Of a DNA stretch of 64,000 bases, positions 1 through 64,000 are shown one piece after another. Source of the stretch: Promethearchaeati archaeon SRVP18_Atabeyarchaeia-1 (GTDB lineage Archaea; Asgardarchaeota; Atabeyarchaeia; Atabeyarchaeales; Atabeyarchaeaceae); contig CP147779.1 in the NCBI GenBank assembly GCA_037308085.1, positions 32,001 to 96,000 of the forward strand, written 5' to 3'. The position numbers and the translations under genes are program-made. Position 1 is the first letter of the stretch. Each line of letters starts with the position of its first letter. The notes below the pieces were generated by a model. It did no database searches, was not told the origin of the DNA, and saw only the letters and a list, made by a program, of their open reading frames with translations.

Positions 1-641
1 CGAGCGAAGTCGGGTCTGGTCTCCACAGTGATTCCTGTATTTCGTCTGGTGGAGGTTTCCGCAAATGACTGCGCTTCCGCGAGGCTTGACGACTCCTCCC
101 CTGTTATTCCATCGAGGCATTTCTGGGTGAACCACTCCTGGTATTCTACAGGCATCGCTGGGAATGTTCCACCCATGATTATCAGTTCAACCTTGTCTGT
201 ATTGTGACCAAGTGTGTTGATCTGGTTAAGTCTGTTGACGACTTGGCTCTTGGGATCGAAGTTATTCTGAATTGCCCTCATTGTCGCTGGCTCGTGACCT
301 GTGTAGCTCTGAGGAGTGTCACCAAATGGTGATCCTATTCCCCCTGGGCAATAGATGCACGGAGAGGCTTTTGGACACGGATAAGGCTTCGCCATGACCG
401 CCACGATTGCTATCCCAGAGTAGGTCCGCGAAGGCTTTGTCCTCAGCAGACCGAGAAGCGCTTCCCTTTCCTCCGGAGATGCAGCTGAGAGAATGTCAGC
501 GTTCTTGGGCATTGAGTTCAGCGAGTACTCGCTACAGACTTCTGTCTTCAGTTTGTCCAATTCCTTCCTGTCCCTGGCCTTCCCTGCCAGAACTTCCTTG
601 ATTATAGCCCTGTATGCTTCCGTGTTTGGGTCGTACGACAT
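1..641 (-). CDS. elp3: tRNA uridine(34) acetyltransferase Elp3 (radical SAM + KAT), 5' part; runs off window edge
   Basis: Hand translation from ATG 641: KPSRTYSGIAIVAVMAKPYPCPKASPCIYCPGG...TPQSYTGHEPA...KVELIIMGGTF...GITVETRPD, the Elp3 signature; not in ORF track because truncated. Confidence 0.95.
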   Translation of the reverse strand, partial: MSYDPNTEAYRAIIKEVLAGKARDRKELDKLKTEVCSEYSLNSMPKNADILSAASPEEREALLGLLRTKPSRTYSGIAIVAVMAKPYPCPKASPCIYCPGGIGSPFGDTPQSYTGHEPATMRAIQNNFDPKSQVVNRLNQINTLGHNTDKVELIIMGGTFPAMPVEYQEWFTQKCLDGITGEESSSLAEAQSFAETSTRRNTGITVETRPDFA

Positions 642-875
642 AAGCCAAGATCACCAAGTAAGTGCGCATCCAACGATATGCTCCGCCAAGTAATAAGCAA
701 ATTGATATTCTTAGCGAAAAGAGCTAGAAATAAATGTCTTTTTGAACTGAGCGGCGATCAGCCGCCGTTATCTCTGAGGCGTTCCGCATAAGACTTATAT
801 CTCGGTCGAGAGAGAATATTAAGCGCACATCCGTTTTCGTGCAACCCCTAGTTTACTTAGGGGGAGGACTCAAAA

Positions 876-1016
876 ATGGCGACAGTGAAATGCACAGAGT
901 GCAATGACAAAATGACTCTTCGCAGTCGCAAGTACAATGGCTATGCCTTAATAGAGACGTGGCGATGCAGTAAGTGCGGATGCAAGTCTAGAAAAGTATA
1001 CTTCATATCTCTATAG
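876..1016 (+). CDS. 46-aa zinc-ribbon microprotein (MATVKCTECNDKMTLRSRKYNGYALIETWRCSKCGCKSRKVYFISL)
   Basis: GGAGGA ribosome-binding site just upstream of ATG; two CxxC pairs; T-rich terminator-like tract at about 1047-1062; below ORF-track length cut-off. Confidence 0.75.
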   Translation: MATVKCTECNDKMTLRSRKYNGYALIETWRCSKCGCKSRKVYFISL

Positions 1017-1123
1017 AACGAGCGAAGTCCTATAGTCCTATGAGTCCTTTTTTGTTCTTTTCTGCGCAGTGGAAACCTTCAAGACTTGTGGACAGTGGAT
1101 TTTAGCGCTCTCTACTCTAGGCC

Positions 1124-1411
1124 ATGAGATTACGACTGAGATTTGGGTAGAAGTACAGGTGTGAACCAGACTTCTTGCTCGAAGGTCGCAAGGTCGAAGT
1201 CTGTGGAGTCCGATTTCGAGGATACTGGGAACGTTACCGAGGAAAAACAGTGATTTACATCAGGAACGGTTACATAGCGTATGTCATAGTGCCTACGCAT
1301 CTTCTCAAGACTGCTCAGGGCTATCTTCCGAAGCACAGAAAGGTTATCATAATAACGTTCAGAGCCTTTAAGGGGCACATCAGTGAATACGCAAGAATCC
1401 TGAGGAGATAA
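1124..1411 (+). pseudogene. probable degraded PD-(D/E)XK-type nuclease fragment with in-frame TAG
   Basis: Frame reads MRLRLRFG*KYRCEPDFLLEGRKVEVCG...YWERYRGK..IYIRNG; PDF...VE motif lies upstream of the TTG at 1175 and downstream of TAG 1148-1150. Confidence 0.35.
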
Positions 1412-1806
1412 TCTCTACGACCCAAGAAAGGTGCCATGAAATAGTTCTGCCTTGCTTGACTCATAAGCGAGGGAAAGAAGTCAATTGTGACGACGAGAGA
1501 GTTGATCAAAACTGAAATATGATAGGCATACTTCGAGATCATGAAAAAAGAGAGTTGACTCGCACCCATGAGGCAAGCGGATCTCAGATGCTTGGACGTA
1601 TTGGGAATCCGATCTGGGTGCCGAAACTCCTGTGGCTGGGAATGCTTATCCAAAAGTCTTAAGACATCAAGCCCAGTCTTCTCAACGAGATCAAGTACTA
1701 CTCGCAACAACCTGAATCGCAGATCGCCTTCTTGCGGAACAAGAAATGCATTCGCAGAAGAGGCGATCCGATCAGGATAAGACATCATTCAGGAGTGAAA
1801 ACAAGC

Positions 1807-4797
1807 GTGATAGTCAAGGAACTTCCAAAGCAGCTCTTACTAAGAGAACTTGAGCAGAAGATCTTGGAAGAGTGGAAGCTCAACGGCACGTACGAGAAAG
1901 TGAAGCGACGACTAAAGGGCAAGCCCGTGTTTCGGTTTCAGGACGGACCGCCCTACACGACAGGTTCCATTCATTTGGGGACTGCTTGGAACAAGGTAAT
2001 GAAGGACATTGTTCTCCGTTATCGGAGAATGAGGGGGCTAAATGTGAATGATACGCCGGGCTACGACATGCATGGCCTGCCAATAGAGGTCAGGGTAGAG
2101 CAGGAGCTCAATATCAAGAGCAAGAAGGAGATAGAGGCGAATGTGGTCGGGTTTGTGGAGAGGTGCAGGGAGTTTGCGCTCACAAACTTGGAGAATATGA
2201 GCAGGCAGTTTGGCGAACTCGGGGTCTGGATGGACTGGAAGAAGCCGTACATGACTTTGAGTGACTCCTACATTGAGGGGATATGGCGAACAATCAAGCT
2301 GGCGTACGATAGAGGCTACGTGTATAGGGGAGTCAAAGTTCTTGAGGTCTGCCCTCGATGCGAGACTGCCCTCGCTAGGCACGAGCATGAGTACAAGACT
2401 GTGGAAGATGTCTCCATTTTCGTCAAGTTCAAGGTCAAAGACAAAGCCAATGAGTACATTCTGGTCTGGACCACCACTCCTTGGACTTTGCCGGCCAACT
2501 TGGCAGTTATGGTTCACCCAGATTATGATTATGTTAGAGTTAAGGTTGGAAATGAAGTCTGGATAGTCGCAGAAGCCCTGGCCACAGTCCTGATTCAGGG
2601 AACGTTTGAGAAAGACTTCAAGGTCATTGGTAAAGTCAAGGGTAGGGACCTTGAGGGGCTCCGATACGAGCACCCACTCGCCGAGGAGGTACCTGTTCAA
2701 GCCGAGTTTGACAAGAAGCTCAAGAAGGCGCACACGATCATTCTGAGCCCCGAGTACGTTACCCTTGAGCAGGGAACGGGGCTCGTCCACACTGCTCCCG
2801 GGCATGGACCTGAAGACTTCGAAGTCGGATCCAGAAATGGACTTCCTCCCTTCTCACCGGTAGATTACGCCAAGTTCACTTCAGATGCTGGCAAATATGC
2901 AGGGATGTTTCCGAAGAAAGCTGACCCGATCATAATTGAAGACTTGGAACGCAAAGGGTTGTTGTTATACAAGGGAACCATACAGCATGAGTACGCTCAC
3001 TGCTGGAGATGCCACAGCCCTCTCCTTTTCCAAGCTACTAACCAATGGTTCATCAAGGTGGCAACCCTGAAAGAGGAATTCGAGAGGAACAACGAGAAGA
3101 CTTACTGGGTTCCAGACTGGGCTGGGCATCAGTGGTTCAAGAACTGGATTGAGGGATTGCAGGACTGGTGCATATCTCGCCAGAGATACTGGGGAGCGCC
3201 ACTACCGATCTGGGTCTGCGACAAGTGTGGGGACGTGGAGGTTCTTGGCTCAAAAGACGAGCTTCTAAAGAGATCCGGAAGGGAGCCGAAGGAACTCCAC
3301 AGACCTTGGGTTGACGAGTTGACTTGGAAATGCAGGAAATGCCAAGGCAAGGGAACGAAGCGCAGAATACCTGACATACTCGACGTGTGGCTCGATAGCG
3401 GGTCATGCATCTGGGCCACAATGCCGGTCACAGCTGGATCAAAAGACTATGACAAGTGGGAAGAGCTAGACTTCATAATCGAAGGCAAGGAGCAAATACG
3501 GGGGTGGTTCAACTCCCTCATGTGCTCCAGTATGGTGGCGTACAATAGGTGGCCCTACAAGTCCGTCTACATGCACGGATTCATGTGTGACGAAAAGGGC
3601 AGAGAGATGCACAAGTCTCTGGGCAACTATATTGAGCCAGTGGAGGTCTTCTCAAAGCACGGGGTTGAGGCTTTCAGGTTCTACGTTGCCAAAGGAGCGC
3701 CACCTGGGGAGGATATCAGCTACAACTGGAAGGACGTTGCCGACACTGAGAGATTTCTCAACATAACCTGGAACGTCTACGTCTTCGCGTCGACTTTCAT
3801 GGCTGAGGCCAAGTTCGATCCCACGGAATCGAAGCTGGATGAAGGCAAACTTCAGCCTGAGGACCGCTGGATACTGTCTCGTGTAAATTTGGTGACTAAA
3901 CAAGTATCAGAGGCGCTCGAGAAGTACGTAATACCCGCGGTTCCAAGGCTACTGCAGGACCTCATAGTAAAAGATCTCAGCAGATGGTATGTGAAGCTTG
4001 TAAGAGGCAGGACGTGGGTCTCAACTTCAGGTCCGAGCAAGACCGCGGCTCTCAGCACACTATTCAACGTACTAGAGAGGCTCGCGTATCTGCTTGCCCC
4101 GATAACGCCTATTCTAGCAGAAGGACTCTATCAGTCCCTAATCAGGCCCGCCATGCCGAGAGCACAAGAGAGCATACACCTCTGCGACTGGCCGAAATAT
4201 GAAGAAGAGCAGATAAACCAAGAACTAGAGAGTAAAATGGATCGCGCCAGAGAGATAGTCGAAACAGCGCTCGCAATACGGCAAGAAGAAAAAGTGAAGC
4301 TCAGATGGCCCTGCCGCAGACTCCTGATAGTCCCCAAAGACAAAGAGCAAGTTGACGTATCGGAACTCTTAGACATAATCAGAGACCAAGCCAGCGTCAA
4401 GGAAGTACAGGTACTAAGAGAACTCCCAGAAAAAGACAAAACTGAGAACCTCAAGGAAAAGGAAATCCCATCAGCAACCATCTACCTCGACATGTCAACC
4501 TCAGAGGAACTTGAATCAGAACGACTAGCAAAGGACTTCACCCGACAAGTCCAAGCACTCCGCAAAAAGTACGGATACCACGTAAGCGAGAAAATAGAAC
4601 TAATAGTCGCAGCAGAAGACAAGCAAATAAGAGAACAACTAGAGACACAAGAGGAACCGATCAAGAACAAGATCGGAGCAGCAGAAATAAGGAAACTCCA
4701 GAAAATGCCAACAAACCTCCAAGACTACGACGCACAAGGCGAATTCACCTACCAAGGCACAAAAATAATAGTCGCCTTCAAACGAAAGAAAACTTAA
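1807..4797 (+). CDS. ileS: isoleucine--tRNA ligase (archaeal/eukaryote-type)
   Basis: DGPPY..GSIHLGT (HIGH), GYDMHGLP, WTTTPWTLP editing motif, DWCISRQRYWG, EMHKS (KMSKS); likely start GTG 1807 after GGAGTG (ORF track starts 1732). Confidence 0.97.
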   Translation: MIVKELPKQLLLRELEQKILEEWKLNGTYEKVKRRLKGKPVFRFQDGPPYTTGSIHLGTAWNKVMKDIVLRYRRMRGLNVNDTPGYDMHGLPIEVRVEQELNIKSKKEIEANVVGFVERCREFALTNLENMSRQFGELGVWMDWKKPYMTLSDSYIEGIWRTIKLAYDRGYVYRGVKVLEVCPRCETALARHEHEYKTVEDVSIFVKFKVKDKANEYILVWTTTPWTLPANLAVMVHPDYDYVRVKVGNEVWIVAEALATVLIQGTFEKDFKVIGKVKGRDLEGLRYEHPLAEEVPVQAEFDKKLKKAHTIILSPEYVTLEQGTGLVHTAPGHGPEDFEVGSRNGLPPFSPVDYAKFTSDAGKYAGMFPKKADPIIIEDLERKGLLLYKGTIQHEYAHCWRCHSPLLFQATNQWFIKVATLKEEFERNNEKTYWVPDWAGHQWFKNWIEGLQDWCISRQRYWGAPLPIWVCDKCGDVEVLGSKDELLKRSGREPKELHRPWVDELTWKCRKCQGKGTKRRIPDILDVWLDSGSCIWATMPVTAGSKDYDKWEELDFIIEGKEQIRGWFNSLMCSSMVAYNRWPYKSVYMHGFMCDEKGREMHKSLGNYIEPVEVFSKHGVEAFRFYVAKGAPPGEDISYNWKDVADTERFLNITWNVYVFASTFMAEAKFDPTESKLDEGKLQPEDRWILSRVNLVTKQVSEALEKYVIPAVPRLLQDLIVKDLSRWYVKLVRGRTWVSTSGPSKTAALSTLFNVLERLAYLLAPITPILAEGLYQSLIRPAMPRAQESIHLCDWPKYEEEQINQELESKMDRAREIVETALAIRQEEKVKLRWPCRRLLIVPKDKEQVDVSELLDIIRDQASVKEVQVLRELPEKDKTENLKEKEIPSATIYLDMSTSEELESERLAKDFTRQVQALRKKYGYHVSEKIELIVAAEDKQIREQLETQEEPIKNKIGAAEIRKLQKMPTNLQDYDAQGEFTYQGTKIIVAFKRKKT

Positions 4798-4839
4798 TAA
4801 CAAGAACAACGCAAAAAGACAAACAGAAAGCAATTCCCT

Positions 4840-5086
4840 GGGAGCGTAGCTTAGCCAAAGTATCACTGAGGGTTCGGTGATTCTCTAAACTGGCTTACTT
4901 TGGATACATCACAACTGATGTCTCCTTTAGTCCAGACGGAGCGCCGGACGAGTTCGCCAGTCGAACTCGGGTGAGCCTTATAAGGCAACGCTTCGTACAG
5001 CGGCTTTAGACAGCCGGAAGAACTAATGCGGGGAAAGAACCGCTGGTCCGGCAGAGCCGTGGGTTCAAATCCCATCGCTCCCACCA
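4840..5086 (+). tRNA. tRNA-Ile(UAU) containing five BHB introns; exons 4840-4856, 4891-4895, 4938-4947, 4976-4982, 5012-5018, 5055-5086
   Basis: Spliced 78-nt product GGGAGCGTAGCTTAGCC|TGGCT|GGAGCGCCGG|CCTTATA|AGCCGGA|AGCCGTGGGTTCAAATCCCATCGCTCCCACCA folds as a canonical cloverleaf with anticodon TAT (4979-4981), A73 and encoded CCA; each junction has a 4-bp central helix flanked by 3-nt bulges. Confidence 0.9.
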
Positions 5087-5301
5087 TTTTCATCTGGCTT
5101 CTCGTTTATGCTCTCTGGCGCACAGGCGCGGGCTTCGGCACCTTAGCGCTCAAATCGCTCCAAGCTAGAGCTAGGAGTCCAGAACCTCCACCTAGCTTAT
5201 GGGTTTGTAGTATTCAAGCACAGCATAGTGCAAGCGCGTTCGTCGCTGGCATTTCCCATCTCATCCAAAAAAAAGGGGGAGGTGTGTATTTCTTTCTAGA
5301 A

Positions 5302-7362
5302 CTAGCAGCCCTTCCAGAAGGAGCCAATAGGTGTAGCGCTGAACTCGTAGTCTGCCCAGCCCGAAGACATCGTTGGCGTGATTATCATGATAGTGTAGAT
5401 TGGCTTGTTGGCGAATCCGAGTGATGCACCTTTCTGCGTCATCTCGCACAGCCACATATCCACGGGGACATAGACCGTGCCGCAGCAAGTCGGTATCACG
5501 GAGACCAATGTGACCTGCCATTTCACCGCAGGAGTCACTGGCGTCAGCTTGAATGAGTTGTCGCTCACACTTGCACTTTTGATGAACCATCCCTCATATT
5601 CAGCCGCCCAGTCGGTCATATAACGGAATCCGATCATCACTTTTTGTCCAGCGTAGGCAGAAAGGTCAAATGTCATTGTAGTCCATTCTGGCCACTCAGG
5701 GTTGTAGTCTGTTAGTCCTGGTAGATTCGCGATTATGTCAGGGTGCGCAGATGGATCGTAGTCGGAGGTCGTATAGGCATTTGACAGCGATGTCCATGTC
5801 TTACCTTTGTCCGTTGAGACCTGCACGAAGCCGAAGTCCCAGTAGGATTCTATTCCCCAACTCGTCACTAGTGTCAGGTATGGCTTTGATGGATTCACAT
5901 ACGCGCTTCCTTGTAGCAACGCGTTGTAGAGATCGGACGCTCCCGACCACCAGTAGCCCGCAGAACTATCATAGGTCCACCCAGCGATCCTGTCTCCACT
6001 AAAAGAGACTAGCCCTAGCTTATTCCAATTCTGGAACATGACGTAGTCGGTGCCGTAAGGTGCGATCTTTGATACACCAGTGTCGTAACCCAAGATGGTA
6101 TTTGTCGTCCCAAAGTCAGTGCCCTTCGTCATCGGAATCGGCAAGCCTGAGGTTTCATAGATTCTCACAGGGATGAAAGCAGGATCATTCAGGTTGATCG
6201 TCTTGTAGTTGTACTTTCCATTGCACGGGAAGTCTGACCGAACAAGGTTCGCTATTCTCATATCATGGTAGACCTGGTCGAAAGTCACTTTGTATCCGAA
6301 ATGCGCCAGAGCGCTGTTTACGCCGTCCATCCCCGGGATGCCTGTCTCAACGAAGTAACTTATGAAGGCAGCTCCGCCGTAGTGATCACTTAGGTAGATG
6401 GTCCACAAAGCAGCTATACCGTAGTCAGCCAAGATGTTTATGCCTCCCTGGTCGCCCCATTGCGTCAGCGAGTTGTCGGGCGTATAGAAGTAGCTGTTGA
6501 TGTCGCTGACAGGTGCTCCGTATCCACAGAGAACTTGGGCGTACATGCTGCACCCCTCGTTCATGTACAGATCGTCGGCAGGTTGCCAGTCGTTGTGTAT
6601 CAGGTGCTGGTATTCATGTGCGAGTGTGCCCTCGTAGTCGAAAGCATGATTGGCAGGAACTGCAACCCCCTGTATCCACTCGGTGCCAGTGGGTCCCAGT
6701 CGCCTTTCCCATTGATAGCAGTCTATTGTTACAGTGTTCCTGTCAAAGTAGTAGTCGTATGCACTGGTGAACACACCGGCCACGTAGTATGGGTAGGTTG
6801 GATCGTAGTAGTTCTGGTCTCTGATATTCGCGACCAGTACCACGCTCCTGCCGGATGGATCAGCATAATAGTCAGCTGGCAGGCCGAGAATCCCCGGCAA
6901 GGCTGCGTTGGAACCGTCTCTGAAAGCTGGGTCGCCGAAGTACTTCGTGTCAGTGGGGTAGATATTGTTCTCAAATTGCCCAAAGAGGTACGCTATCTCC
7001 GTGTCGAGTACCTGTGGGGTAGGTCTGGTGTCACCTGCTCGCCATGCTAGGCTTACTTGTACCCAGATCTCACACACGTTGCCTAACGCAACTAGCGTAA
7101 AGGGTGCAAGCCTAACGCTGTTGTAGTAGTCGTCGAGTACCAGCCAGTACGCTATGTCTCCCACGTTGAAGTATGAGTGGTGGCTCGGTCCCTGAATAGG
7201 CTCTTCGACGCTGCAAGGATATAGTGGGGCATTTGCGATGTCTATCGCCTTGTAGTCTTGAGAGTCAACTGGTTGGGCCTTTACGGCCGGCACGACAGGC
7301 GCAAAAGCGAACGCTGAGATCAACATCGTAGCCATTATCAGAAATACAACTGCTCTTCTCAT
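5302..7362 (-). CDS. secreted zinc metallopeptidase, M6/immune inhibitor A- or M30-like, with C-terminal beta-sandwich domain
   Basis: Signal peptide; TLAHEYQHLIH...MNEG zincin motif; WDFGFVQVSTDKGKTW and FRYMTDWAAEYEGWFI InhA-type C-terminal motifs. Confidence 0.85.
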   Translation of the reverse strand: MRRAVVFLIMATMLISAFAFAPVVPAVKAQPVDSQDYKAIDIANAPLYPCSVEEPIQGPSHHSYFNVGDIAYWLVLDDYYNSVRLAPFTLVALGNVCEIWVQVSLAWRAGDTRPTPQVLDTEIAYLFGQFENNIYPTDTKYFGDPAFRDGSNAALPGILGLPADYYADPSGRSVVLVANIRDQNYYDPTYPYYVAGVFTSAYDYYFDRNTVTIDCYQWERRLGPTGTEWIQGVAVPANHAFDYEGTLAHEYQHLIHNDWQPADDLYMNEGCSMYAQVLCGYGAPVSDINSYFYTPDNSLTQWGDQGGINILADYGIAALWTIYLSDHYGGAAFISYFVETGIPGMDGVNSALAHFGYKVTFDQVYHDMRIANLVRSDFPCNGKYNYKTINLNDPAFIPVRIYETSGLPIPMTKGTDFGTTNTILGYDTGVSKIAPYGTDYVMFQNWNKLGLVSFSGDRIAGWTYDSSAGYWWSGASDLYNALLQGSAYVNPSKPYLTLVTSWGIESYWDFGFVQVSTDKGKTWTSLSNAYTTSDYDPSAHPDIIANLPGLTDYNPEWPEWTTMTFDLSAYAGQKVMIGFRYMTDWAAEYEGWFIKSASVSDNSFKLTPVTPAVKWQVTLVSVIPTCCGTVYVPVDMWLCEMTQKGASLGFANKPIYTIMIITPTMSSGWADYEFSATPIGSFWKGC

Positions 7363-7745
7363 TTGTCGATTTTCCCTCTTCCAATTCTTAACTCTGTGGG
7401 GGGGGTCACCTTCGTTGCTGCTTTTCAGCTTTGCGGTGAAGAGCCTGAATTAGATACTTCTCGAAATCTCGCGTCGATTCAATGCCTAGAAGCGAGAAAA
7501 AGTCAACGGTAGTCATCCTAGTCCGGAGCTTATCCTCAATAATCGTCTTCGAACTAGATCTCCGCTTTGACCTATCAGAAGTTGGGCGGACTTTCAATGA
7601 CCCTACGCTGGACTGGGCGCTCAATAGCTTTGGAAAGCACGGGAAAAAAAGACAAGCGCCCTCATTCCTCTGCAAGTCATAAAGAGAGGCAAAGGGAGCC
7701 GATTCTTGATCAAGCTAACAATCAATAGGGAAAGTAGAACCGCTA

Positions 7746-8198
7746 CTAGCCCATTATCTGCTTCTCAAGTTTGTCGGCTAGGTCAAAGACTATGTCCTGG
7801 AAGCTTAGCCTGACCACGGGGCCGTGTATTCCTTCCAAGAAGTCGTTGAGGCCTCTAATTGCGTGTAGTAGGTCCAGGTCGCTTTTCGCCATGTTTACGT
7901 TGAAGAGGACGGTTGTGAGCTCCTCACCCGCTTCTCTGATTAGGACCTCTTCGAGGGAGAGCTTGATTTTCTGAGCCAGGCTCGATTCGCAGAGGGAGAA
8001 CTCTGTTCCCTGCTGGTTCTTCTTCACGACATCCGCTTTCTGGAGCTGAGCCAAGATATCCTTTACTTTTGCCTGGTTATAGCCCGTCAGATCAGCGATC
8101 TTTTTCGGTGATATTTTCTCGAAAGCCACTATGACTTTCGTCACCTGCGTAGATTCTGGCGTGGACAATAACCGCTCTATGGAACTCATGGTCAGCAT
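7746..8198 (-). CDS. winged-helix DNA-binding protein (TrmB/MarR-like N-terminus)
   Basis: ISPKKIADLTGYNQAKVKDILAQLQKADVVKK HTH-wing pattern. Confidence 0.65.
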   Translation of the reverse strand: MLTMSSIERLLSTPESTQVTKVIVAFEKISPKKIADLTGYNQAKVKDILAQLQKADVVKKNQQGTEFSLCESSLAQKIKLSLEEVLIREAGEELTTVLFNVNMAKSDLDLLHAIRGLNDFLEGIHGPVVRLSFQDIVFDLADKLEKQIMG

Positions 8199-8373
8199 CT
8201 CTGATCATTAACGCGTCAAACTTCTATATGAAGCATTTCGTTCAGATCTGGATCAAAGGGATTACCGTGTTGCGAACTTCACCGTTCTCGGCGCCTGATC
8301 GCAGACGTGATCACGGGGACGATATCGCGCATTGGTTATACTCAGTTGTAAGAACTCAGTAGCAGGGAACTTC

Positions 8374-8853
8374 TCACACAAAGGAAATTGCGCCGTATTT
8401 GCAGTAGATCTCGCAGTCTCTGCATATCGAGCTGGTTACGCTACTTCTCCGGCATTTTGCTAGGTCGACAATTACCACTTTCCCGTTCTTGATTGCCAGC
8501 ACTAGTTTGCTTCTGTCAGCGGGCTCTCTGCCATAGGATGTGACTGGTTCCTCAGCTTGGTTGACCGGGCAGATCTCGACGCAGACCCCGCAGCCCGTGC
8601 ATTTGTTCTCATCAATCACAATTCCAGTTTTGGAGGCTTTTTCGAGAGGTGCAAGCACGTGCCTGAGTTCCTCGAGCTGCTTTGAGAAGCGAGGCTCCAT
8701 TAGCGGCGGGCAAGCTTCCGCTTTCATCTCGCCCTTCTGCAACCTGTATACGAAGGCCATACAGCTTGCTTCGCCACATTTCCCGCAATTGAGTTTCGGA
8801 AGAAGTTTATACAGTTGTAGGGGGCTTATACTTGCCATAAGTTCAAGCTCCAT
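8374..8853 (-). CDS. Fe-S protein: RnfB/CdhE-type FeS domain fused to 4Fe-4S ferredoxin
   Basis: LPKLNCGKCGEASCMAF...CP and CTGCGVCVEICP ... CRDCEIYC motifs. Confidence 0.85.
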   Translation of the reverse strand: MELELMASISPLQLYKLLPKLNCGKCGEASCMAFVYRLQKGEMKAEACPPLMEPRFSKQLEELRHVLAPLEKASKTGIVIDENKCTGCGVCVEICPVNQAEEPVTSYGREPADRSKLVLAIKNGKVVIVDLAKCRRSSVTSSICRDCEIYCKYGAISFV

Positions 8854-8903
8854 CCCGCAAGACTCTGCATTTGTGAGAACACGTCGAACTCCCTTCGGGA
8901 AGT

Positions 8904-9509
8904 TCAAGCGCTTTTGGGCTGTCGTACTCGTTTGCGTCTTTCGCGCTTGGCCTTACTATCAGTTCTTCTCACAGCGGGTGTGATACTGATTCTGTATTGA
9001 TTTAACGTTTTGTCTAGCACAGTTGAGAAGGAAAGGGTTTCAAGAACCGCATCGAGTTTGTCGGCAAACCACAAAACCAGAGATATTCCGGATGAGGGAG
9101 GGAAACGTGGATTCAATGGAAACATGTGAGAGTAGATCGCCTTGGAGACCTCATAGGACTCGCCTAGCCTATGTGATATCAAGGCGCCTCTTGAGGCGTG
9201 TCTCAGTATTTGGACTATGCGAGGCTCGCTGGATCTTGGATCAAGGCCACAGTCATGCAGGAGGCCTGCTCTTGCCGAGATTCCTCTGTCAAGGCCGAGG
9301 ATGCCAGCGACCGTGTAGCAAATGTACGCGACTCTTAGACAGTGGTTTAGTCGAATCTTCTTCGCGAAGGTAGCACCATTTTCCCCTTTCATTAATGAGC
9401 GATGGTGAACTCGGTGTCCTGGGTAATACGCCATGCGACTGACTTCTTTCGTCTTTAGCAGATCTGCAATCCTGCTCATGAAGTCTCTTAGCATTCGAGT
9501 CGCCAGCAT
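8904..9509 (-). CDS. HD-domain phosphohydrolase
   Basis: HCLRVA...GLLHD...RHASRGA...IYSHM...ADKLD HD-superfamily motifs. Confidence 0.85.
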   Translation of the reverse strand: MLATRMLRDFMSRIADLLKTKEVSRMAYYPGHRVHHRSLMKGENGATFAKKIRLNHCLRVAYICYTVAGILGLDRGISARAGLLHDCGLDPRSSEPRIVQILRHASRGALISHRLGESYEVSKAIYSHMFPLNPRFPPSSGISLVLWFADKLDAVLETLSFSTVLDKTLNQYRISITPAVRRTDSKAKRERRKRVRQPKSA

Positions 9510-9572
9510 TCAATTCGAAGAAAATGGATTGAGTCGCAGATCAGAGGCGCCTCGTGGTGCTTCCTGCCTGAC

Positions 9573-10040
9573 CTATTCAACCTTGACTTCCACAGATATC
9601 CCTTTTCTAACCGCCTCTGTCACTATGCAGTAGTCCTGGAATATCTGGTAGCACCTATCACCCTTCTTAGCGTCGTCAGGCGATTTGAATTCTGGATGCA
9701 TTCCGACTTTTAGTTGTTTTACTCTCAGACGTCCTGCTTCGTTTCTCGCTATTACTGCCTCAACGTCTGTCTTGAGACTCTTTAGTTCAATCTTACTTCT
9801 CTTCAGGCAGAATGCCAAGCTAGCGCTGAGGCAGTTGCCTATTGCTGCTGCCAACAACCTTGATGCGTTAGGCCCCTCGCCACCACCGCCAACTTCAGGC
9901 GGTTCATCAGTCTTCACGGGAGGTACCTTGGGGAGGTCAAAACTCACTAGGAAAGCCAGATCATGTTGGAGGGTTACAGTGACCTTGGCAGTCGTCTCCT
10001 GTATTCTTGCATCTTTCTTCTGTTCCTTACTTTCACTCAA
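9573..10040 (-). CDS. OsmC family protein
   Basis: DEPPEVGGGGEGPNASRLLAAAIGNCL ... CIVTEAVRKG. Confidence 0.88.
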   Translation of the reverse strand: MSESKEQKKDARIQETTAKVTVTLQHDLAFLVSFDLPKVPPVKTDEPPEVGGGGEGPNASRLLAAAIGNCLSASLAFCLKRSKIELKSLKTDVEAVIARNEAGRLRVKQLKVGMHPEFKSPDDAKKGDRCYQIFQDYCIVTEAVRKGISVEVKVE

Positions 10041-10096
10041 AATCCATTCTCACCTAGTTCCTTCTCTGTCTCATGATACCCTCTAATTGGTGGTCA

Positions 10097-10303
10097 TTAT
10101 TTAGCTTTGCTTGCTCTCCGAAAGACCAGGGATCCATTGGGGCAGGCTTGAATGCAGAGCAAGCATTCTCCTCTCTTCAGGCATCTCTCGAAGTCTATGT
10201 GGAATGAGTCTCCTTCGTATTCGATCGCCTCTACGGGGCATGTGGTTACGCATATCCGGCAATGCTTGCAGCGATCTGCGTGTTCCAGCTTGGGATAGTA
10301 CAA
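10097..10303 (-). CDS. 2[4Fe-4S] ferredoxin
   Basis: CKHCRICVTTCP and CLKRGECLLCIQACP. Confidence 0.85.
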   Translation of the reverse strand: MYYPKLEHADRCKHCRICVTTCPVEAIEYEGDSFHIDFERCLKRGECLLCIQACPNGSLVFRRASKAK

Positions 10304-10509
10304 TGTTCGGCTCCCCTATCGATACATCAAGTCGATGAAGCTTGTATGTACTGTTTCTCCGTGGACTAAAGTGCTTTTGAGCGTTCTAATCAGGATATTC
10401 GTGCATCTCCTTAATTCTAGACCAGGGGGTTTTTGGCGATAGGCTTATCAACCAGTAAACTTGATCGATCGGCAGTGGGGCATGAAAGAAGGAGAAGGAA
10501 ACAAGAATA

Positions 10510-11178
10510 TTGGGGATGCTTTCAGACAAGGAGAAGCAACATCTGCAAGAAGTCTTCGACAAGTCACTCGACGGCGAAGTCAAGATGGTAATGTTCACCC
10601 AGGAGTTCGAGTGCGAGACATGTAAAGATACGAAGGAGATGCTGCTGGAACTGGAACAGACCTCACCTAGGCTCAAAGCAGAAGTGTACGACTTTGTGAA
10701 GGACAAGGAGAAAGTAAAGGAATTCAACATCGACAAGATACCAGCCATTGCCCTGGTCGACAAGAAAAAGAACTACCTCAGATTCTACGGCGCACCCGCA
10801 GGGTATGAATTCACGACGTTGGTTGAAGATATCATTGACGTTTCCACCGGAAAGACTGGGCTCTTGCCCGAAACCAAGGAGAAGTTGCAGAAGATCAGTA
10901 AACCCATCCATATACAGGTTTTCTCAACTCCCACATGCCCGTATTGCCCGCAAGCTGTGAGGTTGGCGCACCAGTCTGCAATTGAGAACGATTCCATTAG
11001 AGCAGACATGGTTGATGTGGTTGAGTTCCCCTTTTTGTCCCAGAGATATGCTGTCATGAGTGTTCCGAAAACCGTGATAAATGAGGCAATCAGCTTCGTT
11101 GGGGCGCTTCCTGAAGAACGGTTCCTTGAGTACGTTCTCGCGGCGCAGAGCAAGGCTGACAGCACCATGTTCATATAG
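10510..11178 (+). CDS. protein disulfide oxidoreductase (archaeal PDO, two thioredoxin folds)
   Basis: CETC and CPYC active sites, GAPAGYEF, VMSVPK. Confidence 0.92.
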   Translation: MGMLSDKEKQHLQEVFDKSLDGEVKMVMFTQEFECETCKDTKEMLLELEQTSPRLKAEVYDFVKDKEKVKEFNIDKIPAIALVDKKKNYLRFYGAPAGYEFTTLVEDIIDVSTGKTGLLPETKEKLQKISKPIHIQVFSTPTCPYCPQAVRLAHQSAIENDSIRADMVDVVEFPFLSQRYAVMSVPKTVINEAISFVGALPEERFLEYVLAAQSKADSTMFI

Positions 11179-11467
11179 CGAGGATTCCTGGCTGAGAAAG
11201 CTAATGACGTATCTGCCCCAGAAGTGTCAAGACGCTCTATTTTAGAGTATTCTGTCGGTAGATTCGATCTCAATGCGTGGGCTGGACGTACGGTCACAAA
11301 ATGAGTTTGGGACTCGGTTTGCTCTCTGCTTGCGTTAGGCACAACCTGTTGATGGATTTGGATCCTAGAATTCATCAGATAATGCTTTTATATCAGCAGT
11401 TGGAGAAGGATAACCATTTCACAGACATGAATTATAGTGAACTCTGGACTTTCTTTAGTGGCAAAAG

Positions 11468-13810
11468 GTGAGGAACAGCTTGGATTTCAATCAGACAGAG
11501 ACCATCTTCCTTGGCATGATAATCAGTATAGCCATAGCTGGTTTGATCTATGCAGTGGTACTTTCACGTCAGACTCTGAGACATCCGACTGGAACGAAGG
11601 AAATGAACAAGATTTCCTTGGCTATTAGGATCGGCGCTAACTCATACCTGAAAAAGCAACTTACTTCAATAGCGGCTGTGCTTGTTCTTCTAGCGCTACT
11701 TCTATTCCTAACTGCTGCACCGCCCCCGCTTTATCCTGTTGACTATCCATCAGTTCAGTTGGGTCGCACGCTGGCATTTGTCATGGGCGCCATATTCTCT
11801 GCCTCCGTTGGATTCGTTGGAATGAATATTGCGACTAGGGCGAACGTGAGAGTTGCGGCCGCCGCAGGCAGGAGTTTCGCGGATGCCCTCAAGATAGCGT
11901 ACAGAGGTGGGACAGTAACCGGCATGTTGACTGATGGCCTGGGACTGCTCGGGGGTGCACTTATATTCGTTTTCTACCGCGAATATGCCTACCAAGCTTT
12001 ACTGGGTTTTGGATTCGGTGGCACGCTCATAGCTCTATTCTACAGAGTCGGCGGGGGAATATACACCAAAGCGGCGGACGTGGGAGCGGACCTAGTTGGC
12101 AAGGTCGAGAAAGGGATCCCTGAAGATGACCCACGAAACGCAGCAGTCATAGCTGACCTAGTTGGTGATAATGTCGGAGACTGTGCAGGCATGGCTGCCG
12201 ACATCTTCGAGTCCTACGAAGTCACCATGGTCGCAGCAATGATACTAGGTATCTTAGCATTCCCACCCTACGATCCTATTACTCACGTGGCAACTGGTTT
12301 CGGTTTCAAAGGTGTTCTGTTCCCATTGATGGTTCGTTCCATCGGCGTTCTGAGCTCGATAATTGGAACCTATGCGGTTAGAGTTCGCGGCGAAAGGCAT
12401 AATGCGATGAGGGCAATATTCCGTGGATACACTCTTGCTGCAATAATCTCGATAGCGGGCTTCATCTTCCTGAGCTTCACCTATATGCAGGGACTAACCG
12501 ACCCAGTGAGCGGTTTGCCGATTGAGTGGTGGAAGTTCCCAATAGCATTGGGCGCGGGGATCGCGCTTGCCGTCTCGACTAATCGACTGACTGAACACTT
12601 CACCTCGACGGAGCGGGCACCCGTCAAGGGCATGGCAAGATCCTGCCAGACTGGCGCTGCGACAAACATCCTGTCAGGTATCGCCGTTGGATACGAATCG
12701 AGTGTCTGGGCCATATTAGCCATAGGCGTGGCAATCTTTGTGTCGGTTGTCGTCTTTAGCACACTGGGCATAGTTGCGTTCTATGGAGTTGCGCTTTGCG
12801 GCATCGGGCAGTTGACACTCACTGGAAACAATGTTGCGATGGACAGCTTCGGACCAATCTCAGATAATGCGAATGGAATTGCCGAGATGGCTAAGGGTGA
12901 GCCGCTGAGCACCGGAGCAAGGCAAGTCTTGGCTGACCTTGATGCGGTGGGAAACACAACTAAGGCAGTGACAAAATCAATAGCCATAGCTTCGGCAGTA
13001 ATCGCAGCGGTCTCTCTCTTTAAGTCCTATACAACTGATGTCCCACACGAGATAAGTTTGCCGCCCATGAGCCTAGACATAGCAATGCCACTGGTCTTCA
13101 TAGGGTTACTCATCGGAGGAGCAATACCATTCCTATTCAGTTCAATTGCAGTCAGGGCAGTCGGCAGAGCGGCATCTATGATGGTAGGCGAAGTGAGAAG
13201 GCAGTTCACAGAGATCAAGGGACTTTGGGAAGGAAAGGCTGAACCAGACTACGCCAGATGCGTAGGAATCTCGACCAGGGCCGCCCAGAAAGAGCTACTT
13301 GTTTTGGGGGTGCTGGCGATAGCTTCGCCCCTACTTGTGGGACTTCTTCTAAGCGGCGCGGCGCTAGGTGGATTCCTCGCAGGAGCCATCCTTGCAAGCC
13401 AACTGCTAGCAGTGTTCATGGCCACTTCGGGCGGGGCGTGGGATAACGCGAAAAAGAGCATAGAGGATGGACTATATGGCGGCAAAGGCTCGGAAGCGCA
13501 CAAGGCATCAGTTATCGGAGACACGGTGGGCGATCCTCTAAAGGACACAGCTGGACCGGCATTGAATCCGATGATGAAGGTAATAAACTTGATTTCAATA
13601 CTTATGGGCTCTTTGATAATGAAGAATTCATTGATAACCAGTGATCTTGTGCTGAACCCATCAGTTCTCATAGCCGTTGTTGTGGCTCTACTGGCTGCAG
13701 CCATCGCATTTGCGCTCTGGTACAGCAAGAGGGAGATGGAAGTCATAGGAGAGGGACGGAAGGAAACGGGCGAGAAAGGCAAGCCGCAGAAGAATCGCGT
13801 CAAGAAATAG
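11468..13810 (+). CDS. hppA: membrane-bound H+-translocating pyrophosphatase, predicted K+-independent
   Basis: GGGIYTKAADVGADLVGKVE, EDDPRN, DNVGD, GGAWDNAKK; GNTTKA (Lys) marks the K+-independent subfamily. Confidence 0.95.
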   Translation: MRNSLDFNQTETIFLGMIISIAIAGLIYAVVLSRQTLRHPTGTKEMNKISLAIRIGANSYLKKQLTSIAAVLVLLALLLFLTAAPPPLYPVDYPSVQLGRTLAFVMGAIFSASVGFVGMNIATRANVRVAAAAGRSFADALKIAYRGGTVTGMLTDGLGLLGGALIFVFYREYAYQALLGFGFGGTLIALFYRVGGGIYTKAADVGADLVGKVEKGIPEDDPRNAAVIADLVGDNVGDCAGMAADIFESYEVTMVAAMILGILAFPPYDPITHVATGFGFKGVLFPLMVRSIGVLSSIIGTYAVRVRGERHNAMRAIFRGYTLAAIISIAGFIFLSFTYMQGLTDPVSGLPIEWWKFPIALGAGIALAVSTNRLTEHFTSTERAPVKGMARSCQTGAATNILSGIAVGYESSVWAILAIGVAIFVSVVVFSTLGIVAFYGVALCGIGQLTLTGNNVAMDSFGPISDNANGIAEMAKGEPLSTGARQVLADLDAVGNTTKAVTKSIAIASAVIAAVSLFKSYTTDVPHEISLPPMSLDIAMPLVFIGLLIGGAIPFLFSSIAVRAVGRAASMMVGEVRRQFTEIKGLWEGKAEPDYARCVGISTRAAQKELLVLGVLAIASPLLVGLLLSGAALGGFLAGAILASQLLAVFMATSGGAWDNAKKSIEDGLYGGKGSEAHKASVIGDTVGDPLKDTAGPALNPMMKVINLISILMGSLIMKNSLITSDLVLNPSVLIAVVVALLAAAIAFALWYSKREMEVIGEGRKETGEKGKPQKNRVKK

Positions 13811-14207
13811 ATGACAACTCGCCACTCCTCTGTTTTTTTTTTGGACCTGCCAGTAGCCTTTGGTTTTTGCGAATTCGTTCTCACGGATAGCGTGTAAGTC
13901 GAGTATGCCGTGGCAAGGTTTCACGGGCTCGGACGCTAGGTCATCGATTATCCCGTCAGTGATCTCTTGAGAAATACTGGCGGAAGCCCACGACAAGGAA
14001 GGTAAAGCCAATTGAGCTTCTCTCCAACTCTCCAGAGCTCCTGGTCTTTAGGCCAACCCGTCATAAGGGACTTCGATGAAGGCGCCCGCCGAACGCGATG
14101 AGTCTTGTCAATTGTTCTCGGTATGGTCATGCGACCGTTGCGTGTGCACTGAGGAAGGAATCCAAAAAAATCATTCGAAGATCTGCCACACCTCACTGGG
14201 TGCGTGC

Positions 14208-16667
14208 TCACTTTCTCCTTTGCTTCCCAATTAGGTAGGCAATGGCAGGAACTAGGACGAGTACTGCAATGATCCCCAGTATGATGATGATTGAATTGGA
14301 GGGTTCAATTGTTGGAATCTGGGTTGGTTGTCGTGGCAAGTCATATATGGAGGTGGAGCTCGTCGAGATCCGGTGCCTGGAGTCGCAGGCTTGAACCTTT
14401 ATGCTCAGCAGTGTGGTCGAGCCGACAAGTGGGGCTTCGTAGTCTGCCTGGTAGAGCTTAGCCGTACTGTTCCAAATGGCTTGAAGTTGCGTAACATTGC
14501 CTGTGTCACCAACGTAGATGGTGATTGTGAGGTTTCCTTGGAATTGCAGTTCTGGGTGGTTAAGGTAGGACGCATTCACTGAGATTCGGAGAAGTTGCAT
14601 TGAGACCAAGTTTGAGGGCGGGTTCAGCGCAATGCTTGGATCGCCTAACGTAATGTCGCTGACAGTCGCCGCCCCGATCCACCTAGTCGCCAAATGGCCA
14701 ATCGAGTCTCTTGAGATGAACTTGATACCGTATATTCCTTCGCCGGTGACGTTGCAGCTGAATCTGTATTGTCCTCCCAACAGAGTTAGGACGGTGTTGT
14801 TGAGGAGCAATCCAGTTGGGCTCGTTATTGTGATGTTAACTTGGCTCAATCCATCCAAATCAATCAGTGGAGTCGTGTTCTGCACCCTGATGGTGGCTCT
14901 CGGACTCGTGTCCGGTAGATGCCCAATCACGCTCACCGAAGCGCTGGCAGTGAAGTTGTTGAGTACCGATACCGTACAATTCAAAGTCGAGCCGTCGATC
15001 AATGTGAATTGGGGAAGATACGCAAAAGCCTGCCTGAAGACACCGAGGCTGAGAAACGAGTTGCTATATGTCCAGCTACTAGTGCCCACGGCCTCGCTAT
15101 TCACGTAGACATCGTCTATCTGATTGGCGATCGGGACAATGATGACTGCGCCTTCAGACAGCGTCACGTTATAATCTGAACCGGTTGGGTGGACATAGTC
15201 GAAAGTCAGAACTAGCGAGTACGACCCTCCATACGTTAAGCCATCGACCTCCCTCGTTAGCTGTGCCCATGCTGTCACGCTCACCCTTCCTCCTATCTGG
15301 ACGCTACTCCCGTTGAACAGTTTCAAACTGAGGTTCAGGGTTCCCGTGGTCCTGTTCATTACACCTTGCCTTAGTAGATCGGATTTCTCAAGGATAACTC
15401 TCATGAAGGCGAAGTTGACGTACGATTCCGAAGCTGCAGTGCTGTTGCCGTTGACTACTATATGATACCCACTCGGGAACAGATTGCCATATCCATAGCT
15501 GTAATACCAGATCGTATACGTGAAGTTGAGAATGGCTATAGGATAGTTACTTGTTACAGTGAAGCTGTACGGGGGTACGGCGTTCCACACGGTCTGATTC
15601 CATATGGAATTGTCAGCTACGGGGATGCCATTGATTCTAAGGTTTAAGCCAGTCATGCTCGCCGGCGAGGATTGTGCGTGGACTCTCAGCTCAAAACCAT
15701 TGAAGTAGTATGAGCTACCAGCGATCGCCACATGATTCGTCCAGTTGACGCCCCTATTGGAAGTCAGCCACCCTGACGGAGGACTAGTCGGCTGTTTGCT
15801 GAGAGTCGTACCTGCCGCATAGCCACCTCCCGAGCTTACCCATTCAGTCGTATGGAGGACCAAGTAGTAGTATCCGGCCGTCAGGTTGACATGTGGAATG
15901 CTAATTGGGATCCAATTTGCTCCAAGGCTTACGAAAGTAGAAGGCAACGACACTGACTTCACGAATTCGCCAGCTTCATTGCTATATGTTGACCGCCTGA
16001 CTTCAGCAGTTAGGTTTCCAACTGTACCGTCAAATCTAAATAAATTGACTTGGACTGATAGGTTCTCTGTGTATGTAGACAAGAAGAAACGCTGCGCAAG
16101 ACCAAGGTTTCCGTCAATCACGGGATAACTTGAGTTTGATCCCCCATTGGGAATTACGTAGAAGTTGTTGTCCCCTTTTAGCATTCCATTGATGCTGAAC
16201 ATTGCCTGGTAGATAGTTGAGTTTTTGGGAACCTTCAGGTTGCTGATAAGTCCTTGGTAAAAGCCCTCAAACTGGCTTGCTACCAGCTGAACAACCGAGG
16301 TACTAACTGTAGTCGTATTTACATACTTCGCGCTTAGGAGTGTCCCATTGTAGAAGTTGAGACCAAGCCTGGTCACGTTCCAATTCGGTGGGAAGTCTAG
16401 GGTGAAGTTTTGACCAGTTGAGGGGATATACCAGTTTCTGGCATCGTAGAGGTGATTCCCATAAATGAATGCGCTGGGATCAGGGGAAACTCCAGTGGTG
16501 GCACCGTTGCCAAGTGGGGGAGCCGCCATAGTGGCTTGGAGAGGCATCTGTGTTCCCTGGGCGGTTGCTGACGTCAGCAACAAGGTTGTAATTATGCAGA
16601 GGACGAGAATGCTATTGAATCGCCCCTTTGCATCCGACGCAGCGATACTATTCCTGATCATTGGCAT
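14208..16667 (-). CDS. large secreted cell-surface protein with C-terminal membrane anchor
   Basis: N-terminal signal sequence, S/T/N-rich beta-strand content with many N-x-S/T sequons, Pro/Thr linker, TM helix and basic tail KQRRK. Confidence 0.7.
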   Translation of the reverse strand: MPMIRNSIAASDAKGRFNSILVLCIITTLLLTSATAQGTQMPLQATMAAPPLGNGATTGVSPDPSAFIYGNHLYDARNWYIPSTGQNFTLDFPPNWNVTRLGLNFYNGTLLSAKYVNTTTVSTSVVQLVASQFEGFYQGLISNLKVPKNSTIYQAMFSINGMLKGDNNFYVIPNGGSNSSYPVIDGNLGLAQRFFLSTYTENLSVQVNLFRFDGTVGNLTAEVRRSTYSNEAGEFVKSVSLPSTFVSLGANWIPISIPHVNLTAGYYYLVLHTTEWVSSGGGYAAGTTLSKQPTSPPSGWLTSNRGVNWTNHVAIAGSSYYFNGFELRVHAQSSPASMTGLNLRINGIPVADNSIWNQTVWNAVPPYSFTVTSNYPIAILNFTYTIWYYSYGYGNLFPSGYHIVVNGNSTAASESYVNFAFMRVILEKSDLLRQGVMNRTTGTLNLSLKLFNGSSVQIGGRVSVTAWAQLTREVDGLTYGGSYSLVLTFDYVHPTGSDYNVTLSEGAVIIVPIANQIDDVYVNSEAVGTSSWTYSNSFLSLGVFRQAFAYLPQFTLIDGSTLNCTVSVLNNFTASASVSVIGHLPDTSPRATIRVQNTTPLIDLDGLSQVNITITSPTGLLLNNTVLTLLGGQYRFSCNVTGEGIYGIKFISRDSIGHLATRWIGAATVSDITLGDPSIALNPPSNLVSMQLLRISVNASYLNHPELQFQGNLTITIYVGDTGNVTQLQAIWNSTAKLYQADYEAPLVGSTTLLSIKVQACDSRHRISTSSTSIYDLPRQPTQIPTIEPSNSIIIILGIIAVLVLVPAIAYLIGKQRRK

Positions 16668-16885
16668 CGCAGCCTATCACCGCAGGAGAATCAATCGAAA
16701 CACCATATTTCTCCGTGAGACCAGTCTCATTAGTGTATATGGATTCTGAATATAACAGTTATGGAAGCGATAAATTCCTACGTTATCCTTGGCGATTTAT
16801 GTATTGCGGATGCCTGAACTCGGCACATTGCCATTGCTCGCTGGCGTTGTCATTCTGGGCTTACTTTCATGAGCTTTCGCTGGTT

Positions 16886-18463
16886 CTAGGGCTGCAAGGC
16901 TGATAGTTCTGGGAATATTTTTTCTTTTGAGAGTGCCTGATATGTTCTCTCGTAGATATCGAAGAGCTTGGAATATAGTGTAGAGTTCTCCTTGTCTGGA
17001 GTATACCTTTCGGTTATTCTAACCATCAAATCTGCCGCTTCGACCACTCCTTTGTAGATGCCCACGCCTACGCCTGCGAGGATGGCCGCACCGACCGCTG
17101 TTGCTTCTTCCAAGGGGCCTTTAAGTACCGGGAGATTGGTGACGTCTGATTGGATCTGATTCCAGATTGAGCTGCGAGTTGCTCCTCCTGTGACTCTAAT
17201 CTCACGAATGTCGGTGCCGATTTCTTTCATTACTGAGATGTTTTCTCTGATTTCGAAGGCTGTTCCTTCCATGATCGCCCTAACTATGCATCCCTTCTCG
17301 TGACCTATTGTGAAACCGAACATCACTCCTCTATCGTATGGGTTCCAGTGTGGTGCGCCTGAACCCATGCAATGTGGAATCAACATCACGCCCCTTGAGC
17401 CAGCTGGGACCCGCGCCGCTTGATCATTCAGGAGGTCGTATGGGTCCTTTCCGGATCTTTCGGCCTCTATTTTCTCCGCTTGGGCAAACTGGTCCCTAAA
17501 CCACCTGTAAACGGCTCCAGTTGTGAATATGCTTGCCTCGTTCACCCACTTTCCGGGAACTGCATGGCAACTGCAGAGAACTCTCCGCTTCGAGTCGTAT
17601 TTTGGCTCGTTAAGAAAAGCGAGTATGAAGGTTCCTGTTCCCGTTGTTGCCTTGACCCGGCCTGTCTCCGTTACGCCCACGCCCAAGGCTGCTGCTTGCT
17701 GGTCTCCAGCGCCTGTTATTACTGGGGTGTGCGCCGCGAAGCCGGTTTCCCCAGAGGCTCTCTTAGTGACTTCGCCTATGCGTTTCCCCGGCGGGTACAA
17801 AGTCGGCATCTTTTCTTTCTGAATCTCCAGTTCTCCGCAGATGGTGTCTGACCAATCCATTTTCCTAATATCGAAGAGCATTGTGCGCGAGGCATTGCTG
17901 TGCTCCGTGACGAATTGGTCGCTAAGCTTCATTGTAATGTAATCGTGTACAAGGAGGAACTTGTATGTCTTGGAGAAGAGTTCGCTTTGGTTCCTCTTAA
18001 TCCAGAGGATCTTGGGCGCTGAGAAGTAGGGATCTACTGTCAAACCTGTCGCAGAGTAGATCTTCTCTGCACCTATCTTTGCAGTGATTTGACTACACTC
18101 GTCTACTGTTCTTCGATCCTGCCACACAATCGCCGTCCTCAGGGGTTCTCCCAATGCATTTACTGGGACTATTGTCTCCCTTTGGTTGGTTACGCTGATC
18201 CCCCGTATTTCGTCTGGCTTGATCTTTGCTTTCTTCATGGCCACTTTGGATGTGCTGCACACGGCCCTCCACCAGTCTCTAGCATTCTGTTCAACCCAAG
18301 ATGGAGAGGGGTAGGCACTTGGGTGCTCTTCGTAGGCTTGAGAAACGAGTCCACCATCGATACTGAATATGATCGTTCTGCAACCTGTAGTACCAGCATC
18401 AATTGCAGCCAAGAACTCTCTCGGCAATGGTTCAGATTCCTCCAATCTCTTGGTCCAGTCCAA
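16886..18463 (-). CDS. FGGY-family carbohydrate kinase (xylulokinase/glycerol kinase-like)
   Basis: AIDAGTTG, TNQRET, WQDRR, SNASRTML, GAGDQQAA, TGGAT. Confidence 0.92.
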   Translation of the reverse strand: MDWTKRLEESEPLPREFLAAIDAGTTGCRTIIFSIDGGLVSQAYEEHPSAYPSPSWVEQNARDWWRAVCSTSKVAMKKAKIKPDEIRGISVTNQRETIVPVNALGEPLRTAIVWQDRRTVDECSQITAKIGAEKIYSATGLTVDPYFSAPKILWIKRNQSELFSKTYKFLLVHDYITMKLSDQFVTEHSNASRTMLFDIRKMDWSDTICGELEIQKEKMPTLYPPGKRIGEVTKRASGETGFAAHTPVITGAGDQQAAALGVGVTETGRVKATTGTGTFILAFLNEPKYDSKRRVLCSCHAVPGKWVNEASIFTTGAVYRWFRDQFAQAEKIEAERSGKDPYDLLNDQAARVPAGSRGVMLIPHCMGSGAPHWNPYDRGVMFGFTIGHEKGCIVRAIMEGTAFEIRENISVMKEIGTDIREIRVTGGATRSSIWNQIQSDVTNLPVLKGPLEEATAVGAAILAGVGVGIYKGVVEAADLMVRITERYTPDKENSTLYSKLFDIYERTYQALSKEKIFPELSALQP

Positions 18464-18729
18464 CTGCCTTATCTGGGAAGGACAGTCTGACCATCCTTGG
18501 AAATATAGCTTTGCTTGTAGATTCTCACGGACTCCTATTGAACACTCTTAGCCATCATGGCTTTCGGCGAAAGCCTTGGTTTGTTCGCCCCAGCAACCGA
18601 TTTCTCTACGAGTCCCGTGTTGAGATTTCCGTTGCGAAAGCTACAATGCTCACGGATTCCTCTGTTGGATTCAAGTTAGTTCTTAAATATGGACGTCCAC
18701 ACTTCTCATAATTAGGAGGATAAACAAAC

Positions 18730-18864
18730 ATGGTCTGCAGTAGCTTCGATACGAAGAACCAGAAATGCAAAGAAACAGGGATGAAGATATATCAGGGAAT
18801 GGATGTTCCCTGCGAGGTTGTCAAGTCCCCAGATAAGTGTAAGGTTGTTGCGATGAGAAAGTAG
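18730..18864 (+). CDS. 44-aa four-cysteine microprotein (MVCSSFDTKNQKCKETGMKIYQGMDVPCEVVKSPDKCKVVAMRK)
   Basis: TATA-like TTAAATA about 18683, AGGAGG RBS about 10 nt upstream of ATG, fills an otherwise empty intergenic gap. Confidence 0.65.
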   Translation: MVCSSFDTKNQKCKETGMKIYQGMDVPCEVVKSPDKCKVVAMRK

Positions 18865-18922
18865 GAACACGGATAGAAAGTAGAGAGGTTGAGAGCCTAC
18901 GGTAATTGAGGCTGCAATCTTC

Positions 18923-20008
18923 TTAGAAGAGCACTCTACGAAGTTCCTCTTCTATTCTTTCAAGCTCCTCGTGCGGAACCCCCAGATTCTTGATCATGTC
19001 TTCGTTCGGCATTTCTACGCCGCTTTCGCTGGCAGCTATCTTAGCTGCGACAACGAAATCCACCGTGGTCAGTTTTCCACTCACTGAGGGGTTTCTCAGC
19101 CGCTCCTTCTTAAGCTCGTTAAGGAGCTTGGCCATCGTGCAGATTATGTTGAAGTTTAGGTTGCTTTCCTTTGCGACTGAGATAAGTTGGAAGATCTCCT
19201 CACTGGTCAGCATGGAGTAGAATGTCCTTATGTATCCCATCATATTCTGCTCGTTTAGCTCGCACTCAACTCTTCCCCACTCATTTATGGAGAACAGTTT
19301 GCGCCGGTAGATGGACTGAAAGTCTATGCCCATGCTCTGAAGGAGTTTCACCACTGTATCAGTGAGTTCGTTAACGGTCACCAGAATGTAGTGCTGGAGA
19401 CCATATGCGATGTGCTGCTCCATGGCGTAGATCGACTTCTGGGACATGCTAGCCAGTAACTTTGCTCTAACGGAGCGCACATCACTCAGAGACCTGTTCA
19501 GCGACGCTTCAAAAAAAACTAGGTTCGCTTCTTTCATATCATAGTTTCTCACCGTGAATCCGACCACGGAGTCTTTATGCGCGCCAACAAACTCTTCCAA
19601 TCCGTGCACGGTCGGGCTTATTCCCAACTCTCTAAGGTCTTTCTCATCGAGTGTCACGTAGTCATTCAAACTTCTACCATAGCAGAGGCGAACTGAATCG
19701 ATGTTGAGCCCATAGTCCTTTCCGAGCGCGCTTTTCAGGGCGTAGTCAATCTGAAAAACCTCACTGAATATATCCGGAGAGGCAACAACTTGTTCCCATG
19801 GCTGTGGCTCGACACCCGGCATGAAGTTAACCACGGGTGCCTCTGAGGCGGTTACATGTATCTTGTACTTAGTGAGTTCCTTCTTCACGGTGTAAACGAT
19901 GTCGCGCGCCCTGTGCGAGGCTATGACTGAAGTGGTATCATTGACCACGGCTCTGAATTCTTTCTGGCTTCGGATAACCGGCTCGAAGCGCTTCCAGTTT
20001 ATCTCCAA
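18923..20008 (-). CDS. hypothetical protein with possible C-terminal TFIIB/cyclin-like helical repeat
   Basis: 361-aa ORF with GAGGAG RBS; C-terminus SGKLTTVDFVVAAKIAA...NLGVPHEELERIEEELRR resembles a TFB repeat. Confidence 0.55.
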   Translation of the reverse strand: MEINWKRFEPVIRSQKEFRAVVNDTTSVIASHRARDIVYTVKKELTKYKIHVTASEAPVVNFMPGVEPQPWEQVVASPDIFSEVFQIDYALKSALGKDYGLNIDSVRLCYGRSLNDYVTLDEKDLRELGISPTVHGLEEFVGAHKDSVVGFTVRNYDMKEANLVFFEASLNRSLSDVRSVRAKLLASMSQKSIYAMEQHIAYGLQHYILVTVNELTDTVVKLLQSMGIDFQSIYRRKLFSINEWGRVECELNEQNMMGYIRTFYSMLTSEEIFQLISVAKESNLNFNIICTMAKLLNELKKERLRNPSVSGKLTTVDFVVAAKIAASESGVEMPNEDMIKNLGVPHEELERIEEELRRVLF

Positions 20009-20252
20009 GTGAATCTCCTCATGCCACTTGTGCTTGATGAATCTGACGGAAGAGTACTTTGAGTTTGCTTGAACTAGTATATTGTCTTACTAGGGTTAAT
20101 AATGTTTGCACAAAGATTAAGAACTGACTTCAATGTATATGCGATATTGGCAAGGCTACCTTGGCGGAACTTGTTCGACGGAGACGCAGAAAGAGTTCCA
20201 CAGGGCAAGCTCCTACTCCCCATTTCTCTTCTCATCGCGAGGGTGCCTATCG

Positions 20253-20993
20253 ATGGCTAAAGTCTTCTCTTCTGGCGACTTAAGTGAGCTCTCTAATTCT
20301 GTTATGGACTTAGTGGGCAAGAAGGTGGGGAGAAGACCCGGCGAGAAGCCACCCCTCAGTCTTGCTGATGTCCAGGACCAGATCAGGGCGGCAACGGAAT
20401 ATATGCGCCTTTCTGACTTGTGTAAGGAGAAGAGCGACAACTGGTTTGCACTGGCCTATCTCGTGGAGAACTTGAAGTACTACAGCTCGGTTACTGACAT
20501 GGGCAAGTGCGGTCACCTTCTTCTTGAAATGGCGGACTGCCTATTTTTGTGCAAGGAAACTACCCTATCAAGCAGATTCTGCCGTGAAGCAACAACTCTT
20601 CTAGTCGGAAGCAAGGGCCAGTACGAATGGGCAGTTGGAATGGCGGCAATAGGAGAGCTTCTCCTCACGGCTGTGCTCCTGAGTACAGAGAACTACAAGG
20701 AAGCATCGGAGACCCTGCGAGAGTTCAGAGCGATACTGACGCCCAAGGAGAAAAGACTGATTGCAAGCGAGGATGCGCACAGAGTTGCCCGCAGGCTCCT
20801 CGCTGCCTATAGGAAAAGAAACCTTAAGCCAGTTCAGGAACTTGAAGAGATACCACCTCGCAGAAAGAGAACTGAGGAAAACAACCTTCACTGCCTCCTC
20901 AACGAATGGATGGGGCGTTACGGCTCTGTGAAGGCAGCTGTAGAAAGAATAACGGTCTTGTGTTCCGAGAATCTCAAGAAGCCTGAGCATTAG
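20253..20993 (+). CDS. alpha-helical TPR/SNAP-like protein
   Basis: Likely start MAKVFSSG after GAGGGTG; repeated helical hairpins with small residues (A/G/C) at TPR-like spacing. Confidence 0.55.
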   Translation: MAKVFSSGDLSELSNSVMDLVGKKVGRRPGEKPPLSLADVQDQIRAATEYMRLSDLCKEKSDNWFALAYLVENLKYYSSVTDMGKCGHLLLEMADCLFLCKETTLSSRFCREATTLLVGSKGQYEWAVGMAAIGELLLTAVLLSTENYKEASETLREFRAILTPKEKRLIASEDAHRVARRLLAAYRKRNLKPVQELEEIPPRRKRTEENNLHCLLNEWMGRYGSVKAAVERITVLCSENLKKPEH

Positions 20994-21157
20994 TTTCTCG
21001 CGGTTCAATGCAGAACTAGCAATAGAGCAAGCATGAGTGGCGACTCGTCTTTGGCTCTTCCTATGATCATCCGAACGCCCAATCGTCACACGGGGATAAA
21101 GTCGTCATCGTCGCCATCCTAGGCTAGGTCAAGCCGCAATATTAAATCTAGCCCTAA

Positions 21158-21991
21158 TCAATGCCCAGCTCTCTGTTTCCATTCACTGATCTTGTATCTC
21201 AGATCTTGCAGATTTCCGAATCCTCTTTTCCATTGCTGAACTTCCTTTCCAATTTCGAAGACCAGTGTCCCTCCGCCCTTGGCCCTCTGCTCTACAAGTT
21301 CTTTGAGGGCTTGGATGGCCTGGGAAACGAGTTCGGGAGTCCTGACTAGGCTGATGTAGTGCTCAACTTCGTCGAATATCTTGTCGGTGGGCAGGGCTCG
21401 CCAAGCCTCTATGTCAGGCATTTTGAGGGCGCCTGGAATTGCCAAGAGCGAGCCGCGAATCTGTACCGCCCCTTCCCGCAACAGGATTTCAATTGCCTTG
21501 TTTATCGTGATCAGGTCGAGCCCTGCAAGTCTTGCCAACTCGTTTACGTCCATGCTTCCTCTCTCTGTGAGGATGAGCAGAGCCCTATGTTTTATTGAGC
21601 CGTTTCTTAGAATGAATTCTCTAGCTTTGTCACCGACGCCAGGCTCCGCGGCTAACAGCCTGAACAACAAGCTCTCAACTTCATCGTAGCTTCTTGAGAG
21701 AGATTCAACTTCCTGCTCAAGAAACTTCAGTCTGGTCGTGGTTGCTTCCCCAAAGCTCGGGTTCAGCTCAATATCTTTTATGCGCCTGAGAGACAACTCC
21801 AGTTCGGCTTTTCCTTTCTTGCAGTCCGCCAAGGCTTCTCCGAGAGAAGACATCTCAGCAAGGATTCTGTTCCTCTCTTGCAGAAGTGAATTGTAGTTGT
21901 ACTCGAGCTGCCGCAACTCCGAAGCTGGATCTGGTTTTGACCGATCATCATCTGGCGAAGGCAAAGAATTCCCCCTAAGAAAATGTGTCAC
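21158..21991 (-). CDS. coiled-coil + winged-helix protein
   Basis: Heptad-rich N-half; GSMDVNELARLAGLDLITINKAIEILLREGAVQ wHTH. Confidence 0.65.
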   Translation of the reverse strand: MTHFLRGNSLPSPDDDRSKPDPASELRQLEYNYNSLLQERNRILAEMSSLGEALADCKKGKAELELSLRRIKDIELNPSFGEATTTRLKFLEQEVESLSRSYDEVESLLFRLLAAEPGVGDKAREFILRNGSIKHRALLILTERGSMDVNELARLAGLDLITINKAIEILLREGAVQIRGSLLAIPGALKMPDIEAWRALPTDKIFDEVEHYISLVRTPELVSQAIQALKELVEQRAKGGGTLVFEIGKEVQQWKRGFGNLQDLRYKISEWKQRAGH

Positions 21992-22082
21992 CGCGATAAG
22001 TAGTGCTAAAATCTTTAAAGTGTTTGGTGCTGTTACCTCTTCGGTTGGTGAGCTTAAATAGGGCTACGGGTCACCTAGTTTC

Positions 22083-23309
22083 ATGCAGGCATTTAAGGCG
22101 GTGCAGATACCATATGAGCCCACAGGCGATGTTCTCAGCCTCCTCGAAGCCTTCAAAACCATGGTCAACCACTGTATCCACGCCGGTATAGAGAAGAACG
22201 TGACGTCAAGACTCGGACTACAACATGAGGTATACCACCAGCTAGGCGGCTTCGGCCTCCACACTTGGTATAGCCTCTCAGCCATCGAGACTGCCACCGC
22301 CATTTTGAAGAACTACCGGAAAGCGAAGAGAAAGCGGCAGGACATTAGGGTGCCGAGAGCCACGAAGCTTATGGCTAAACTGGGAAACCAAGCCTACAAG
22401 GTTGTCGACGGCAAGCTGAGAATTCCGATCAAGCCCAGAGAGTACTACTATGTCCCCCTGCATAGGAGGGCGGCGCAGTTCCTATCGGACGCCGCACTCA
22501 AGTTAGGCTCAATAACCTTGGCACCTTGCACGGTTTCAGTGGCTTTCTCCAAGACCGCTGAGATTACCGAACCAGGGAGATACGTGGCGTATGACACGAA
22601 CGAACGCTCAATAGATGGAGCCTACATGAGAGGGTGCGGAGAACTGGCCGTTAAAAGCCACGACTTGTCAAGGGTTTCAGAGGCTAGGCACGGCTACTTT
22701 GAGCGGGTGCGGCGAGTCCAAGCTAAGTACGCCAAGGACAGGCGAGTAGCATGGAAAATCGAGAGGAAGTGGTTCGCCAACCAGAACAAAAAGGTTAGCA
22801 CGGTTCTACACCAAACGAGTTCAGCCATAGTCAAGCAAGCGAAGAACAATAAGCAGGGAATCATCCTCGAAGACCTTAAACATATCCGTAGTGCAGTTAA
22901 TCTGAAGGTTTTAGCCGTCAACAACTTCAATGGAAGAACCCAGTTGGTGGGCAGGCACTCCAAGAAATTGAGGCGGAGGCTCAACTCGTGGGGCTTCAGA
23001 AAGCTGCAGGGCTTCATCGAGTATAAGGCTCTCTGGGAAGGAGTCAAAGCCCTCAAAGTAAACCCTCGGAACACTTCTAGGGTGTGCGCGGTGTGTGGGT
23101 GCGTCATGCAAGACCCGAAAGCGAAGGCCCTGGGCTGTTGTGGGGTAGACCGCCACGTGAATGCTGGCCTGAATATGCTTAGAATCCAGGATGAAGGCCT
23201 GTGGTTCAGGCTGGATCGCTCCGCACGTGTAGCCGTGATTAGCCCCCTAAGAAGGGCTATGAGCCAGAGCGGAGAAGCTATCCCAAACGGTAATCAACCG
23301 AAGAGGTAA
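22083..23309 (+). CDS. tnpB: TnpB family RNA-guided RuvC protein (IS200/IS605 OrfB-like)
   Basis: RuvC-I YVAYDTN, RuvC-II IILEDL, LNSWGFRKLQGFIEYKA, VNPRNTSRVCAVCG..CCG Zn finger, RuvC-III DRHVNAG. Confidence 0.93.
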   Translation: MQAFKAVQIPYEPTGDVLSLLEAFKTMVNHCIHAGIEKNVTSRLGLQHEVYHQLGGFGLHTWYSLSAIETATAILKNYRKAKRKRQDIRVPRATKLMAKLGNQAYKVVDGKLRIPIKPREYYYVPLHRRAAQFLSDAALKLGSITLAPCTVSVAFSKTAEITEPGRYVAYDTNERSIDGAYMRGCGELAVKSHDLSRVSEARHGYFERVRRVQAKYAKDRRVAWKIERKWFANQNKKVSTVLHQTSSAIVKQAKNNKQGIILEDLKHIRSAVNLKVLAVNNFNGRTQLVGRHSKKLRRRLNSWGFRKLQGFIEYKALWEGVKALKVNPRNTSRVCAVCGCVMQDPKAKALGCCGVDRHVNAGLNMLRIQDEGLWFRLDRSARVAVISPLRRAMSQSGEAIPNGNQPKR

Positions 23310-23316
23310 CAGAACC
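23190..23316 (+). ncRNA. putative omegaRNA/reRNA scaffold overlapping tnpB 3' end
   Basis: Nested hairpins GGCCTG/CAGGCT (23196-23212), CTCCGC/GCGGAG (23219-23274), TAGCCC/GGGCTA (23240-23259) immediately inside the right end, where TnpB guide scaffolds are normally encoded; boundaries inferred. Confidence 0.5.
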
Positions 23317-23404
23317 AAGTGTTTTGATCACTATCTAGTTGTGCAGGTCTTCTCACAGTTGAGTTTATCTTTTGGAGAATAGAAAGTGGCTTGGATGAGG
23401 AAGA

Positions 23405-24553
23405 ATGGGCTTGCATGCTGGACGACTATCACTCAGTGACTTGGCTACCTATTTTTGGTCCGTTCAGGCGGCCGAATACATCAGAGAAAAGGAAGTCGAC
23501 GTCAGGGCGCTTGATGGGTATGAGGATGTTATCTCCGAGTCGGAGTCGTGGATCAACGCAACGCTGGAAAAGGGGCTTCTATCTCCAAATCCCAGTGGAA
23601 AACCCGAGACTACCATGCTTGCATACCCAACTGCCAGGATGTTTATCTCCATTCTCGGAAACGAGTATGTTCTGAGGAGATTCGCGAACGCCGTCTCTAA
23701 GTATGCTGGAGCCATGCTGGACAAGGAAGATGATGAGAAGGTCCTCTTGCTAGCAACCACTCCCGGCAACATTGCAGAAAGACCTTGGCAACTGGTGTTT
23801 CAGAAAGCAACACCCACAAGGAAAGACCATATCGCCGGCATGATTTATGAATGGAAGTTGTTCTTCACCGATTACGTTAGCGTCGCACAGAACTTCCACG
23901 ACGATAAATGGAAGTTGGTCAATAGACGCATGAAAGCGGGCTGGGTTTATCTCCTAAAATCTGACATAGCCCGACTAATGGAAGAATCTCTGAAGGCGAG
24001 AATAAGCAAAGGAGGTCTTAAGTCCGCCAGAGAGCTCCCGTCCCCAGAAGACTTGCCACCCAATCTGAAGATGGTTTTTGAGAGAATATCTGGCAAGGTC
24101 AAGAAATGGTCAAGCGAATTCCAAACCTATGATCTCCAGGCATCGGGCGCTGGCGAAATAGCCTACCCAGGCTGCATAAAACAGATCCTCGACAAACTTG
24201 GCAAAGGGATGGGCGTGAGCCACAACGAGAGGCTGGCCCTTGTCTTCTTCCTTTCAAACATAGGCAAAGACGTCGACGAAATCCTGCAGGTCTTCTCCAA
24301 GACTCCCGACTTCGATGCTCAGCGATCCAGATACTACGTTGAGCACGCAATGGGCTTTAGGGGTGGAGGTACAAAGTACAAGCCCTATGGCTGCCCAAAG
24401 CTAAAAACATATGGGATATGCAACCCCCAAGATGACTGGTGTAGAAACGGAAGGATAGGCTCCCGCATCCTCAGAGGACCTATCGGCTACTATAAGACCA
24501 AGAGCTGGCAGCTATCTGGAAAGAACGAGGAAGAAAAAGCAGAAAAAAGCTGA
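23405..24553 (+). CDS. priL: DNA primase large subunit
   Basis: WKLVNRRMKAGWVYL, YPGCI, SHNERL, PDFDAQRSRYYVEH, YGCPKL..GIC..C Fe-S domain. Confidence 0.93.
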   Translation: MGLHAGRLSLSDLATYFWSVQAAEYIREKEVDVRALDGYEDVISESESWINATLEKGLLSPNPSGKPETTMLAYPTARMFISILGNEYVLRRFANAVSKYAGAMLDKEDDEKVLLLATTPGNIAERPWQLVFQKATPTRKDHIAGMIYEWKLFFTDYVSVAQNFHDDKWKLVNRRMKAGWVYLLKSDIARLMEESLKARISKGGLKSARELPSPEDLPPNLKMVFERISGKVKKWSSEFQTYDLQASGAGEIAYPGCIKQILDKLGKGMGVSHNERLALVFFLSNIGKDVDEILQVFSKTPDFDAQRSRYYVEHAMGFRGGGTKYKPYGCPKLKTYGICNPQDDWCRNGRIGSRILRGPIGYYKTKSWQLSGKNEEEKAEKS

Positions 24554-24572
24554 TAGCAGGAACGACTTTAAC

Positions 24573-25817
24573 ATGAACGCGGAAACAGCGGTCTACCTGA
24601 ATTCGATGTTCATGGAGTACTATGAGACAAGAGGTTCTTCGATGGTGGTAGCCCCGAAGGATCTAATTGAGAGGGAATTTGCGTTTACATACTTTGGAAG
24701 GGAGGGAATGTTCAGGCACCTGGGGTTCAGGGGTCCTGAGGAGCTCCTATCGAGCCTGAGAGTAAATGGTCCGTCACACTCCTATTTCAGCGCAGCTCAC
24801 TACGTGGATCCAGACGCGGGCACCATGGGGCAGAAGGGGTGGAAGGGTACGGATCTGATATTCGATATCGACGCAGATCATCTAGATGTGACGTGTAAAG
24901 ACAAGCATGATAGGTGGTTATGCAAAGATTGTGGGAATGCTGGTCTGGGAGCGAGACCAGAGAAGTGCCCTGCTTGTCAGTCTCAGAAGATCGATGATGA
25001 GATGTGGCTGTGCGACAACTGCATCGGGCAGGCGAAACTCGAGACGCTGAAGTTGATTGAGATCCTTTGCAACGATTTTGGCTTCTCAAGGAAGGACGTT
25101 GAGGTCACTTATACTGGGCATAGAGGATATCACACTAAGGTTACCTCACCAAGCATCTACTTTCTGACTGCAAGCGAGAGAAGAGAGATCGTGGACTACA
25201 TCACCGCAAGAGGAATCGATCTTCAGGCATATGGACTCATGGGGAAAGATCCCCACAGTAGGAGGAATCTTACAGGCCCCGGAAAAGATGACATAGGGTG
25301 GGGTTCAAGAATATACAGATCTGTCGTTGAGATGATCGAGAAAGGAGAAGCACCTTTTCAGGAGCTGGAGAACAAGGACATGGTACTGCGAGAAATGGCG
25401 GCAGCCCGATGGGACCAAGTGAATAGAGTCGCTCTGAAGAAGTGGAACAAACTCGTGATGAAAGCCATAGATCGGGACGGTATCGCACACATTGATGAGC
25501 CAGTGACGACCGACATTCACAGGCTGATCAGGTTGCAGGGAAGCCTCCACGGTAAGACTGGCTTCATTGTCACCAAGGTCGATGATTTGGAGTCGTTCGA
25601 GCCATTTCGAGATGCCATAGCTTTCGGATCAAGTGAGACGGTCACAGTCCACATAGATAAGAGCAAAGCGGCTCACTCATTTCGTATAGGAGATCAGACG
25701 TACGGACCATTCGTGGAGGAGAAATGCCAGCTGCCAATGGAGTTCGCCATTTTCTTCATGTGTAAGGGGGTCGCAGAAATCGAACGAGAAGGCGAGGCAC
25801 CCGCCTACCGAGGCTGA
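24573..25817 (+). CDS. priS: DNA primase catalytic subunit with inserted Zn ribbon
   Basis: REFAF, DLIFDIDADHL, YTGHRGYH, IDEPVTTDIHRLIRL.GSLHGKTG. Confidence 0.95.
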   Translation: MNAETAVYLNSMFMEYYETRGSSMVVAPKDLIEREFAFTYFGREGMFRHLGFRGPEELLSSLRVNGPSHSYFSAAHYVDPDAGTMGQKGWKGTDLIFDIDADHLDVTCKDKHDRWLCKDCGNAGLGARPEKCPACQSQKIDDEMWLCDNCIGQAKLETLKLIEILCNDFGFSRKDVEVTYTGHRGYHTKVTSPSIYFLTASERREIVDYITARGIDLQAYGLMGKDPHSRRNLTGPGKDDIGWGSRIYRSVVEMIEKGEAPFQELENKDMVLREMAAARWDQVNRVALKKWNKLVMKAIDRDGIAHIDEPVTTDIHRLIRLQGSLHGKTGFIVTKVDDLESFEPFRDAIAFGSSETVTVHIDKSKAAHSFRIGDQTYGPFVEEKCQLPMEFAIFFMCKGVAEIEREGEAPAYRG

Positions 25818-25838
25818 AACGGAGTGAGGAGACAGGCC

Positions 25839-26240
25839 ATGAGGAAGGGTCCAGCCCTGACAGTCGACATATTGATTCAAAGTCATGGTGGATCGGTTGT
25901 CCTAGTTAAGCGACGAAATCCTCCCTTCAAAGGCGAATGGGCGATTCCTGGCGGCTTCGTGGAATACGGCGAAACAGTTGAGGCGGCAGCCAAGCGCGAG
26001 GCGAAAGAAGAGACCGGCTTGGAGGTCGAACTCATCAAGATTATAGGCGTCTATTCTGACCCGAACAGGGATCCCAGGGGTCACACGGTCACAATATGCT
26101 TCCTTGCGCGCCAAGTGGGAGGCGAGCTTCGAGCGGACTCTGACGCAGAGAGTGTCAGAACTTTCCAGTCATCGTCGCTGCCAGCCAGACTCGCCTTCGA
26201 CCACGATCGCATTCTAGCTGATGCTGGCATCAAAAGATGA
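25839..26240 (+). CDS. NUDIX hydrolase (ADP-ribose pyrophosphatase-like)
   Basis: GGFVEYGETVEAAAKREAKEETGL Nudix box, RDPRGH, LAFDH. Confidence 0.93.
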   Translation: MRKGPALTVDILIQSHGGSVVLVKRRNPPFKGEWAIPGGFVEYGETVEAAAKREAKEETGLEVELIKIIGVYSDPNRDPRGHTVTICFLARQVGGELRADSDAESVRTFQSSSLPARLAFDHDRILADAGIKR

Positions 26241-26464
26241 GTAACTCTTTTCCGCAGCGTATCCAGCTAGGAAAAACCCTTATGTGGCGATCGGGGAAGG
26301 ACGGGTTCATGATGCGTCTCTGGTGACCTCTTTCTCAAGCCAAAGTGCCATCTTCCTCTTGCAACATGTCAAAGATTTAATATAGGTATTAGTGATATAG
26401 AGGAATCTCGAGTTTGAAGGTATAATATCATCATCTGAAATAGAGTGATCTAGAATAGAATAGT

Positions 26465-29047
26465 GTGGCTGATTATCAAATGAGCGCCAAGAAAATAGAG
26501 ATAGAAATGGAGACTCTTGGAAATGAGCGCAAGAAGATCTTTGGATTCATTGAGCAAAAGGACTTCATATTGATACTGCTGGCATTCCTTATTCCATTTT
26601 TCTCTTGGGGAACAGTCATGCTTCGTGGAATGTCTCACGTCATAAATCCCGGTGACCCGACCTACACATTCATGCTACTCTTACCCATAATACTCTTCGT
26701 ATTGGCGGCGTGGTCCGGAAGTTTGACTACCAGTATTCTAATCTCACTGGTAGCATCGGCTGGCTTCCTGATCGTGGGAATGCCCTACTATTGGAACCCA
26801 GCGGGATGGACGCCTGGCACTTACCCACCCGACCCCGTTTCACTGTTCTCCGACTGCAGCAAGCTGTTGCTCAACCTGCTCGCGCCCGGCATGCTCGGAG
26901 GCATCCTTTCCCAATTCGGGGTAATATCCGCAGCGAAAAACGATCTAAAAGAGCTTCTTCATAGACCTCTCGCAATGTTAATACTGATCGGGGCACTACT
27001 CGGCTCAGTTCTGCTCTATGGCAGAGCAAGCGCTTCCACTCTGACTGCAACCAACCCGGTAACTTTTGCCTTCCTTCTCCTGGGCGCGATGGCGATAGTC
27101 ATAGTAGTTGCCTACGCCGCTGGAACAGCCTACGGAGGACTCACTGTAGGCTTCTTAGTCGCACTCGTGTACTACTCAGCTGCAGCCGCAAAGGATCCCG
27201 CTGCTGAAATCCTAGGCGTCTTCTCAATTGGAATCGCTAACTGGGTCCTAGGAGCTGGACTCGACTTGAACTTGCAGTCCTTTTACCTTGCATACGGTTT
27301 GGGATTCCTGATCGCGGCACTTTGGGGTTCAATCTGGGGTGTCTTGGGCAAATACATGGTATATGTGACGCCGGCAAAGAAGTCAGAGGAAACAATCAAA
27401 GTGGCACACGTTTTCAGAGACTTGTGGTCGAACTACTTCATCTTCGGCAAGAATACGAGACCGGAATTCAGGCTTAAACAGGCGGCAGGATCGACTGTAC
27501 AGGAAGGCGCCACGCTGACGGGCATACTAGGAACTCCAGGGGCGAAGGCTGAATACGTGACATACAGATACTTGGATAGAAAGAAGCGATTCGAGACAGT
27601 GGAGGCATCAGTCGGTGGTATACTAGTTGAACCCAGTGAAAAGGGAATGGCAAAAGTGTACCATAGGGATTACAAGGCACGTGGAGTGGAAGAAAAGAAG
27701 ATGGTCGGAGAATTCTACGATCCAAAACCGCTATTCGACAAGTATACACCAATGTGGAGCCCATTCGCCCTATCAGTAAGGGAGTACCTCTCCAAGGTGC
27801 TGAACCCACTCGTACTCATACCAATAATAGTCGGCGCGATCTTCTTCGCTCCATTGATATTGGAAGCGTACAAGTACATTTTCAGTGGAACCGCGCCACC
27901 AGCAGCAGCATGGGTATTAATAGCACAGGTAGCGATAGTAATCCTCCTACTTGGATACCTGTTCCTCTGGAGGCGCAAGATACCTACCGCCCTCAAAGCT
28001 CACCCTGAAGGAGCATTGGCCTTTGTCTTTGCTGTCCTAGTGATCGGAGTGCTATTCATCTTCTCGTTCCAATTCCTCAGCGGATTGATTCTCCTCATTC
28101 AGAGCGAGTCAATTGATCTATCCCTTACTCTCGCGACAAACGCTGTACTGTTCCTTCTGATTGTAAGCATCTTTACATCGCTGTCAACAGTCCAGATGCT
28201 TGGAGCTGACAATTTTAACGTGTACTTCTATGACGATAAGGACAAGGATCTCAATCCGTACAAGAATGACTATGACAAACCTCAGTGGCTCAAAGGTTCA
28301 CACTACTGGATATTTAGGCACATGTACTTCTGGCCTTTCGAGGCTACCCCAAGCCTCAAGGGATTCGCGCACGAGGACTTTGAGAGAGTTGAAGTCTGGG
28401 TCAATGCCGACACAGGCAAGCCTGAGTGGTCCTTGTCCGATTACCATTGGAGAGAGCTATGGTACAAGATTCCAGAGTTAGACGAAGATATTGCGATACA
28501 GGCAAGCTTCAACAAGAACTTCCACACCCCATCGGTGTCAGTGATCAGAAGAAGCCATTTGAAAGAAGTGAAGTACGCAGGTGAATCATGGTTCGGTTCG
28601 CTTGAAATGATGTTCCACTACTTGCGTGTAAGCAGAGAGCTGAAAAAGGAAATGCTGGTACCGCCCAAGGTGTCAAAGAAGAGGGCGGAAACACTTCAGA
28701 ATTTCTTCGTGGATCTTCCGCCAGCAATAAGACTTGCTGCCGCAGGAACCATGGCGGGTTTTGCATGGAACTTCTTCAGGTACCCTCAAGGCGTATCAAC
28801 AGTGGCTAAGGTAGATGGAACTGAGAAGTACGTATACAGGGAAAAGGACTACAGACCACCATACGTTGAGAAAGTCGTAGGCGGCAACCCTTTAGCAGAG
28901 CCGAACGATGGACTGGGTGCGCCGGCTGTCCTAGACGACAAAGCTCCTCAACTCTGTCCCAAATGCGGAAAAGCATTACCGACAAGCCTAGTATGCAGTA
29001 ACTGCAAGACAGACGCCAAAGTGGAATCGTTCCTAAACATAATGTGA
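26465..29047 (+). CDS. large polytopic membrane protein with soluble C-terminal domain and Zn ribbon
   Basis: More than 10 hydrophobic helices; soluble HEDFERVEVW..SDYHW..NFHTP region; CPKCG..CSNC at C-terminus. Confidence 0.75.
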   Translation: MADYQMSAKKIEIEMETLGNERKKIFGFIEQKDFILILLAFLIPFFSWGTVMLRGMSHVINPGDPTYTFMLLLPIILFVLAAWSGSLTTSILISLVASAGFLIVGMPYYWNPAGWTPGTYPPDPVSLFSDCSKLLLNLLAPGMLGGILSQFGVISAAKNDLKELLHRPLAMLILIGALLGSVLLYGRASASTLTATNPVTFAFLLLGAMAIVIVVAYAAGTAYGGLTVGFLVALVYYSAAAAKDPAAEILGVFSIGIANWVLGAGLDLNLQSFYLAYGLGFLIAALWGSIWGVLGKYMVYVTPAKKSEETIKVAHVFRDLWSNYFIFGKNTRPEFRLKQAAGSTVQEGATLTGILGTPGAKAEYVTYRYLDRKKRFETVEASVGGILVEPSEKGMAKVYHRDYKARGVEEKKMVGEFYDPKPLFDKYTPMWSPFALSVREYLSKVLNPLVLIPIIVGAIFFAPLILEAYKYIFSGTAPPAAAWVLIAQVAIVILLLGYLFLWRRKIPTALKAHPEGALAFVFAVLVIGVLFIFSFQFLSGLILLIQSESIDLSLTLATNAVLFLLIVSIFTSLSTVQMLGADNFNVYFYDDKDKDLNPYKNDYDKPQWLKGSHYWIFRHMYFWPFEATPSLKGFAHEDFERVEVWVNADTGKPEWSLSDYHWRELWYKIPELDEDIAIQASFNKNFHTPSVSVIRRSHLKEVKYAGESWFGSLEMMFHYLRVSRELKKEMLVPPKVSKKRAETLQNFFVDLPPAIRLAAAGTMAGFAWNFFRYPQGVSTVAKVDGTEKYVYREKDYRPPYVEKVVGGNPLAEPNDGLGAPAVLDDKAPQLCPKCGKALPTSLVCSNCKTDAKVESFLNIM

Positions 29048-29097
29048 ACGCGCTAAGCAAACGTGCAGGGATCTCGCAGAACAAATGGGAATCGCAG

Positions 29098-29146
29098 ATG
29101 ACGGGGAAGGACGAAACAGTTGTTCTTCCCGTTCGTCCTCTTTTTC
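29098..29146. terminator. hairpin with T-tract between convergent genes
   Basis: CGGGGAAGGAC...GTTCTTCCCG stem followed by CTCTTTTT, between stops at 29047 (+) and 29150 (-). Confidence 0.45.
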
Positions 29147-29149
29147 TGG

Positions 29150-29884
29150 TTACTGATCTTTGGGTTTTCTGGAATAATTTGCTTGCTTGACATCATATTC
29201 TTTTCTCGTCATATGGGTTCTAGAGGGGCATCCTTTCACTACTGTATTTGCCGGAACGTCTCTTGTGACTATAGAGCCACTTGCCACAACTGCGCGTTCG
29301 CCCACTGTTATTCCCGCTATCAGGATGCTCCCCGCGCCTATTGCCGCCTCCTTCTCTATGGTCACGCCTGAGATCTCGGGAGATGGAGGGTATAAGTCGT
29401 TTGTGACCACAACATAAGGGCCTAGGAAAACTCCCTCTTTGATGATTGTTCCTGGTGGAATATAGACGCCGGATTGGATGTTGACGTTCGCGCCTATTTC
29501 GGCCGAGCCGTCGATGACGCTGTTTGTACCGATGCGTGAATGTTCCCCGATATTGCAGTTTTCTCTTATGAGGACATGGTGCCCTGTCTCAGCGTCATCA
29601 CCAATTGCCGTGTTCTCATAGATTATGGTGCCCGCGCGGATTATTACATTGGAGCCGATAATCGTGCCGCTACTCTTCCCGCTGAGCAGCTTCAGATCAA
29701 CCTTCTTCAGGTCTAGGTCTGACAGAATAGCCTTGACAGTTTTCCGTATTGGGTGACCTATTATGCACCCTTCTCCAATCAGGGTCCTTGATCCGATAAT
29801 GGATTTGCCAAGGATTATCGCGTCTCCCTCGATTTCTCCTTCCACCCTTGATTCTGTCGAAATGAATCTCAATGCTAGTTCCAC
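29150..29884 (-). CDS. hexapeptide-repeat (left-handed beta-helix) N-acyltransferase, sugar-nucleotide type
   Basis: Repeated IG..x.IG hexapeptides, VVTNDLYP, VTRDVP..VVKGCP; divergent from glmS. Confidence 0.85.
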   Translation of the reverse strand: MELALRFISTESRVEGEIEGDAIILGKSIIGSRTLIGEGCIIGHPIRKTVKAILSDLDLKKVDLKLLSGKSSGTIIGSNVIIRAGTIIYENTAIGDDAETGHHVLIRENCNIGEHSRIGTNSVIDGSAEIGANVNIQSGVYIPPGTIIKEGVFLGPYVVVTNDLYPPSPEISGVTIEKEAAIGAGSILIAGITVGERAVVASGSIVTRDVPANTVVKGCPSRTHMTRKEYDVKQANYSRKPKDQ

Positions 29885-30088
29885 ACCTCAGGTTTTCAGA
29901 TCAGGCATGAACGCGAAGGAAATGTTTAATTTCTGTCAATACATAACCCTTATTTAATCTTGCTCCGACGATAATCACTGACACTTGCAAGAAAAAGGTT
30001 TCTTCGGGAGGGGCATCCCCCAGCAAATGACATTTATTGATTGATTGCCGGGTGCTTTCCGTAGCCTGCGGTTGAGGAGACTTCAGAG

Positions 30089-31912
30089 ATGTGCGGCATA
30101 ATTGGCGTTGCATCTAAGACCAATGAAGTCGCAGGCACCATTATCAGCTCCCTGAAGAGACTTGAGTATCGAGGGTACGATTCCTCGGGGATAGCGATCG
30201 AAGGAACCCATGGTCTTGCAATCGTTAAGGACAAGGGGTCAGTAGACCGCATTGCCAAGGAAATCGACCCTGCAAAAACAAGCGGGCATGTCGGGATCGG
30301 GCATACGAGGTGGGCTACCCACGGTCCTCCGTCGAGACTCAACGCGCATCCTCACACGGACTGCAGCGGGAGAATAGCGGTCGCACACAACGGTATAATT
30401 GAGAACTTCATGGAGCTTAGAAAATATCTGGAAGAGAGAGGGCATGAATTCGTCTCTGAAACAGATACCGAAATCATACCTCACCTTATTGAGGAATTCA
30501 GCAAGAAGGGAATCCCACTAAGAGATGCGTTCAGAGAAGCATTGATGATGCTGAAAGGGTCTTATGGTCTCGTCATGATATCAGCTGATGACCGTGGCAA
30601 GATATTCTGCGCAAGGAAAGAAAGCCCTATCTTGATAGGCATAGGAAAGCATGAGGTCTACTGCGCTTCTGACATAACTGCTTTCCTTCCGTTCACCAAT
30701 AGGGTCATCTTACTCCGAGACGGGGAGATGGCCACGCTCGAACCAGATAGCATCTTAATAGAGAAGATCGACGACGCGACTGTTGTTCCGCCAAGGATAA
30801 CCACGGTAGATTGGAGCCCTCAGATGGCTCAGAAGTCTGGATACCGGCATTTCATGCTAAAGGAGATCCATGAACAACCCTATGCTCTGAGAAACACCCT
30901 GAGAATAGACGATCACCTTATCGAGCCTTTTGCAAAGATAGTGAATGATTCCGGCAGAGTCATTTTAACAGCAGCTGGAACATCCAACCATGCGTGCATT
31001 ATTGGGAAATACATGTTTACACACTTGGCCCAGCTGTACTGCCAGTCTGTGATCTCCTCCGAGTTCAGCGAAGTGGCCCTGAATACAATAGGCAAGGGAG
31101 ACACTGTGATAGCCTTGAGTCAATCAGGGGAAACCATGGACACACTTGACGCCGCGAAGAAGGCCAAGGAGAAGGGCGCAAGCATTCTATCCATAACCAA
31201 CGTCGTCGGGAGCTCCATAACGCACATCTCGGATCAGACAATATACACCCAGGCTGGACCGGAAATCGGGGTCGCAGCAACGAAGACTTTTATAGTTGAG
31301 GTAGCATCGCTGGCACTGCTCTCACTCGAACTTTCAAGGCTCAGAGGAACCCTGGACTACACTGAGGCACAAAGCAGAAAGAGAGGGTTACTTGACTCAC
31401 CTCGACTGATTGAAGACATCATAAAGAACATGGACGGCCTTACGACTAGGGTGGCAGATAAGTACTACAAGGCGCCAAGTTTTCTCTTCTTGGGCAGAGG
31501 CATAAGCACAGCGACGGCCATGGAGGGGGCCCTGAAACTTAAGGAGATATCATATACCCATGCTGAGGGATACCCTGCGGGCGAGAGCAAGCATGGACCA
31601 ATATCACTCGTTGAACCTGGCTTTCCTGTCGTGTTCATAGCTCCGCCAGATCAGACGTACGATAGACTCATCGGCAACATTATGGAAATGAAGGCGCGCG
31701 AGGCAAGAATACTAACGGTCGCCGCCCAAGGCGACGACAAAGTTGGGCGACTGTCCGACGCGATCTTCGGGATTCCTGGCAACACGCCCGCCGAGTTCTC
31801 TCCGATTCCCTACATTGTTCCCCTGCAGTTACTGGCATACCATATCGCCGTCAAGAGGGGACTGAACCCAGACAAGCCCAGAAACCTTGCAAAGTCCGTG
31901 ACGGTCAGATAG
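30089..31912 (+). CDS. glmS: glutamine--fructose-6-phosphate transaminase (isomerizing)
   Basis: MCGIIG, LEYRGYDSSG, GHTRWATHG, SQSGET, KHGP, PRNLAKSVT. Confidence 0.98.
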   Translation: MCGIIGVASKTNEVAGTIISSLKRLEYRGYDSSGIAIEGTHGLAIVKDKGSVDRIAKEIDPAKTSGHVGIGHTRWATHGPPSRLNAHPHTDCSGRIAVAHNGIIENFMELRKYLEERGHEFVSETDTEIIPHLIEEFSKKGIPLRDAFREALMMLKGSYGLVMISADDRGKIFCARKESPILIGIGKHEVYCASDITAFLPFTNRVILLRDGEMATLEPDSILIEKIDDATVVPPRITTVDWSPQMAQKSGYRHFMLKEIHEQPYALRNTLRIDDHLIEPFAKIVNDSGRVILTAAGTSNHACIIGKYMFTHLAQLYCQSVISSEFSEVALNTIGKGDTVIALSQSGETMDTLDAAKKAKEKGASILSITNVVGSSITHISDQTIYTQAGPEIGVAATKTFIVEVASLALLSLELSRLRGTLDYTEAQSRKRGLLDSPRLIEDIIKNMDGLTTRVADKYYKAPSFLFLGRGISTATAMEGALKLKEISYTHAEGYPAGESKHGPISLVEPGFPVVFIAPPDQTYDRLIGNIMEMKAREARILTVAAQGDDKVGRLSDAIFGIPGNTPAEFSPIPYIVPLQLLAYHIAVKRGLNPDKPRNLAKSVTVR

Positions 31913-32081
31913 AGAAACTCGGGAACCCATATTCCGTTAGTCTCAATAACATTTAAAACCATAATCAACCAAACCATACCTTAATGAATGCTGGTCAGTT
32001 CAAGTGACGAGCTCCGCGCACGTTGAAAGAGCCTAGATCAAAGGTATCTGGAAGAATGTCAACTGGAGGTTGAATCAGGAA

Positions 32082-32438
32082 TTGGGTGGTGGCGGAAAAA
32101 GAAAATCCATCGCAGCTTCTGAGAAGTCGCAGTCTCGAGGCGGAGGCAAAGAGGGAGAAGGAAAAGAAGAAAAGAAAGCCTCAACGGAACAGAAAACAGG
32201 TCCACGTTCGGTCGTCACTAGCGAAGAGCTGCTGAAGACTATCAAGAAGGAGTCTCTGAAGACGCCTGCAATAACGCCCTACGCTATAGCATCAAAATAC
32301 AATCTAAAGATCAGCACAGCAAAGGCGTTGCTCAAGGACTTCGCAACGGCCAACCTGATCAGGAAGGCTGCAAGCAACCGGCGAACCATTGTGTATACAC
32401 CTGTGCAAGCCAAACCTGAACAGGCCCCTGCAGCGTAG
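32082..32438 (+). CDS. rps25e: 30S ribosomal protein S25e
   Basis: GGGKRK N-terminus; ITPYAIASKYNLKISTAKALLKDF..NLIRK...RRTIVYTP; TTG start after GGAGGT. Confidence 0.9.
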   Translation: MGGGGKRKSIAASEKSQSRGGGKEGEGKEEKKASTEQKTGPRSVVTSEELLKTIKKESLKTPAITPYAIASKYNLKISTAKALLKDFATANLIRKAASNRRTIVYTPVQAKPEQAPAA

Positions 32439-32516
32439 CATACAGGTCGAGTGTGGATTCAGAGTCCTTTGGCAAGCGATCTGGAATCTTCCCTACTTCA
32501 CAAGGAGCGCTTTTTC

Positions 32517-32891
32517 ATGTCTGATGCAGGGAGATATAGAGTTGTTTTTAGAATCGAGGGGGTAGGGGAGGCTAAGGGTGAGCTTATCCGCATCAAGGCG
32601 CCCCTTACTGCTGAGAACGTCTGGAAAGCAATCCCCATTACGGGCATAGCGAGCATCTGGAAGAACGCAGAGGTATACTTCCCAGCAGGAATCAAGAGGG
32701 GATCGGAAAAAGCAACAAGGAAGATCGAAGAAGGAGATATAGCATATTGGCCTCTGGGAGATGCAATATGCGTATTCCTTGATAACGTGGAACCCTACTC
32801 AGATGTGAATCGAATTGGGAGGATAACGGATGGACTAGCACTCTTCAGCAAAGCCAGACAGGGAACAAAGGTTACTCTAGATAGAGACTGA
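32517..32891 (+). CDS. cyclophilin-like fold protein (TM1367/AF2241-like)
   Basis: APLTAENVWKAIP...EVYF...GDIAYWPLGDAICVF...VNRIG. Confidence 0.85.
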   Translation: MSDAGRYRVVFRIEGVGEAKGELIRIKAPLTAENVWKAIPITGIASIWKNAEVYFPAGIKRGSEKATRKIEEGDIAYWPLGDAICVFLDNVEPYSDVNRIGRITDGLALFSKARQGTKVTLDRD

Positions 32892-33192
32892 AACCCCAGA
32901 ATGCGGAGACGCTCTACAAATGAAGCATCCTGGAACCTCCAATCTACTTGGGCTCAGGAAAATATATAGGGATCAGCAATCATTATCCGTTTTTCTCAAA
33001 TGCTTGGGTTCAAGCTGAGTCATCGAACGAATGTGGAATTCTCAAGCTAGGAACGTAACGAGATATCGAATGGCAAATCACGAGACGTGAGGGTTAGAGG
33101 TTATGTCTTTCAAGGCAAGACATGATGATCAGCTTAGGCATCTGCGATAAACCCATTGAACAAGGAGCCTTAGAGGGGGAAAAGACACCACG

Positions 33193-34566
33193 ATAGTCGA
33201 CGAAGTACAGATCTCGAAGATCTTTGAACCTGACAAAGTGACCTTGATAGGTTCATCTCAGCTTCGAGAGTCTGTCGGAATGATGAACCCGCGCATATTT
33301 GATTCTATATATCATAACCTTACGAAGTTCTTCAAGGGCAAGGTCGCAAAGTGCGACGTGGGTACCGATGTAAGAACGCTTAAGAGTATCCACCTTGATG
33401 CCGATCTAGTCGTTGTAGTCCTGTCAGCCGCATTAGCGAATGAGGCTCTTGAGATCTCTGGAGAAAGCGGCGTGAAGAACGCAATTGTCATCCCCGGAGG
33501 TTTTAAGGATACCGAGAGAAGGAAGCTTGTTGACATCGCTAGAGCCAAGAGGATGCGAGTCCTGGGTCCCAACGCTATCATGGGAGTGATCAATACAAGG
33601 AACGGGCTGAACACGACCTTTGAAATGGATATGATGCCTAAGCTCGGAGGGCTTTCCATCATCAGCCAGAGTGGGGGAGTTGGGGCAGCACTCATAGACT
33701 GGGCGATATACTACGGGGTTGGAATTAGCAAGTTCATCTGGCTGGGCGACAAGGCTGACATTAACGAAACAGACTTGCTCAACTATTTGAGCTACGACAA
33801 CGACACTCGCGTCATCTTGATGTATCTGGAGAGCGTCAAGGACGGAAGGACATTCCTGAAAACGGTCAGGCAAGTAACCGAGAGAAAGCCTATCGTGATT
33901 CTTAAAGGTGGGGTCTCAGAAGAGGCCAAGGCTAGGGCGCTAAGCCATACCGCAGCGATAAGCGCCGGCAGTGACACCATATTCAGGGTTGGGGCAAAAC
34001 AAAACGGTGCCATAATGGTTGACTCAATGGAGCAACTTTTCATCGCTGGCGAGGTCTTGGAGAAGCAACCTCCAATGAACGGCGACAAAGTGGTAATTGT
34101 CTCAAACGTGGGGGGTCCGGCCGTGCTAATGGCCGATGCTTCTCAACAGTATGGGTTGAGGCTCGCCAAACTCTCCGAGGAGGTGGCGAAGAAGATAGAA
34201 GCCAAGTATCCTGGGGTTGAAGCGCTGAACCCACTAGACATCATAGCAGACGCGAGGGGAGATCGCTACAAGGATATTCTCGAAAGCGTTTTGGCAGAGG
34301 AAGAAGTCAACGGCGCTCTTGTGATCAACATGTTGAAGTCGTGCCTTACCCTACCTGACGACGTCAGAATTCTTCCAGAGTTGGCGAAGCGCTATCCCGA
34401 CAAGCCGATCATAGACTGCATCCCTGGCGGGGAGGACTACAAGAAAATCCGCGATATACTAAGCAACACAAATGTGCCCGTCTTCAATACTCCAGACAAG
34501 GCGGTTTTCGCGCTAAAGGTGCTGAACAACTATGGGAAATATCTCTCAAGGATGAGAAGGGAATAG
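33193..34566 (+). CDS. NDP-forming acyl-CoA synthetase alpha-subunit-like protein (divergent CoA-binding domain)
   Basis: FEPDKVTLIGSS, LGPN, ISQSGG, YLES, LKGG, SHT (phospho-His), NPLD; homology extends upstream of GTG 33238 so start placed at ATA 33193. Confidence 0.8.
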   Translation: MVDEVQISKIFEPDKVTLIGSSQLRESVGMMNPRIFDSIYHNLTKFFKGKVAKCDVGTDVRTLKSIHLDADLVVVVLSAALANEALEISGESGVKNAIVIPGGFKDTERRKLVDIARAKRMRVLGPNAIMGVINTRNGLNTTFEMDMMPKLGGLSIISQSGGVGAALIDWAIYYGVGISKFIWLGDKADINETDLLNYLSYDNDTRVILMYLESVKDGRTFLKTVRQVTERKPIVILKGGVSEEAKARALSHTAAISAGSDTIFRVGAKQNGAIMVDSMEQLFIAGEVLEKQPPMNGDKVVIVSNVGGPAVLMADASQQYGLRLAKLSEEVAKKIEAKYPGVEALNPLDIIADARGDRYKDILESVLAEEEVNGALVINMLKSCLTLPDDVRILPELAKRYPDKPIIDCIPGGEDYKKIRDILSNTNVPVFNTPDKAVFALKVLNNYGKYLSRMRRE

Positions 34567-34636
34567 AGTCCCTAGAAAACACTGGGCTTCCTAACATCAT
34601 TGACTTCGTTAACGCGGTTGCTGGTGCTTCCTAGTT

Positions 34637-35968
34637 TCACTGCTTTTTGATCTTCTTCAGGAAATCAGAGACTATGTCGTCCAAGTCGGGTTTTGTTAAC
34701 TCTTCCAGTTCATAACATACTTGTGCAAGGGGTTTTTCGATCTTCATTATTCTGTTGAGATCGATCGGGGTCGCTGATAGCACCGTATCACAGGGTGTAT
34801 CCCTTATTGTTTTCTCCAAGTCCTTTATCTGTTCAGGCGAGTACCCCATAGTAGGTAATAGCGCTCCCACATTCTTGTATTTGTTGAACGTATCCTTTAT
34901 AGTCCCGGCCGCATACGGGTGAGGATCCACTATGACTGCCTTCAGGTTCTTGGCCGCGACGGTCCCTGCGCCATATGGAGTCTGCCCATGCGTCACAGTC
35001 GGTCCATCTTCGATGACTAGCACCTTCTTGCCTTTGACCAATTCAGGGTGGTCAACATCTATCTTTGACTTCGCATCAATAATGATGGCCTTCGAATTCA
35101 CCCTCGCGATGTTTGACTTCACCAGATCTACTGCTTCCTTCTTTGCCACGTCAACCTTGTTTATCACGATGACGTCAGACATTATTACGTTTGTTTCGCC
35201 AGGGTATGATCCTACTTCTTGACCAGGTCTCAGCGCATCTGCCACCGTGATCAGTAGGTCTGGAGTGAAAAAGGACATGTCGTTGTTTCCGCCGTCCCAG
35301 AGAACTATGTCGGCCTCCTTCTCAGCTTTCCGAAGGATTTTCTCATAGTCCACTCCAGCGTACACAATCGTTCCCATGTTTATGTGAGGCTCGTATTCTT
35401 CCCGCTCCTCAATTGTGCACCTGGCGGCATCCAGATCTTCAAGGCTTGCAAAGCGTTGAACCGCCTGAGACGCGAGGTCAGGGTCATATGGCATCGGATG
35501 CCGGACTGCGACCAACTTGACTCCCCTGCTCTTCAGGATCCTCGAGATTCTGCGAGTAACCGTACTCTTGCCGGCCCCCGTCCTGACGGCGCATATTGCT
35601 ATGACAGGGACCTTAGACTTGATGCAGGTGGACTTTGGCCCCATCAATACGAAGTCGGCGCCAGACGCGAGAACTAAGGAGGCCTTGTGCATGACAACGT
35701 CATGTTGAAGGTCACTGTAGGCTAAGACTACCTCGTCAACACCGTTCTTCTTCACAAGCGTGCTTAGCTCTTGCTCAGGTTTGATGGGTATGCCCTTCGG
35801 GTACAAGGGACCAGAAAGCTCGGGGGGATAGCTTCTGTCCTCAATCCCCGGTATCTGAGTCGCCGTGAATGCGACGACTTCATATGCCTTGTTACTCTTG
35901 AAGAAGACGTTAAAGTTGTGGAAGTCTCTTCCGGCAGCTCCCATTATAATGACTTTTCTTCTCTCCAA
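34637..35968 (-). CDS. P-loop ligase of the cDPGS-like / arginine synthetase (ArcE)-like family
   Basis: IIMGAAGRDFHNFN, AVRTGAGKS P-loop, RHPMPY, TIEEREEYE, WDGGNND, EDGPT. Confidence 0.8.
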   Translation of the reverse strand: MERRKVIIMGAAGRDFHNFNVFFKSNKAYEVVAFTATQIPGIEDRSYPPELSGPLYPKGIPIKPEQELSTLVKKNGVDEVVLAYSDLQHDVVMHKASLVLASGADFVLMGPKSTCIKSKVPVIAICAVRTGAGKSTVTRRISRILKSRGVKLVAVRHPMPYDPDLASQAVQRFASLEDLDAARCTIEEREEYEPHINMGTIVYAGVDYEKILRKAEKEADIVLWDGGNNDMSFFTPDLLITVADALRPGQEVGSYPGETNVIMSDVIVINKVDVAKKEAVDLVKSNIARVNSKAIIIDAKSKIDVDHPELVKGKKVLVIEDGPTVTHGQTPYGAGTVAAKNLKAVIVDPHPYAAGTIKDTFNKYKNVGALLPTMGYSPEQIKDLEKTIRDTPCDTVLSATPIDLNRIMKIEKPLAQVCYELEELTKPDLDDIVSDFLKKIKKQ

Positions 35969-36264
35969 ACTCAGTCACCTGTTCGCGACCCTCATCCGTG
36001 AATCCAATCAGAATTGTATTAATCGCACAGATCCGCTAGAAACGAATCCGATGGCCTCTTAGAGGGCAGTTGAAGCTTGATCAAGATTATTGTAGGCGAT
36101 TTAAAAAGGTATTGCATCAAGAACTCGGTCTGAATCAGTAGAAAAAGGATGGAAACAACTGAAAAGTTTGTTCTTTCCTGGTTGGATGAGAGCACCATCT
36201 GAAGAACGCCAAGCGATAAGAGAAAGCTCAATTCCTTTGCTGCTCTTAGGTTGTGGGGAGGCGT

Positions 36265-36492
36265 TCAGTCTCTCAGCCAAAACTCGGCACGACAATTCTC
36301 ACAGACAACCCTTCGCTTCAGTTTTCCGGAAGAGTAGTAGACCTCGATTTTGAAGGGTCTGTCACAGGAGCCACATCTACAATCCTCGGACTCCCTGACC
36401 TCCACAAGAACTAGGTTCTTCTTCTCTTCCTCATTGTCCTTTTGCTTCTCCTGAAACCTTTCCTGCCAACTCTTCAATCTTTTTCGCTCCAT
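36265..36492 (-). CDS. small Zn-ribbon protein
   Basis: CGSC and CENC pairs after a charged N-terminus; co-oriented downstream of albA. Confidence 0.6.
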   Translation of the reverse strand: MERKRLKSWQERFQEKQKDNEEEKKNLVLVEVRESEDCRCGSCDRPFKIEVYYSSGKLKRRVVCENCRAEFWLRD

Positions 36493-36621
36493 AAGTCATC
36501 CGACGTCATGATTCCAGAAAATCCGGCGGGAGCAAGAATCTGCGTTGCCAATGCTCCCCTCTACTAAATTTCTTCAGCAGTATTGCAGTAACAAAAGAGA
36601 GATTGAGTCGTAGAGTACCAT

Positions 36622-36969
36622 CTACGCCTTCTCAAGCATTATAGTGATTGTGGACACGTTTCTCTTTATGTTGTCTTCACTGATTACCTCTGTTCCGATC
36701 TCAATCGACTTGACTTTGCATTTGTCCTGTAGAAACCTTGCTCTGGTGATCTCAGCGACGTCCACGGCCTTCGATATGACTCGACCTCGCGCTTTGATCG
36801 CAACGTTGTCAGAACCTTTGCTGAATTGCAGCACTGTAGCGAGTACATAATTCATTGTATTCTTATTGCCAACATAGATTGTGTTCTCAGGTGGACGCTC
36901 TCTCTTCTCTGGGTGTTCTTTCGGAGCATCCTTTACTTCTTTACTGTCACGTACCTTTTTTTCGGGCAT
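36622..36969 (-). CDS. albA: DNA/RNA-binding protein Alba
   Basis: IYVGNKNTMNYVLA, IKARGRVISKAVDVAE, IEIGTE, NVSTITI. Confidence 0.95.
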   Translation of the reverse strand: MPEKKVRDSKEVKDAPKEHPEKRERPPENTIYVGNKNTMNYVLATVLQFSKGSDNVAIKARGRVISKAVDVAEITRARFLQDKCKVKSIEIGTEVISEDNIKRNVSTITIMLEKA

Positions 36970-37238
36970 TCGTGTTCAACTCTCTATCTTTGTTTCTATT
37001 ATGCGGGCGTATCCCACTGTCCTGCTAAGCTGTGCTGTCATTTAGACCGCTTTGGAGGAGAAAGGTGTACTTCTATCTATTTAATACTTTTCTCGTAACT
37101 CACCAAAGTCGATAGACATTGTGGCAGTGAAACTCGCTTCGTATCTCTCTCTCGCGCGGATCCTCGGCCCGATCTAGTAAGCACTCTGTCTGCGTTTCAT
37201 ATGCCTTCACCAATAGATTTTTTAGGCGCAATAGGAAG

Positions 37239-38018
37239 ATGGCGTCTAGAGCAGCAGATACACAGGAGAATCGTCAATTGACTCCACGTTATGATTTCCC
37301 CCGGAAGATGCAGTCACAAGATTCGAGACAGACACCTAGAAGGGGTTTCGTGAAACGACCACTTAAGGTACTGCTGGCCGCAATTGTCTTCCTGTTCTTT
37401 GGGATCTTCAGGCTCAGGAGCATAACGTGGTTCACCTACGATATGTGGGGGATGTACCAGAGCTACTTGTCCGGGTACTTGGGGGGCGCAGTTCTCTCAG
37501 GGGTAATCAACTTCACTCAGCTAGGATACGTTACGGTTCAGCCTTGGCTTAATGCATGGCAGAATCTCTCCAATGGGAGTATGTTCTCTTTCGACAGCTT
37601 TACAACCACATGGTACCTGATCAGCGGAATTGAAATCGTCATCGCAGCGATAGCAATTCTGGCAGCATACTCGACGCTCATGCTCCGGAGAAGCTGGATA
37701 GCGAAAATCGGCGCGGTGACACTTATCATTGCAGGCATCCTCGATGTGGCCAGCCCATATCCCTTGATTGAGAGCATTCTGGGAATAGCTGCAATTTTCG
37801 TGCTGCTCAGGCCGGACGTAAGAGATGCTTATACCTTGAAAGAGGGAAGGACAACTCCACCGGCAAGAGGAGGACTTGAAGAGGAAGTTACATTCAAGGC
37901 TGACTTGGAAACTCCGAAGGAGAAAAGGAGAACCGGGAGAAAGTGTCCGAAGTGTGGACTGCTCCTTCCACCCTCTGCAAAAGTGTGTCGCAGGTGCGGG
38001 ACAAGATTACTCGAATAG
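37239..38018 (+). CDS. membrane protein with C-terminal zinc-ribbon
   Basis: About 4-5 TM helices; CPKCG...CRRCG. Confidence 0.7.
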   Translation: MASRAADTQENRQLTPRYDFPRKMQSQDSRQTPRRGFVKRPLKVLLAAIVFLFFGIFRLRSITWFTYDMWGMYQSYLSGYLGGAVLSGVINFTQLGYVTVQPWLNAWQNLSNGSMFSFDSFTTTWYLISGIEIVIAAIAILAAYSTLMLRRSWIAKIGAVTLIIAGILDVASPYPLIESILGIAAIFVLLRPDVRDAYTLKEGRTTPPARGGLEEEVTFKADLETPKEKRRTGRKCPKCGLLLPPSAKVCRRCGTRLLE

Positions 38019-38103
38019 TTACTCAATGACAGTGGCATTAGCCGAATCTATCTCAATTCTATAAATAAGTGTCCAGATTGGTTTTGAAAGGAGTTGATTC
38101 TTC

Positions 38104-38496
38104 TTGAAAAAATCCAGAGCTGTCGCTTTAATCGTGGTTCTCGTAATTGGCATACTACTGCTTCTCCCCTATTTCATAGAGGGGCTAGTTTGGGACACGC
38201 TCATGATGTCTGTTCTATATGGCATTGGAATGGTCGCCCTTGTAGCGCTGCTCCTCATAAGTCCAACACGACAGAATGCACAGGGCAAGGCAAAGGGTGG
38301 AGAGACAGATGAGATCAAGATGACAACTTCTCTTGCCTGCCATGACTGCGACTTCTCGCAAGAGAGGGAATTCCAGAAAGGTGATTTCATTGGAAAAGTG
38401 CTTGGCAAGTGTCCCAAGTGCAAGAAGGGAGAACTCTACATAAGGGCAATATACACGGTCGAAGAGAAGAAAAGTGGGAAGCGCCGACTCCCATAA
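38104..38496 (+). CDS. two-TM membrane protein with Zn ribbon
   Basis: Two hydrophobic helices; CHDC...REFQKGDFI...CPKC...YIRAIY. Confidence 0.7.
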   Translation: MKKSRAVALIVVLVIGILLLLPYFIEGLVWDTLMMSVLYGIGMVALVALLLISPTRQNAQGKAKGGETDEIKMTTSLACHDCDFSQEREFQKGDFIGKVLGKCPKCKKGELYIRAIYTVEEKKSGKRRLP

Positions 38497-38541
38497 ACCC
38501 TGCTGCCCGCTTTCCTTCAAAAGAGTGCCTCTTCCAGCCAA

Positions 38542-38997
38542 CTATGAAAAAGAAGTCTCCATGCCGAGCTTTCCAAGCGTCTTCTTGAGCCAATAGTTGT
38601 CTTCTATGATGTGAGAGAACTGGTTACAGGTTTCCTGCATCGCCTTCTTCTTCCCACTTTCTGCAGCTTTAACGAAGCTCTTGGCGAATTTCATGCTCTC
38701 CATTCCACCTAGTCCTTTGGAATCGGCAGTCTTGATTAGGTCGGAAGCCTCCTTCTTCTTTGCTGAACGCAGCAACACCACAACGGCGTTCAAGATAGAG
38801 TCTGATGCACCCGTTCTGTTCTTCCCAGCGATCGATTCTTCGCTGGATTTTGCAAAGCAATCAGATGCCTTCGGAAAGTCCTCAGTATCTGAGAAACAGA
38901 AACCAGCGCTGTTCCAGCGCTCGGCGGATAGGCTGTGATCGCCTCTCTTCGATTCCGCCTCAGCCTGTTCCACGAATTTCTTGCATTCTTCGGACAC
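38542..38997 (-). CDS. short alpha-SNAP-like helical protein
   Basis: GTG start after GAGGTG; SAERWNSAGFCF...ASDCFAKS and ESMKFAKSFVKAAESG...QFSHIIEDNYWL resemble SNAP N- and C-termini. Confidence 0.55.
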   Translation of the reverse strand: MSEECKKFVEQAEAESKRGDHSLSAERWNSAGFCFSDTEDFPKASDCFAKSSEESIAGKNRTGASDSILNAVVVLLRSAKKKEASDLIKTADSKGLGGMESMKFAKSFVKAAESGKKKAMQETCNQFSHIIEDNYWLKKTLGKLGMETSFS

Positions 38998-39219
38998 GCA
39001 GTCTACACCTCTCTTCTTAGATGAGTGCTTCCGATCATGAGATTCTCCTGACCTTAAAAAGCATTCTGATGACGAGGATAACTGGCAAGAGGAAGAAAGC
39101 ATTATAATAGTGGTTTCAGAAATAACCATCAGGAAATGTAGAGTTAATCGTCTCGGTCGGGGAACTGCCGGCTGACTCCGAACGAGTTAGATGACTGCGG
39201 ATCACGGAGAGTAACGGAA

Positions 39220-40071
39220 TTGCGAATAGCAGTGAGCACAAGCTGTTTTCTGGAGAAGCATGAGGGGTACATCATACCAACCAAGATTCCCGCAAAGGTT
39301 ACTTCAGCTTATGATTTAGAGTTGCAGGTCGATCGGGGATTCACTTATGAGAGCCTTGCAGATCTCAAGATAAAGTCGATACACTTGCCATTCGCCCGAT
39401 ATATACCGGCGGTCAAGTCTGGTAGGAAGGTATACCTTGAAGGAAGAACGGTGAACATCGCCAACATTGATGGAAAGAGATGGAAGCGTGATCTTGACTA
39501 CTGCAAGAGTGTTGTGAGACTCTCTCGTGGAAGAGGAATTGAGAACGCGATACTGCACTACGGCAATTGCACTTGTAGCGCAGAGGCGTACCAGAATCCG
39601 CATCATAGAGAGCTTCACTGGGAGATAGAGCTCAGGTTTCTGAAGGAAGTCAGCAAGTCACTGAAAGCGGCCGGGATCAGGCTTCTTATCGAAAACCACC
39701 CTTACCAAGACCGGATCTTCAAAAGCCACAGTACACATATCCAGAGCATCATCGATGAAAAGGTTGGAAGCCTCTGTTTCGATCTTGCGCATGCGTTCAT
39801 CAGGCACAAGCGGTTCGGTGATGAGGAGCCCGCCAAGTTGATAGACAGGTTCAAGGGCGACATCTTCGAGGTGCACCTAGCCGACAATGATGGAGAGACG
39901 TCGGAGCCACTTCAGCTTGGGATCGGGAAAATGCCTTGGCAGGAGTTCACTAAGGCTATCAACATTGAGCGGGAAGAAGTCCTGACAGTAGTTGAACTTC
40001 ACAGAGAACCGATGCAATCTATAGATCTATTAAGAACGCTAAGCAAGGGGAGCCCCGCCATCGAAAAGTAG
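39220..40071 (+). CDS. sugar phosphate isomerase/epimerase (xylose isomerase-like TIM barrel)
   Basis: SIHLPF, LIENH, CFDLAHA, EVHLADNDG, G.G..PW, VVE. Confidence 0.85.
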   Translation: MRIAVSTSCFLEKHEGYIIPTKIPAKVTSAYDLELQVDRGFTYESLADLKIKSIHLPFARYIPAVKSGRKVYLEGRTVNIANIDGKRWKRDLDYCKSVVRLSRGRGIENAILHYGNCTCSAEAYQNPHHRELHWEIELRFLKEVSKSLKAAGIRLLIENHPYQDRIFKSHSTHIQSIIDEKVGSLCFDLAHAFIRHKRFGDEEPAKLIDRFKGDIFEVHLADNDGETSEPLQLGIGKMPWQEFTKAINIEREEVLTVVELHREPMQSIDLLRTLSKGSPAIEK

Positions 40072-40319
40072 TTGTCACAGAATAGTCTCGCGGTCCGGAG
40101 ACCACCGAGGGCAGACTCCCGTCTGAGCTGCGGCTGGTTTAGAACCGCTACCGCACCCTGACACAATCTCCGACCAGAAAGTTGAAAAGTCACTTAGGTG
40201 GCGCGCCCAGTGTCCAGATCGCAGGTCTTGCGTGCCAGATCAATAAATCTTTAATATGGGTAACTACGCAATCTCAAGCATAAGATGTTTTCAGCGATTA
40301 TTTGGAGGCAGCATAGGTT

Positions 40320-41519
40320 TTGAGGAAGGTTGCTATTGTCGGCGCGGGTTTGACGCGGTTCTCCAGCTCCAGAAGCGATGCAAGTCAGGAGGAATTGCTT
40401 GCCGAAGCTATGAGGCAAGCCACGGCAGATATGGGAATGACGTGGGGCGATCTACGAAATGAAGTCGATATGGGCATAGGAGCATACTGCAGTGACTTCT
40501 TCAACCAGCAACTAATGTTTGGTGCGACAGTCCAAGACTACTTTGGGCTGTGCCCGAAACCGAACATCCGAGTCGAAGCTGTTGGAGCAACTGGCGGTCA
40601 GGGCATTAGAACCGCACTTGCGTATATTGCGGCAAGTACATTGTACGATGTCATCGTCTTATTCAGCTGGGAAAAGATGTCTGAGGTTAGCTACCCCCAG
40701 GCTCTGGACTTCCTGGGAAGGAACCTTGACCTTGACTTCGAGTACTACCCCGTTGGTGTGACTATTCCGACGATTCACGGCATGATGGCCGGAGCGCATG
40801 CCAGAAGGTTTGGAACCACGAGGGAGCAGATGGCTAAGGTCGCCATCAAGAATACAAAGAACGCGATTAACAATCCCTTTGTGGAGTTCGGGGCGGAAAT
40901 AGGAGTTGATGATGTCCTGAATGCGAAGCCTCTTTTCAGTCCTCTGGGCGAAAGGGATTTTGCACCCGCATCCGACGGCGCGGCAATTCTAGTACTGGCA
41001 TCAGAAGACAAAGCTAGGAAGTTCACGGACACCCCCATATGGATATCTGGGACTGGCTGTGGAACCGAGAAACTCTTCCACCGAAGATCCATGGAAGAGA
41101 TCCCCAAACTAAGCTCAACCAGTGTAGCCGCCAAGCAGGCATACGCCATGGCTGGAATAAAAGATCCCGTGAAGGAACTCAACTGCGCTGAGGTATATGA
41201 CATTTCCACGATCTACGAAATCATGGCTTACGAGTCTCTAGGTTTCTGCGGGGCTGGCGAAGGAGGAAAGCTCATTGATGAAGGCTTAACACAAAAGGAT
41301 GGAAGCCTTCCAGTGAACGTGGGCGGAGGATGCTTCGGCGCTGGCATGGCGCTCGGACCGATTGGAGTGAAGCAAGCAGCCGAGATGTTTTGGCAGCTCA
41401 GAGATGAAGCTGACAAGCATATGAGAGGTAGCGTCCAAATCAAGGGAGCCGAGAAGGGTCTAATACACGCCGAGTCTGGCTACGGCGTATACAGCGTAGT
41501 TCACATTCTGGAGAGGTGA
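40320..41519 (+). CDS. thiolase-fold protein (SCP2/Ltp2-like), catalytic Cys absent
   Basis: VAIVGAG, VEAVGATG, SDGAA, AEVYD, VNVGGG. Confidence 0.88.
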   Translation: MRKVAIVGAGLTRFSSSRSDASQEELLAEAMRQATADMGMTWGDLRNEVDMGIGAYCSDFFNQQLMFGATVQDYFGLCPKPNIRVEAVGATGGQGIRTALAYIAASTLYDVIVLFSWEKMSEVSYPQALDFLGRNLDLDFEYYPVGVTIPTIHGMMAGAHARRFGTTREQMAKVAIKNTKNAINNPFVEFGAEIGVDDVLNAKPLFSPLGERDFAPASDGAAILVLASEDKARKFTDTPIWISGTGCGTEKLFHRRSMEEIPKLSSTSVAAKQAYAMAGIKDPVKELNCAEVYDISTIYEIMAYESLGFCGAGEGGKLIDEGLTQKDGSLPVNVGGGCFGAGMALGPIGVKQAAEMFWQLRDEADKHMRGSVQIKGAEKGLIHAESGYGVYSVVHILER

Positions 41520-41559
41520 ACAGGAGACAAAGCATGCAGGAAGGAGGATTGAGTAACAC

Positions 41560-42024
41560 ATGACTCGAGTTTATGGGACAGAACCTCTGACTATCATAAA
41601 GGATTACCGGATTCGCTATCAATCCACGCTGGGAGAAGTATCGAAGTTTTACTTGGATATGGCGAACAAGGGAAAGCTAATGGGAACGAAGTGCGAGAAG
41701 TGCGGCAAGACATACCTCCCCCCATATCCGCACTGCCCTGAGTGTCTTGGTGAGACTTCCTGGGTTGAGGTACCTGCCAGCGGAACCGTGGAAGCCTTCA
41801 CAATATGCTACGCACAGCCCCGCCACTTCACGCGAAAACTTCCCTACGTCATCGCTTATGTGAGGTTGGAGGGCGTCGATAATCTGCTCCCAGGCATTAT
41901 TGAATCAGATCCTAGTAAGGTCGAAGAAGGGGCAAAGGTTGCGCTGAAGATCCGGGTTCCGGAGAAAGGACCCAGCTGGGGAGTGTACGAATCAGAGTAT
42001 CACTTTGAGTTAGTCGAGGGGTGA
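41560..42024 (+). CDS. DUF35 Zn-ribbon/OB-fold protein
   Basis: CEKCG..YLPP..HCPEC, GTVEAFT, PYVIAYVRL. Confidence 0.92.
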   Translation: MTRVYGTEPLTIIKDYRIRYQSTLGEVSKFYLDMANKGKLMGTKCEKCGKTYLPPYPHCPECLGETSWVEVPASGTVEAFTICYAQPRHFTRKLPYVIAYVRLEGVDNLLPGIIESDPSKVEEGAKVALKIRVPEKGPSWGVYESEYHFELVEG

Positions 42025-42033
42025 AAGACAGAA

Positions 42034-43314
42034 ATGAGCAGAAGAGTAGCCATAGTCGGGGCAGGAATGGGGAAATTCGACAAACCCCGGGAAGATAGAA
42101 GGGTTAGAGAGATGGTCGCCGAGTCCGTGAGGATGGCCTTCGATTTCGCGCCGAACCTATCCAAAGACGACATAGACATGGGCGTTGCATCGTACTTCGC
42201 CACGCACTTTGACCAGGAACATAACCCGGCTTCAGCTTGCTGGGACTACTTAGGCATGACGCCGAAACCTCTCTTACGCGTGGAGGGGGGAGGCGCAACA
42301 GGATGCTTGGCCATATGGGCTGCGTGGCACTACATCAAGGCAGGACTAGCCGATGTGGCACTAGTATACGGACTCGAAACACAGTCAACCGTTGATTCTT
42401 CTCTGGCAAACGAGTTCATCGCCTCAGCATCCGATACGGATTTCGATTTCGCGCTTGGGGGATTCTATACTGGTTACTACGCACTCATGTGCGCACGACA
42501 CTACAACCTATACAAGACCAACCCGGTTCACACTGCAATGATTGCGGTGAAGAACAAGAGGAATGCCCTGAACAAGCCATTCGCAGAATTCGGGGCAAAC
42601 ATCACGGTTGAAGATGTGCTGAAGTCGAGGATGATCGCGACCCCGCTGAAGATCTTCGATTGCTGCATGCTAACCGACGGCGCTGCCTCCGTTATTCTAG
42701 CCTCAGAAGAGAAGGCGAAGAAGCTCACCGACACGCCTATTTGGATCGCGGGTGCCGGGGGTGGAAGCGACGCTATGAGACTGGGTGACAGACCAATAAG
42801 CGCGTCAGAGACTTGGGCCAAAGGTAGCAAAACGCCAATCATCAATCCGAATGAGAATGCCCAAGCACTTGCAAAGGTGCTCTATCCCGACATTCAGTCC
42901 TTCGGAGCCTGCAGGGAGGCGGCTAGAGAGGCGTACAAGCTGGCCAATATAACCAATCCAATCAAAGAGATCCACTTGGCGGAACTGCACGATGCGTACA
43001 CGTCAAGCGAGATGCAGACCTACGAGGACATAGGATTCATCCCCCACGGGCAGACTGGTAAGTGGGTTGAGGAAGGCGGACCCTTCGTGGACGGCGATCT
43101 GCCCTGCAACCCCAGCGGCGGACTCATAGGGGTTGGGCACCCAGTTGGGGCAACAGGCATCATGAGCACGTTCTTTGCTTACCACCAGCTACTAGGTGAT
43201 GAACCGAAGTTCTGCACAAACAGAAGCACGGAAGTTCAACGAGCCGAGAAAGCAGTGGTGCATTCACATGCAGGCACGGGGACGTACATCGTCGTCTTCG
43301 TGTTGGAGAAATAG
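42034..43314 (+). CDS. thiolase-fold protein (SCP2-like), catalytic Cys absent
   Basis: VEGGGATG, DCCMLTDGAA, AELHDAY, NPSGG..GHPVGATG. Confidence 0.9.
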   Translation: MSRRVAIVGAGMGKFDKPREDRRVREMVAESVRMAFDFAPNLSKDDIDMGVASYFATHFDQEHNPASACWDYLGMTPKPLLRVEGGGATGCLAIWAAWHYIKAGLADVALVYGLETQSTVDSSLANEFIASASDTDFDFALGGFYTGYYALMCARHYNLYKTNPVHTAMIAVKNKRNALNKPFAEFGANITVEDVLKSRMIATPLKIFDCCMLTDGAASVILASEEKAKKLTDTPIWIAGAGGGSDAMRLGDRPISASETWAKGSKTPIINPNENAQALAKVLYPDIQSFGACREAAREAYKLANITNPIKEIHLAELHDAYTSSEMQTYEDIGFIPHGQTGKWVEEGGPFVDGDLPCNPSGGLIGVGHPVGATGIMSTFFAYHQLLGDEPKFCTNRSTEVQRAEKAVVHSHAGTGTYIVVFVLEK

Positions 43315-43325
43315 GATGGGAGGAG

Positions 43326-43820
43326 ATGATTGTTCACATGTCCGATAGACCCGATGTATTGAACACAAAGCCATTGAGAATAACGAGAATCCACGATATG
43401 ACCTTCAACCACAGTTATGGGAAGATAGACAGATTCTTCAAGGGAGTAGTAGAAGGGAAACTGTACGCCACGAAGTGCGGTCACTGCAACAAAGTCTTCG
43501 TACCTCCGCGCGCCGATTGCCCGTTCTGCATGGCTGATCTGACAAACAGCTGGGTTGAACTGCCAAAGGAGTGTGAGCTTCACACGTTTTCGGTACTCCA
43601 CTTCGCTGGACCGACTTTCTTCAAAGACCTGCCTTTCATTCTGGGACTCGCAAAGTGGCCCAACGTTGACACTTACCTGATGGCGCGAATAAGAGAGGTC
43701 AAACCAGAGAATGTTCAGATTGGAATGAAGTTGAAGGTGAAGTTTGCAGAGCCTCACAGGAGAACTTGGACAGTACTCGACTTCTGGTACGAACCTGCTG
43801 AAGAGGAAAACGGAAAGTGA
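43326..43820 (+). CDS. DUF35 Zn-ribbon/OB-fold protein
   Basis: CGHC..VFVPPRADCPFC, IGMKLKVKF. Confidence 0.92.
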   Translation: MIVHMSDRPDVLNTKPLRITRIHDMTFNHSYGKIDRFFKGVVEGKLYATKCGHCNKVFVPPRADCPFCMADLTNSWVELPKECELHTFSVLHFAGPTFFKDLPFILGLAKWPNVDTYLMARIREVKPENVQIGMKLKVKFAEPHRRTWTVLDFWYEPAEEENGK

Positions 43821-43832
43821 GGGAGAAGGAAG

Positions 43833-44102
43833 ATGCCCGAGCAAGATGAAAAGAAGTGCCCCAAGTGCGGCATAGGTATGAAAAAGTATGACGGCGGTGC
43901 CGGAGTAGTCTGGCTATGCGCTAATAAGGGATGTGATCAGACGGCGATTCAGGAATACGACGTCTCAGTATACCAACGATTCGAGGGAACAAGGCTAGTA
44001 TCTGATTCAAAGATATTTCTCCCACCAGAGAAAAGGCTGGGCGCAAGAAAAAAGGAGATTCTTGAGCAAGCCAAACCTTTTCTTAAGGGCAAGAAGTACT
44101 GA
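43833..44102 (+). CDS. small Zn-finger protein
   Basis: CPKCG...WLCANKGC; last gene of thiolase operon. Confidence 0.65.
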   Translation: MPEQDEKKCPKCGIGMKKYDGGAGVVWLCANKGCDQTAIQEYDVSVYQRFEGTRLVSDSKIFLPPEKRLGARKKEILEQAKPFLKGKKY

Positions 44103-44220
44103 CTTCCTCCCGACTGCGCCCCCTTCTTTCTGTACGACAGGAGGCAATCCCTGGCCGTAGCTAGGTGATAGGACTCAAGAAAGAAAACGGGAAGAAGAAG
44201 CGGTGATCGCCTTCCGTGCC

Positions 44221-45384
44221 TCAGTAGCCGAATTCCTTGTATACTTCCCGCTGTATGAGGAATCTGAGAACCTCAGCGGTTCCGCCGCCTATCATCATGA
44301 GCCTCGAGTCCCTTAGCATCTTTTCCACCGGGTACTCCCTGGTATATCCGATTCCTCCAAGTATCTGGAGTGCGCTGCTTGCAACATCGAAAGCGGTTTC
44401 AGTCGAGTATACCTTAGCCATCGTCGCTTGCTTGGTAGCAGAAACTCCTTTGTCGAGCATTCTCGCAGCTTCAAGTGTCATGAGCTTCGCCGCCTCAATC
44501 TTCATCGCTGCCTCAGCGATCTTGAAGCTAACTCCTTCGAACGACTTGATCTTCTTGTCAAACTGAGCCCGTTCATTTGAATACTTGATTGCAGCTTCGA
44601 ATGGTGTCCTAGCGTATCCCAGTGCTTGGGCAGCTATGCAGACCCTTTCCCTATCAAGCTCATCCATCAAGACTCTGAAGCCCTCGTTCTCTTTTCCGAT
44701 TAGATTCTCCCTTGGAACCCGCACATCCTCGAACTTTAGATGAGATACCTTGGCTCCGTGTTGACCCAACAGTTCATAGTCTTTGACTGCTGAGAAGCCA
44801 CGCATACCCTTCTCGACCAAGAAAGCGGACATGCCTTGATGCGGATGAACAGTCGTGTTAGTAATCGCGAAGACACAAAGGAAGTCCGCCTGACTCCCGT
44901 TCGTTATGAATCTTTTCTCACCGTTGATCACGTAGTCTTTTCCGTCAAGCTTTGCCCTGGTTTTCATTCCTGCGGTGTCTGAACCAACGTCCGGTTCAGT
45001 TATCCCGATGGCTCCAACCTTCTCTCCCTTGATTGCCGGAATCAGGTACTTCTTCTTCTGATCCTCATTCCCGAATTTGAAGACCGGCATCGAGTAGAAG
45101 AGTGATGACGCTGCTCGGGACATGTCTGTCCCAGGGCTTACCGCAGACACTTCTTCGGCGACAATAATCTCGAATCCCATACCCTTTTCCGTTCCACCGT
45201 ATTTGGAAGGGTAAGGTGAGCCGAGATACCCCTTCTTTCCCATGCTGGCAATAAAATCCCTGACCAGCGAGAAATCCTCTTTCCGCTCAATCTCTTCAGA
45301 TACTGGCAGCAATTCCTGCTCTACGAATTTCCTGACTTCCTTTCTGAATCTGATCTCGTTTTCAGTGAACAGTATTTCGCTCAT
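44221..45384 (-). CDS. acyl-CoA dehydrogenase
   Basis: ITEPDVGSD, INGEKRFITNG, RAQF, ALQILGGIGY, RDSR..IGGGTAE. Confidence 0.95.
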   Translation of the reverse strand: MSEILFTENEIRFRKEVRKFVEQELLPVSEEIERKEDFSLVRDFIASMGKKGYLGSPYPSKYGGTEKGMGFEIIVAEEVSAVSPGTDMSRAASSLFYSMPVFKFGNEDQKKKYLIPAIKGEKVGAIGITEPDVGSDTAGMKTRAKLDGKDYVINGEKRFITNGSQADFLCVFAITNTTVHPHQGMSAFLVEKGMRGFSAVKDYELLGQHGAKVSHLKFEDVRVPRENLIGKENEGFRVLMDELDRERVCIAAQALGYARTPFEAAIKYSNERAQFDKKIKSFEGVSFKIAEAAMKIEAAKLMTLEAARMLDKGVSATKQATMAKVYSTETAFDVASSALQILGGIGYTREYPVEKMLRDSRLMMIGGGTAEVLRFLIQREVYKEFGY

Positions 45385-45631
45385 GTTGCTCCACCACACG
45401 ACGGTGGTACACTTCTACCCTCTAGGTCAAGAGCATGATTGTTAAGTACTTTTCTGTTGCGAATCATTTTCGGTGATCTCGTCCTCTGCTTTTTTCTGCG
45501 AAGTTCTCAAAGATAACACAAGGTTTTTCCCTAAACTAGCACCTAGCTTAAGAACACCGACACGAATAGTGAAGCTTGACGTACCTCTGAGTATGATCTC
45601 ATCACCAAGTTTGACGAGGATGAAACACACT

Positions 45632-47434
45632 ATGAACAATAAAGAGACTGAGAGCACTCAAGGAAAAAAGGTCATTGTCAGTCTAGATGAAAAAGAGAGA
45701 ATCACCGTTGACCGCGAGAACAATCCGAAGGAGATCTCAATCAACGGGGTTCTGAGCATTAACAATACGAGTGACAGTTACAGGATCTATAATACTTACC
45801 TGCCAGTGAGCAACCACGGGATTACCGATGTTTCCGAAGGACGATATCCAGTAGGTGAAATCGGTCCCAAGAAAGCATGGAAGAAAGATTATGTCGCCAC
45901 AACCGAGACTCCTACACTATCCCTTGAGGAGTTAATTGACACAAACTATGGAGAAGAGGCCAGTCAGCCCCACAGAGCATTCTATGTCGATAAAGAGAAT
46001 CCCACCATAATCAAGATATCCCTGAGGAACAATTTTGACCGTGACGTCTCTGCCATCACCCTAAAGAAGACTCTTCCTGCCGACTTGTCTGACGTTGAAT
46101 CTACCGCGGGATCAGGAGAAGTTGAAGTTGATGAAGGCAACAAGACCGTCAAATGGACTCTTGAATCTATGCAACCGAACGAGGAAGCCATGCTAACTCT
46201 CAAGGGAATACTTAGGCCAAGCAGTTCCGAGCCGATAAAATGTGGAGGCATGGAGGTTGCCTACAAAGTTGACGGTGGAGCCCGTTCAAATCTCGAGCTT
46301 GGACTTGAGTCTTTGACTAAGAGCCTCTCAAGTGTGAATATTAGCGAGACGGCATCAGCTGGGAAGTGGCTCTTCGAGATTTCCTTTGACAACAACACCG
46401 ACTTGGTCACCGTGCTAAATGAGTTCGCCATAAACGGCGGAGGCGAAACAATCGCCAAGTTCACGCCCAACGAGGAGATCCCAGCAGGAGAATCTTGGAA
46501 GCAGACCATAGAATTCGATTCAAGGGAAGTACCTGAACTTGAGAAGAGCATAAAATTCACGGTTGCCCACGAAGTTCACAAGTCAATCGATGGATTAATC
46601 ATCAGAGAAGATGATGTCATACCTGTTGGACAGATATCATGCGCCAAGCAGTTCGACCCCCCTGAGATACCAGCCTACGAAACCTATGAACTTAAGGCAC
46701 TATTGACTGCGGAGAACGCGGGGTCTGTCGAATTCGACTCTTTGAAATTCGTAGACATGCTGCCGAAAGATTTCAAGCCACCCAAGGCCGAGGACGTGAA
46801 AGCGAATTTGGGAGGCGGCAACGTCGATTGTGAAGTGGAGATCGAACCCCAAGATGAGGATCATGGAAAGGAGCACACGTTGACAATTACGGTCCCAGAT
46901 ATTCTGGATAAGAAGGGAGGCTTACCGCCAGGGGACAAGCTAATCGTCGAGTACCCGATCACAGCCGTTGGTGCAAGGCCTCCTTCCGAAACGAAGTATC
47001 CTGCTCCTCTACACGTCACCGCTTTCTGTCGTCCCCCGGGATTGGGAACAGACTCGACTACGCCACCCAATACACCTGAAATAGTAGTCAAGTATGTCAA
47101 GAGGGTACTGACAGGAGGCACTGGATTCGAGAGCGTCGAAGCAGGCGTCTATGAGATCACCATACAGGTAAACAACAAGGGAGAAGCAGCTTTGGAGAAC
47201 GTCGCTGTCGAGCACTGGATCCCACCTGACTTTGAATTCGTCGAGTATAGCCCGAAGAGAATAGTAATGGAAGAGGAAGAAGCTGCGGATGGAAGGAAAG
47301 TGAAATTCATTATTCCAAGGATGAACAAGGGAGCTGGTGAAACGATAACCTACAGAGTCAAGGGAAGACAGGACGCTCACTACTCACAAACCGAAGCCAA
47401 GTTTAGAGTCCTAGGTCCGCACAAGAAGGAATAA
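45632..47434 (+). CDS. beta-sandwich protein with N-terminal mu-adaptin/delta-COP homology (MHD)-like domain
   Basis: VIVSLDEKERITVDRENNPKEISINGVLSINN and ITLKKTLP...SGEVEVDEGNKTVKWTLESMQPNEEAMLTL patterns; acidic, no signal peptide or TM; start after GAGGATG (ORF track 45473). Confidence 0.6.
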   Translation: MNNKETESTQGKKVIVSLDEKERITVDRENNPKEISINGVLSINNTSDSYRIYNTYLPVSNHGITDVSEGRYPVGEIGPKKAWKKDYVATTETPTLSLEELIDTNYGEEASQPHRAFYVDKENPTIIKISLRNNFDRDVSAITLKKTLPADLSDVESTAGSGEVEVDEGNKTVKWTLESMQPNEEAMLTLKGILRPSSSEPIKCGGMEVAYKVDGGARSNLELGLESLTKSLSSVNISETASAGKWLFEISFDNNTDLVTVLNEFAINGGGETIAKFTPNEEIPAGESWKQTIEFDSREVPELEKSIKFTVAHEVHKSIDGLIIREDDVIPVGQISCAKQFDPPEIPAYETYELKALLTAENAGSVEFDSLKFVDMLPKDFKPPKAEDVKANLGGGNVDCEVEIEPQDEDHGKEHTLTITVPDILDKKGGLPPGDKLIVEYPITAVGARPPSETKYPAPLHVTAFCRPPGLGTDSTTPPNTPEIVVKYVKRVLTGGTGFESVEAGVYEITIQVNNKGEAALENVAVEHWIPPDFEFVEYSPKRIVMEEEEAADGRKVKFIIPRMNKGAGETITYRVKGRQDAHYSQTEAKFRVLGPHKKE

Positions 47435-47509
47435 GATGGGGTTATATACTGCCCCGTCTTCCACAGTTCTATCGCTGATGTTGTGAGTCAATGGAGGAAG
47501 CAAGATACA

Positions 47510-48547
47510 ATGGATTTTCTAACCTTGATTTCTAAAGGAGTAATTCCGATTATCGACTTCAAGTCTGTCAAGGGTGACGTGAAGCCGTTCCTAGCTAAGT
47601 ATGGAGGGCATGTTAACGCAATAGGCATCGTAGCCAAGGACGATACGGGTCGCGCATTCTTCCAGACCAGTGTAATGCCTCCAGGGTCGCCTGAACAGAT
47701 CAAGTTTCTGCCATCGGCCGCGGAGTTGTTCCACTCAATAGGCATCAAAGTCTACGCCATTGTTAGTTCTTACCTGGACTCAAGGGTCGCCCGAGATCCT
47801 CGGCTGAGAACGGTGAATCGGTTCGGGAAGCACAATGATAAGTTCGCCTGCCCGACCAACGTGACCAATCAGAACAATACTGCCAAACTTCTCGGAGAGT
47901 TGGCATCCGCTAAGTTGGTTGACGACATAATCGTGGTTGACAACGGATATGTGAGAAAAGACTACTGTTTCTGTGACACTTGCCAGAAGGAGTTCGCGCA
48001 GAAGAAGCAACTGCCTCTGCCAATAACAATGGACATCTTGAACTCAAAACCAGGCCTGGTGGATGACTGGATCATGTGGCGAGCAGAAGTCATAAACGCT
48101 TCGCTGGACAGTTTCTCGAAGCAGGTGATGGAGGCGGCCTCAAAGGTTCAGCATGAAGTCAAATTCTATGGCTCAGTCGACATGGATGAGAGAACTAGAT
48201 TCATGCAGGGAGCATTTCAGAACTTCGGTCAGGAAGCCGAGGGCATAGCAAAGTTGACGAACGTTGCCATAAGAGTTCAGCCGTGGACCCCAATAATACC
48301 GCCGAGAGAGTCAAAGGAATATGGCAAGATGCTGAACGATCTCAGAACGATCTCAAATACACTAAATGACTACAACCACAAGGGATTGATTTTGGCCTGG
48401 AACATGGAAGACGAAGATGAGATAAGTATTGCGAAGGACATGGCGAAAGCCCTCTCGGGCAACGAGATACTGTCCTTCCAAGGGTTCCCTGCAAGCATTG
48501 GATCACAGCGAGATGCTCACTTGGGATTGGACCTAGAAGCCAGGTGA
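47510..48547 (+). CDS. putative glycoside hydrolase-like TIM barrel with CFCxxC
   Basis: HSIGIKVYA, FACPTN, YCFCDTCQKEF, WIMWR pattern of GHL/DUF187-like proteins. Confidence 0.6.
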   Translation: MDFLTLISKGVIPIIDFKSVKGDVKPFLAKYGGHVNAIGIVAKDDTGRAFFQTSVMPPGSPEQIKFLPSAAELFHSIGIKVYAIVSSYLDSRVARDPRLRTVNRFGKHNDKFACPTNVTNQNNTAKLLGELASAKLVDDIIVVDNGYVRKDYCFCDTCQKEFAQKKQLPLPITMDILNSKPGLVDDWIMWRAEVINASLDSFSKQVMEAASKVQHEVKFYGSVDMDERTRFMQGAFQNFGQEAEGIAKLTNVAIRVQPWTPIIPPRESKEYGKMLNDLRTISNTLNDYNHKGLILAWNMEDEDEISIAKDMAKALSGNEILSFQGFPASIGSQRDAHLGLDLEAR

Positions 48548-48569
48548 TAAAACTACCTTCAGACGCAGC

Positions 48570-49145
48570 TTATTTCTTGCCTTCCTCGGATTCTTTTTTC
48601 TTGCCTTTTCCAGTTGTCTCCCTTTCCAAGTGACTCATCTCAAATTGCATTCTTTTCTCGAGAACCTTGGCCTCGGTTTTCATCTCTCCTTCCTCTTTAG
48701 AAGGCAGTTCTCCCACGCGCCATACACCCTTGCTCTGCTCAGTATGGGGCTTCTTCAACAGAGCTTCGAGTTCTGCTAGATCCGCGCGAGTGGTGCTATC
48801 TGATCCAGTAAGTGATTCATCAATCTGAATGACCCTGCAATCCCGTCCTATTGGAAACGTTGCCCCTTTGGTCTTAAGTCCGAATGTCGGGATTGACTTG
48901 ACGTTTCTAATCGCACCCATCCTATTATTCAAGGAACTTTTTTTACCTAGCCAAAGATGGATTTTCTTCGCTGGTTCGTCGATTACGGCGACAACTCTGC
49001 TTGGTTCAATGATGTTGATTGACAACTCTGCCGGAATAAACTCCCCAGAGGAGTTCACGACAAATGAAGCGATATATTTCGCTGAACTCAACCGCGCCTC
49101 AATCCTCCCTACTGCTGGCACTGCCATTTGCCATCTGAATGGCAT
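48570..49145 (-). CDS. gelsolin-like domain protein
   Basis: IEPSRVVAVIDEPAKKIHLWLGKKSSLNNRMGA matches the gelsolin-repeat core (hhD...IxxWxG..SS..R..A); charged C-tail. Confidence 0.7.
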   Translation of the reverse strand: MPFRWQMAVPAVGRIEARLSSAKYIASFVVNSSGEFIPAELSINIIEPSRVVAVIDEPAKKIHLWLGKKSSLNNRMGAIRNVKSIPTFGLKTKGATFPIGRDCRVIQIDESLTGSDSTTRADLAELEALLKKPHTEQSKGVWRVGELPSKEEGEMKTEAKVLEKRMQFEMSHLERETTGKGKKKESEEGKK

Positions 49146-49199
49146 CAGCTGCCAGGAAACCTAGTGGACCGGCGACGCTCAGATCTAGTGGCGGTCGTA

Positions 49200-49760
49200 C
49201 TAGTTATCCAGTAGCAGGAATTTAAGGAGATCGCTCATGGTAGGCTTCGCCCCTGCCCCGCTGATCCCCTTTGTGTTCCATTCTTTAACCCTTTTCACGA
49301 AGGCGCGTCTCTGCGATTCCCTTTCAAGCACAGATCTCTCTAGTTCAGCGAAGTCGAAGCTTCTGGATCCACTTCCAAGCCCCTTACAGAAGGAGCGGGC
49401 TTCTTCATTAACATCGAATACAACCTTTCCCCGCTTTTCGATGCTGTACTCAAAAGGAAATGGGCGACAAACAGACGGTCTCGATCTGTAGATGCTGCAA
49501 CTATTGTTATTCAGGAACATGCAACCGTCATTCCGCTCTGGCAATACCAAAACGAAGTTGTTCCTGTCTTTGAATCTTATTTTGGGGGAGTCCTTGTACG
49601 TTCGAATGACGCTATCGTCAGGTTCAATTAGTGTTAAGAACTCCTCTGGGCTCATACCCGTGAGCCCAGTGATACGATGGACATCTGCCGGCGTGACAGC
49701 TATCATATATCTTCTGCAGCATTCGCCACACATTTGACAGTCGAAACTCGTCTTCTTCGT
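49200..49760 (-). CDS. YkgJ family cysteine-cluster protein
   Basis: FDCQMCGECC, GCMFL, CSIYRSRPSVCRPFPF, CKGLG; first Cys lies upstream of ATG 49733, start placed at ACG 49760 after GGAGGT. Confidence 0.85.
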   Translation of the reverse strand, partial: TKKTSFDCQMCGECCRRYMIAVTPADVHRITGLTGMSPEEFLTLIEPDDSVIRTYKDSPKIRFKDRNNFVLVLPERNDGCMFLNNNSCSIYRSRPSVCRPFPFEYSIEKRGKVVFDVNEEARSFCKGLGSGSRSFDFAELERSVLERESQRRAFVKRVKEWNTKGISGAGAKPTMSDLLKFLLLDN

Positions 49761-49840
49761 TTTGGTACCTCCAACAAAAACGTTTAAGTTTCACGTAAGT
49801 TCAATATATCCAAGAAACTCCGCCACTCCGAGATGAGGGT

Positions 49841-52090
49841 TTGACAATGACCTCAGGTGAACTCGTTGCCTCAATCCTTCTGAATCTGATCCCTGTGTTC
49901 GCGGTACTGCTTTTCTATCCTATCATACGCAAGCCCTTGTGGCGGAGATTGTATATTAGGCTCGGGTTGTGCTTCACCGCGTTTTGGTTAGGGTACTTTG
50001 TACTCCCTGTCCTGCTTTTCGGGCTTAGTGCCCCATCTGAAGCGGCGTTTGACTTAACAGGAGTATATAACCCTTGGCTATCAGCCCTAGGTTACTATAT
50101 AACTGTGTTTCTTAATCTTGTTGCCATATTCATAAGAACAGCCTTGTTTGTGATGCCCTTTGCGTTTCTCTTTGCCCCCTTGATATCCATTGTCATAATC
50201 TCTCTGTACTTGAGGGGCGAGAAGACCTCGTTCAGAGCTAAGATGGATGAGATAAGCTACCGGTACGAAGCAAGCCCGATTCAGAAGGTTCGGGAACGCC
50301 TCCTTGAGAACGCCTGGAAGGAAGAGAAAGAACTGTTCAAGTTGATGATCGTATTTCTGCCGATCTCGCTCTATGTTCTTACGTTGGTGCTCACAGCGTT
50401 CAGTGTCGAAGTGTCTGCTACGACAACTTTAGGGATTGATGCTCAGCTCGCAGTATTCATAGAGGACTTGGTGGCTTACCTGGCGAGCTTTCTGGCAGCA
50501 GTCTATCTTCTTTACTCGTCGAAGCTCAGCTTCCGCGGGAGATCTCTAGGCGACAAAATCAGATTCTCGGTTAACAGGTTCCTTTTGAGGACGGGAACTA
50601 TTCTGGCGGTCTTCTCGATCCTCGCGTTTGTAGTGCAGTTCCATCAGTACCTAATTGGGTTGACCTACTTCGTCATACACTATGCCATGATGACCGTGAT
50701 CTTCGCGATTCTGTTGCCACTCTTCGAGCCTTTTGGTTCACTGGTTCTTGTCAAGATGATTGGCGCGATTGGAAGATTCAAGCCAAAGGAGAGAATAAGG
50801 AAGATCTTCAACCGCAGGACTGTGTTGGCTCTGGTTTCGGGTATAGCGGTGGCCAGCGCAGCATTGCTCATCCACCTTCTCATTTCAGCGGGCACGTCAC
50901 TTCTGGCGCCCCCTGAAAACTACTATCTTCTGCCCCAAATAGGAGGGTCTACCGTATCATTTTCCGATGAACTTCTCTTCATCAGACTATTCATGGTCTT
51001 CTCATTAGAGGACTTGGTGGAGTTGCTTCTCATAGCATTCATCCTCTTCTGGTTTGTGAGGCAGCAGGCCGCTCCAGTTTTTGAGACCGTCATGTTCACT
51101 GCAATCTTCTCGACGGTGTACTTTCTCGTTTCTGGAGTACAGATCGTCACCAGTCTGATTCCCACCGGGGTCGCGTATTACTGGGTCACTGGTATACCAG
51201 CTACGATGAGCGCTCCCAACTTCTTCCTCCAAGCCTCAAGACTCGGCACGCTCTACGCCAACGGCCCTCTCCTGACAGGTGGCGCCGGGCTTTTCATGTC
51301 TCTCTCACCCCTGCTGCTTCTGCTGTTCTTCGCCTACCTTAACATGTACGCGAGGAACCCGCCCATCGTCACAAAAGTCGTCGAAGAGGAGAACATAGTA
51401 GAGACGGCTTACTCGAACCTTTCCTCAGTACCCATTCTGGATGAGATGAGGCTTTCCCCAGAAGACTATGCGTTCAGCTATAATAAGGCAGGAAAACTCG
51501 GCAAATCGCTTGATGGACTTGCCACCGAGGCAAGAGAAGATGTTGAGAGAATCCTTGACATACTTAACAAGGGCGGACTTGTCAGCTTCCCCACAATAAT
51601 CAATGAAGCTAAGATCAAGGAAAAGCGGACCTACGAGATACTCAGATACCTCACATCCCAACAGATTGTTCTAGCCTATCAGGTAGAGATCAAATCTGTG
51701 AGCCATAACGCCACACCCCAGAGCCTCTTCGTAACAACAAGTGAAGGATTAGACGTATTCAACTATACCTTCGGCACACTGAAGATAGACCCAGCGCTAA
51801 TCTCAGGCATGCTGACGGCGATAATAAGCTTCGTGAAGGAAGCGACTAGATCCAGACAGTTTCTTAGAACGATCGAGCACGGAGATGTCGTTCTGGTCGT
51901 AGAGTACGGGAAACGTGTGTTCGGCACAATAGTCACTGATCAGGAGACCCCTGATCTGAGAATCAGACTGAGAAAGTTTCTGGACAAATTTGAAGAGAAG
52001 CATGCTGATATCCTTACAAAGTGGACCGGCCAGATACCAGATCCTGAGAAGGACAGAAAACTCGTGGAGTCAGTCTTCGAGCAATTCTAG
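49841..52090 (+). CDS. polytopic membrane protein fused to wHTH-like and C-terminal longin domain
   Basis: About 12 TM helices; GLVSFPTIINEAKIKEKRTYEILRYL; SLFVTTSEGLDVF...DPALISGMLTAIISFVKE...IEHGDVVLVVEYG...LRKFLDKFEEKH. Confidence 0.72.
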   Translation: MTMTSGELVASILLNLIPVFAVLLFYPIIRKPLWRRLYIRLGLCFTAFWLGYFVLPVLLFGLSAPSEAAFDLTGVYNPWLSALGYYITVFLNLVAIFIRTALFVMPFAFLFAPLISIVIISLYLRGEKTSFRAKMDEISYRYEASPIQKVRERLLENAWKEEKELFKLMIVFLPISLYVLTLVLTAFSVEVSATTTLGIDAQLAVFIEDLVAYLASFLAAVYLLYSSKLSFRGRSLGDKIRFSVNRFLLRTGTILAVFSILAFVVQFHQYLIGLTYFVIHYAMMTVIFAILLPLFEPFGSLVLVKMIGAIGRFKPKERIRKIFNRRTVLALVSGIAVASAALLIHLLISAGTSLLAPPENYYLLPQIGGSTVSFSDELLFIRLFMVFSLEDLVELLLIAFILFWFVRQQAAPVFETVMFTAIFSTVYFLVSGVQIVTSLIPTGVAYYWVTGIPATMSAPNFFLQASRLGTLYANGPLLTGGAGLFMSLSPLLLLLFFAYLNMYARNPPIVTKVVEEENIVETAYSNLSSVPILDEMRLSPEDYAFSYNKAGKLGKSLDGLATEAREDVERILDILNKGGLVSFPTIINEAKIKEKRTYEILRYLTSQQIVLAYQVEIKSVSHNATPQSLFVTTSEGLDVFNYTFGTLKIDPALISGMLTAIISFVKEATRSRQFLRTIEHGDVVLVVEYGKRVFGTIVTDQETPDLRIRLRKFLDKFEEKHADILTKWTGQIPDPEKDRKLVESVFEQF

Positions 52091-52131
52091 ATCTCCCGGC
52101 AAATTCCTACCCGCATGACTCCGGCGAGGCG

Positions 52132-53322
52132 GTGAATCGGAGAATGGAATCCCTACTAGATCTTGTGAAGAAACATGAAGAGTGGCGCGGAAGGCAAACG
52201 CTGAACCTCATCGCGTCCGAGAACGCTGCAAGCCCGCAGGTCCTAAGACTTCTGAGCACCGATCTCTCGAATCGGTACACTGCACCTGATGGATTCTACA
52301 TGGGTACGAGGTTCATTGATGAAATCACTGAACTAGCATCGAGAGTAGCTAGGCAACTCTTCAGGACCGAATATGCCGATCTCCGTCCACTATCAGGGCA
52401 TATTGCCGACTGGATACTACTCTCCTGCTTCACTAGAGCTGGAGACAGCATATTGAGCGTATCACCAGAGCACGGGGGGTATCCCGGGATTAGCCATCAA
52501 GGCGTGACTAGCTTTATGCACCTAAGGAATCTCTACTATCCTTTCGACGAAGAGAAAATGAACCTAAAGGTAAATGAATCAGCAGAGCTGATTGAGAGAG
52601 AGAAGCCACGCCTTGTGATCTTCGGTGCGAGCTTCATACTGTTTCCAGCACCGGTAAGAGAGCTATCCAAGATCGCGAGCAACGTGGGCGCAGAGATCGC
52701 ATTCGACGGCGCGCATGTCCTTGGATTAATCGCAGGGGGAAAATTCCAGGATCCACTGCACGAAGGCGCAAACATCCTCATCGGTTCGACGCACAAGAGC
52801 CTCTTCGGACCTCAAGGTGGGTTAATTCTCAGTAACTCACCCCACGGGAAGACAATCAAGGAAGCCGTCTTCCCAAGCTTCGTTGACAATGCTCACTACA
52901 ATAGGATTGCCGCACTAGCCTTCGCTCTATGCGAATTGAAAACATTCGGAAAAGACTACGCGACACAAGTGATCAAGAACGCGAAAACCATGGGAAAGGC
53001 CCTGGACGAGAACGGCGTCCCAGTCAAATGCAGGGAATACGGCTACACAGAGTCTCATCAAGTACACCTGGACAACAGCAGAATTCCGAAAGGGCTAGAC
53101 CACACAAAGATCCTTGAAGACGCGAACATAATCGTTGACAGAGGAACAAGAATCGGAACATGTGAAGTCACACGCAGAGGCATGAAGCAAAGCGAAATGG
53201 AGAAGATAGCCGAGCTCATCGCCAGACTGCTAGTGAAGAGGGAGCCGTCGGGGCAAATCAAGAAGGAAGCTTCGAAGCTCAGGTCAGAATTCGAGACCTT
53301 GGAATATTGCTTCAAGGAATGA
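52132..53322 (+). CDS. glyA: serine hydroxymethyltransferase
   Basis: NLIASEN, DGAHVLGLIAGG, GSTHKSLFGPQGG, TESHQV, RIGTCEVTRRGM. Confidence 0.96.
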   Translation: MNRRMESLLDLVKKHEEWRGRQTLNLIASENAASPQVLRLLSTDLSNRYTAPDGFYMGTRFIDEITELASRVARQLFRTEYADLRPLSGHIADWILLSCFTRAGDSILSVSPEHGGYPGISHQGVTSFMHLRNLYYPFDEEKMNLKVNESAELIEREKPRLVIFGASFILFPAPVRELSKIASNVGAEIAFDGAHVLGLIAGGKFQDPLHEGANILIGSTHKSLFGPQGGLILSNSPHGKTIKEAVFPSFVDNAHYNRIAALAFALCELKTFGKDYATQVIKNAKTMGKALDENGVPVKCREYGYTESHQVHLDNSRIPKGLDHTKILEDANIIVDRGTRIGTCEVTRRGMKQSEMEKIAELIARLLVKREPSGQIKKEASKLRSEFETLEYCFKE

Positions 53323-53438
53323 TCGACACCTCTCTTCTAACCGATGCCTTTCCGACTCTCTTGCTGCCCAGTTTCCGTCCGCCCTTCAAATCAAGGAAAT
53401 AGGACTCTCCTGTCTGACTGCGAGCTTGGACATATCGA

Positions 53439-53540
53439 AAAGGTTACCCGAACGAAGACAGATGTATCCAAATGAGCCTCCTCCCATCTTTTTTGCGAAC
53501 ATCTCGTCATGGGGAAAATTGAAAACGAAACTTATCTATC
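53439..53540. repeat. degenerate about 100-bp direct repeat, copy 1
   Basis: AAAGGTTACCCGAACGAAGACAGATGTATCCAAATGAGCCTCC...ATCTATC aligns by eye to 54672-54773. Confidence 0.7.
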
Positions 53541-53773
53541 CCCACAATTCTTTCACTCTCGCGTGCAACGCGCTTTCAAGGTCATAGCGCACCGTTATTT
53601 GCCAGATAGAGGAATTAAGTTGCCTTCCCTCTCCTTTCTAGCGCGGAGTAGGTGAAGCAATATATAGCCTTGGGGCGCATATACGCGATTGGATCTTTGC
53701 CGGCGTGCGCTAACCTATTCATGCTGCTTGTTGAGTTCTTGTCAATGCCAAACTCGAAAAGGAAGTTACCTAT

Positions 53774-54412
53774 ATGAACGAAGAGCGCTCAAGCTTCAGG
53801 TCGAGGCCCCGCATACAGTCCCTTTCTGACCTTATCTTCGGCTTGGCCCTGTCAATAGGCGCCCTGACTCTAATAGGTCAGCAACCTACAGATTTCCAGA
53901 ATCTTCTCATGTCCTTAGGCTATTATGGCTTGAGCTTCCTCATCCTGATCACCGTGTGGCGAAACTATTCGAACACGATGGATCTGCTTCCTGTCGAGAA
54001 TGCAGGACTGGTTAGACTCAACATCGCGCTGCTCTTCCTCGTTTCAATCGAGCCCTACCTTTTCAGCCAGCTTTTTGTGTCCTCCACTTCAGCAATCAGG
54101 GAGAACGTGTCTGTCCTTTACGCAATTGATCTTGCAGGGTTGTACCTGATTCTGGCGTTCTTCAACCACTCTCTAGTCGACGAAAAGAAGAAGCTCGTTC
54201 CCGAAAGCCTTCTGCCGACATACAGACACTTCAGGAATATCGAGCTACTAGTTTCGGCCATCTTCCTCATATCCATAATACCAGTCTTCTGGTCCTTGGG
54301 CATATCGGTGGGCAATTCCTTCAATAACTTAAGGTTCATACTGTGGATTCTCACTCTGCTCCTAGGAGCGATCCCACATGGACGGCGCGCGCGGCAATCG
54401 AAGCATCAGTAG
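53774..54412 (+). CDS. TMEM175 family K+ channel
   Basis: RIQSLSDLIFGLALSI (RxxxxSD motif), YGLSFLILITVW, LNIALLFLVSIEP; about 6 TM. Confidence 0.85.
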   Translation: MNEERSSFRSRPRIQSLSDLIFGLALSIGALTLIGQQPTDFQNLLMSLGYYGLSFLILITVWRNYSNTMDLLPVENAGLVRLNIALLFLVSIEPYLFSQLFVSSTSAIRENVSVLYAIDLAGLYLILAFFNHSLVDEKKKLVPESLLPTYRHFRNIELLVSAIFLISIIPVFWSLGISVGNSFNNLRFILWILTLLLGAIPHGRRARQSKHQ

Positions 54413-54671
54413 AAAAAGTCTGATATCGCCAAAAACTTGACTCGAAATTGGCCAATGTTTCGCCTCAGTCGCTTCATCTAGTCTCAAATCAGGTTCACGT
54501 CTCGATGCCAGAAAGGCTTGTACTTTCGCTTTTGAAATCCTCCGTCATCTTATGTCACTCTGCTCCAGACAATGGCAATAGGCATCCACACGTCATAGCA
54601 GGATCTCATCTGACAGAACTGAGGCACAAGTCCTCAATTGCTCCACTTCTGTCAACACTTGGAAGAACAAG

Positions 54672-54773
54672 AAAGGTTACCTGAATGTAATCAGATGTAT
54701 CCAAACGAGTCTCCACCCACATCTTTACCTGCAGCACTTTCACGCGGGGAATTAGGAACGGATTGCATCTATC
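54672..54773. repeat. degenerate about 100-bp direct repeat, copy 2
   Basis: AAAGGTTACCTGAATGTAATCAGATGTATCCAAACGAGTCTCC...ATCTATC. Confidence 0.7.
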
Positions 54774-54845
54774 GCTTTGATGGTGTAACTCTAGCCCGCG
54801 CCCAACAATGTTAAATAGCGCCTCGCCCGAAATACAGCTTCAATT

Positions 54846-55433
54846 ATGCAGAATCAGAAGGGAGTGGGGAAAGACATGTGTGCGAACGCGCGTGAAACTA
54901 TAAGCAAGTCGGAAGAAAGATTCAATCAAAAGATAAAGAATCTGGAAATCTCATTACCTGCGTTGAAGAAAGGGGTGAATTGCGCCGAACTCACGCTCAC
55001 AAGTATTCTGGACATACTGGGAGTCGACAACATCCTCTTTCATAACGCTGCTATTCCCCTTGCTAGTGGGTTTGGCGGCTACAAGTCAAAGAAAGGATGG
55101 ATGGGCCCCTGTGGAGCCGTAAGCGGAGGCTGTGCAGCTATCGGCGTCATAATGGGCGGCAACAAAGAAACAACGAGATATCAAGACATGCCGGCAGTGT
55201 ATCTAACGGCTAAGAAATTCGCTCAGGATTTTGAGAAGGATTTCGGTTCTGTTGTATGCTCTGAGCTCTGCGGTTATGATTTAAGCGACCCCACTAATTT
55301 CCTGGCGTACCTGAGAGATGGCACATGGACAAAGAAATGCTATAAGTTCGTGGTCTGGTCAGTAGATGAGGTTGGAAAACTGACTAAGCGACACCTAGCA
55401 ACGAAATGGGGAATGCAAGAGGCAGAAAAGTGA
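54846..55433 (+). CDS. C-GCAxxG-C-C family putative redox protein
   Basis: NCAE, GFGG, GPCGAVSGG, FGSVVCSEL, KC. Confidence 0.88.
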   Translation: MQNQKGVGKDMCANARETISKSEERFNQKIKNLEISLPALKKGVNCAELTLTSILDILGVDNILFHNAAIPLASGFGGYKSKKGWMGPCGAVSGGCAAIGVIMGGNKETTRYQDMPAVYLTAKKFAQDFEKDFGSVVCSELCGYDLSDPTNFLAYLRDGTWTKKCYKFVVWSVDEVGKLTKRHLATKWGMQEAEK

Positions 55434-55560
55434 CATATCGACACTTGATACCGGCGTGCGCGCTAACTCAGAGAGTGCCAAGTCAACAAGTGGTTGGAAG
55501 ATGCAAAGAAACTAGGAATAGCCGACTCCAAAATCTGTGAGATAAAGAAGATGCTCACAG

Positions 55561-55911
55561 ATGGAGAAAGACAAAGTGACAGAGAAACTAGCAACGATGA
55601 TCATGGACAGAATAGAGACGAACCTCTTGAGCGCCAAGGAGAGTCATTTGGATACAAATAGATGCATCCAAAAGGTTATCTCTCTAATTGCTTCTATTAA
55701 GCCACAGGTAAAAGATGAAAAAAGCTGTGAACCCACTCTTGAATGGTGGGGAATTGAAGTGGGAGGAAAATTCTGCCCGTGGTGTTCGAGTGATGACTAC
55801 TTCAAGCATCATCGTACCGCGAAGTGCCCCACTTGTGGTGCTGACTCGAACATACTCGAATGTGAAGAGTGTGGGCGCACATTTCTGCAATGTGGGCATA
55901 AGTTGAACTGA
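55561..55911 (+). CDS. hypothetical Zn-ribbon protein
   Basis: CPWC, CPTCG, CEECG motifs. Confidence 0.5.
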   Translation: MEKDKVTEKLATMIMDRIETNLLSAKESHLDTNRCIQKVISLIASIKPQVKDEKSCEPTLEWWGIEVGGKFCPWCSSDDYFKHHRTAKCPTCGADSNILECEECGRTFLQCGHKLN

Positions 55912-55979
55912 AACAACTCCCCACTTTTTCTTTGACACCCATCCAAATTAGGATGCTCGTTGCGAGGAAACCCACATCC

Positions 55980-56498
55980 CTATGTTTTTTCAAGTTTCTG
56001 CGCCTTGTACCGCCTGCTTAGATCTACGTATCCCTTGTTTCCAACCTTGATCAGCGCCACGTCATTGTCGGTGGCTTGCCTCAAGGGTTTGGCGGGTACG
56101 CCGCCCATTACAGTTCGTGGAGGAACCTTAGTGCCCCCCAATACGACTGCACCGAGCGCAACGATCGACTCTTCGCCGATGACTGACCTATCAAACACGA
56201 TGGCGTTAATACTTACCAGCGAACGGCTTCCAATTGTTGCCCCGTGCACGCAGCAGCCGTGGGCGAGCACGCAGTTGTCCCCTATTGTTGTAGGTACGTC
56301 TCCATGAATCACCGAGTTATCTTGAATTGAGTTGAACTTGCCGATCCGTATCTTGGCAATGTCCCCCCTTATCACGGCGCCATACCAGACGCTCGTACCT
56401 TCGCCTATCTCCACATCACCTATTATAGTAGCAGTCGGCGCTATGAAAGCGCTTGGATCTATCTTAGGTCTCTTGCCATCCAGTTCAACGATGGTCAT
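55980..56498 (-). CDS. gamma-carbonic anhydrase family protein (YrdA/PaaY-like)
   Basis: PSAFIAPTATIIGDV, VWYGAVIRGD, SIQDNSVIH, AHGCCVHG, GVPAK. Confidence 0.92.
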   Translation of the reverse strand: MTIVELDGKRPKIDPSAFIAPTATIIGDVEIGEGTSVWYGAVIRGDIAKIRIGKFNSIQDNSVIHGDVPTTIGDNCVLAHGCCVHGATIGSRSLVSINAIVFDRSVIGEESIVALGAVVLGGTKVPPRTVMGGVPAKPLRQATDNDVALIKVGNKGYVDLSRRYKAQKLEKT

Positions 56499-56668
56499 TG
56501 CGGTCCTCACCTTTTCTGCTTCTTTCTCATTATCTAGACTTATTTACCTGTACGTTCTAAGAGAGGTAATGTGTTTTAATGTTTTGCAGTTCATATCAAG
56601 AGAACCCCTAAGAATAGAGCCACGGATTCCTCGGAGCCTGGCGTCTACGCTGTTGTTGGTGAGCTAGA

Positions 56669-57391
56669 ATGGCTGATGAGCCAAGAGACGGAAAGAAGGG
56701 ACACTCAGAAGACAACGAATTCCTCTGGAGAAAAAAGAAGGTTGAACTTCTTCAAAAGGAAAGCGGTCAGTTGCTTGAAACCCGGCAGATGCTGAAGGAA
56801 TGGATTCGAAGTAGCATAGATCAGTACGGCAATCTCCCGCAGAAGGTGAGGGAGAGGATTGACAGCGCCGGAAGGAACCTAGGAATAACAGTCGATGACG
56901 TCATCGCTGAGGTAATGGCGGAGCAAGTTGTTGGCAAGTCTGGAAAGATTGATCAAGAGAAACTTGCGCTTCTCCTGCTTCAAGAGGCACAGGCCTTGCG
57001 CGAAAAGAATGGCGGAGTAATGACCTTCGCAGAACTCCAGTTGGCACTCGAAGAAGGGCCACTTTCAGGCAAGGTTAAACCTGGTGACGTGAAGAAGGCT
57101 GTCGAAATCCTGACCGACAGGAAACTAATACCAGGACCGAAGGAATTGGATTCGGGACTAATTCTTGTGCGCTTCTTCCCGATCGAGATCAGCCCAGACC
57201 AGAATGCAGTCCTGACCCTAGCAGGAGAGAAGGGCTGGATCACGCTAGAAGAAGTGATGGTCCGAACTGGCTGGTCCAGGGAGAGGTCTGAAATCGCACT
57301 GAAGGAGCTCGAAGATTCAGGAATATCGCGTGCCGACCCAAACTACTCCACAGGTAAGAAGTGGTATTTCCCGGGGCTTACAGGGCATTGA
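56669..57391 (+). CDS. ESCRT-II Vps22/Vps36-like (EAP30) tandem winged-helix protein
   Basis: REKNGGVMTFAEL...DVKKAVEIL...PIEISPDQNAVLTLAGEKGWIT...GWSRERSEIALKELEDSG...WYFPGL parallels eukaryotic Snf8/Vps22. Confidence 0.85.
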   Translation: MADEPRDGKKGHSEDNEFLWRKKKVELLQKESGQLLETRQMLKEWIRSSIDQYGNLPQKVRERIDSAGRNLGITVDDVIAEVMAEQVVGKSGKIDQEKLALLLLQEAQALREKNGGVMTFAELQLALEEGPLSGKVKPGDVKKAVEILTDRKLIPGPKELDSGLILVRFFPIEISPDQNAVLTLAGEKGWITLEEVMVRTGWSRERSEIALKELEDSGISRADPNYSTGKKWYFPGLTGH

Positions 57392-57552
57392 CCCGCAGCA
57401 CATCAGCGACGACTATCGCAACGTTGCAAGAAAGCTTAATATTCCGTATGCTAGATAGGTGATCTGGGAAAGTAGCCACCTGATCATGCCGACTTCTCGC
57501 GGGGGGAAGACTGACCATCACCGTCAATACCAAGGAAGATACCGACAATTGG

Positions 57553-57975
57553 CTGATCAAGGACATCTACATGATCGTGGATGGCTCCGTGATATTTCAT
57601 AGGAGCTACGAGAAGTCGTCCAAGGAGCCTGCGCTCATATCTGGCTTCATTGGAGCGATCGCTTCGTTCGCTAGGGAGATAACATCCACTGGCGTTCTCA
57701 AGAAGGTCCTGATCCCACCCGTAAAGTTCATGGCATCGCAGATAATGGAGCAACCCCAGGTCATAGTGGCTATCCTAGTCTCTGAGAAGTTTCCCGATGA
57801 CCTCTCCGAACAACTTCTCCAATCTATATCTGAGCTTATTCTAGCCAAGTATGTAGGGTCAGTTGTCGAATCGAAGGGAGAAGATCTATCAAGCAAGGCC
57901 TCAAAGGAAGTCCACGCAACTGTGCTGGCGACCATGAGAAGATACATCTACGCCAGGACGGCACATGGAAAGTAA
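57553..57975 (+). CDS. stand-alone longin-domain protein
   Basis: IKDIYMIVDGSVIFHRSY...EPALISGFIGAIASFARE; first beta-strand lies upstream of ATG 57571, so CTG 57553 start inferred. Confidence 0.72.
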   Translation: MIKDIYMIVDGSVIFHRSYEKSSKEPALISGFIGAIASFAREITSTGVLKKVLIPPVKFMASQIMEQPQVIVAILVSEKFPDDLSEQLLQSISELILAKYVGSVVESKGEDLSSKASKEVHATVLATMRRYIYARTAHGK

Positions 57976-58153
57976 ATTGAGACTTCTTGGTCCTTCCCTT
58001 AGATATTCCAGAGATTTTCAGCCCCCTGGCGCTTGGGTGTTGAGTCTTCGCGGCCAGCGAATGTGAGTTGAAAGTGCTTCCCGATACATGGCAAGTTTTA
58101 TATGCTGGGGATTCACCCGTAACTAATAGTTACTTGTAGGTAACAATCCGGAA

Positions 58154-58579
58154 GTGATCCAGATGTCACTGAAGCTATTGCTGGTAAAAGGCAAGAGGGT
58201 TCTCGCTGAAGTTCCCCTGGTGGTCGGTGACGAAGAGAACAGGGAGTTCCTTGAGAAGCAGATAGACGAGCTGGGACGAAGCGAGTTAAGAGAGTTATCA
58301 GAAATATTTGACACCCTATCGAATCAGGACAGGCTGAAAATGCTCTCAAAAATGCTTACGAGCGACGGACCTGTAAGATTTGTGGACTTCATGAATGATC
58401 TTGAGCTTAACCAGAAACTCGTGTCAGACTACTGCAGACGCATGATAGAAAACGGGCTTGTGACATCGCACGAAAGAGGGAAATATGAGGCATCTCCTGT
58501 CGGATTAAGCAGTTTCATGGTGGCAACCGTAGCACTCAAGAAGATCTTGGAGATCCTCGAAAGCGAAGCAGAAGAGTAA
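58154..58579 (+). CDS. ArsR-like winged-helix transcription regulator
   Basis: FDTLSNQDRLKML...NQKLVSDYCRRMIENGLV...RGKY. Confidence 0.75.
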   Translation: MIQMSLKLLLVKGKRVLAEVPLVVGDEENREFLEKQIDELGRSELRELSEIFDTLSNQDRLKMLSKMLTSDGPVRFVDFMNDLELNQKLVSDYCRRMIENGLVTSHERGKYEASPVGLSSFMVATVALKKILEILESEAEE

Positions 58580-58615
58580 GCGCTTACATCTTTTTCCCAG
58601 ATCAGATGGGATCAG

Positions 58616-59599
58616 TCAGCTATCAGGGTTGAGAAGAGTATCTGGCACTTCGTGAACACATTGCTTCAGCCCGGCGCAATATGTAGAAGCGCAACACGAC
58701 CTCCTAAACACTATAGTATTCGCGCTGAGCGTCTTCTCGATCTTGTCTCGGATATCCGACACTGAGACAACCCGCTGCTTCTCGTCAATCACTCTTATGC
58801 GACGGACTATTTCAGATACGTCAAATCCTCTCTTCTGCATCGCCTCAACTATCCTCCTGGTCACCCTGAGATTTCCCAGGACCACTCCTCGGCTACCCCG
58901 ACGGACAGCCTCATCGATGAGACCGACATTTTCATCGACTGCAACTATGCCAGGGAGGATTGGCCGTAGAAACAAAAACGGCTTCAAACCTGCTTCAGCC
59001 AAGTTGCTGATGGTGTCTAACCGTTCTCGGGGACTAGGAGCGAGAGGCTCCAGAAGTCGCGACTTCGACTCATCTAGCGTCAGTATGGTTACCAAGGGGC
59101 TAACCCAATTGCACGATGCCTGTACAGCCTTTGCTTCGTCCCGATCCAGCTTTGACTTAGTTGAGAACTGGATCGGGTTACCTAGTTTTGCCAGCTCCCG
59201 GATATATCCCATCGTCAGCGACTTCAGTTCTGGCTGAAAGGGCTCTACAGTGCTCCCGATAGCGATGTAAGTTCCGTTTACACCTGGAATAAAGCTAGGG
59301 TTGTAGAGGATTGATAATGCGAGCTCCTCTTGCGAAAGAGCGCAGGGTTCCGGTTTCCCGAATCTGAAACCCATGTCGGGAATATAGCAGTAGGTGCAAG
59401 AGTATGCGCAGTTGTCTCCAGAATGAATGGTCAAACCACACTGTATTGGCCTTCTTCTCGAATGGTGGTCGGATCTCGCCCTCCTCACACCCGCCCTGCC
59501 GACAAGCCGCTCATATTGCCTAATCATGACTGACTTCTCCTCTTCAAGTTGCTTTCCTTGAAGGCGCGCTGCAGGGTTCCTAGGGTTTTCTGGCCTCAA
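58616..59599 (-). CDS. radical SAM protein (SplB/Rv2578c-like)
   Basis: CAYSCTYCY, EPFQ, FSTKS, LEPLAPSPRERL, RPILPG. Confidence 0.88.
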   Translation of the reverse strand: MRPENPRNPAARLQGKQLEEEKSVMIRQYERLVGRAGVRRARSDHHSRRRPIQCGLTIHSGDNCAYSCTYCYIPDMGFRFGKPEPCALSQEELALSILYNPSFIPGVNGTYIAIGSTVEPFQPELKSLTMGYIRELAKLGNPIQFSTKSKLDRDEAKAVQASCNWVSPLVTILTLDESKSRLLEPLAPSPRERLDTISNLAEAGLKPFLFLRPILPGIVAVDENVGLIDEAVRRGSRGVVLGNLRVTRRIVEAMQKRGFDVSEIVRRIRVIDEKQRVVSVSDIRDKIEKTLSANTIVFRRSCCASTYCAGLKQCVHEVPDTLLNPDS

Positions 59600-59759
59600 A
59601 CTGCCTCACTTTTGAAACAGCTATTCTTAAAACGGACACGCTAGTGACTCTCTCTATAAGGGTGAGAAAGTTAAAACTCTTTGTTAGCGCACCCTACTAA
59701 TAATAATGGTAATAGCTGCGGCAAATGCGCTTGTCCAATACCAGTGGGCGAAAATCACA

Positions 59760-60275
59760 ATGGCTGAGGAAAGACTCTTCGAACGGATCGGAAGCACGGA
59801 GAACTTCAAGAAATATGTTAAGCTTCTTTTGAATCAGTACCAGATTGTTGACGGATACTGGTTCTCATACATCGAGAAGCAGTATGGGCTGGATATCGCC
59901 CTCAAGATGAATGAGGAAATATGGAGCAAGATCGGCACCAAGACAGCCAGAGACATAAAGTCAATGTTCAAACTCGAAGGAAAGGGCGTCGATAAGGTAC
60001 TGCGCGCACTGCAGCTGCTCCCTTGGTACACTATCACCGACTACCAGGTCTTCATGGAGGGCGAATCCGTGCGGATAGAGATACCGCACTGCCTCCCCCA
60101 AGAGATACGAAAGACGAAGGGAATGGGAGAGTACCCCTGCCGGAAGATGCACACAGGAATCCTTGAAAACTTCGTGAAAGAGATTGATGATTCGGTCAAA
60201 GTCAAGTGCGTCTTCGCGCCACCAGATGAGCACCCCAAGGACCTGTACTGCAGATGGATCCTAGAACCAAAATAA
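59760..60275 (+). CDS. DUF6125-like protein (V4R/ATC-hydrolase-like fold)
   Basis: VDGYWF..IE..YG, HCLPQ..R...GEYPC, VKCVFAPPDEHP...CRW. Confidence 0.7.
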   Translation: MAEERLFERIGSTENFKKYVKLLLNQYQIVDGYWFSYIEKQYGLDIALKMNEEIWSKIGTKTARDIKSMFKLEGKGVDKVLRALQLLPWYTITDYQVFMEGESVRIEIPHCLPQEIRKTKGMGEYPCRKMHTGILENFVKEIDDSVKVKCVFAPPDEHPKDLYCRWILEPK

Positions 60276-60463
60276 GGATGAGCCCAGATAAGGAATCATG
60301 AGAAGTTGCGCCAAGCGCAGATTCTGGCCCTTATACCGGTTATTCGGCGGTCTCATTGGAATATTCTGAATTTGAGCAAATGCTGAGATACAGCGAATTC
60401 GAGAATTTCGTAACAAGATTCCCATGAAAGGCGCCAAACAAGGAGCCCGATTGCAGTTCGATA

Positions 60464-61081
60464 TTACCTCTTTCTCCCGAGAAGGACAGCTGCAAGGAGA
60501 ACCACCGCAGGCGCCACAACTACTGCAGCAACCGCGGTACTCGCCGGGATTGGCGCGTATACGTCCACCTCTAATGGGCCAAAACTCAACCCGTATCCCA
60601 ACCCGCCATAGAATAGACCCACGATGAAATAACGCCCAGGCTGAACTGGGACTCCCCAAGGATTCCATAGAGTCTGGTTGCAGGTCTGCGGCCAAATCAG
60701 AACAGCTGTGACACTTTCCCCAGGGCTAAGGGGAATTCCCCAAAGAACAGAAGGAACAGCCAGAAAAGCGCCATCGACATACACGATATTGTTTGACAAG
60801 TCATACACCGTAAAACCAAACATCAACGCCGAGCCCACGAGAGTTACATTATGATCGCAGATGTTCGTGACGGTGAAGGTAATGTTTACAGGTTCTCCAA
60901 CCCAAAATGTTGTCTTCTGCACCGCAATGGTAAAACTGATCTCGCCTTGCCCATCAACCCTCTCCGCTGCGAGCGGAGTGGTGGCGGAAGGCTGCTTCAC
61001 GCCAAAACCAAAGGCGCACACCATCCCGACCCCAACAACCAAGGCAAGAACCAACAGCGCACGCGCCCTACCGGAAAGCAA
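60464..61081 (-). CDS. membrane-anchored protein with BsuPI-like (intracellular proteinase inhibitor) Ig-fold domain
   Basis: Signal helix; KTTFWVGEPVNITFTVTN...LSPGES...WPQ...VQPGRY; C-terminal TM; start TTG 61081 after GGAGTG (ORF track 61354 overlaps GNAT). Confidence 0.65.
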   Translation of the reverse strand: MLSGRARALLVLALVVGVGMVCAFGFGVKQPSATTPLAAERVDGQGEISFTIAVQKTTFWVGEPVNITFTVTNICDHNVTLVGSALMFGFTVYDLSNNIVYVDGAFLAVPSVLWGIPLSPGESVTAVLIWPQTCNQTLWNPWGVPVQPGRYFIVGLFYGGLGYGLSFGPLEVDVYAPIPASTAVAAVVVAPAVVLLAAVLLGRKR

Positions 61082-61232
61082 AGCATCCACTCCACAAATA
61101 CAAGCGCACCCGAAGGAATAAATGTCTGTGCCTCCGAACGCCATAGCCCTACCAAGAATACGCCAACATTTCCAGAAAAGTCGCCCAACTAGACACTTAC
61201 CCTTGAAGAAAGAAATCAAGCTTGGAACTTCG

Positions 61233-61736
61233 CTACAAGTTCTTGATGAATGGAATCGTCTTGAAGTCGTATTCAGTGCGCAGCCGCTCCCCAGTATCCC
61301 TGAACCCCATCCTGATCCAAAAACCATAGGACTTCCAAGGAACACCCTGCGCATTCTCCGTAGTATCAGTCCTCACCAGGGAAAACCCACACTCCCTGGC
61401 AACGCCTTCAACGTGAGCCACAAGAGCCCTACCAACCCCCTTCCCCTGCTCATCCCTCCTCACATCAAGGTTGTCGATATCGACGTAACCACGTTCCCTC
61501 TTGAACACGATGAACCCAACTACCCTCCCATCCCGCTCAGCCACGGCAACCTCAAAACCACCCTTCAACCTATTCCCCCGAGCCCAAGCCTTCGCCAGCA
61601 CATCAGGCGAGGAAAAGGTAGCAAACTCAGTTGCGGTAAACCCCGCAACCTCGGTCCTCGTCTTCGACGATAGGTTAACCTCACATATAGACGGAATGTC
61701 TTCCCGAATCGCAGGCCGAACAATAAGCCTTGGCAT
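61233..61736 (-). CDS. GNAT family N-acetyltransferase
   Basis: VRPAIREDI, GRVVGF, LDVRRDEQGKGVGRAL, FWIRMGF. Confidence 0.9.
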   Translation of the reverse strand: MPRLIVRPAIREDIPSICEVNLSSKTRTEVAGFTATEFATFSSPDVLAKAWARGNRLKGGFEVAVAERDGRVVGFIVFKRERGYVDIDNLDVRRDEQGKGVGRALVAHVEGVARECGFSLVRTDTTENAQGVPWKSYGFWIRMGFRDTGERLRTEYDFKTIPFIKNL

Positions 61737-61910
61737 GGCAGAGACAGTTAGCAGATTGTAGTATAATTCTTTCTGCTTCTTGGGATGTTTCGCTGTGGAA
61801 TCTCGGGAACGTCGAGCTACAGGTGGATCCAATACAGAGGGAGCCAAGCTGCTACTGTGGTAACCCTGCTTTCCTTTCGCATTTCAGTGTAGTTCTGGCA
61901 ATGAGCCTCA

Positions 61911-63302
61911 TTATTGGCGGTTCATCCTGACTGTTTCGGCGCCAAGCTTCCTCCCGCCATGCCTCAAGGCCATGCTGACATCAATGAGCACCGCCGCAGC
62001 CACGATCACTACACACAGAATGACAATCATATCCGAGCTTGATAGTACACCAAAAGGCTTCTCAGAGTGTGAACCCTCATTCAAAACAGAAGAATAGATG
62101 TAGCCAGGCATGAGCTGGTACGATGGATCAGGTCCATCAAAGCTTGGATCAGCCGCGAAAACGACGACAAGGTCCAAGTACGGGACGACGTATATGTGTT
62201 GGCCGCCGTACCCACTGGCGAAGTAGCCATCGATCAAAGGATACGTCCACCATTGATAGCCATATCCAACGAAATCCGCAACAATGGGGTTCGTCATATG
62301 TTGACGAAGCGACGTCTTCGTTGACTCTGCCACCCAGCCGGCAGAAACAATCTCCTCACCATTCCAAGTGCCGTTGTTCAGCATCAAATACCCAACCTTG
62401 GCCATGTCACGAGGAGTCATATACAGCCCGCCCGCTGTATCGTAGTAGCCACCTAGCGCAGTATCCCACGCAACATCTCCTACGCCAATAGGGTCAAAGA
62501 GGAACTTGCGGGCGAAGGAAGCAACACTATAATTAGAGGTCTGCTGAATTATCACCCCAAGCAATAAAGAAGCCCCTGAACAGTAGACCCATTTCTCTCC
62601 AGGCTGAAATGCCATAGGCAAATTGAGAAAATACTGAGCCCAATTCCCGCTATCATACATCGCGTGAAATGAGTTCCGATAGTCTGAATAGGGCAGCGTC
62701 CATTCATCCCAAGCCAGGCCAGTGGTCATTGTCAACAGGTGCCAGAGCGTCATGTTCCGCTTGCGCGAATCTAGATTCGCGATCTGCCAACCAGGAAAGA
62801 AATCGACAACCCTCTGGCTGACATTCCTTATGAATCCCTTGTCTATTGCGATCCCTATGAGAATTGAAGTAATACTCTTCCCAGCCGACTGCAAGTGATG
62901 CAGTAAACCATAGTACATCCCGTGCCAGTATTCCTCGCAAACAACATACCCATGGCGAACGACAATAAAGGAGTCGGTCGGATAGCCGCCATCAACGATC
63001 AGTTTGATCGCGTCGTCAAGATAGGCAGAACTCATTCCCTGTTCTTCTGGCGTGGAAGTCCGCCAGCCGTCCGTCGGCCAGTAATCCCGCGAAACCGCAC
63101 CATACCGTGTCGCGCTATTCCCCATAGAACCCACTACTCTGGATGCAGCGCCCGCTGCCGACACTGAAACAGACATAAGGACCAGGGAAGCGATAGCTAA
63201 ACAGTAAACCGTTCTCCTAGCTCTGCCCGGACACCATTTCATAATGACCGCCCAGAACCTCACAGCCCGTCTGGAGGCATTGCCCTTTCCGCACAGTCCC
63301 AT
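61911..63302 (-). CDS. secreted, membrane-anchored serine hydrolase (class C beta-lactamase/NylB-like)
   Basis: WPTDGW..STPEEQG, SAGKS (SxxK), LLTMTTG, PGEKWVYCS, YGYQWW, GYGGQ; C-terminal TM. Confidence 0.9.
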   Translation of the reverse strand: MGLCGKGNASRRAVRFWAVIMKWCPGRARRTVYCLAIASLVLMSVSVSAAGAASRVVGSMGNSATRYGAVSRDYWPTDGWRTSTPEEQGMSSAYLDDAIKLIVDGGYPTDSFIVVRHGYVVCEEYWHGMYYGLLHHLQSAGKSITSILIGIAIDKGFIRNVSQRVVDFFPGWQIANLDSRKRNMTLWHLLTMTTGLAWDEWTLPYSDYRNSFHAMYDSGNWAQYFLNLPMAFQPGEKWVYCSGASLLLGVIIQQTSNYSVASFARKFLFDPIGVGDVAWDTALGGYYDTAGGLYMTPRDMAKVGYLMLNNGTWNGEEIVSAGWVAESTKTSLRQHMTNPIVADFVGYGYQWWTYPLIDGYFASGYGGQHIYVVPYLDLVVVFAADPSFDGPDPSYQLMPGYIYSSVLNEGSHSEKPFGVLSSSDMIVILCVVIVAAAVLIDVSMALRHGGRKLGAETVRMNRQ

Positions 63303-63482
63303 GCCTAATCCATCTCTTAACAATTACTATCGAGAAACTGTAATATGGGGGCCTTAATGCCTCGATTACTTGGTTTATTCTCGTTACCCCGGAATTCGAC
63401 AGTAAAGGAAAAAGACGAGGAGCACCACCACAGGGACTGCAACCGCCTTGCGCGCCACAGAGAAGTTCGAGGAAGAGCAAGC

Positions 63483-63977
63483 TCAACTCATCGCGTAGCG
63501 GTCAATCGCTTCTCTTGCCCCAGTCAGCCTCTCTTTCACTTCCTTCCATAAGGCCTCAAGCTGCTTCTGGTAATCCTGCAACACCTGTTCGCCAAGCTTC
63601 CCCTGACCCTCCCCAATCTGCTTCTTCAGGTAAGATATCTGATCAAGAATAGTGTCCGCCTTGATTATATTCAGGCTAGTCTGAGAAAGGAGCTTCGACT
63701 TATCCTCCACAAGCTTACTGACAAGCGCGCTCTGCCTCGCCGCCTGATCTGCAGCAACCTTTGCGATTGCCTGCGCTCCCGCCACATTCTGCTGAAGAAA
63801 ATAGAACCCTATTACCGCTGCCACCCAGCCACTGAAAAAGCCTACCAGATTCGCGATGCCTGTGTACCCCCAAAAGATTGTCGCTAACACAGCCAAACCC
63901 ATTATCAGCATGAAAGAGCCAATGAACACCATCGCCAAAACGTATCTATGCTTCTCCGTTGATTCTTGCAGTTGCAC
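63483..63977 (-). CDS. two-TM membrane protein with coiled-coil tail
   Basis: Two hydrophobic helices ending VIGFYF, then heptad-rich region. Confidence 0.6.
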   Translation of the reverse strand: MQLQESTEKHRYVLAMVFIGSFMLIMGLAVLATIFWGYTGIANLVGFFSGWVAAVIGFYFLQQNVAGAQAIAKVAADQAARQSALVSKLVEDKSKLLSQTSLNIIKADTILDQISYLKKQIGEGQGKLGEQVLQDYQKQLEALWKEVKERLTGAREAIDRYAMS

Positions 63978-64000
63978 GTCATGGCTAGCTGGTTGTGTCC

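Follow-up and report, generated by a model that had tools for sequence, protein, structure and literature searches.

A tnpB-only element with IS6-like ends and an omegaRNA-like structure in an Atabeyarchaeia genome

Introduction

Within the 64,000-nucleotide stretch of an Atabeyarchaeia genome analysed here (the window), a 1291-bp unit at positions 22026-23316 has tnpB as its only gene and is best explained as a non-autonomous archaeal IS6-like (DDE_Tnp_IS240) transposon that carries an OMEGA-type module and is moved in trans. To this reading, with the guide, the TAM and the retention scheme proposed below, we assign a probability of roughly 0.8. The current view links the benefit of TnpB to the fact that IS200/IS605 and IS607 elements excise without a scar, and partnerships with DDE transposases in prokaryotes are held to be rare. 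The features of the element and its flanks, in order of position, are as follows.

22014-22017, + strand: TTTA, an oriented T-rich motif directly 5′ of the left duplication (candidate TAM)
22018-22025, + strand: left target duplication, 8 bp, AAGTGTTT, single copy at orthologous empty sites
22026-22047, + strand: left 22-bp terminal inverted repeat (TIR), GGTGCTGTTACCTCTTCGGTTG, IS6-type (GG tip, CTGTT motif), also on 11 copies and the 4.4-kb element
22052-22060, + strand: TATA-like box CTTAAATAG, about 25 nt 5′ of the tnpB ATG, as read from the sequence
22083-23309, + strand: tnpB, 408 aa, the only long ORF, with its TAA stop (23307-23309) within the right TIR
23190-23316, + strand: covarying sense-strand RNA structure, an omegaRNA-like scaffold, in the 3′ end of tnpB up to the element tip
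23295-23316, - strand: right 22-bp TIR, GGTTCTGTTACCTCTTCGGTTG, including the tnpB stop codon, 21/22 identical to the left TIR
23317-23324, + strand: right target duplication, 8 bp, AAGTGTTT, 8/8 against the left one, single copy at empty sites
23317-23336, + strand: predicted guide template (duplication plus adjoining flank) that read-through from the scaffold would reach, by analogy with TnpB and omegaRNA

Copies of the Element and Empty Sites

A preliminary description of this DNA had reported 22-bp TIRs matching at 21 of 22 positions, a perfect 8-bp repeat, a 1291-bp tnpB-only unit and a stop codon inside the right TIR, and all of these were found. The match between the left and right TIRs was lengthened to 24 nt at 96% by a repeat tool, and the TIR pattern has only two matches in the 64-kb window, with 0 of 100 shuffles showing any match. 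The genome holds 11 copies of the element, this one included, all bounded by the identical TIR, and as had been anticipated the copies end exactly at the TIRs with 8-bp duplications. These repeats flank all nine full-length copies of family A, to which the element belongs (three perfect, five at 7/8 and one at 6/8), their sequence being different at every copy, and they also occur at the family B copies, at both transposase-bearing elements described below and at 16 metagenome elements. The empty site that had been predicted, ..CTTTA-AAGTGTT[A/G]-.., occurs once, unoccupied, in one genome of the same genus and one of the same family (G001 and G002), and from the single target copy at these sites it follows that the duplication arose upon insertion. 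Given the 11 genome copies with the same boundaries and the empty sites in two relatives, the arrangement of repeats and duplication is far beyond chance. Chance inverted repeats were considered and rejected.

The insertion had also been called recent, which holds only in a relative sense, as no two copies are closer than 83% nucleotide identity and nothing points to a recent burst. Besides the tnpB-bearing copies there are mini-elements of about 257 bp which keep only the RNA structure and the ends. Because the genome-wide TIR scan at three mismatches was noisy (89 matches vs. 53 in the reversed genome), its matches were used only with a partner end, a duplication or an adjacent tnpB. The boundaries of metagenome elements were anchored on the GGTTCTG tip, and loci without a recognisable tip of this kind were excluded from the flank statistics. 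At the position of the TATA-like box, TTTAAATA is kept in other copies; the box may be an internal promoter giving a leaderless-type mRNA.

Partner Transposases with Shared Ends

The transposase gene is missing from the 1.29-kb element itself. A partner of the DDE_Tnp_IS240/IS6 kind with the same TIR, which the preliminary description had proposed to look for, was found in a 4.4-kb element (genome 614149-618567) whose TIRs are 22/22 identical to the family consensus and whose duplication reads TGAAAAAA/TGAAAAAC. Its 251-aa transposase, encoded at genome 615503-616258, scores 116 bits with NCBIfam transpos_IS6 over 1-201/202, just below the curated cut-off of 125. In a second, 6.5-kb element (genome 549276-555829) a perfect duplication, TGGAGAAC, brackets a 383-aa transposase of SWIM+IS240 type, encoded at genome 549896-551047. 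PF13610 (DDE_Tnp_IS240) is matched in these shared-TIR elements at 63.7 bits (the 4.4-kb element) and 65.4 bits, against a cut-off of 27. The pairing of TIR and transposase recurs in two related Atabeyarchaeia genomes; G001 and G002 each hold an IS6-type transposase, and that of G002 belongs to an element which has TIRs at its ends and a perfect 8-bp duplication. The exact TIR also flanks transposases, 61-64% identical, in MAGs of Bathyarchaeia and Nitrososphaeria. Partners with the same TIRs and 8-bp duplications thus support the earlier proposal of a non-autonomous element, which would be mobilised in trans by an IS6-like transposase.

The transposase-bearing forms are 3.05-6.5 kb long and carry cargo such as a Type IIG restriction-modification gene; no compact single-ORF IS form turned up at the loci examined, and a transposase and tnpB were never seen together within one of the elements examined. 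The RNA covariance model described below gave no match on the 4.4- and 6.5-kb elements, and these do not seem to carry the RNA.

The ends of the family read GGTTCTGTTACC..., and the end of IS257 reads GGTTCTGTT.... The hallmarks of IS6 are 8-bp direct repeats, GG tips and a cTGTt motif (Varani et al., 2021, PMC7986276), and the present family shares with IS6/IS26 the 8-bp repeats, the GG tip with cTGTt, DDE_Tnp_IS240 in the partners and MITE derivatives. Classical IS6 members are 0.7-0.9 kb long with one transposase gene, MITE derivatives exist and only one passenger-carrying member is cited (PMC7986276), whereas the transposase-bearing forms here reach 3-6.5 kb with cargo, a SWIM zinc finger is present at the N terminus of one transposase, and the commonest derivatives carry tnpB and the omegaRNA-like scaffold.

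The element could alternatively be a derived IS200/IS605-type (IS1341-group) tnpB-only element served by a Y1 or serine TnpA, its repeats being incidental or hairpin-forming ends. Three Y1 TnpA genes do adjoin other TnpB genes in this genome, which holds 46 TNB-domain matches, and insertion next to a T-rich motif resembles the target choice of IS605. Yet the 8-bp repeats vary by copy and are single at empty sites, and the ends are true 22-bp TIRs common to elements with IS6-type transposases. The preliminary description had named ends shared with a Y1 TnpA as the finding that would speak against it, and the genome's three Y1 TnpA loci gave no TIR match. A Y1 or serine TnpA partner, contradicted by the TIRs, the duplications and the TIR-free Y1 loci, is rejected, and we regard this origin as very improbable. 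IS1341-group elements (e.g., ISDra2) remain instructive as to layout: they too are non-autonomous tnpB-only units with a T-rich motif in the left flank, a scaffold that overlaps the tnpB 3′ end and adjoins the right end, and an empty site that would be a nuclease target. Unlike the present element, they have neither TIRs nor a duplication, end in hairpins and travel as single-stranded DNA under the action of Y1. In the present case the motif is separated from the left end by the 8 bp of duplicated target, and the duplication would therefore form the first 8 nt of the target.

The TnpB Protein

The 408-aa product belongs to the TnpB family by matches to Pfam Cas12f1-like_TNB (E 3e-12) and to NCBIfam guided_TnpB and TIGR01766, the guided_TnpB score of 78 being under the cut-off of 100. 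Its fold is that of full-length Cas12f/TnpB (Foldseek E 1e-13, TM about 0.6 to Cas12f and TnpB), and the gene is under purifying selection, with dN/dS of 0.13-0.26 among intact copies. D171 of RuvC-I, E263 of RuvC-II and the zinc-finger cysteines C335, C338 and C352 are invariant. The RuvC-III Asp position is taken by His358 in each of the six intact family A proteins examined and by Asp in family B, where the D-E-D triad is canonical and the architecture is as in family A.

This substitution raises the question of whether TnpB is nuclease-dead or domesticated, i.e., a TldR-like binder or repressor that rides along after the D-to-H change abolished cleavage. Such a protein would fit the retention of His358 throughout family A against Asp in family B, as well as insertion sites lying in promoter-like DNA. 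We nevertheless consider it improbable: the RuvC-I Asp and RuvC-II Glu are invariant, the gene sits in a mobile multi-copy element together with its RNA, unlike the fixed single-copy TldR loci, and family B shares the architecture with a complete triad. His at RuvC-III is moreover a known “rearranged” type, and conserved D-to-H branches have been described and argued to be probably still active (Altae-Tran et al., 2023, PMC10691335). Family A TnpB, with His in place of the RuvC-III Asp, may well be an active nuclease.

An omegaRNA-Like Structure at the Right End

The final ~125 nt of tnpB and the right TIR are spanned by an RNA structure of 27 pairs, in which 96% of cells are paired and 10 pairs show compensatory changes. 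None of 500 shuffles matched the observed values and slid controls were 25-50% paired; conservation at synonymous sites also goes up toward the tnpB 3′ end. A covariance model of the structure matches families A, B and C as well as the mini-elements, each time adjoining the right TIR, and a Rfam scan of 21900-23450 gave only a chance-level match to HgcG (E 0.39). The structure looks like an omegaRNA, and by analogy with known omegaRNAs it is presumably expressed and extended into a flank-derived guide.

The Flank Motif: TAM or Target Preference?

Directly 5′ of the left duplication, T occupies both -3 and -2 in 27 of 35 independent TnpB elements (p 2e-22 with a background of 0.087), whereas the mirrored AA on the right side is found in 7 of 35. 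The consensus is YTT[A/G/T], strictly oriented and position-specific to the base. A merely AT-rich intergenic setting was rejected as the source of the motif on account of this positional precision. The last base is A in 11, C in three and G in none of the family A cases, and G in 12 of 12 cases in families B and C (Fisher p 7e-7). It follows the TnpB tree and not the TIR variant, since family B of G001 has a family-A-type TIR yet CTTG/CATG flanks. At the empty sites of G001 and G002 the motif still stands beside the single target copy. As its last base follows the TnpB clade, the T-rich motif looks like a TAM.

A competing explanation keeps the IS6-like non-autonomous transposon but takes the motif as a target preference of the transposase only, possibly for sites just downstream of archaeal TATA boxes, with TnpB as a passenger whose function is unrelated to the site. 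Where the same TIR bounds elements that lack TnpB, 13 of 29 ends show TT at this flank position (p 3e-7; background 0.087), so that at least part of the motif must reflect a target preference of the transposition machinery. Of the nine paired TnpB-less elements, five carry the motif in just one flank, one in both flanks and three in neither flank. A TATA-like TTTAAA is often found 3-5 nt further upstream, and in the window the sequence across motif and duplication is TTTAAAG, located upstream of priL. Against the preference-only explanation stand the asymmetry in TnpB elements (27/35 on the tnpB-5′ side vs. 7/35 mirrored), the way in which the last base splits TnpB clades whose TIR variants are identical within one genome or between sister genomes, and the one-sidedness itself, which is unexpected from a symmetric DDE transpososome. 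We therefore judge it possible, though clearly the less probable account. Targeting of promoters could also contribute, given the frequent TTTAAA upstream.

A Proposed Mechanism of Retention

Under the preferred reading, that of a trans-mobilised IS6-like transposon with an OMEGA-type module, the transposase would be supplied from the 4.4-kb and 6.5-kb cargo elements with the same ends and would create the 8-bp duplication on insertion. The cargo of the small element would be a complete module, in which tnpB is transcribed from the internal TATA-like box and the omegaRNA-like scaffold overlaps the last ~125 nt of the tnpB ORF and finishes in the right TIR. The transcript would continue beyond the right TIR, its stretch from the duplicated 8 bp and adjoining flank forming the guide, and TTTA directly 5′ of the left duplication would serve as TAM. 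With the TAM in this position and a guide of this origin, the unoccupied allele, consisting of the TAM followed by the 8-bp target and its flank, would be the sole perfect target of TnpB. In the occupied allele the left junction would be protected by a guide match of just 8 nt and the right junction by AACC at the TAM position. TnpB would then cut empty or precisely deleted alleles and the element would be copied or retained by recombination, the same logic as in IS200/IS605, set onto a DDE transposon with a variable duplication. Homing or retention is accordingly the role that we infer for TnpB. What TnpB contributes is harder to see here than in IS605, because IS6-type elements transpose replicatively, through cointegrates, and no excised donor site is left behind.

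Relation to Known TnpB Systems

TnpBs with DDE transposases inside inverted repeats, including solo TnpBs that are apparently moved in trans, have been reported (Altae-Tran et al., 2023, PMC10691335), and the suggestion in the preliminary description that this host architecture may be undescribed does not stand for TIR-bounded, DDE-linked TnpBs as such. The DDE partners are named as ISL2, IS630 and IS1031, not IS6 (2026 review, PMC13565253). The published TnpB branches DDE-1 to DDE-6 (PMC10691335) resemble the present system in that TnpB is enclosed by inverted terminal repeats which also occur on an element with a DDE transposase, solo TnpBs have almost the same ends as copies that carry the transposase, which implies that they are moved in trans, and the TnpB 3′ end is near the transposon end. 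They differ in that the partner here is IS6-type (DDE_Tnp_IS240) with variable 8-bp duplications, a distinction drawn from the published partner names. Neither an IS6-type partner nor the layout of TAM, duplication and guide was found for TnpB in the searchable literature, and a whole-word search for IS6 together with TnpB returned only unrelated resistance-plasmid papers.

The eukaryotic Fanzor1/2 proteins in DDE transposons (Mariner/Tc1, hAT, MuDR and others) offer a second parallel, by layout: a TnpB homologue and its RNA occupy a TIR-bounded, duplication-making DDE element, and the RNA ends in the TIR region. There, however, the duplication is short and fixed (TA, TTAA); its 5′ copy is read within the TAM and its 3′ copy falls in the scaffold (PMC13565253). 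Here the duplication is a variable 8 bp, the motif lies outside it and the host is an archaeon.

The partnership was found in at least four archaeal lineages. It is also old, judging by TnpB clades which share just about 40% identity and yet all occur within one type of ends. A broader proposal, whose chances we would put at even, is that an OMEGA module has been stably built into an IS6-like family across several archaeal phyla including Asgard, with omegaRNA-only mini-elements as part of it, the TAM outside a variable 8-bp duplication, the duplication as guide seed, the unoccupied allele as nuclease target, homing or retention as the drive for a replicative DDE transposon, and a TAM that co-evolved with an oriented transposase preference. 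If true, prokaryotes would have their own, differently built equivalent of the Fanzor-DDE arrangement. The family would offer a tractable system for the role of an RNA-guided nuclease in a DDE, probably replicative, transposon, with a testable layout (TAM outside the 8-bp duplication, scaffold ending in the transposase-binding TIR, RNA-only mini-elements), and would allow study of how TAM and transposase preference co-evolve and how Fanzor-DDE-like arrangements arise. The small family A and B proteins with their T-rich TAM candidates are also candidate compact editors. For Atabeyarchaeia, five “IS-like transposons” have been published (PMC11529989).

Insertion Site and Ends of the tnpB Element

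In the same-genus genome G001 and the same-family sister genome G002, the genes that border the insertion in the window are adjacent to each other and the element is absent, and the intergenic DNA holds a single ..CCTTTA-AAGTGTT(A/G).. in its place. The empty site sought in the preliminary description is thus present in two relatives and carries the target in one copy, therefore the 8-bp duplication arose on insertion. The insertion lies upstream of the primase large-subunit gene, and the region is arranged as follows.

22018-22025, left flanking copy of AAGTGTTT
22026-22047, left terminal inverted repeat (TIR), 22 bp
22083-23309, tnpB, 408 aa
about 23190-23316, sense strand, omegaRNA-like scaffold, ending at the element tip
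23295-23316, right TIR, 22 bp
23317-23324, right flanking copy of AAGTGTTT
23405-24553, primase large-subunit gene (priL), downstream of the element
24573-25817, primase small-subunit gene, following the large subunit

A TATA-like TTTAAAG is now separated by the insertion from the primase large-subunit gene (22005-22025 and 23317-23405), and its TATA-like part is directed into the element.

Re-examination of the region bore out the reported architecture: the TIRs agree at 21/22 positions (a repeat-finding tool gave 24 nt at 96%), the 8-bp repeats are perfect and directly flank both ends, and the tnpB TAA stop of the 1291-bp unit, whose sole long ORF is tnpB, falls within the right TIR. Neither the rest of the window nor any of 100 shuffles contained a further match to the TIR pattern. 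The ORF was identified as TnpB by Pfam Cas12f1-like_TNB (E 3e-12) and also matches NCBIfam guided_TnpB and TIGR01766. Its sequence matches solved Cas12f and TnpB chains weakly, and its AlphaFold model (pLDDT 78) gave full-length Foldseek matches to Cas12f, ISDra2 TnpB and Fanzor2, with E down to 1e-13 and TM about 0.6. RuvC-I D171, RuvC-II E263 and the zinc-finger cysteines do not vary among the TnpB proteins compared. The RuvC-III aspartate is kept in a second TnpB lineage with the same kind of ends (family B), and all six intact proteins examined from the lineage of the window element (family A) carry His358 instead. Such a conserved D-to-H change at RuvC-III has been described as a “rearranged” type, which is probably active according to its authors (PMC10691335).

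Copies in the Genome and Their Age

The host genome is a single contig of 2.81 Mb with 49.6% GC, and among named organisms in the public collection the closest relative is the Asgard archaeon Candidatus Atabeyarchaeum deiterrae. Eleven family A copies were found in it, nine full-length and two internally deleted, at 77-83% nucleotide identity, and every one of them terminates in the same TIR (consensus GGTTCTGTTACCTCTGCGGTTG). Each of the nine full-length copies sits between 8-bp repeats whose sequence is unrelated from copy to copy; these repeats are perfect in three copies, agree at 7/8 in five and at 6/8 in the remaining one. The ORF is intact in five copies, the stop always lying 7 nt from the tip. 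Among intact copies dN/dS is 0.13-0.26 at dS 0.5-0.9; the association of TnpB with these TIRs is old and selected. Because the duplications are far less decayed than expected from the divergence of the copies, the copies diverged as mobile lineages before inserting. The insertion had been called recent, which holds only as far as the perfect duplication of the window copy is concerned; no pair of copies exceeds 83% nucleotide identity, and hence nothing points to a recent burst.

One family A copy (c9, genome 655232-656523) has the GTCAAGTC TIR variant seen elsewhere on the mini-elements described below and on a 6.2-kb element of G002. Both of its TIRs carry the same change, as if the ends had been swapped or had varied together.

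Partner Transposases with the Same Ends

A TIR scan of the genome recovered two larger elements that share these ends.

genome 614149-618567 (locus L190:149-4567), 4.4-kb element, TIRs 22/22 against the family consensus, flanks TGAAAAAA/TGAAAAAC
genome 549276-555829 (locus L191:176-6729), 6.5-kb TIR-bounded element, perfect 8-bp duplication TGGAGAAC

The transposase of the 4.4-kb element is IS6-type: this 251-aa protein contains the full DDE_Tnp_IS240 domain and has transpos_IS6 as its top NCBIfam match (116 bits, 1-201 of 202). The IS6-type transposase of the 6.5-kb element, 383 aa, joins an N-terminal SWIM zinc finger to IS240, and the same element encodes a 995-aa Eco57I/MmeI-like Type IIG restriction-modification gene, a defence gene borne by a transposon. 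IS6-type transposases also occur in G001 and in G002, the latter within the 6.2-kb TIR-bounded element, which has a perfect 8-bp duplication. The IS6 family has as its hallmarks 8-bp repeats together with TIRs that have a GG tip and a cTGTt motif (PMC7986276). Ends shared with a Y1 element did not occur: the three Y1 TnpA genes of the genome are ordinary IS605-type loci, and the TIRs of the element were not found there. Given transposase-bearing elements with the same ends, the IS6 hallmarks and Y1 loci without these ends, the earlier reading was right in substance, and we infer with good support that the window element is non-autonomous and mobilised in trans by an IS6-like DDE transposase.

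As cargo the 4.4-kb element carries an HxlR-like winged-helix protein, DUF5678, a weak DUF4325 match and several ORFs without a family, and a second, subterminal TIR-like repeat lies ~40 nt inside each of its ends.

OmegaRNA-Like Scaffold and Mini-Elements

Synonymous-site conservation rises over the last ~150 nt of the ORF. A consensus RNA structure built from 18 aligned family A 3′ ends has 27 pairs with 96% of cells paired, ten pairs showing compensatory changes; none of 500 shuffles attained these values and slid controls were only 25-50% paired. Invariant and variable G-U pairs assign the structure to the sense strand. Its covariance model recovers 11/11 family A copies and also matches family B right ends, a 381-bp remnant of a third lineage (family C) and three of four ~257-bp mini-elements, every match adjoining the right TIR in constant orientation. 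No Rfam family matches the scaffold. The mini-elements have no ORF and carry the TIR variant GGTTCTGTCAAGTCT.

genome 537694-537951, mini-element
genome 868840-869096, mini-element
genome 1526452-1526708, mini-element
genome 2198749-2199010, mini-element

In one of them the duplication is perfect and TTTG stands on the left side. Since the model matches three of them next to the right TIR, the mini-elements are essentially a TATA-like left end, the omegaRNA-like scaffold and the TIRs.

Oriented Motif Next to the Left Duplication

The four bases immediately 5′ of the left duplication are T-rich. Across 35 independent TnpB elements whose duplications agree at 6/8 or better, there is a T at -3 in 31 and at -2 in 31, TT stands at -3,-2 in 27/35 against a background of 0.087 (p 2e-22), and -4 is a pyrimidine in 27; the mirrored AA past the right duplication occurs in only 7/35. 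The last motif base is A in 11, C in 3 and G in none of the family A elements, and G in 12/12 of families B and C (Fisher p 7e-7). In a TnpB tree this base tracks clades (TTA, TTT, TTG), not the TIR variant. Both position and behaviour are as expected of a TAM, provided that the right duplication and its flank supply the guide: the empty allele would then present TAM plus target, and the occupied allele would be protected at both junctions.

TT is also enriched here in TnpB-less elements with the same TIR (13/29 ends, p 3e-7), usually on one side only, and a TATA-like TTTAAA lies a few bases upstream in many flanks. Probably the transposition machinery itself prefers such sites, perhaps promoter DNA. 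Strict orientation and the clade-specific last base are specific to TnpB elements, and we lean towards a TAM that coincides with the target motif of the transposase, as in IS605.

Spread and Comparison with Known TnpB Partnerships

In genomes G000, G001 and G002, TnpB of family B (about 40% identical) and degenerate remains of family C are enclosed by TIRs of this kind and flanked by 8-bp duplications. A metagenome scan gave 484 relatives, and the 80 loci kept included 30 non-redundant elements with recognisable GGTTCTG-type TIRs, 16 of which have duplications that agree at 7/8 or better. Without any mismatch, the 22-nt TIR is present in MAGs from Bathyarchaeia, Nitrososphaeria, Thermoplasmata and another Asgard lineage (loci L073-L105; soil, peat and wetland samples), enclosing in some transposases 61-64% identical to the 383-aa protein and in others TnpB genes, which suggests a transposon family transferred across phyla.

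As a general kind, TIR-bounded DDE transposons that carry TnpB and are moved in trans are already known. Altae-Tran et al. (2023) described six branches of DDE-associated TnpB, each with inverted terminal repeats, and solo TnpBs whose ends match transposase-bearing copies (PMC10691335). A 2026 review names ISL2, IS630 and IS1031 as the DDE partners of TnpB, argues that prokaryotic DDE partnerships are rare, and notes that in Fanzors a short fixed duplication belongs to both TAM and scaffold (PMC13565253). An IS6 review cites one passenger-carrying member and two MITEs (PMC7986276). Our literature search, which did not reach the relevant supplementary tables, found no paper joining IS6-type elements and TnpB, and the main text of the Atabeyarchaeia genomes paper mentions five “IS-like transposons” without details. 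The suggestion that the architecture is undescribed or little described accordingly fails for the general kind but stands for the IS6-type partner. Also new or little-described are the variable 8-bp duplication between candidate TAM and left end, the omegaRNA-like scaffold ending in the TIR of the transposase, the RNA-only mini-elements, and the spread of the arrangement across archaeal phyla, Asgard archaea included; all five features are open to direct testing.

Besides the three Y1 TnpA genes, the genome has 46 matches to the TnpB TNB domain; the TIR-bounded TnpBs therefore share it with several unrelated lineages, ordinary IS605-type loci among them. To the right of the 6.5-kb element, ~0.8 kb past its end, there is a 508-aa TnpB/Cas12-like frame (genome 556653-556793).
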